Shown: positions 1 through 64,000 of the stretch, piece after piece | How positions within the stretch are numbered: position 1 is the first letter of the stretch | How the letters are laid out: the number at the start of each line of letters is the position of its first letter | Source of the DNA: Schmidtea polychroa | Taxonomy: Eukaryota | Length of the DNA stretch: 64,000 bases | NCBI GenBank assembly: GCA_044892525.1 | Contig: CM097885.1 | Span: 23,004,001-23,068,000 of the forward strand | Direction: 5' to 3' | Notes under the pieces: model-generated | Databases searched by the model: none | What the model saw: the letters and a program-made list of their open reading frames with translations, nothing else | Told to the model about the DNA's origin: nothing | Position numbers and translations under genes: made by a program

Positions 1-27016
<27,016 letters not shown>

Positions 27017-27843
27017 ATTTTCATCATATTTAATTCTTGCAAAAATTAGAAAATAAATTGAACTGTTCATTAAAAATCGTTTTAATTTCTATACAATTTA
27101 TGATTATATACTTATAATATTTTGTTCAAAAACTCATATTTCTATCATTATTTTTTATTGTATACTTTCAATTATATTGTTATAATAATTATAATTTTAC
27201 ATTATATTTTTATTCATTGAATAAATACATTTTAAACCAATAATACTAAACAAAATAATAATAGCATTTGCTTACAGTATTCTCCCGCATATAGCTCGCG
27301 TAAGCAGATGACCCACACCCTCATATATCCAGCCGGTTTTTAAGTTTTGTGTAAAAATAGACCAACATAATAAAATAACCAATACGTATAAAATGTTTGA
27401 TATAACCCACGCCCATATATACCCCGCACCATCCCCCTGCGGGGTATGTAAAATTCGGTATAATCTGCGGGTTATATGCGGAAAAATACTGTAATATTAT
27501 TTCAGGCTATCTTTTTTTAATCATTTAAACTTATTTTCCATATTTGTGGAGAAATATTGCTTTTTTTCATGTTGACTACTGCCAACTCTCATATAACATA
27601 GTGCAAAATATAACGCAATTTGCTTGGATTAACTAATGCGATTGCCGTATAATGCGGTGCGAATTATTTGCCTTATAGGAAAGTTTACTGTATATTAATT
27701 TTAAGGATATAAATTATTAAGATTGCCTGATTCAATGTTGATTTGTAAATGAAAATATAAGTTTTACAGCTTCTGATAATTCTTGATTAACTTTATTAAA
27801 TGTTAACTATCTTGAAATGAAATTTATTCAACTAAGTTAAATG

Positions 27844-28685
27844 TGTTGGGTATTTTGTGCAACTTGGTACCACTGTCTGACTCCTTGGTGTTCTTTTATT
27901 AAGCAAATCAAACAACCCAACACAATAGTATTTATTCACAATTACACTTTTCTTTTATTACACGCCTTAATGAAACAATATCCGCCTACACGACCTTAAA
28001 TAACTCTCTTTGCACACTTTTCAATTTCTTGTGCAGGGATTAATCTTCCAATGGGAGATGTCCCTTCCTGGTACGCTGAATTCAAAACGATTTGGTTACC
28101 ATTAAGTTAAATTCACTTTTGCTCCTTTTCGGTATACTATCGCTTTTCTTCCTTCGACCTACTGCCAAATCTGTTTACTTGCCGGTCGCTTTTATATCCG
28201 TCTCTTAATTTTATTATCTCCTTATCAAATTACTTAGCATACTTTCCCCCGGTCTTCCTCTTGTCGACCTAATTGGTTTTAGGCAATTTATTCATTTTTT
28301 AATAGTCTAGCCCAATTTAATTACTCGTCGGATTATTCGATTGTCTCTAATTAATATGATTGACCACTCGGATTCTCTCACACTGTCTGGAGTTTCCATT
28401 GGCTCGGGTTTTCCATTGGCTTGAGTTTTCTATTAGCTAATTAATTTTTTAATAAATTTTAGTTTTCTGTAATTATTTCTTCCTAGGGACCCCCATTAAC
28501 TTTATTTTTATTATATTTGAAATCGTCTCATTGGTCGGCATCCGCTCATATCGGTTTCCCTAGGAAAATATTCATTTTTAATTTTTTGATTTTAATTTTT
28601 TTTTGTACTTTAAATTATTATTGTAAATTTGATGTTTTTATTGATTTTCACCTTGTTTTTGTGCCTCTCACGTCGAACCCCAACA
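27844..28685. mobile_element. Probable solo LTR (Gypsy-like)
   Basis: TGTTGGG...CCCAACA termini with a 4-bp TSD AATG; related pyrimidine-rich sequence (ccattggctcggg, gacctaattggtttt) at ~25667-26630. Confidence 0.6.
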
Positions 28686-29069
28686 AATGTTTCATAAACT
28701 TCAATAGGTTTACTTGACTTTTGAAAGGTAGAAAGAGGAACGAAAACATTATTTACTTCAAATCTAATATTTATGAATAATATTTATTATAGTAATTTTA
28801 ACATGTTGAATGAAACCTGTAATTTGGGCTTGTCTTCCTTGTTTGACCGTTGTGGTCATTCGTTATTCAAGTTAATATATTTTTAGAATGATTAAAATAA
28901 GGTAAATATTGTCAAAAATATTTTGAGGAAAATAAAAGATTATATTTTAACCATCAGCGGAAAAGGTGCTAAACATGCATATAAATCCATATAATTACAA
29001 AATCTAAAAGATGAAATGTGCACAAGTTTAATTGTAACAGCAAAGACTAATTATTATTATTATTATTAC

Positions 29070-29168
<99 letters not shown>

Positions 29169-30208
29169 GTTCTGATCTGGTGGAATAGATTCTTCCTAGC
29201 ACAGATTATATCTGACTCCAAAAATATATAAAAATATGTGCGTGTAAATATATAAATAATATGATTTAACCAAGACTTGAATACTGAAAGATTTATTAAT
29301 TATGCACAAATGTATACAAAACTGATTAACCCAAAAATTGCCACGGATACTATAAAGGAAAGAATATCGGTTGTACAAACCGTCCTCAGATATAAGAAAC
29401 AAATGCTGGATCTAATTATCTCAGCGCTGTATTTGAAGTCAAGGACAAGATGGATGGATTTCCGGAATTTTTCGCGATCGTCTAGATCGAGATTGATCTA
29501 GCGTTTCCTAATATTTTTTACCCTTTTAATATTTTAAATCCGACGTGTAAGTCAGGCAGAATTGCTGCTTCTCGTGGTCGGGTTGTGCAATTTAATTTAA
29601 GAAATTCAAATATTCTTATGGTTAAGAAGTTCTTCTGTTTTCTTTTCTTTTGACTAAGCTGAAATTGCTTGTACAAAATTGTTATGAATTTACAAATTTC
29701 TGTCTCACTTTATATACTTTTTCCTGAGATGACAGCTGGTTTCATTTTCTCTCAATTCACTCACAATAATACTGAAATCTAGGAACAGCTGGTTTTGTAA
29801 AGCGCTTAAAAATCGATAATGATTAAGCGTTGGAATTATTGTCTCTGGTAATGGCTTTTAAAATCGGTACAGATTAAGCCCAGTACAAAATTATTTTCCG
29901 CCTTAACTAAAAAATTTTCAGCTATTTGTATTATTCGTTATTTTGTAATAATTAATTATAGTAATTATATATTACTATTTATGTATTACTATTTATTTAT
30001 AAATTACTTATTATAGAATTCTACTTGTATTTATTATTTATAGTAATTATTTATTCCAAATATAGTAATTATTTATTTACCTAACCTATTTATAGTAATT
30101 TATTCTAATTTTAGTAATTATTAATTATTTATACTTCTTATTATTGTAATTTATGTCCTAGCCTCTACATGACTATCGAAATTGCTCTTAGAACGAGCCA
30201 AACCCCAA

Positions 30209-30305
<97 letters not shown>

Positions 30306-32063
30306 TCTATACCGTAAAACTATTGCTATAATATATAACCTAGATGGTTTATTAAAGATTATTTGATTATAAAATATAAAATATTTATAGAAAATATTTA
30401 AGCAAGAAAAACATAGTCATTTCAAATTTTTTATTAAATCTCTAATCAAAACGTTGGCTTTTACAGAAACTTTCAGCAATAAGGACAATATGAACATTAT
30501 GAAAGTGAAAATTATTAAAAATCATTATAATGTAGCCAACTAGAGGAAATTAAGCAAAAAAATCGTGTAGAAAAATATGATTTTCTTAAGTTGTGTTAAG
30601 AACTCTAGCAGAAAAATGTTACTTGGTCTATGCGATGAAGAAATAACCAGGAAAATAGGTTGCAATTTGACGGAAAATACTGATATAAAATCTCAGACAT
30701 CTCTTATTATTAAATGGGGTAATAATAATAACGACTAGAACGAGGAGTATCCAAGGTTCTAGCTGAGAGAGGATTTGCTGGAGGTCAGTCTTTTATTTCT
30801 AGATCTTTAAAGAATCTTGATATTACAAGATAGAGATTGTTTAAAGTCCTTAATATGCGAAAATAAGACAATTTGTCCACAAATCTTTGGATTTTTGAGA
30901 GAAATAAAATTTCATGAAAATGATATTTGGTGTTTTGTATCGACAATTTCAAAAGATCTATTTTGCCAATAATCTACATAATAGTTTAGAAAATATTTTT
31001 GATTGTTTTTTTATTTCTTTACAAAGTTTTAATAAAACAGATTGAAAAGTAAATATTTTCAAAATTTCGAGTTCTTATAAGACACAAAATATTTTTCAAA
31101 AAATCTTTAAATTCAAAATGAAATTCTCTATAAAATTTATTAGAAGTTATTGAGTTTCAAAGTTTATTTTAATTTTAAATGATAAAATCAAAATATCTAT
31201 ATATTTTAAGCACATTGAACTCAGCACAAAGTTTGTCGAAAAATGATATAAATAGTGCATATGTATTGCATCTAAATCGCATGTCTGTTATACATTGCTA
31301 TTAATAGAATATGTATGTATGTAAGAGTGTATGTGTGTATTCAATCAGAGTTCACATGTCTATTGAATTTGAATTGTATGTTACTATTTATAGTGCGAAG
31401 GGATATATTGGAATCACAATTCGGTGAACCAAGTATAATCAGTAATCAGTTTACTTGGTGGTCATATACAACATGGAGTTAGAGCAGTGTTTCCTGACCT
31501 TCTTTATACCTTGCCCACCGTAGTGTTTTCAAAAGTCATATGGCCCACCGGCCACTTTGAAGTAGCTGTCAAACTTCGATGATCAGTATTGTAAGTATAT
31601 AACGGTCGATGAAATTGCTGTATGCACGTTGCTATATTTAGTCGTGAATGAGCATATTATATTAAAAAATATATATTTGGAATAGTTGATAATTACTTAC
31701 ATGTCCAATCTCTGAAGCGCGGTGCTCCACCTCTTAGGCGTAATGCCCCACCGTGGTAAACACTGAATTAAAGTCTTCAAGTATTAAATAAACTTGTCAA
31801 ATAATTGCGCATAATTAACACACACAGATCTTTCAGCCAATCAGTAATTTCATCCAATAATGGACCAGATAAATGAAATCTATTGGATAAATTCAAGTCA
31901 CTGTAAAATACAACAAACCGTGAAACAATGCGATTTGCAATTAGAATAATAAATTAATCGATAAATTAATTTTCTCAAAAATTATTAGTAAACTTTTTCA
32001 TCCAATCAAAATTTGGTCATAAAAACAAATAATTTAGAAACATAATATTGGAAGTGAAGAAAA

Positions 32064-38432
<6,369 letters not shown>

Positions 38433-39753
38433 CACGAAGTTAATAATACTATTGTCGAGGAAATGAAGAGATAATATGGATGAGCATTAGGAATGTTTTT
38501 AAAAATATCTAAAAAAATTAGTTTGACCAAAAATTTCCAAATATAAAATATTATGGGATATTAAATGAAAAATGACACAGGAATCTTAAAAAATTACTTT
38601 GAATATATTCTCTCAATTTCGCCTGTTCCCTATAGAAGAATTGAAATATTTTATTAAAATAATTTCATTTAACCTTTAATACTTAATATCTCTAAAGGTG
38701 ATGTTAAGGATACCTAAATAATAAAATCCAATAATTGTTAAATGAATAAAATGATCATGGAGGTAATGTATGAAATTAAGGATAAGTTGTTCCGATATTC
38801 TGAGAAGCAAAAAGTGATAAAAAGTAAATAGGAAATGAGAAAAAAATAACAGAGCCAATAAAATATAATCAATAAACTACGACAATGTCACCTTTAATCG
38901 CCCTTAAAAGGGAAAAACGTAAAACCAAACACCAATACAAAATTGAAATTAAATTACCATATATCGATAACCTGTATGAGATAAAGAAAAAGGATCACCG
39001 GAGAAACTGAGAGATGGCGTTTCCTAAAAATTGTATATCTCGACAGCTGTCATAGATCATAGAAGAACTGGAGATGACCGAAGGTAATGCACTGGAGGAA
39101 GGAATCTAAACTAAAGTCAATATCAGCAATTTTCATTAGATTGCAGACTATAAAAAGAAATACAACTTGAATCAAAACAACAGAAGTTATAAAGAAAAAA
39201 AGAAAACTGAATTTAAACGAAACAAAAGGTGAATTACGAAGTTATCAGCGAAGCGATTTTAAACAAATTAAAGTTATCGAGTAGATTCAAGTTGAGGCTA
39301 AGGAAGTAACTAGGTCGAATCTACCGATTATCGAAACCTGAAATAATAGCTTGTATTTTAAGTTATATTCTAATTTATATTTTAAAGTTATATTTTACTA
39401 ATGTTTTACAAAAAGCAGACTACAAAAGATATTAGATAAATACAACAAGGTTTTTAAATTACAATAAAAAATGACGTCATTTGGTTGAAGGCAAGTATAA
39501 CATTGCGCTGTCGCTGCAAGATGATTACGGTTTCAAACTGGTTTGAGGAGTTAGGAGATTTATAATTGTTGTCCAGATTTTTAGTTGACGTGGAACAGTA
39601 GACTTAGTGTAGATTACGTAACTTATTTTTTTCTTTACCAATTTGGTCTTTTGTATTATTAGAAGATTATTGCTTTAAAGAGTTTGTATTTTTGTTTCTA
39701 AAATTTGGCGTCCTGGGCGGCTGCATATATTGCCTATACCAGCACCCGGTGCC

Positions 39754-39803
<50 letters not shown>

Positions 39804-40267
39804 CATGCCTCATTCATCCATATATATATATTTTAGTAACTTTCTTTAATTGTAACTGATCTTTTCGATAATAATTCCAAATATCAAAATTTTAAATAAA
39901 GAAATAATAAAAAATTCCTTCTGGTAAATGGATGATAGTGCCAGCATCCCTAAAAAGAGCACTGACGAAGATTTAACACCCCATATTTATTATGTCGATA
40001 TTTTTTCATTAATAAATTTTTGACCTCATTAATAGAGCATACAACTGATTAGAACATAAATAAAATATATTTGATAAAAACTTTAAATAAGATTAAATTT
40101 AAAAAATATATTTATTTTATCCTTTGATGAACCGCCTTAGAATCCTCCGGTGGTAGATTATAGGGAGAAAACTTCTGGAATGTAGGACAGTTAATAAACT
40201 TAAGATTTATAGGAAATAATTTTATTCATTCTTTAAAGCTTTATATTATTTAAATTAAATTATTTAA

Positions 40268-40339
40268 CCGTTTGCGGACGGTAGGCCAGCAGTGCTGGCC
40301 CTAAATGGCTTATACGATATTAATTCCGTCCGCAAACGG
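40268..40339. mobile_element. 72-bp piggyBac-like micro-MITE
   Basis: TTAA-CCGTTTGCGGACGG ... CCGTCCGCAAACGG-TTAA. Confidence 0.7.
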
Positions 40340-42954
40340 TTAATATTATTCATATTGTTGTTTTCCATATTAAAATGTGTAAGTAAATTTTATTACTTCT
40401 TTTGAATTCTAATTATTTGTATAAAGGTGATAATTTAATGGTCACCCTCGACCGGAGGGAGATAAACTCACGGTAGTCCTCTCTATTGTTTTACCTCTTA
40501 CCCTACGCTGTCCTGTGAATAGTTCCATATTTGGTACATATCAATTCTGTAGTTAATGCCAATTATAAAATCATCAAAATTCGTGCTGTACAATATTTAT
40601 GTTGATATTTCATAATAAGTAAGAAGATATGGAGAATATTTCTGGCAATCAATTAATACTTTATAATTTAAGATTTTTATTTCTTTCACAAATAAAAATG
40701 GATGTTGTAGGTGTTATGAGTGATCTTATTTATGTTTATTATATTATATATACTCAAAGCTAGATGTTATGTGCTAGTTCTATATGTAGTTACTATGTAT
40801 TATTAATGTTTTTGTAGAATATTGTAGAACTCAAAAGAGTTTCCGTTAAAAGAACTGTATTGGGACAGCTGGGGTGCTTGTATGTTGATCTTTTAGTAAA
40901 ACATAAATTACAAATTATTATAAAATATGAAAAATTAATTTATCTTTAACAAAGTTTGTTTATTATAAAATATAACAACCTTCAATTTGGGAAGTTGAAG
41001 ATTTTGATATAGGATCTCTTTGGGTGAATGTTATTATTGCGATATTACAGGAAATTTTGATAATTAGTGTTGGAATTTTCTGAGAATTAATCGAATAATA
41101 ATAGAATCTGTTTTGGACTGATGCCCTTTCTTGGATTTTCTTTTATTTCTTATATTTCTAATCGAATATGACTTTTTTAAATATTCCGTAATTTAGGAGA
41201 TTTTAGATAGTTTTTTAATTTTTAATTTAATTTTTTTATTTGTTGATTATTCCATAACGATAATTTGCTATAGTTAATTATCGCTATATTTTTTTATACG
41301 CCGTACGCGATAACAAAAATAACCATTCATTATAAATCTTAAACACAAATAAAAAAATATAACACTACACTACAGTATATTATGTTATTACAATATGTTG
41401 GACGCAATTAAATTCAAATATTCTTCCAACATTTATTTATTAATTAGTAATTAACTAATTATATTTGTGATCAATAATTACTACGTCTCAGTTGTTTAAA
41501 TTCTCTTGTATTTTCTAAAAATTTAAACAATTAAGGCGTGGTAATTATTGATATTGATGTAATTATTGATCACAAATATAATTACTTGATTTAAAATAAT
41601 TTAATATAATTTAATATCAATTTTAATATACAAATCAACACAAATAGTTTTTTCAACTAGCTGATCACACTTATTACTTTTAAACTATATTATTTTTAAT
41701 AAAGAGTTTTGAAACTCGTTACGCAATATAAACTCAATTTTAAGGAAGATGAGAATAAAAGTAGTTAACCATATAGTCCAGATTATTTTAAAAATTTAAA
41801 GACACAATTTCGAAAGATGTGGTACAAATTATTCGACTTAACACTTGTCAAAGTTATTATTACCTTCTATTGCTAATTTTCAATGTATAAAAATATACTA
41901 ATTCAAAATATGTTAAAGTTTATAAATGACCTTAAACAAAACCTTTAGGATAAAAGGTTTGGAACAAATATTTTATCAGATCGTGTTTTGACACTGCCCA
42001 GTAATTTGCAATACGCTACAATTAATAATATCAGTAAAATCCTGTATGTTTTGTTAACCATTGATCTGTTTTTACTTTCGTTTAACATTTCATTTATTTT
42101 TATAGTAGTGAATAGTAAGGACTCCAGGACACTTTCAAGGTCATCCCAATGTCCAGATCAAATATAGGTCAATCGAATCATTTTTTTTTAATTAACATTT
42201 TATTTAATTACTTCTTTTTAATTTTTTTTTTTTTTTTTTTTTTTTTTCATTTTAATTTTATTAATTAATTATTTTATTATGTTTTATTTTAATTTATTAC
42301 ATTTAATTAATTTATTTAGTTTATTAATATTTTATTTTAATTACTTACGCTATTTAATTATTATTATTATTATTATTATTTTTTTTTTTTTTATTTTATT
42401 TTTTTTTTTTAATTAATTTATTTATTTTTTAATTTTATTTAATTACTTCTATTTATTTTTTTTTTCTTTTTAATTTTCTTAATTAATTATTTTATTATGC
42501 TTTTATTTTAGTATTATTTTATTATTTTATTATTTTATTTATTATTATTATTTTTTTTTTTTTTTTTTTTTTTTTTATTTTTTATTTTATTTTTTATTTT
42601 TTTTTTTTTTAATTTTACATTTACATTATATTCTAACAAGAGGTAAATTATAACGATAATATTTCAATTTGAATAAAATTTTAATTAGTAATTATTCAAT
42701 TTGAATAAATTTTAATTAGAAATTATTTAATTTATTATAAAATAAAACGCTGAGTTAATTTTAGATAAACTGGATATTAATATTTCGGAAAAAATAAATA
42801 AATAAATAAAATAAACACAAAAATAATATTTCTTACTTGAAACTAATTATCTAAATTAATTGGACAAATGAATAATTAAATGATAAAACACATTTTAATT
42901 AACTAAGTCAAACAATTCACAATATATATTTTATTATTCACATAAATTTAATTG

Positions 42955-45900
42955 TTAAAGTGCTTGTTTCGATTTGCATTCATTTCTAGACATAGCAGTT
43001 GCAATATGCATTTGGCGAATCTTATAGTGACCGTAGGCATAACTTTCATTACAATTGTACCAATACCTTTTATCGTCCAAACATTGGAGAGCTCGTTTTT
43101 CTGTCATGAAAGTATACAACTGATGATTGACACTTCCTATTCTTTTTTGTGGGATGCTCACTGTTCCACCATCAGTATACACTTTTTTATAGGCTTCATG
43201 TGTAAGATTAGAGTTTGTAAGTCTTATTCCTTTGGCTTTTAGAGTGTTTTTATCGCCTTGGAGTGAGTAGCACTTGGGTCGAAGAAACACCCATTCTTTA
43301 TATTGATTTCCTTTATTCTCATCCTTGAATTTCCCGATTACCGAACAAATTTTATCTGAGAACAATGGATCAGTCACTGGATAATTTGAAGTATCTAGGA
43401 GCCCATCGGCAATCATTTTTGGATATAGTTGTAAGCGTAAATCTACATTTTTACACTCTAAAAAGAAGGAATCTGTGTCACCGGCTACGATATTAATTTG
43501 ACAATTGAATTCTTCTCTATAACTCTGTAGTTCTTTATATTGAAACTGGTACATGCGAAGTTTGGATAAATCAAGTACGGTTTGTCCAATATACATTGGT
43601 CTATCTAAACACACAATTTCCTTATTGAGTATAACAGCAATGAGATCATCCGCAATCTTGATGCTACGACGAAACATAGGATTACTACAATAAGTTATCA
43701 ATCTTTTGCTTTTGCTGCATAATCTCAAATTTATACGTTTCTTCAAGTTTTCCACAGTTTTACCGTATAAACTGTTGTTCTTTAACTTATAATAATCTCG
43801 CTGAAACGAATCTGTACTAGCTGCTCTCATTTTGGTATTGTAATCAATATAACCTTTGAAAATAGCCACTTGCTTGAATTCTACAGCACGATTAACTTTT
43901 GTGACTTTTGCGCCGTAACTCAACCACTCTGTCAAAACTCTACCATTAACTACATAGTTTTTCTTAGGCTCATGAGTTAACAACAGCTTTTCAACTTTAC
44001 TACCAGGTGGATAACAAAGCTCAGGAGCTATAGGTAAATCATCTAGTTTACCTTGTATACTATCAGGAATGACGATGTCAACCTCTAGAACATATCCAAG
44101 ATCTCCATCAAACTTATCCCCATTTGCACATCTTTCAACAATACCATTCATTTCAGTCTGATCATTTATCCATCTAAATTCACCAACAGGAAGTTTTTGC
44201 GACAGCGCCCATCCATATAAATTATTAACATCTAGGTATGACATTTGTGTTGATTCATCAGCTTCAACATGATGTTTGTTGATAAATGTCATTCCACCAC
44301 GAATACCAGCTTCAAATAAACGGTAAAGCTCTGGATCTTGAATAAGTTCTACTGGTTCAGGTAACTGTTTAATAGCTGATGCCCAACTTAATCCGGGTAT
44401 GGAAACAAACGATAGAGCCTCAAGTCCATCTTCGTCAAATGTTTTTTCTCTGAAAGCTTCAAAAACATCGGCCAACAGAAAAACATCCAACTTGAGATAT
44501 ACTAGCATGTAATCTAGCAGTGTCTCACAGTTGTATTGTCGCCAGATTCGATTTGCATGTATATAATCTTCTTGACTAACTCCCTCCCAAATCGGTGGTA
44601 ATTCTGTTATTGACTGTAAAACATCCATTGATGTAGCCATATCATAAGGAAATATGCCTTTACCAGTTATTAAATGCGAATTGAAAATCTTTGAAGTAAG
44701 TGGAAGACGTGGCAAGTTTTTTGATAAATTTGCCAAGCTGCTATTTAAAAATTGTAAAGAATCAATGAATCTAATTCTTCTGCCTTTCGATGTCGCTGTA
44801 AGTGTGAGAAACTTTTCTGTTGATTGAGGAATAACAATTAAATTCCAATCGGGGAATTTTCCAATTGCATATTTTAATATATGATGAATGTCATATCCAC
44901 GAAGATTATGAAATACAACAGGTAAAGACGGATTGATTCTTCTAGCCAAATTACAATCTTGACACGCTGCTCCGAGATATTGACCAGTAAAATGATCATG
45001 ATCTCGAACAGGTATATTGATAATCTTTTTACAAAGGTAGCAATGAGTTTGAGTCGTGAATTCTTCCTGCTGTTCCCAAGTGAGTTCCATCATTTCCTTT
45101 GATCCATTAATTTTATACCACGGATAAACTATGTCTGTAGCTATATCATCCAATGCTTGTATGAACTGAATGATACAGTTTTTCCCAACAAATGTTTCAT
45201 TTCGGATCGGACAACCTTGATGAAGAAGCACAAATTCAGATGCAATCGGCTCATGTTTTTGGAAGTGTTTGTCATCTAGAGGTAATATCGATTCAAAGTC
45301 CGCGTAGACAACAAACTGCTGTTTTATAGTTTTACTCCAGTCTTTAAATTCGATATATTTATTCTCTGGCATTGAGTATAGAGTCGTACGCTCCACATTC
45401 TTCCTACAAAGACCTATATGTCTTTCAAAAGCAGGACGTTTTTGAAACCCATGAAGACATGTATGACACCAATGTGATTGGATTCTGACTCCTTCTACTC
45501 TATCTCTGTAATTCAGCAGTCGATCGAGATTAGTTACAGCCAAAAAATGATAATTTAATTCTAAAATTTAGTTAATATTTTTAATGATTAAAAGAAATAT
45601 TACCTTCTTCAATCAATAGGAGATATATCCGAGATCCCGTCGAAGTACTTCTATATACCAAGTCAACGAACGGATTCTTGAAAATATCATTAGTTTTTTG
45701 TTTAATTGGATCTTTATTATATTTGAGAACATTGATCGCTAGATTTGGATTCATTGCTTCAAATTGGCAAATGTTAACCAACTTCATCGGAAACCATTCA
45801 AATTTCCATTTTAAGTCTTAAAAACAAATTTCAATGATATATGACATTATATATATATATATTACCACTTAAATTATATTTCATTACTCTTTCTCTGTGA

Positions 45901-46938
45901 TGTTTTATGTCATCATAATGTAATACGGCCAGTATGCTATATAAAAAGCAGAATTGATCATTATTTTGAACATTAACTAAAGCCTGACAGTTTTTCAGGT
46001 AATTTGGCGTTTTAATGTAACTTGAACCTAAGTAAATATCTTGATTTATATATATAATAATGTAAATAAACTTACCAGATACATGTATTATGTCTGATAA
46101 TTTAGTTAAAATCATAGTAACTTCTAATATTTTATGAATTCTCCACCCACTACTTTGTTGAGTGTATTTTTCCAACTTTTCTTTTAATTTTTCAATTCCA
46201 TCATTAATAAATGAAGATGACATTGTAATTGCTTTATTCGACAAACACCATTTTTTAATTTCACCATCCTCTTTGATAAACTCTGCACAAAGTCCAAATT
46301 GGATTTTTACTGTACCCATTCGTTGAATATGATCTTCTATTTCTTTGATGAGACAATCTGGAACAACAATGTCAGGAGAATTAATTGCAGATACATCGCT
46401 TGTCAATTCAACACGAGAACCATTTAAGTCAGACTCCCGACGTGGACACAATTGTATGTTAGAGTCTCCATTTCCGTAAAATATTGACTTTCGTTTTGTG
46501 GTGCCAGAGTTTTGTCTAACTATATTTATAATTAATATTAAACAACTTAAATAACATAACTTGTAACATATTCTTTAATCTGCTTAGGATCGTATGATGT
46601 ATTCATTTTCGATTGTACTATAAAAAATTAATAATTGTTAATAGTAGAAAGAGTATTACTTTTAGTGATCATCCTGCTCTTCGTTTCTTCGAATCTTCTA
46701 AGATGGTGTCCGTGTTGTCGTACAAACATTAACCACCTACCTGGTGATATAATGAGACATTCCGGACATATGTAACCCGATAAGGTAGAGTCATTTATCT
46801 TGAAATATGATGATGTAACTGATTTACAGTTCTCCACATCTTCATGACTTTCGGCAATACAAAATTTATATAAACTGCATCCGTTCACTAAAAGAAAATA
46901 ATCATTAATATTAGATAGAGAATAAAAATTTATTCACT
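42955..46938 (-). CDS. polB: Protein-primed family-B DNA polymerase, left copy, spliced (predicted 1236 aa)
   Basis: Mirror of the right copy; exons 46938, 46887-46660, 46617-46561, 46519-46076, 46027-45866, 45816-45604, 45560-42955. One amino-acid difference seen (IQGKL versus IQDKL). Confidence 0.9.
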
Positions 46939-47374
46939 TATATAAGTTAAATTAAAAGTTTAAATGACAAACATTTGAAAAGTTACTGCTTATATATTAC
47001 ACATGATTACATTCTGACCAATCAAAATCAAGGAAGGAGTAGGAAAAATAAATGCATTACGTTGCAGTATTTTAAAACTTAAATTTTAAAACACATTTTA
47101 ATGATAAAGTTGACATTCGACATTTTCATAATAATTTAATAAAAAATAATGCGATGAACCCACAAAGTAATATCATTTTTCATCAAATTGCAAAACAGTA
47201 ATAACGTTTTCATAAATTGTAACAAAGTAATAACATATTTCAGATAAATTTTCAACAGTTGTAAAATATTTAAGCAAATTGTAACAAGATTAGAAAATAT
47301 TACAACAAAGTAGTAACATATTTCAGAAAATTTCAACAAAGTTGTAAAATATTTATCAAATTGTAACTAAAATA

Positions 47375-47800
47375 ATAAAAATATTGCAACAAAGTAATAA
47401 AATAATGATGTTAATTGGGACAAATCAATACATTATTTCGAAGACGGACAACAAATTAAAAAGAATATTGTAATAAATTGTGAAGTCTTTCAGTAAATTA
47501 CAACAAAGTAATAACATATTTCGGAAATATTTCACCAGATGTAAAATATTTAAGCAAATTGTTATAAGATTATAAAAATATTGCAACAAAGTAATAAAAT
47601 AATGATGTTAATTGGGACAAATCAATACATTATTTCGAAGACGGACAACAAATTAAAAAGAATATTGTAATAAATTGTGAAGTCTTTCAGTAAATTACAA
47701 CAAAGTAATAACATATTTCGGAAATATTTCACCAGATGTAAAATATTTAAGCAAATTGTTATAAGATTATAAAAATATTGCAACAAAGTAATAAAATAAT
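47375..47800. repeat. 197-bp tandem duplication built on AACAAAGTAATAA subrepeats (mirrored at ~49200-49630)
   Basis: gatgttaattgggac occurs at 47407 and 47604; degenerate subrepeats extend to ~47160. Confidence 0.85.
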
Positions 47801-47819
47801 ACAACATTTTAAACTCTAG

Positions 47820-48570
47820 ATCAATCCATTTTATAGAAAATTAAATTTTATCTCTATAATATATGAATAAATATACAAGGAAATTACGTTAGCTGTATGA
47901 AAAATACAAATTTATCGTAAAAACATGTGTGTGTATTACACACAACATACGTGACATAATTTTTAATCAAGCTATTTTATAGAAAATTAAATTTTATCTA
48001 TATAATATATGAATAAATATACAAGGAAATTACGTTAACTGTATGAAAAATACAAATTTATCATAAAAAACATGTGTATATTATACACAAAACAAGATAC
48101 ATAATTTCTAATCAATCCATTTTATAGAAAATTAAATTTTATCTCTATAATATATGAATAAAATCCTAAGAACATTACGTTAACTATATGAAAAATACAA
48201 ATTTATCGTAAAAACATGTGTGTATTACACAAAACATACGAGACATAAATTTTAATCAATCCATTTTATAGAAAATTAAATTTTATCTATATATTATATG
48301 AATAAAATCCTAAGAACATTACGTTAACTATATGAAAAATACAAATTTATCGTAAAAACATGTGTGTATTACACACAACATACGAGACATAAATTTTAAT
48401 CAATCCATTTTATAGAAAATTAAATTTTATCTATATAATATATGAATAAAAATCCAAGAAAATTACGTTAACCGCGCGAAAATACAAATTTATCGTAAAA
48501 ACATGTGTGTATTACACACAAAGCGACAAACTAAAGTTTTAATTGAGCCATTTTGTAGAGAATTAAATTC
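47820..48570. repeat. ~145-bp tandem array (five units plus a partial) in the left arm; one unit plus a partial in the right arm (~49010-49180)
   Basis: TTTT(A/G)TAGA(A/G)AATTAAATT at 47829, 47975, 48120, 48264, 48408 and 48551. Confidence 0.9.
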
Positions 48571-48669
48571 TGCCTATACATTGTTACACTTAAATCCCAA
48601 TCGAACAAAGAGAAAAGAGAGAAAAAGAGAGAGAAAAAACAGTAGAGTAGGGTATTGTGTGGACCCGGG

Positions 48670-48911
48670 TGAAACCTTTGCATAGATCTCTTCAAGACCT
48701 TACGAATGATGTGAATAAAATATAATTAAAATTTTAAAATACCGCAACGTAATATAAATTTAAAAAAAAAAAAATTTAAAAAAAAAAAAATTTAAAAAAA
48801 AAAAATTTAAAAAAAAAATTAAAAAAAAAAAAAAAAAAAAAATACCCCCCGGGGAGGAGGTATGACTCATATGTCTTTGTGACGTCATCGATGACGTCAT
48901 ATGTCTTTGTT
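48670..48911. other. Unique central spacer (loop) of the palindrome
   Basis: Bounded on both sides by CCCGGG; contains A-tracts, CCCCCCGGGG, TGACTCA and the perfect 20-bp palindrome TGACGTCATCGATGACGTCA (48880-48899). Confidence 0.9.
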
Positions 48912-49948
48912 CCCGGGTCCACACAATACCCTACTCTACTGTTTTTTCTCTCTCTTTTTCTCTCTTTTCTCTTTGTTCGATTGGGATTTAAGTGTAACAA
49001 TGTATAGGCAGAATTTAATTCTCTACAAAATGGCTCAATTAAAACTTTAGTTTGTCGCTTTGTGTGTAATACACACATGTTTTTACGATAAATTTGTATT
49101 TTCGCGCGGTTAACGTAATTTTCTTGGATTTTTATTCATATATTATAGAGATAAAATTTAATTTTCTATAAAATGGATTGATCTAGAGTTTAAAATGTTG
49201 TATTATTTTATTACTTTGTTGCAATATTTTTATAATCTTATAACAATTTGCTTAAATATTTTACATCTGGTGAAATATTTCCGAAATATGTTATTACTTT
49301 GTTGTAATTTACTGAAAGACTTCACAATTTATTACAATATTCTTTTTAATTTGTTGTCCGTCTTCGAAATAATGTATTGATTTGTCCCAATTAACATCAT
49401 TATTTTATTACTTTGTTGCAATATTTTTATAATCTTATAACAATTTGCTTAAATATTTTACATCTGGTGAAATATTTCCGAAATATGTTATTACTTTGTT
49501 GTAATTTACTGAAAGACTTCACAATTTATTACAATATTCTTTTTAATTTGTTGTCCGTCTTCGAAATAATGTATTGATTTGTCCCAATTAACATCATTAT
49601 TTTATTACTTTGTTGCAATATTTTTATTATTTTAGTTACAATTTGATAAATATTTTACAACTTTGTTGAAATTTTCTGAAATATGTTACTACTTTGTTGT
49701 AATATTTTCTAATCTTGTTACAATTTGCTTAAATATTTTACAACTGTTGAAAATTTATCTGAAATATGTTATTACTTTGTTACAATTTATGAAAACGTTA
49801 TTACTGTTTTGCAATTTGATGAAAAATGATATTACTTTGTGGGTTCATCGCATTATTTTTTATTAAATTATTATGAAAATGTCGAATGTCAACTTTATCA
49901 TTAAAATGTGTTTTAAAATTTAAGTTTTAAAATACTGCAACGTAATGC

Positions 49949-50085
49949 ATTTATTTTTCCTACTCCTTCCTTGATTTTGATTGGTCAGAATATATTTATT
50001 TTTCCTACCCCTTCCTTGATTTTGATTGGTCAGAATGTAATCATGTGTAATATATAAGCAGTAACTTTTCAAATGTTTGTCATTT
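49949..50085 (+). promoter_or_regulatory. Putative Pol II promoter of right polB (mirrored at ~46960-47055 for the left copy)
   Basis: Reverse CCAAT boxes (ATTGG at 49980 and 50025), TATATAAG at 50051, and Inr-like TCATT at 50080, about 30 bp downstream of the TATA. Confidence 0.6.
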
Positions 50086-50108
50086 AAACTTTTAATTTAA
50101 CTTATATA

Positions 50109-53100
50109 AGTGAATAAATTTTTATTCTCTATCTAATATTAATGATTATTTTCTTTTAGTGAACGGATGCAGTTTATATAAATTTTGTATTGCCGAAAGT
50201 CATGAAGATGTGGAGAACTGTAAATCAGTTACATCATCATATTTCAAGATAAATGACTCTACCTTATCGGGTTACATATGTCCGGAATGTCTCATTATAT
50301 CACCAGGTAGGTGGTTAATGTTTGTACGACAACACGGACACCATCTTAGAAGATTCGAAGAAACGAAGAGCAGGATGATCACTAAAAGTAATACTCTTTC
50401 TACTATTAACAATTATTAATTTTTTATAGTACAATCGAAAATGAATACATCATACGATCCTAAGCAGATTAAAGAATATGTTACAAGTTATGTTATTTAA
50501 GTTGTTTAATATTAATTATAAATATAGTTAGACAAAACTCTGGCACCACAAAACGAAAGTCAATATTTTACGGAAATGGAGACTCTAACATACAATTGTG
50601 TCCACGTCGGGAGTCTGACTTAAATGGTTCTCGTGTTGAATTGACAAGCGATGTATCTGCAATTAATTCTCCTGACATTGTTGTTCCAGATTGTCTCATC
50701 AAAGAAATAGAAGATCATATTCAACGAATGGGTACAGTAAAAATCCAATTTGGACTTTGTGCAGAGTTTATCAAAGAGGATGGTGAAATTAAAAAATGGT
50801 GTTTGTCGAATAAAGCAATTACAATGTCATCTTCATTTATTAATGATGGAATTGAAAAATTAAAAGAAAAGTTGGAAAAATACACTCAACAAAGTAGTGG
50901 GTGGAGAATTCATAAAATATTAGAAGTTACTATGATTTTAACTAAATTATCAGACATAATACATGTATCTGGTAAGTTTATTTACATTATTATATATATA
51001 AATCAAGATATTTACTTAGGTTCAAGTTACATTAAAACGCCAAATTACCTGAAAAACTGTCAGGCTTTAGTTAATGTTCAAAATAATGATCAATTCTGCT
51101 TTTTATATAGCATACTGGCCGTATTACATTATGATGACATAAAACATCACAGAGAAAGAGTAATGAAATATAATTTAAGTGGTAATATATATATATATAA
51201 TGTCATATATCATTGAAATTTGTTTTTAAGACTTAAAATGGAAATTTGAATGGTTTCCGATGAAGTTGGTTAACATTTGCCAATTTGAAGCAATGAATCC
51301 AAATCTAGCGATCAATGTTCTCAAATATAATAAAGATCCAATTAAACAAAAAACTAATGATATTTTCAAGAATCCGTTCGTTGACTTGGTATATAGAAGT
51401 ACTTCGACGGGATCTCGGATATATCTCCTATTGATTGAAGAAGGTAATATTTCTTTTAATCATTAAAAATATTAACTAAATTTTAGAATTAAATTATCAT
51501 TTTTTGGCTGTAACTAATCTCGATCGACTGCTGAATTACAGAGATAGAGTAGAAGGAGTCAGAATCCAATCACATTGGTGTCATACATGTCTTCATGGGT
51601 TTCAAAAACGTCCTGCTTTTGAAAGACATATAGGTCTTTGTAGGAAGAATGTGGAGCGTACGACTCTATACTCAATGCCAGAGAATAAATATATCGAATT
51701 TAAAGACTGGAGTAAAACTATAAAACAGCAGTTTGTTGTCTACGCGGACTTTGAATCGATATTACCTCTAGATGACAAACACTTCCAAAAACATGAGCCG
51801 ATTGCATCTGAATTTGTGCTTCTTCATCAAGGTTGTCCGATCCGAAATGAAACATTTGTTGGGAAAAACTGTATCATTCAGTTCATACAAGCATTGGATG
51901 ATATAGCTACAGACATAGTTTATCCGTGGTATAAAATTAATGGATCAAAGGAAATGATGGAACTCACTTGGGAACAGCAGGAAGAATTCACGACTCAAAC
52001 TCATTGCTACCTTTGTAAAAAGATTATCAATATACCTGTTCGAGATCATGATCATTTTACTGGTCAATATCTCGGAGCAGCGTGTCAAGATTGTAATTTG
52101 GCTAGAAGAATCAATCCGTCTTTACCTGTTGTATTTCATAATCTTCGTGGATATGACATTCATCATATATTAAAATATGCAATTGGAAAATTCCCCGATT
52201 GGAATTTAATTGTTATTCCTCAATCAACAGAAAAGTTTCTCACACTTACAGCGACATCGAAAGGCAGAAGAATTAGATTCATTGATTCTTTACAATTTTT
52301 AAATAGCAGCTTGGCAAATTTATCAAAAAACTTGCCACGTCTTCCACTTACTTCAAAGATTTTCAATTCGCATTTAATAACTGGTAAAGGCATATTTCCT
52401 TATGATATGGCTACATCAATGGATGTTTTACAGTCAATAACAGAATTACCACCGATTTGGGAGGGAGTTAGTCAAGAAGATTATATACATGCAAATCGAA
52501 TCTGGCGACAATACAACTGTGAGACACTGCTAGATTACATGCTAGTATATCTCAAGTTGGATGTTTTTCTGTTGGCCGATGTTTTTGAAGCTTTCAGAGA
52601 AAAAACATTTGACGAAGATGGACTTGAGGCTCTATCGTTTGTTTCCATACCCGGATTAAGTTGGGCATCAGCTATTAAACAGTTACCTGAACCAGTAGAA
52701 CTTATTCAAGATCCAGAGCTTTACCGTTTATTTGAAGCTGGTATTCGTGGTGGAATGACATTTATCAACAAACATCATGTTGAAGCTGATGAATCAACAC
52801 AAATGTCATACCTAGATGTTAATAATTTATATGGATGGGCGCTGTCGCAAAAACTTCCTGTTGGTGAATTTAGATGGATAAATGATCAGACTGAAATGAA
52901 TGGTATTGTTGAAAGATGTGCAAATGGGGATAAGTTTGATGGAGATCTTGGATATGTTCTAGAGGTTGACATCGTCATTCCTGATAGTATACAAGATAAA
53001 CTAGATGATTTACCTATAGCTCCTGAGCTTTGTTATCCACCTGGTAGTAAAGTTGAAAAGCTGTTGTTAACTCATGAGCCTAAGAAAAACTATGTAGTTA

Positions 53101-54092
53101 ATGGTAGAGTTTTGACAGAGTGGTTGAGTTACGGCGCAAAAGTCACAAAAGTTAATCGTGCTGTAGAATTCAAGCAAGTGGCTATTTTCAAAGGTTATAT
53201 TGATTACAATACCAAAATGAGAGCAGCTAGTACAGATTCGTTTCAGCGAGATTATTATAAGTTAAAGAACAACAGTTTATACGGTAAAACTGTGGAAAAC
53301 TTGAAGAAACGTATAAATTTGAGATTATGCAGCAAAAGCAAAAGATTGATAACTTATTGTAGTAATCCTATGTTTCGTCGTAGCATCAAGATTGCGGATG
53401 ATCTCATTGCTGTTATACTCAATAAGGAAATTGTGTGTTTAGATAGACCAATGTATATTGGACAAACCGTACTTGATTTATCCAAACTTCGCATGTACCA
53501 GTTTCAATATAAAGAACTACAGAGTTATAGAGAAGAATTCAATTGTCAAATTAATATCGTAGCCGGTGACACAGATTCCTTCTTTTTAGAGTGTAAAAAT
53601 GTAGATTTACGCTTACAACTATATCCAAAAATGATTGCCGATGGGCTCCTAGATACTTCAAATTATCCAGTGACTGATCCATTGTTCTCAGATAAAATTT
53701 GTTCGGTAATCGGGAAATTCAAGGATGAGAATAAAGGAAATCAATATAAAGAATGGGTGTTTCTTCGACCCAAGTGCTACTCACTCCAAGGCGATAAAAA
53801 CACTCTAAAAGCCAAAGGAATAAGACTTACAAACTCTAATCTTACACATGAAGCCTATAAAAAAGTGTATACTGATGGTGGAACAGTGAGCATCCCACAA
53901 AAAAGAATAGGAAGTGTCAATCATCAGTTGTATACTTTCATGACAGAAAAACGAGCTCTCCAATGTTTGGACGATAAAAGGTATTGGTACAATTGTAATG
54001 AAAGTTATGCCTACGGTCACTATAAGATTCGCCAAATGCATATTGCAACTGCTATGTCTAGAAATGAATGCAAATCGAAACAAGCACTTTAA
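50109..54092 (+). CDS. polB: Protein-primed family-B DNA polymerase, right copy, spliced (predicted 1236 aa)
   Basis: Exons 50109, 50160-50387, 50430-50486, 50528-50971, 51020-51181, 51231-51443, 51487-54092 join in frame (3711 nt). Motifs: SSGW, GSSYIKTP, VNVQNNDQFCF, C2HC finger, ExoI YADFES, endonuclease-VII-like CxxC..RDHDH.TG..LGAAC..CNL, ExoII FHNLRGYD, FIDS, KGIFPY, ExoIII YLKLDV, RGG, Pol A YLDVNNLYG, Pol B KLKNNSLYGK, Pol C GDTDS, PKCY, KAKG. Confidence 0.92.
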
Positions 54093-56168
54093 CAATTAAA
54101 TTTATGTGAATAATAAAATATATATTGTGAATTGTTTGACTTAGTTAATTAAAATGTGTTTTATCATTTAATTATTCATTTGTCCAATTAATTTAGATAA
54201 TTAGTTTCAAGTAAGAAATATTATTTTTGTGTTTATTTTATTTATTTATTTATTTTTTCCGAAATATTAATATCCAGTTTATCTAAAATTAACTCAGCGT
54301 TTTATTTTATAATAAATTAAATAATTTCTAATTAAAATTTATTCAAATTGAATAATTACTAATTAAAATTTTATTCAAATTGAAATATTATCGTTATAAT
54401 TTACCTCTTGTTAGAATATAATGTAAATGTAAAATTAAAAAAAAAAAAATAAAAAAAAAAATAAAAATAAAAAAAAAAAAATAAAAAAAAATAATAATAA
54501 TAAATAAAATAATAAAATAATAAAATAATACTAAAATAAAAGCATAATAAAATAATTAATTAAGAAAATTAAAAAGAAAAAAAAAATAAATAGAAGTAAT
54601 TAAATAAAATTAAAAAATAAATAAATTAATTAAAAAAAAAAAAATAAAATAAAAAAAAAAAATAATAATAATGATAATAATAATTAAATAGCGTAAGTAA
54701 TTAAAATAAAATATTAATAAACTAAATAAATTAATTAAATGTAATAAATTAAAATAAAACATAATAAAATAATTAATTAATAAAATTAAAATGAAAAAAA
54801 AAAAAAAAAAAAAAAAAAAATTAAAAAGAAGTAATTAAATAAAATGTTAATTAAAAAAAAATGATTCGATTGACCTATATTTGATCTGGACATTGGGATG
54901 ACCTTGAAAGTGTCCTGGAGTCCTTACTATTCACTACTTTTTATTGCGACTAATCAAATACTTTTTTCTTGTTTGACAAACTTTTGACATTGCCTTCATT
55001 AAGATTATGTTACACATTCATCCACAGTCACAATGAAAATACATGAAATGCCTTAAGATTACAATTCATAATAAAAGCATCGATATATTACTGATTTATA
55101 GTCTTCAAGCTCTCTTTTTAATAAATTCAATGGAAAAAATAATCAGTTATGAAATTGGAAAAAAAGGTTCTTATAATATTAGAAACAGGGAAGAAGAAAA
55201 AACAGGAAAATAAAACTTGTTTGGTTAAAATATATATTTTGCAAAGGAAATCGCACTAAGAATTTATTTCTGAATACATCTTATTGATAAGTCTTTGTAA
55301 AGCTTCTGATAAATAAATAAACTAAAACTTCATATAATAAATTTTATTTAAATAAATTCTGCAATATGCATTCTTCAATACTATGCGAATCTGTTTAATA
55401 AAGATTTTCATGAAGAATTGCATTTGTTCTCAAATTGATTCGTATTTCTTAACTTCCGAAATTCTTTTTTTTCTAATTCGAGCATAGTTCTCTTCCCTGA
55501 TATCTTTTTGTATTATTAAAGCAATCCTCTCTTCTTCATTATTTTAAAGATAATTTAGGAAGTTTTTTTATATTTTTAATAAAATATTTGTTTTAACCAT
55601 ATAAAGAAGAATATTACACGTAAATCTAAATATTTTAATGGAGAATCATAATTTTAGTTTGATGATAATATTATTTAAAGTATTAGGGGCTCTGCCCCTG
55701 TTCGCTTCGCTTCAACAACCCCGTTAGAACGTGGGGTTAATGTTAAAGTTAATATCCAGAGAATTCTTGGACAGGAGTAAGATTCAGTTTATTAATATGT
55801 TTACATAACTATGATAAAAGATAATAGCATTAACCGTTATTAAGTAATATAGAACGATAAGTACAAAAGAATAAATACTTCATAAAAAAAATATAAAAAA
55901 AAATTAAATAAAATAAAATAAAAAAAGGTAAAATTCGGATAGAGGGGACCCTTAGCTTTTTATATATAGAGAGATGCCTGGGCGACCAACTGCTCATGAG
56001 CCGTAGGCAGCTTTCGGCGGAATAATTTTATGCGCCTTTGAGCATAATATCATTTTTATATTAATATTTAAATTTTTATATTTATGAAAAGAAATTTATT
56101 TTTTTGCGATTCATTTTATTTTAATATTTTTAAAATTGGATCCCGCATTGTTTGCTGTTGGTCAGGCC

Positions 56169-56336
56169 CAGTGCTCGAAGTGAGGCGGGATAGCCGGGAT
56201 ATTATCCCGGCATTGATTATGTAGGCGGAATTGCATCCCGGCACTTCATTTCATATAATCTATAGGTTTATCCCGGTACTTATTTCATTTTATAGGCACA
56301 CAAATACTGCAATTAAGGTCACACATAGTACATCCA

Positions 56337-56405
<69 letters not shown>

Positions 56406-56683
56406 TTTATTCTCTATTCTCTATTCAATTAAGAATTTCCCAAGCAGCAGTAATGGATAGGTAGGTATATTCTCTTATTTATTTTAGTTAAACCAGCAAG
56501 TTGTTTGTTGAGTTATTTATACTGCGACCCCCTCTATATATAATGTGTCTATATATAAAATTTGTTGGACACCCCCCAAAGTTTTGCAACACACCCAACT
56601 GAAAATTTCTGCATAAAAGCCTGGAATCCCGGGTGCCACAGCATGCCTATCCCGGCACATATTTTGTTCCACTTCGAGCACTG
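56169..56683. mobile_element. hAT-type MITE
   Basis: TIR CAGTGCTCGAAGTG / CACTTCGAGCACTG; 8-bp TSD GTCAGGCC. Confidence 0.9.
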
Positions 56684-56887
56684 GTCAGGCCTGAATTAGT
56701 GAGTCATTAAACTTGAAAGGTTAACTATTTTGTAAGCTTGGTTGGTCATAAAGATTAGTTTTAATAGAGTTATGGCGCAAATGTAAGCAAGTTATAGTCA
56801 CAATTTTAAAAATTTATATTTTTTGATTTAATTATTAAAATCCCAAAATAAATTAAATTAATTAATTGAAATTTCAATAAATTCTAG

Positions 56888-63267
<6,380 letters not shown>

Positions 63268-63856
63268 GTAAGATTAAATGATTTTTATTTTATTTTTCAT
63301 TTTGAAACTTTTATTTGGGGGTCATTATTTATCCAAGATGTCTATTTATTAAAATATTTTGTAAATCAATATTTATGTTTGGTACATAATACGCCTAAAC
63401 CTCGATTTGCGTCGTTTTCGAAGTTACGTCGTTAAAATTTCAATTTGCATTGTTAAATTTTAATAATTTTTTAAGATGTAAAATTTCCAGAGACCGCAAA
63501 TAAAATTTATTTTGAAATAAATTTTAAAGTTTAAAATGAATTAAATTAATGAATTTAGCGAACTTTTGTTTTAATTTAATAATTTTTTAAGTTTTTTTAT
63601 TTAATGTATTGTTTTAATTTATGACGAATTAAAGTTTTTGTTGATATTCATACACTTATGATATAAAAACATGTTTTTATTAATAAAATTTGGTTTATTT
63701 TCATGAAATTGACTACAAGATACCAAATAATGAAAATCTAGTATAAACACATACGATAAACGATTTCGATTTGCGTCATCTTTTTACTGTCCCAATTAAC
63801 GACGCAAATTAAGATTTAGGTGTATTTTTAAAGTTAATATGTAAATTGTAGTATTA

Positions 63857-63986
<130 letters not shown>

Positions 63987-64000
63987 TATTATTATCATTA

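Follow-up and report, generated by a model that had tools for sequence, protein, structure and literature searches.

Structure of the Element

The window (the whole 64,000-nucleotide stretch that was analysed) contains a 12.8-kb palindromic element at positions 42104–54938, with the termini AGTAGT...ACTACT. Its structure was read from assembled contigs, and its features are as follows.

42098–42103, + strand: left target-site duplication, 6 bp, TTTTAT, repeated at 54939–54944
42104–48669, + strand: left arm, 6,566 bp
42104–42175, + strand: left outer terminus with a Polinton-type AGTAGT start (end motif as in PMC8097293); from its sequence, a putative protein-primed origin and integrase site
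42176–42950, + strand: AT-rich low-complexity segment 3' of polB
42955–46938, − strand: pPolB, left copy, the mirror of the right copy (left = 97047 minus right)
46940–47290, − strand: putative promoter, with a TATA-like word and a CCAAT-containing 45-bp unit (by sequence inspection)
47299–47800, unstranded: 197-bp tandem array, 2.5 units, mirrored at 49202–49703
47815–48569, unstranded: 144–146-bp tandem array with about 5 units in the left arm but about 1 in the right
48641–48940, unstranded: central module, 300 bp, two inward-facing Polinton-type termini (29-bp stem) around a 242-bp spacer (48670–48911)
48912–54938, − strand: right arm, 6,027 bp
50109–54092, + strand: pPolB, right copy, seven exons, 1,236 codons plus stop (exon-by-exon reading)
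50109; 50160–50387; 50430–50486; 50528–50971; 51020–51181; 51231–51443; 51487–54092, + strand: exons of the right pPolB
50528–50971, + strand: exon 4, predicted terminal-protein (TP) domain with a little-finger/PAD fold (structure model)
51020–51500, + strand: vOTU-like protease region, exons 5–6 and the start of exon 7
51487–54092, + strand: exon 7, which codes for the exonuclease and polymerase domains and an endonuclease-VII-like insertion (profile matches)
54867–54938, − strand: right outer terminus
54939–54944, + strand: right target-site duplication, 6 bp, matching the left hexamer

The coordinates, arm lengths and spacer given in an earlier note on this DNA hold; the introns of the gene, the module that encloses the spacer and the other family copies are additions to that note. 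The note's figure of about 98% inverted repeat is correct in that the arms make up 98.1% of the element, but only 93.9% is able to pair because of about four surplus 144–146-bp units in the left arm and a surplus 45-bp unit in the right arm, where that unit occurs twice (once on the left). The 144–146-bp array is the main asymmetry, and apart from one tandem array the arms are 99.9% identical. The outer 5.7 kb align arm to arm with 5,695 matches and 5 mismatches in 7 alignment blocks, and the inner 280 bp with 277 matches and 3 mismatches; the small differences lie mostly within the AT-rich segment. Outside the TTTTAT hexamer, the left and right flanks differ.

Each arm carries one pPolB facing outward and, as the note had also claimed, no other recognizable protein: the polymerase matches PF03175, and tblastn with ten other Polinton proteins (MCP, mCP, INT and ATPase, two each; PRO and TBP, one each) found no gene inside the element. 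A retroviral-like integrase was seen neither as an ORF in the element nor as a tblastn match to two Polinton integrases. The morphogenetic module (MCP, mCP, ATPase, protease) was likewise not found in the element, and polB and the repeats account fully for the arms.

The central module, at the axis, shows high conservation and a stem-forming fold. A comparable 246-bp double-terminus unit is present at the ends of the complete Polinton that resides in the same genome. By this comparison we read the module as a probable remnant of the ancestral polymerase-side end unit and as the fold-back axis. The outer and inner termini of the element diverge after AGTAG. One copy of the family described below (186.2) lacks the module. 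A free-standing MITE is unsupported as an explanation of the module, which has a single match genome-wide without the arm's preceding base.

The Polymerase Gene

The left and right copies of pPolB differ by one amino acid. Six introns are predicted, all in phase 1 and 41–50 nt long, and the exons contain no stop codons. Exons 2, 4, 5 and 6 align end to end along homologues without introns, and the 18-amino-acid exon 3 has no match. Intron 6 is spliced across in one contig end, from a run only guessed to be RNA, and introns 1–3 are read through unspliced in other contigs. None of the splice joints listed falls at a predicted intron.

The protein is predicted to have the TP, vOTU, exonuclease and polymerase domains of a Polinton protein-primed PolB. 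The model of exon 4 (pLDDT 88.9) has PolIV 4ir1 as its best structural match (Z 8.6, rmsd 2.4, 92 residues aligned) and also matches adintovirus and MELD PolB in BFVD. Judged by the TP criterion in PMC11071308 (section 8), the model indicates that the N-terminus bears a terminal-protein domain. The vOTU-like assignment is suggested by conserved Cys/His residues and by position in the domain order given in the same source. C196 and H303 are invariant across 69 homologues; H7 of the last exon is invariant as well. Exon 7 contains the catalytic motifs and matches PF03175 (E 4.2e-31) and PF02945 (E 2.5e-4, below that profile's cut-off); the model of a homologue of this exon has phi29 polymerase as its best match (E 3.5e-20).

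Between the window arm and most open-frame arms there are approximately 12 synonymous to 1–2 non-synonymous codon changes, against a neutral expectation of 20.5% synonymous. These codon counts indicate that pPolB is under purifying selection.

A Family of About 110 Copies

The genome holds 224 matching termini (115 + 109), corresponding to about 110 copies, and 33 of the 43 listed terminus pairs span 11.9–14.9 kb. An exact 6-bp target duplication of its own flanks 20 of the 22 further copies examined; with the window there are 21 duplications, with 20 distinct hexamers. The palindrome in the window is thus confirmed as genuine and as a member of a family, and the possibility raised at the outset that it is the only palindromic copy, a one-off rearrangement, is rejected. 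The family copies are recent insertions. A copy close to the end of a contig lacks a target duplication, and its flanks mirror each other.

Both full polB genes are retained in 15 of the 22 fetched copies, and the other 7 are one-arm deletion derivatives; the last exon is open in 22 of 30 arms. Asymmetric and polB-broken derivatives are likewise flanked by clean duplications, and two at different sites share one deletion junction. In none of the 22 copies do the shared 29-bp termini enclose an integrase or capsid gene belonging to the copy itself. No partner segment with matching termini and complementary genes, as expected of a multipartite pPolB virus with bidnavirus-like segments, was seen among these copies and the 43 listed pairs, a scope that leaves out 124 of the 224 termini and one 40.9-kb pair. 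The family is palindromic, multi-copy and without an integrating enzyme, as non-autonomous palindromic elements are, and its duplication has the same length as that of the co-resident helper.

The gene region is present in 20 rows from 9 sequencing studies, none on record as RNA. This shows that the sequence exists beyond this assembly, although matches in sequencing runs say nothing about the palindromic arrangement. No copy number was derived from the very high summed depth in run X10. No relatives were confirmed in viral contigs. An inverted repeat longer than about 210 bp was found at 0 of 75 metagenome loci, a count uninformative on palindromes because most contigs are shorter than 6 kb and palindromes collapse in short-read assembly.

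Arm Identity and Probable Gene Conversion

Across 15 elements, the median number of substitutions per 4 kb is 3 between sister arms and 17 between elements. Copy C1:73k, which contains a nested partial copy and has mirrored flanks, was excluded from this arm comparison, and copy 189.3 was excluded from the mutation totals as a mosaic. Changes of the decay type are mirrored: variants private to one copy and present in both arms comprise 6 synonymous, 20 non-synonymous and 4 stop changes (6/13/3 without copy 98.4, to which 7 of the non-synonymous changes and one spurious stop are due), and variants in one arm only comprise 8, 18 and 2. The "shared" class (17/5/0) tallies elements, not sites, and the window copy supplies 12 of its 22 events. 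Both mirrored private variants that were tested are confined to the two arms of their own locus.

The number of tandem units is unequal between the arms in 9 of 14 copies, one copy has a mosaic arm with 63 substitutions, and the 144-bp asymmetry of copy 98.4 lies on the opposite side of the spacer from that of copies 150.4 and 189.3. It appears from the likeness of sister arms and the mirrored private variants that the arms are homogenized by gene conversion, apparently at integrated copies too, and that part of the arm identity arises there and not during replication. Some of the mirrored private variants could be consensus or polishing artefacts.

Co-Resident Polintons and a Second Palindromic Lineage

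The complete co-resident Polinton has about 770 copies, estimated from 3,085 terminus matches at four per element. It is the single helper whose ends were read, and the element shares only its first 8 terminal bases with it. At least 138 near-identical integrase loci and at least three further integrase families are present in the genome. Both complete Polinton families checked have their own polB. A complete MCP/PLA2-INT/ATPase/pPolB element with a 6-bp duplication sits nested inside one family copy, and its right end carries an inverted 110-bp copy of its left flank.

Recent derivation of the polymerase from the 770-copy Polinton was rejected: the two are 28% identical and lie in different halves of a quick tree, with a long branch. 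In the same quick tree the family polymerase nests with a canonical metagenomic Polinton. L055, a close relative (52%), has the layout of a canonical Polinton: polB stands at one end of the gene cluster and the remaining genes lie downstream. When the L055 polymerase is compared with the genome, the 53 best matches all belong to the family type. A complete parent with a family-type polymerase was not found: of the 78 integrase loci compared (out of 106 listed), none falls within 15 kb of any of 71 polB loci of the family type. A young integrase family is 63–65% identical to the L055 integrase; none of its 31 loci lies near a PF03175 match, a weak blank given that the comparison was with the best 91 of 8,819 candidates.

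A second polymerase lineage repeats the arm–module–arm centre with an unrelated module, mirrored in 40 scored centres. The 78 integrase loci compared all lie more than 20 kb from the 40 centres, which is also a weak blank.

Proposed Origin and Replication

We consider it probable that the family is a self-replicating Polinton satellite that borrows its integrase and was formed by fold-back at the polymerase-side end. The ancestor would have been a Polinton with an inward-reading polB at one end and a short end unit that had an inverted terminus on either side. Fold-back of one strand at this unit, followed by copying, may have produced a head-to-head palindrome, with loss of the capsid, ATPase, protease and integrase genes. 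The spliced TP–vOTU–exonuclease–polymerase protein would prime at both outer AGTAGT ends, and the linear duplex would be copied by strand displacement. The displaced strand could snap back into a hairpin of about 6 kb, the open end of which would again be an origin. Insertion with a 6-bp duplication would be performed by a co-resident Polinton integrase; integration is most likely borrowed from complete Polintons of the same genome. The homogenized arms may reflect gene conversion of one arm by the other, in the lineage that replicates as well as at copies already integrated. More speculatively, doubling and the tandem stuffer might hold the element near helper size (13 versus about 15 kb), which could suit packaging.

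Several points count against this account. The origin of the outer ends is not covered by it, since outer and inner termini differ after AGTAG, and the one helper with read ends has the short terminal match and the distant polymerase noted above. The failure to find a complete parent, the slender splicing support and the possible artefacts among mirrored variants weigh on the same side. The snap-back replicon with borrowed integrase suggested in the earlier note stands as regards the palindromic family, the complete self-priming polymerase, the 6-bp duplications and the missing integrase; the transposition of asymmetric derivatives weakens the case for an obligate hairpin cycle. A distinct family of palindromic pPolB replicons, offered there as an alternative, is largely borne out and is compatible with the snap-back replicon.

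On a wider reading, which is possible but which we would not yet back, polymerase-only palindromic satellites form a recurring class. Separate Polinton lineages would each have given rise to them, through fold-back at an end unit with a double terminus. They would replicate with their own enzyme as protein-capped duplexes and 6-kb hairpins, be size-matched to helper capsids and use a borrowed integrase to integrate. At the limit, they would be the polymerase half of a split Polinton.

Alternative Explanations

The family could also be passive and of the foldback type, as cichlid piggybac-5 and the two-TIR copies of Galileo are. A chromosomal rearrangement or an extension of the TIRs would then have made the palindrome, a helper would move it, and polB would be a passenger that its spread does not require. 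Palindromic non-autonomous transposons are already published, in-place arm conversion accounts for arm identity without hairpin replication, the inverted 110-bp flank copy amounts to end-to-end copying at an integrated element, and the broken derivatives with clean duplications, two of them sharing a junction, move all the same. Passengers decay, however, whereas the TP, Cys/His and catalytic motifs are intact here, most last exons are open and the synonymous excess between lineages is strong. We therefore regard a passive origin as unlikely.

We also think it improbable that the element is the polymerase segment of a bipartite Polinton, complementing and complemented by a partner with integrase and capsid and without polB, although the earlier note had offered a multipartite system as one of its three readings. 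The family-type matches to the L055 polymerase and the young integrase family with no PF03175 match nearby fit such a pair, but the latter is the weak blank described above, the 22 fetched copies have no integrase or capsid gene of their own within the shared termini, and both complete families checked carry their own polB.

The conserved, folding axis, the near absence of modules without the preceding arm base and the reversed asymmetry of copy 98.4, as a flip would give, would fit an obligate hairpin-ended replicon. Its true unit would be 6.5 kb with one protein-capped end and one closed hairpin end, the palindrome a replicative dimer and the central module a resolution site. Such a monomer would force arm symmetry in each cycle, yet tandem-unit counts are often unequal, one arm is a mosaic, an asymmetric deletion derivative occupies two sites, copy 186.2 has no module and no resolvase is encoded; this makes the replicon quite doubtful.

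Long inverted repeats can mislead long-read consensus, and the copy with mirrored flanks near a contig end may be of this kind, but an assembly or library fold-back is very unlikely as the source of the palindrome because distinct target duplications occur at 20 of 22 other loci, the inversion ends exactly at the termini between unlike flanks, and the family has a fixed central module and resolved single-arm differences.

Comparison with Known Systems

In three sources (10.1101/2023.08.22.554363, PMC8097293, PMC8502044), Polintons/Mavericks and alpha-type adintoviruses are 13–25 kb long, with AG-/AGT-repeat termini, inverted repeats of 100–1,500 bp (46–1,447 bp in vertebrates) and a target duplication of 5–8 bp, typically 6 bp. 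The AGT-repeat termini, the 6-bp duplication (in the window and 20 of 22 other copies) and the pfam03175 pPolB with OTU and N-terminal TP domain agree with this description. Unlike these elements, the palindrome has no INT, MCP, mCP, ATPase or PRO, has arms of 6.0–6.6 kb in 12.8 kb, and carries two polB with six introns. Two genome surveys among these sources chose pPolB with a linked INT and would skip an element of this kind. In the literature searched, from which subscription papers were mostly absent, no palindromic or polymerase-only Polinton was found; bioRxiv supplements or Repbase entries could hold such a family.

The hairpin plasmid of pGKL1 and the symmetrical minichromosomes of adenovirus are palindromic derivatives of protein-primed replicons, and Vierula and Bertrand reportedly described in 1992 hairpin and duplex deletion derivatives of the protein-primed linear plasmid kalilo. 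These are episomal or laboratory-made and depend on a helper for replication. They share with the present family the proposed mechanism, in which a palindromic duplex and a snap-back hairpin would interconvert under protein-primed strand displacement. The present family, unlike them, is nuclear and integrating, numbers about 110 copies and has its own polymerase.

Cichlid piggybac-5 (10.1101/2024.04.05.588311) and Galileo two-TIR elements (PMC3573991) also consist of two opposed parent segments with intact ends, in many copies mobilized in trans. They have lost coding capacity, whereas the present element keeps a complete replication gene under selection in both arms; it is also much longer than the 1.7–2.2 kb of the Galileo copies. 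Like transpovirons and cytoplasmic linear plasmids, it would be a capsid-less descendant of Polinton-like viruses that retains the replicase; those are not described as palindromic in PMC5499653 and PMC11071308, and the transpoviron enzyme is helicase-fused. Replicases may move as autonomous modules (10.64898/2026.10.13.758929, section 13), although in the examples given there pPolB is consistently paired with integrase, unlike here.

Implications

Polintons are defined by polymerase plus integrase, and surveys that select this pair would miss polymerase-only palindromes. The family suggests that selection can maintain the replication module as a mobile element in its own right, and it points to helper–satellite relations among Polintons akin to those of defective viral genomes. 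With its about 110 palindromes of 13 kb dispersed through an animal genome, the family is also a natural assay of how stable palindromes are and of gene conversion between their arms. The panhandle/hairpin model of Polinton replication can be tested directly on it, as a snap-back product of 6 kb would be easily detected. If the recurring-class reading is true, these satellites, being abundant and simple, would give the first natural access to the single-stranded panhandle intermediate that has long been proposed for Polinton replication.

Structure of the element and its family

When the window is compared with itself, a single long inverted repeat emerges, spanning 42104 to 54938 (arms 42104-48669 and 48912-54938). 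The palindromic element is real. Its arms had been described as reverse complements from the terminal base over about 98% of the element. Pairing does begin at the first base. Of the 12,835 bp, 98.1% lies in the arms but just 93.9% is pairable, owing to some four additional 144-146-bp units in the left arm. Outside the inner tandem array, the two arms align over 5.7 kb with 5 mismatches; there are also a few small indels, and 45 bp is duplicated. The AGTAGT termini are the exact limits of the inversion; the hexamer just outside them is identical on either side, and the flanks farther out are unlike each other. The window (27% GC) also contains the following.

Other features of the window
7629-9563, +, hAT-type transposase frame (PF05699), 644 codons
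32981-33784, -, hAT-type transposase frame (PF05699), 267 codons
20220-20324, -, Polinton major capsid protein match outside the element (35 residues, 51%, E 4e-5), probably a relic
35111-35399, inverted TAA/ATT microsatellite
36869-37296, perfect 211-bp tandem duplication
973-1461, 12-bp tandem array
1687-1967 with 61474-61754, dispersed repeat pair, 72%

Genome-wide (781 Mb), the 29-bp terminus is matched 115 times in forward and 109 times in reverse orientation (control pattern, 0), in hit lists dominated by four contigs. Among the 100 matches listed are 43 terminus pairs, of which 33 span 11.9-14.9 kb, 7 are shorter, and 3 are longer. We retrieved 22 copies (10 picked for odd size, 12 typical). 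The 6-bp duplication is exact in 20 of these; in another its two sides differ at two bases, and in the last the flanks mirror each other. Both full polB copies are present in 15; one arm is truncated in 7. The 224 terminus matches and the exact duplications largely bear out the earlier note's proposal of a distinct family of palindromic pPolB elements; its alternative, a one-off rearrangement, falls with the many palindromic copies. Extra DNA in the retrieved copies held no family genes: it is made up of nested insertions or of non-coding stretches that remain unexplained. One junction is common to two deletion derivatives whose duplications differ, which shows that asymmetric forms are mobile too. 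At G000:C21:271382-286276 and C3:11850942-11866011, family polB copies face the same way at a spacing of 11-12.5 kb and may be tandem or rearranged insertions. Another copy sits within a complete Polinton, directly before the latter's integrase match (L017/L018, G000:C1:15.38-15.40 Mb); the target hexamer includes an ATG, perhaps where the integrase begins.

The polymerase gene

The polymerase is complete and under selection. As the earlier note held, each arm carries one intact pPolB (1,236 codons, exons all stop-free). Six GT-AG introns of 41-50 nt precede a last exon with an 870-codon frame. All six are in phase 1 (window 50109-51486), and thus the internal exons are all symmetrical; four of the five tile intronless homologues. 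In a structure model, the exon 4 fold resembles the PolIV little-finger domain (Z 8.6, rmsd 2.4, 92 residues). According to PMC11071308, such a fold is what identifies a PRD1-like terminal protein. The Cys and His of the vOTU are present without exception in 69 homologues, and phi29 polymerase is the best match to the structure model of P0003, a homologue 61% identical.

The last exon is open in 22 of 30 arms. Against most open-frame arms, the window pPolB shows about 12 synonymous codon changes to 1-2 non-synonymous (20.5% synonymous by chance). Exons 6 and 7 are joined in one contig end, from a run guessed to be RNA. Introns 1-3 are traversed unspliced in other contigs, so pPolB expression remains putative.

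Mirrored mutations in sister arms

In 15 elements, the median number of substitutions per 4 kb is 3 between sister arms and 17 between arms of different elements. Element-private alleles occur on both arms in 58 cases and on one arm in 66, the latter mostly from one mosaic copy, C1:189.3M (L040). Its right arm has 63 substitutions relative to its sister, many common to the window lineage; by its sequence, this arm is a product of recombination between subfamilies.

Last-exon changes (synonymous/non-synonymous/stop)
On both arms, in more than one element: 17/5/0, counted per element
On both arms but private: 6/20/4 (6/13/3 without copy 98.4)
On one arm only: 8/18/2

Shared and private changes differ (Fisher p 6e-5; the events are not independent). 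Three copies are interrupted at the matching place on both arms, and two private variants tested are present solely in both arms of their own locus. Decay mutations are therefore mirrored, and the simplest route is conversion within the palindrome once integrated. They may also come from a remobilised dead copy whose donor has since been lost, or may be a consensus artefact. Unequal tandem-unit counts between the arms in 9 of 14 copies speak against an obligate hairpin monomer, a 6.5-kb molecule with one protein-capped and one closed end.

Candidate helpers

Ten non-polymerase Polinton proteins gave no match within the element, in agreement with the earlier note. The genome also holds a young, complete Polinton family (MCP, PLA2-fused integrase, ATPase, own pPolB) with 6-bp duplications and first 8 terminal bases identical to those of the palindromes. 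Both of its ends typically carry a unit of about 246 bp between two inverted 24-bp termini (e.g., L003:3521-3767, L005:1743-1988), hence four terminus matches per element; from 3,085 matches we infer about 770 copies. There are at least three further integrase families.

The palindrome-family polymerase is 28% identical to that of this candidate helper. It groups with metagenomic proteins (50-65% identity), including that of L055, a canonical Polinton with polB at the cluster end and integrase, ATPase-like, protease-like, and TBP genes downstream. A very young integrase family (many equal scores; 63-65% to the L055 integrase; e.g., G000:C2:80907339), with no polB nearby among the matches listed, is a candidate helper or bipartite partner.

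The centre of the palindrome

Around the spacer, the copies share a conserved 300-bp axial module whose own AGTAG termini face inward. The module of copy C1:40.0M is 2 kb long, with related ends. The candidate helper's polB begins beside the 246-bp end unit and reads inward, and this unit could allow a single-stranded end to fold back. On the simplest reading, the palindrome centre would be the ancestral polymerase-side end, where the strand folded back.

In a nested complete Polinton, the right terminus is followed by an inverted 110-bp copy of the left flank (L005:1988-2112), and then by a remnant of a terminus plus the target duplication. Here end-to-end copying ran into host-side DNA.

Other polB loci likewise lie in diverging pairs with varied inter-arm distances (G000:C3:32.53 Mb, C1:139.68 Mb, C1:264.97 Mb). 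The pair at C3:32.53 Mb is known from its centre alone, which is 88% like the 2-kb module of C1:40.0M. A second palindromic pPolB lineage, L044 (G000:C1:126063650-126064650), known from centres alone, is likewise mirrored about its centre, where an unrelated 300-bp double-terminus module folds strongly and adjoins the word TATAAAC. There are at least 40 such centres (40 scored of 2,582 candidates).

Comparison with known systems and proposed mechanism

The pGKL1 hairpin plasmid and symmetrical adenovirus minichromosomes are mechanistic analogues, as, reportedly, is the kalilo hairpin derivative. Architectural analogues are piggybac-5 and the two-TIR copies of Galileo, both of which have lost coding capacity. 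The element works like a Polinton replicon, and it departs from an autonomous Polinton in three ways: it has no integrase, no capsid module, and a TIR length outside the range. One survey gives Polintons a length of 13-25 kb and TIRs of 100-1,500 bp (10.1101/2023.08.22.554363), another TIRs of 46-1,447 bp (PMC8097293), and both require an integrase link. Linear plasmids are described in PMC3673629 as expanding terminal palindromes by gene conversion. The comparison also drew on PMC8502044, PMC5499653, PMC6431247, 10.64898/2025.12.11.693146, and 10.64898/2026.10.13.758929. Such an element was absent from the literature searched, whose scope excluded most subscription papers and Repbase; the family is apparently undescribed so far.

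We propose that the palindrome was born from fold-back at an end unit. It would replicate by protein-primed strand displacement through a snap-back intermediate, with integration supplied in trans. The narrow size near 13 kb hints, speculatively, at packaging in helper capsids.

Follow-up and report, generated by a model that had tools for sequence, protein, structure and literature searches.

A palindromic element with Polinton ends and a polymerase as its only gene type in Schmidtea polychroa

Results

Organization and ends of the element

We found a palindromic element of 12,835 bp (42104-54938) in a window of 64,000 nucleotides of Schmidtea polychroa DNA, the window being the whole stretch analysed. 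The element opens with AGTAGT and closes with ACTACT, and direct TTTTAT hexamers directly abut both ends. Two long arms are separated by a short unique spacer, and each arm carries one outward-pointing gene whose stop codon lies ~850 bp from the terminus (Table 1). This gene, a protein-primed DNA polymerase, is the only gene type in the element. Related loci were collected in a metagenome scan, in which 477 out of 600 matched stretches were confirmed and the best 80 of these were kept, giving 75 loci.

Table 1. Features of the element and its junctions (window coordinates)
Feature	Position	Strand	Basis or remark
Left target-site duplication copy, TTTTAT	42098-42103	+	Junction sequence
Left end motif, (AGT)2	42104-42109	+	Sequence; motif as in PMC8097293
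Terminal block, 76 bp, ordinary complexity	42104-42179	+	Identical at both ends; two copies in window
Left arm, 6,566 bp	42104-48669		Arm alignment
AT-rich, T-run-rich stretch, from end to polymerase stop codon	42180-42954		1-14% GC per 100 nt (42201-42900)
Polymerase gene, left copy	42955-46938	-	Pfam, homologue alignment, exon reconstruction
45-bp unit upstream of polymerase	47011-47055		One copy left; two right (~49947-50036)
Tandem repeats, 197-bp period from ~83-bp subunits	47208-47800		Mirrored at ~49202-49794
Five diverged 145-bp tandem units	47810-48550		One hybrid unit in right arm, 579 bp shorter
Unique spacer, 242 bp	48670-48911		A-runs and a perfect 20-bp palindrome (48880-48899)
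Right arm, 6,027 bp	48912-54938		Arm alignment
Polymerase gene, right copy	50109-54092	+	1,236 codons, all exons free of internal stops
Predicted GT-AG introns, right copy	50110-50159, 50388-50429, 50487-50527, 50972-51019, 51182-51230, 51444-51486	+	All phase 1
Right end motif, (ACT)2	54933-54938	+	Junction sequence
Right target-site duplication copy, TTTTAT	54939-54944	+	Junction sequence

The original prediction for this locus was of AGTAGT termini flanked by a 6-bp direct target-site duplication, and the junction letters (42098-42109 and 54933-54944) agree with it, reading TTTTAT/AGTAGTG on the left and CACTACT/TTTTAT on the right. The span it gave, 42098-42180, covers the left junction and leaves the right one outside. 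Mirror symmetry ends exactly at the termini: the first base outside is mismatched and 6 of 40 outward positions are complementary. No BLAST match was found between the left and right flanks (6 kb each). The argument of the original prediction against a host inverted duplication holds, given the direct hexamer and the unrelated flanks. When direct repeats of lengths 1-12 immediately outside the ends were compared, only lengths 1 and 6 matched.

The prediction had also named a chance match of AT-rich hexamers as an alternative. TTTTAT makes up 0.25% of all flank hexamers of the window and 0.40% of those within 2 kb of the ends, and two flank hexamers drawn at random are identical in 0.13% of cases. 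The chance of a TTTTAT duplication is thus 0.25-0.4%, or by our estimate roughly 1% if any length of 5-8 is allowed. The duplication is unlikely to be due to chance, and AT-richness keeps it from deciding the matter alone. A search for a paralogous empty site with the 400 bp beside each junction yielded no second copy that usefully spans the insertion point, either in the window or among the 75 loci (best 80 of 477).

The Polinton end motif and the 6-bp duplication are textbook features. The assignment of both to the Polintons in the original prediction matches the published description, in which (AGT)2//(ACT)2 is the commonest Maverick end motif and duplications are 6 bp long (PMC8097293), and the clade of the polymerase includes integrase- and capsid-bearing Polintons (see below). 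Duplications of 5-8 bp are given elsewhere (PMC10748475). The end motif has been tied to jumping-back priming by analogy, as what "would be expected" (PMC8097293).

The terminal block presumably serves as replication origin and integrase site. Its 76 bp occur only at the two ends in the window and have no match in the 75 loci (best 80 of 477), and its first 20 nt have no match in viral contigs. Hairpin-primed ends were considered and rejected because the terminal 77 nt fold no better than shuffled sequences (z = 0.85). At 42132-42142 the block contains the word TCAAGGTCA, which we take to resemble a nuclear-receptor site; the same word occurs upstream of the polymerase in L026. Searches with Rfam and ARAGORN found nothing in the element.

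Divergence of the arms and the spacer

The two arms differ at five mismatches in 5,980 aligned columns, plus small homopolymer indels. Four of the five mismatches fall in the outer 500 bp, and three of these four are in T-runs. Slips in T-run length mimic substitutions, which leaves about one unambiguous change in the outermost 850 bp and one in the inner 5.1 kb. The arms further differ by the extra 45-bp unit on the right and by a 579-bp loss in the right arm. So little divergence between the arms means that either the insertion or the duplication was recent. The inverted repeats, at 6.0-6.6 kb, are four times longer than the longest in the reported range (PMC8097293).

The self-complementary hexamer CCCGGG borders the spacer on both sides (48664-48669 and 48912-48917). 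It occurs five times in the 64 kb, three of them within 255 bp at the spacer; palindromic hexamers occupy 3-4% of positions. Neither a second copy of the spacer in the window nor an extended match to it in the 75 loci (best 80 of 477) was found. A 19-nt palindromic word within it (48881-48899) is also found upstream of the polymerase in the distant locus L036 (805-823, E = 0.01), possibly as a shared promoter site, or by chance. A word in the 45-bp unit, which we take to be of CCAAT type, likewise precedes the polymerase gene of L004.

Polymerase gene

The main frame of the polymerase gene (870 codons) matches Pfam DNA_pol_B_2 (PF03175, E = 9e-31) and, weakly and below the curated cut-off, Endonuclease_7 (PF02945, E = 2.5e-4). 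Intronless homologues of ~1,150-1,300 residues align to additional upstream pieces, so that in both arms the gene is reconstructed as seven exons with six predicted introns of 41-50 nt and 12-17% GC each, and the first of these seems to interrupt the start codon. L004 and L014 have counterparts of introns 4 and 6 in matching positions, which points to predicted introns that were inherited rather than to decay; other close relatives, for example L001 and L002, are uninterrupted at the intron sites. Motifs that we take to be those of the exonuclease and of the polymerase are present in both copies. The transpoviron arrangement, in which a polymerase-derived protein without the exonuclease is fused to a superfamily 1 helicase, is not seen: the element has no match to a helicase family, and the exonuclease motifs are there.

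An N-terminal protease-like domain has a cysteine and a histidine that all 68 of the 68 homologues compared share, and both are read in exons of the window. These residues appear to be in line with the published layout of terminal protein, vOTU and polymerase (bioRxiv 2024.03.18.585575). A model of P0003, an intronless homologue with ~60% identity (pLDDT 89), has phi29 polymerase as its best PDB match and bidnavirus-type and adintovirus polymerases as its BFVD matches. No match was found in a PDB sequence search with either the window polymerase or the capsid of L023, and single-protein and alignment searches of viral contigs returned no polymerase relative. The database protein P0006, from a 1.9-kb contig, is 95% identical to the window polymerase over 515 residues; a very close relative exists elsewhere.

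The left and right copies differ at one codon. The left copy deviates at one codon from a residue that is invariant in 26 of 26 relatives (best 80 of 477), a pattern that fits drift better than selection on both copies; the open frame may reflect only the youth of the element.

Missing Polinton genes and related loci

We compared 327 ORFs from the 75 loci (best 80 of 477), 17 of them integrase-like, with the window by tblastn, and found no match of E < 0.1 inside the element beyond the span of the polymerase gene. The claim of the original prediction that no integrase is encoded is borne out, since none of the 17 has a match there. The best match of the L011 integrase anywhere in the window has E = 1.4, and the L011 capsid and ATPase markers have no match of E < 1 inside the element. 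Neither did tblastn with the ORFs of related loci detect remnants of integrase, capsid, ATPase or TATA-binding protein (TBP) genes in the element. As regards a Ulp1-type maturation protease, the ORF list contains no non-polymerase frame of more than 119 codons, and the 119-codon frame is of low complexity. The element thus has the polymerase, the (AGT)2//(ACT)2 end motif and the 6-bp duplication of a Polinton. It resembles a doubled Polinton end and is not a complete Polinton: integrase, capsids and ATPase are missing, and the inverted repeats are far longer than the ~50-1,500 bp typical of the group.

An integrase-like ORF is present in 17 of the 75 loci and a capsid or ATPase in four more (best 80 of 477). 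Among the 26 closest loci (L001-L026, from the same best 80 of 477), other Polinton core genes appear in only two, L011 and L023; the remaining 24 are contigs of 1.0-4.8 kb. L011 (1-12938) is a nearly complete Polinton, with an rve integrase, an A32-type ATPase, a compact TBP (Pfam TBP, E = 3e-17) and a double-jelly-roll-like capsid (Atlas score 0.98) beside a polymerase 52% identical to that of the window. L023 carries a capsid homologue. In a FastTree analysis of 67 rows, which took in 52 of the 75 loci, chosen for coverage of the palm region with L023 added, and 14 out of 120 listed proteins, the window polymerase falls in a 27-row clade with L011 and L023 (support 96). This placement indicates that the element descends from complete Polintons. 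In both L011 and L023 the 3' end of the polymerase gene faces the capsid gene and there is no terminus at that side, whereas in the window the stop codon lies close to the end; the parent of the window element must therefore have had another layout. Long palindromes are probably poorly shown by short-read contigs.

Part of the region 40000-46950 is contained in 20 of the 24 sequencing runs listed (eight studies), and six of these contain half or more. None of the listed matches covering this region is an RNA run, which has no bearing on expression. Near a related polymerase, L009 has a small ORF (2926-3234) with an HCxxGxxRS motif, presumably typical of dual-specificity phosphatases.

Discussion

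Origin of the palindrome

The original prediction held that the palindrome was either integrated as a unit by an integrase supplied in trans or had one arm rebuilt after insertion. These two remain the leading options, and we favour the former. The element is probably a snap-back product of Polinton replication that was inserted whole by a helper integrase. Several observations point this way: the Polinton ends with a 6-bp duplication that chance would seldom produce, the unrelated flanks, the near-identical arms, the self-complementary CCCGGG at both spacer borders, a layout that fits the definition of snap-back genomes (PMC13506859), in which one end region is mirrored around a short loop, and a polymerase clade that includes capsid- and integrase-bearing Polintons.

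The sequence establishes the termini, the duplicated hexamer, the mirror symmetry, the genes present and the descent of the polymerase; we infer the fold-back, the priming and the supply of integrase in trans. Most simply, a free linear Polinton would be copied from its polymerase-side end until the new strand passed the second CCCGGG. The strand would then fold back, the second CCCGGG pairing with the first and leaving a 242-nt loop between them, and would copy its own arm to the end, giving a molecule of end, arm, spacer, mirror arm and end with two working termini. AGTAGT ends would let the terminal-protein domain prime by jumping back, and such a molecule could replicate as its parent did, perhaps with the polymerase that it encodes. 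A complete Polinton sharing the nucleus would supply a retroviral-like integrase, and this enzyme would recognise both ends and insert the molecule as one unit, duplicating TTTTAT.

The same final sequence is predicted if a complete Polinton integrated by means of its own integrase and a later internal break was repaired from the opposite arm through the terminal repeat, so that the polymerase half was mirrored over the half with capsid and integrase. This rebuilding in place, which we regard as improbable but as the most serious competitor, keeps the ends and the duplication without any helper, and Polinton-driven local rearrangements and loci with polymerase and terminal inverted repeats but no integrase are described in C. 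elegans (bioRxiv 2024.01.15.575659). Mismatches concentrated in the outer 500 bp, as four of the five are here, would also be expected of an older terminal repeat; with T-runs accounting for three, the comparison comes down to about one clear change outside against one inside and decides nothing. Rebuilding further requires two events at one locus, and we detected no trace in the element of the half that would have been lost. Snap-back replication, for its part, has to rely on a fold-back homology of just 6 bp, and the 3-4% chance of such a palindromic hexamer is not negligible. A helper with the same ends is absent among the 75 loci (best 80 of 477) and the viral contigs, and the gene layout of L011 and L023 differs from that required of the parent.

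Three other explanations are far less probable. Two Polintons in opposite orientation could have lain close together and lost the DNA between their polymerase halves, the matching hexamers being an AT-rich coincidence. TTTTAT is indeed common in the AT-rich flanks, and several nearby insertions are known at eri-6/7 of C. elegans (bioRxiv 2024.01.15.575659), but the match would have to arise at exactly the expected length and two nearly identical parents would have to be joined within the 242-bp loop. We give as little credence to self-integration by the HNH/endonuclease VII-like domain inside the polymerase: although the domain is detectable, the L011 polymerase has it too and yet adjoins an rve integrase, the Polinton polymerases of nematodes and oomycetes share it (PMC10748475), and a 6-bp duplication is the scar of integrase-bearing Mavericks (PMC8097293). 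Slightly less credible still is an artefact of assembly or library, such as a fold-back read or an inverted chimera that doubled one arm. The very high identity of the arms is what such an error would give, but they differ by the 579-bp repeat deletion, the extra 45-bp unit and substitutions, a unique spacer separates them, and the symmetry breaks off right at the end motif, beyond which the flanks differ and carry a direct duplication.

Comparison with known systems

With Polintons/Mavericks (class Polintoviricetes) the element shares the inverted (AGT)2//(ACT)2 ends, the 6-bp duplication and a protein-primed polymerase with an HNH-type insertion, which some Polinton polymerases contain (PMC8097293; PMC10748475). 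Its length is at the lower edge of their size range of 12.7-24.6 kb (PMC8097293). It differs in lacking integrase, capsids and ATPase, and in that its inverted repeats, 46-1,447 bp long in Mavericks (PMC8097293), enclose the only gene, which is therefore present twice. Intact vertebrate Mavericks are intronless, in contrast to the six predicted introns here (PMC8097293; PMC10748475).

Snap-back or copy-back defective viral genomes likewise have the same end copied back, two functional termini and a short non-mirrored centre, and a helper supplies their missing functions, a likeness that would extend to the window element if our reading is right (PMC13506859). Published descriptions of them come mainly from RNA viruses (PMC13506859), whereas the window element is DNA, sits in a chromosome between duplicated target sites and keeps a replicase gene. 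Non-autonomous DNA transposons and foldback elements also retain their cis ends without an integration enzyme, and their mobilisation in trans is textbook knowledge (PMC6431247); the element differs from these in its size of 12.8 kb and in keeping an open replication gene. Transpovirons and cytoplasmic linear plasmids are, like it, capsid-less Polinton relatives that keep a replication protein (bioRxiv 2024.03.18.585575). Transpovirons have a polymerase-helicase fusion, as opposed to a full polymerase with predicted introns of spliceosomal type in an integrated element, and the linear plasmids are cytoplasmic rather than integrated (bioRxiv 2024.03.18.585575).

Our literature search found no report of a palindromic polymerase-only Polinton, and an earlier description is possible. 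Non-autonomous Polintons are said to have been described by Kapitonov and Jurka in 2006, and also in Repbase, which may lower the novelty. Adenovirus genomes with duplicated ends exist; the literature search returned no paper on them. The available parts of two papers (PMC3014272; PMC12166617) contain no description of a polymerase-only palindromic Polinton, and those of a third (bioRxiv 2026.07.28.741278) treat short terminal palindromes only.

Implications

Polinton replication and integration have been modelled on the biochemistry of adenoviruses and retroviruses (PMC8097293). What the cis signals can achieve by themselves is shown by a snap-back genome that has integrated and kept its ends intact. 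If confirmed, the snap-back origin would mean that free linear intermediates exist, that the polymerase can fold back on a new strand and that any molecule bearing two correct ends is a substrate for the integrase in trans. Surveys that demand a polymerase and an integrase in one element (e.g., PMC8097293) would miss this palindromic class.

A bolder reading, which we put forward tentatively and think rather doubtful, is that the element belongs to a family of self-replicating, polymerase-only palindromic satellites that copy themselves with their own spliced polymerase and borrow the integrase, and perhaps the capsids, of full Polintons. The borrowing of capsids is suggested by the size of the element, close to the lower limit of complete Mavericks (PMC8097293). 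Such a family could also supply polymerase to gene-less palindromic satellites. If real, it would parallel, in animal nuclei, the defective-interfering genomes and transpovirons, and it would document in nature how strand displacement and fold-back occur in Polinton replication.

Surroundings of the element

On both sides of the element (~17500-25400 and 56860-63435) lie exons of what we take to be TRPM-like channel genes, and a Pfam TRPM2 match below the cut-off occurs at 63130. The element seems to be located between tandem TRPM-like copies, or close to where the second one begins. Far from it, a 35-codon fragment (20220-20324) of the major capsid gene of a Polinton is 51-56% identical to those of L011 (E = 4e-5) and L023 (E = 3e-7). 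Fragments at 36860-37407 are presumably decayed actin-like sequences and include a local duplication. Finally, hAT transposase frames are found at 7644-9563 (639 codons) and 32981-33622.

Follow-up and report, generated by a model that had tools for sequence, protein, structure and literature searches.

The window considered here, i.e. the whole stretch of 64,000 nucleotides from Schmidtea polychroa (contig CM097885.1, positions 23,004,001 to 23,068,000 of the forward strand), harbours a palindromic element that carries one copy of the same interrupted polymerase gene on each of its two arms (Table 1). Its termini, AGTAGT...ACTACT, and the 6-bp target-site duplication TTTTAT are Maverick hallmarks, the (AGT)2 ends and the 6-bp duplication being described as such for Polintons (PMC8097293, excerpt). 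The arms (42104-47053 and 49994-54938) are 99.7% complementary and further inverted segments reach 48669/48912; the resulting inverted repeats of ~6 kb span nearly the whole element and enclose the gene, which places them outside the range of 100-1500 bp given for Polinton terminal inverted repeats (10.1101/2023.08.22.554363, excerpt). The mirror gene contains an 870-aa open reading frame (ORF) at 42955-45567 and has the same six intron and exon sizes as locus L002. Besides the 144-nt tandem repeats, 197-nt duplications are present farther out on both arms. Between 42104 and 54938, the polymerase frames are the only ORFs of at least 120 aa, and genes for integrase, packaging ATPase, protease and capsid are absent among frames of this size. 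Without these four functions, the element is classed as a non-autonomous derivative, without complete Polinton/Maverick membership.

Table 1. Features of the palindromic element and its polymerase genes (positions in the window)
Feature	Position	Strand	Remarks
Left target-site duplication TTTTAT	42098..42103	+	
Palindromic polymerase-only Polinton/Maverick derivative, 12.8 kb	42104..54938	.	Inverted arms and AGTAGT...ACTACT ends
Mirror copy of the seven-exon pPolB gene, left arm	42955..46938	-	Start position from arm symmetry
144-nt tandem repeats, left arm	47775..48640	.	Fewer on the right arm
Spacer between arms, 242 nt	48670..48911	.	Conserved as centre of the family
Predicted Pol II promoter	49980..50085	+	Read from the sequence; putative function
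Exon 1, coding part (A of the ATG)	50109..50109	+	Remainder of the exon predicted 5' UTR
Intron 1, 50 nt, phase 1	50110..50159	+	Splits the start codon; other copies 47-52 nt
Exon 2, Cys/His-rich zinc-finger-like N-terminal module	50160..50387	+	Label from motif
Intron 2, 42 nt, phase 1	50388..50429	+	In-frame stop inside; other copies 41-45 nt
Exon 3, short variable linker	50430..50486	+	
Intron 3, 41 nt, phase 1	50487..50527	+	
Exon 4, predicted terminal-protein domain	50528..50971	+	Matches model residues 1-131 of the homologue
Intron 4, 48 nt, phase 1	50972..51019	+	At the TP/vOTU border, splitting a conserved Gly codon; other copies 45-115 nt
Exon 5, start of vOTU	51020..51181	+	Predicted catalytic Cys at 51097-51099
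Intron 5, 49 nt, phase 1	51182..51230	+	TA microsatellite; 45-140 nt in near copies, 15-222 nt in diverged copies
Exon 6, vOTU core	51231..51443	+	
Intron 6, 43 nt, phase 1	51444..51486	+	Position shared with L111 and L112
Exon 7, end of vOTU, second Cys/His cluster, EndoVII-like insert, exonuclease and polymerase	51487..54092	+	vOTU His at 51498-51500
Right target-site duplication TTTTAT	54939..54944	+	

The family is present in high copy number in the 781-Mb genome, with at least 150 copies of exon 4 that are often arranged as head-to-head pairs, and dozens of genomic loci match the spacer together with its inverted flanks (40 candidates scored). All 150 scored exon-4 matches sit in frames of 347 aa or less, so that none of these 150 is uninterrupted. 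Within an element, 0-5 bases distinguish the two arms (9 pairs), against 2-44 bases between separate elements, with a median of 11 (36 comparisons); such a low divergence between arms is what would be expected if one arm were copied from the other. That the palindrome could be an assembly artefact is ruled out by the target duplication, by the many independent paired loci and by the differences between arms.

A parent element was searched for in the DNA upstream of 18 seemingly unpaired copies, which proved to be partial palindromes, deletions or truncations, and no match to an integrase or an A32 ATPase was found in a subset of 11 ORFs scanned from this upstream DNA. Regarding a possible helper with matching ends, no complete family examined possesses the terminal 79 nt, the ends of L057 and L053 not having been located, and in families L058 and L059, which do encode ATPase and integrase, the polymerase is only 25-27% identical to that of the window. 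Coming up empty in this search is no proof that the parent is absent.

At the level of the right-arm gene, the original prediction of seven exons joined across six GT-AG introns is reproduced to the nucleotide. The introns have an A+T content of 83-88%, all are in phase 1 with no split codon forming a stop, and the first interrupts the start codon, the first rejoined codon being ATG. Once joined, the frame encodes 1236 aa with one terminal stop and no internal one, exons 2 to 6 (228, 57, 444, 162 and 213 nt) being each a multiple of 3. As proposed, the introns are confined to the N-terminal third, the last one lying at codon 369 of 1236, and their sizes match those of the short introns of the host, since 46 of 76 introns from dynein loci measure 41-59 nt. 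Upstream of exon 1, the predicted promoter comprises inverted CCAAT boxes at 49980 and 50025, a TATA-like element (50051-50058) and an initiator-like TCATTT (50080-50085); a related motif is found upstream of L112 (77% over 61 nt), L050-L052 and L056.

The reality of the introns can be assessed by comparing the spliced product, with an X placed at each junction, to 48 uninterrupted homologues, namely 7 genomic frames and 41 proteins of at least 1090 aa among the best 60 of 120 matches. At junctions 4 and 6, no gap is observed in 46 of the 48 and a gap of one residue in the other two; at junction 5, gaps amount to 0-2 residues in all of them. The spliced product, for which an alignment with Polinton/adintovirus PolB N-termini had been suggested as a check, is thus collinear with 48/48 homologues across junctions 4-6. 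Junctions 2 and 3 fall in a variable linker that fewer homologues cover, with gaps of up to 12 residues, and they consequently rest mainly on frame arithmetic and on the comparison of copies. Exon 2 is 23-33% identical to homologue N-termini; in P0010, P0015 and P0023, residue 2 lines up with residue 2 of the spliced product, in support of the start codon being split, and P0002, P0010 and P0023 are collinear with it end to end. Genomic sister families are uninterrupted across junctions 4-6. Using exon 4 alone as a query, a weak test, no longer homologue was found, and no relative was found among viral contigs.

Family copies tell the same story of introns drifting between more stable exons. 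Of 32 near copies, 30 show no change in exon length; in 20 diverged copies, 45 distinct indels were counted over 273 intron nt vs. 14 over the 1104 nt of exons 2-6, bearing in mind that microsatellites inflate the intron count, that alignment noise inflates both and that several copies are broken. Across the 52 copies taken together, intron lengths drift and exon lengths mostly hold, with indels in all six introns. For exons 2-6 compared with subfamily L049, pS is 0.051 and pN 0.018 (small counts). One candidate for a loss of intron 1, L154, was discarded as it is actually a promoter deletion. With this evidence, the six intervals are very probably real introns.

On the RNA side, the comparison covered assembled contigs from 4 of 14 runs, which were only guessed to be RNA and may be DNA or pre-mRNA. 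Among the contig pieces listed from these four runs, no splice joint was found for any of the six introns and no exon-skipped form either; at one X1 contig end, exon 7 is immediately preceded by 13 letters of exon 6, which would fit the spliced junction of intron 6. Five of the listed contigs are unspliced through introns 1-3 (X1 records 1-2, X2 records 9-10 and X4 record 23), and X1 record 3 reads into intron 4.

The domain map was derived by modelling L057, an uninterrupted homologue (69 sequences, pLDDT 85), and transferred to exons 4-7 by BLASTP. In this model, residues 9-126 adopt a little-finger/PAD-like fold (Z 7.8, rmsd 2.5, 92 aligned) and residues 137-271 an OTU fold (Z 7.3, rmsd 2.9, 92 aligned, with many OTU rows), both Z scores being middling, and the best viral fold match is Drosophila-associated adintovirus 2 (E 3e-23). 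Exon 4 corresponds to the terminal protein (TP), and intron 4 to the linker between TP and vOTU, while the vOTU extends over exons 5 and 6 into the beginning of exon 7. Exon 7 matches PF03175 over the cut-off (E 4e-31) and PF02945 below it (E 3e-4). This modelling supports a predicted product of the Polinton/adintovirus-type pPolB, with the plan TP-vOTU-EXO-PALM (10.1101/2024.03.18.585575, excerpt); the pPolB class with TP and OTU domains has been named 'Alpha' (PMC8502044, excerpt). Residues S107, C158, H262, C290, C293, H306 and C310 are invariant in the homologue alignment, and the Ser encoded at 50896-50898 (S107) is a candidate priming residue. Exon 5 encodes the predicted catalytic Cys of the vOTU (C158); the His comes four residues after the start of exon 7.

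Considering all of the above, the reading preferred here, with a probability of about 0.78, is that host-type introns reside in the single gene of the element and are constitutively spliced to yield one predicted polyprotein of 1236 aa. Each arm would be transcribed outward from the CCAAT/TATA promoter at its inner end, and the host spliceosome would excise the six introns, thereby building the start codon. The resulting polyprotein, ordered as zinc finger, terminal protein, vOTU protease and exonuclease-polymerase, would then prime and copy the element, the terminal protein presumably being freed by the vOTU and not by splicing (following the model in the excerpt of 10.1101/2024.03.18.585575). 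A fold-back copying intermediate could keep the arms alike, and the integrase could be lent in trans by a complete Polinton.

Regarding the age of the introns, two of seven metagenome loci, L111 and L112, extend to the intron region. Their exon 7 is 55-56% identical to that of the window gene, they lie about 1 substitution per site away, and both display GT-AG phase-1 introns of 43-45 nt (~43 nt for intron 4) exactly at positions 4 and 6, with none at position 5; L112 possesses a third phase-1 intron near position 3, a similar promoter and a short leader without zinc finger. In a tree of 22 rows (LG+G4), the window family branches within a group of single-ORF proteins, and its union with L111 and L112 in one clade is rejected (AU test, p 0.001); the neighbours with a single ORF are P0001 and P0002 for the window family, and P0015 and P0023 as sisters of L111/L112. 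As no clade of intron bearers emerges, shared introns require several losses, parallel gain, or the presence of spliced RNA among the single-ORF records. Introns 4 and 6 are probably old in the lineage, and introns 1, 2, 3 and 5 are probably lineage-specific. Of the long adaptation to the host spliceosome originally suggested, a plausible part is that these elements have long resided in hosts rich in spliceosomal introns, given that introns 4 and 6 are found again at such a distance. An origin of the six introns as introners was rejected, with pairwise z from -1.5 to 2.3 against shuffles, a shared branch-like motif included.

It is rather unlikely that all six introns are recent in one family and that the match with L111/L112 reflects parallel gain at strong protosplice sites. 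The rejected clade, the single ORFs of P0001, P0002, P0015 and P0023 and the uninterrupted sister families at junctions 4-6 would fit such a history, as would the offset boundary repeats of 4-6 nt at introns 1-3. Yet two exact coincidences in the same phase would be needed. Moreover, the four single-ORF records lie on contigs of 3.9-4.5 kb, hardly longer than the genes, and could be spliced RNA, whereas P0005, P0008, P0009 and P0014, on contigs of 13-27 kb, have their start just past junctions 4-6, as expected of interrupted genes. Recent gain concerns origin only and is compatible with the constitutive splicing proposed above.

Another scenario would make intron 4 a regulated switch, its retention giving a free terminal protein and the spliced RNA the full polymerase. 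The location of this intron, in the linker between the little-finger-like and OTU domains, its conservation in both L111 and L112, and the X1 contig reading into it are in line with this idea, as is the repeated appearance of TP/pol splits, which have more than one origin among polintons and adenoviruses (10.1101/2024.03.18.585575, excerpt). In addition, 8 copies or relatives were picked because their intron 4 shifts the frame, and in 8/8 of them retention leads to a stop within 9-32 codons. The outcome of retention is however not conserved, since the length of intron 4 is divisible by 3 in 30 of 32 near copies and in 11 of the 20 diverged copies, and in the window copy this intron is stop-free and its retention gives no stop before intron 5. 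That intron 4 can be retained in frame, as had been noticed, is therefore true of the window copy but not conserved in the family, 9 of the 20 diverged copies departing from a multiple of 3, and this property is incidental; in some lineages, where retention changes the frame, it could yield a TP-only product. As the vOTU Cys and His are intact, proteolysis is already able to free the terminal protein, the vOTU being proposed to cleave between TP and vOTU (10.1101/2024.03.18.585575, excerpt), and the Ser-Gly codons (CAG^G in L111/L112, the caret marking the intron position) form a strong protosplice context, which explains the location without any function. All in all, it is unlikely that intron 4 represents a splicing-level intermediate toward the adenovirus TP/pol split in a spliceosome-dependent Polinton lineage; if it did, a minimal palindromic derivative of that lineage would have outspread its parents.

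The common phase of the six introns deserves its own consideration. A phase bias of the host was rejected as the cause, phase 1 accounting for only 10 of 76 introns in an alignment of paralogues at 20 dynein loci (phases 0/1/2 = 54/10/12), a rough baseline as it covers one gene family with partly shared intron positions. More generally, phase 0 is in excess and the protosplice site is (A/C)AG^G (PMC3488318, excerpt). In polymerase coding sequences, 40-54% of AG^ or (A/T)G^ sites are in phase 1, and the probability of six out of six is 0.004-0.025 for the AG^, (A/T)G^ and (A/T)(A/G)^ contexts, and still lower with the A^T context of introns 1-3. Intron 4 falls in a conserved Ser-Gly pair that constitutes a ready-made phase-1 site. 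Counting independent intron positions in these elements, 9 of 10 are in phase 1, one of them being placed from its acceptor only. The excess is most likely a by-product of gaining or keeping introns at sites in A/T-rich codons, where a codon ending in A or T creates AG^ or TG^ in phase 1 if the next codon starts with G, together with small numbers. Protosplice composition accounts for only part of the phase pattern, and not for the clustering in the first 30% of the gene.

Symmetric phase-1 exons had been seen as allowing exon skipping in general, and it could be argued that they serve as modules by which parts of the N-terminal leader are skipped in frame or shuffled. Exons 2, 3 and 4 do coincide with zinc finger, linker and terminal protein, L112 has a short leader lacking the first of these as well as a third phase-1 intron, the 9 phase-1 positions out of 10 would agree, and mobile domains favour phase-1 flanks (PMC3488318, excerpt). 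Such a design is nevertheless quite improbable. Introns 5 and 6 cut the OTU fold, with the catalytic Cys in exon 5 and the His in exon 7, so exons 5 and 6 are no modules, and their skipping is implausible as losing either would destroy the protease. Besides, relatives have the same domains without introns at these positions, in a sister family the integrase intron is in phase 1 and interrupts a catalytic motif, the protease intron being in phase 2, and skipped forms were missing from the listed contig pieces. Exon skipping as a general principle is thus unsupported, and the phase-1 excess is most likely not a design for it.

Finally, the mostly unspliced RNA-guess contigs could suggest that the upstream exons are decayed or unrelated and that exon 7 alone is expressed from an internal start, which is highly improbable in view of the end-to-end homology, the conserved exon lengths and the introns common to relatives, the more so as exon 7 by itself would be devoid of terminal protein and vOTU Cys.

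Constitutive splicing of one polyprotein gene would have several implications. A spreading family with a start codon built by splicing indicates that virus-like elements can depend fully on the host spliceosome, and surveys based on ORFs would miss or truncate intron-bearing polymerases. The family, with its hundreds of copies, two shared positions and relatives that are interrupted or not, offers a compact natural test of intron gain and loss. It could also serve to test whether promoter-near introns help foreign DNA to evade silencing, as may be surmised from intron-sensing silencing (e.g. PMC7618375).

As for novelty, no report of spliceosomal introns in an animal Polinton polymerase was found in the literature, supplements and Repbase, which may annotate such exons, being outside the scope of this search. 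Repbase contains flatworm Polinton entries. Excerpts of 10.1101/2023.08.22.554363, PMC12220804 and PMC6431247 hold nothing on spliceosomal introns in Polinton polymerases.

Compared with known systems, the element shares with Polinton/Maverick and 'Alpha' adintovirus pPolB the PF03175 domain, the N-terminal TP and OTU, the (AGT)2 ends and the 6-bp duplication, but it has no integrase, ATPase, protease or capsid gene and its ~6-kb inverted repeats enclose the gene; it resembles a Polinton replication module and is not a complete Polinton. Copy-back or snap-back defective genomes and fold-back non-autonomous transposons are characterized by a mirror-duplicated end, lost internal genes and nearly identical arms. 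The element is like them in its mirrored end region, missing internal genes and near-identical arms, and unlike them in keeping an intact polymerase gene on both arms and in being integrated with Polinton hallmarks. In adenovirus E2B, TP and pol share a mini-exon with the start codon, and the window gene likewise encodes a predicted protein-primed polymerase with a start codon dependent on the splicing of a tiny first exon. In contrast to the split TP and pol of adenoviruses (10.1101/2024.03.18.585575, excerpt), TP and polymerase are here in one frame and the vOTU Cys and His are intact. Intact vertebrate Mavericks are reported to possess intron-free core genes (PMC8097293, excerpt), unlike the window polymerase with its six introns. 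A parallel in this respect comes from the maverick-polinton-like proviruses of dinoflagellates, where spliceosomal introns also occur inside Polinton-like elements (PMC11957031, excerpt). The introners concerned are mobile repeats that were mostly inserted after integration (same excerpt), whereas the six introns described here are dissimilar to each other, fixed in a spreading family and, for two of them, common to distant relatives.

Each of introns 1-3 of the window's polymerase (pPolB) gene carries a 4-6 nt repeat at its two boundaries, with a one-base offset, and these repeats could reflect the origin of the three introns; in the same comparison, introns 4-6 were without such boundary repeats. 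In a sister Polinton family (L080 and L079), the integrase gene is interrupted by an intron within its catalytic-Asp motif, and an identical 11 nt is found at both junctions, the kind of trace that intron gain through duplication or break repair leaves. At L041 (7173-7628 and 8289-8756) and L079 (6358-6870), Polinton cargo genes code for a member of the Bcl-2 family and for a TATA-binding protein.

The sole exception to the phase-1 pattern is the intron of the adenain-type protease gene in L057 and L053, two sister-family loci, which starts five bases past the protease ATG. The L057 polymerase is uninterrupted across junctions 4-6, the exon joins at introns 4-6 of the window gene. It seems to possess its own phase-1 acceptor, seen as an acceptor only, at the first zinc-finger Cys (about 4890-4905), as well as an apparent upstream leader with a repeat (3600-3900), so that, on these sequence features, the sister-family polymerase seems not wholly intron-free.

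Positions of introns, repeats and other features in the window and at compared loci
Feature	Locus	Position	Strand
Protease (PF00770) intron, 40 nt, phase 2	L057	2942-2981	
Same	L053	2615-2654	
Integrase intron, 42 nt, GT-AG, phase 1	L080	8272-8313	
Same	L079	8599-8640	
Boundary repeat, intron 1	window	50109-50114	
Boundary repeat, intron 2	window	50387-50390	
Boundary repeat, intron 3	window	50486-50490	
Perfect palindrome, two CRE-like half sites, inter-arm spacer	window	48878-48899	
hAT transposase frame (PF05699)	window	7629-9563	+
hAT transposase frame (PF05699)	window	32981-33784	-
A/T-rich tandem array, 12-nt unit	window	817-1481	

Elsewhere in the window, besides the two hAT transposase frames, three long frames are spurious because of the A/T-rich tandem array. 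At other loci, an LTR-type element adjoins a palindrome copy (L066 171-5386) and codes for gag, a protease and a fusion glycoprotein of Monjiviricetes type, and an uninterrupted 347-aa calcineurin-like phosphoesterase frame, possibly a retrocopy, lies next to a truncated element copy (L075 4208-5248).

A predicted promoter motif that includes inverted CCAAT boxes is common to the window element (49967-49990) and its distant metagenome relative L112 (40-110), two elements with 55% protein identity. The inter-arm spacer of the window element, which harbours the CRE-like palindrome, has a further match at L058 571-796, next to another Polinton family. Head-to-head palindromes are also encountered in the sister family with an uninterrupted polymerase (L050, L051, L052 and L060), so the fold-back form has more than one origin within the genome.
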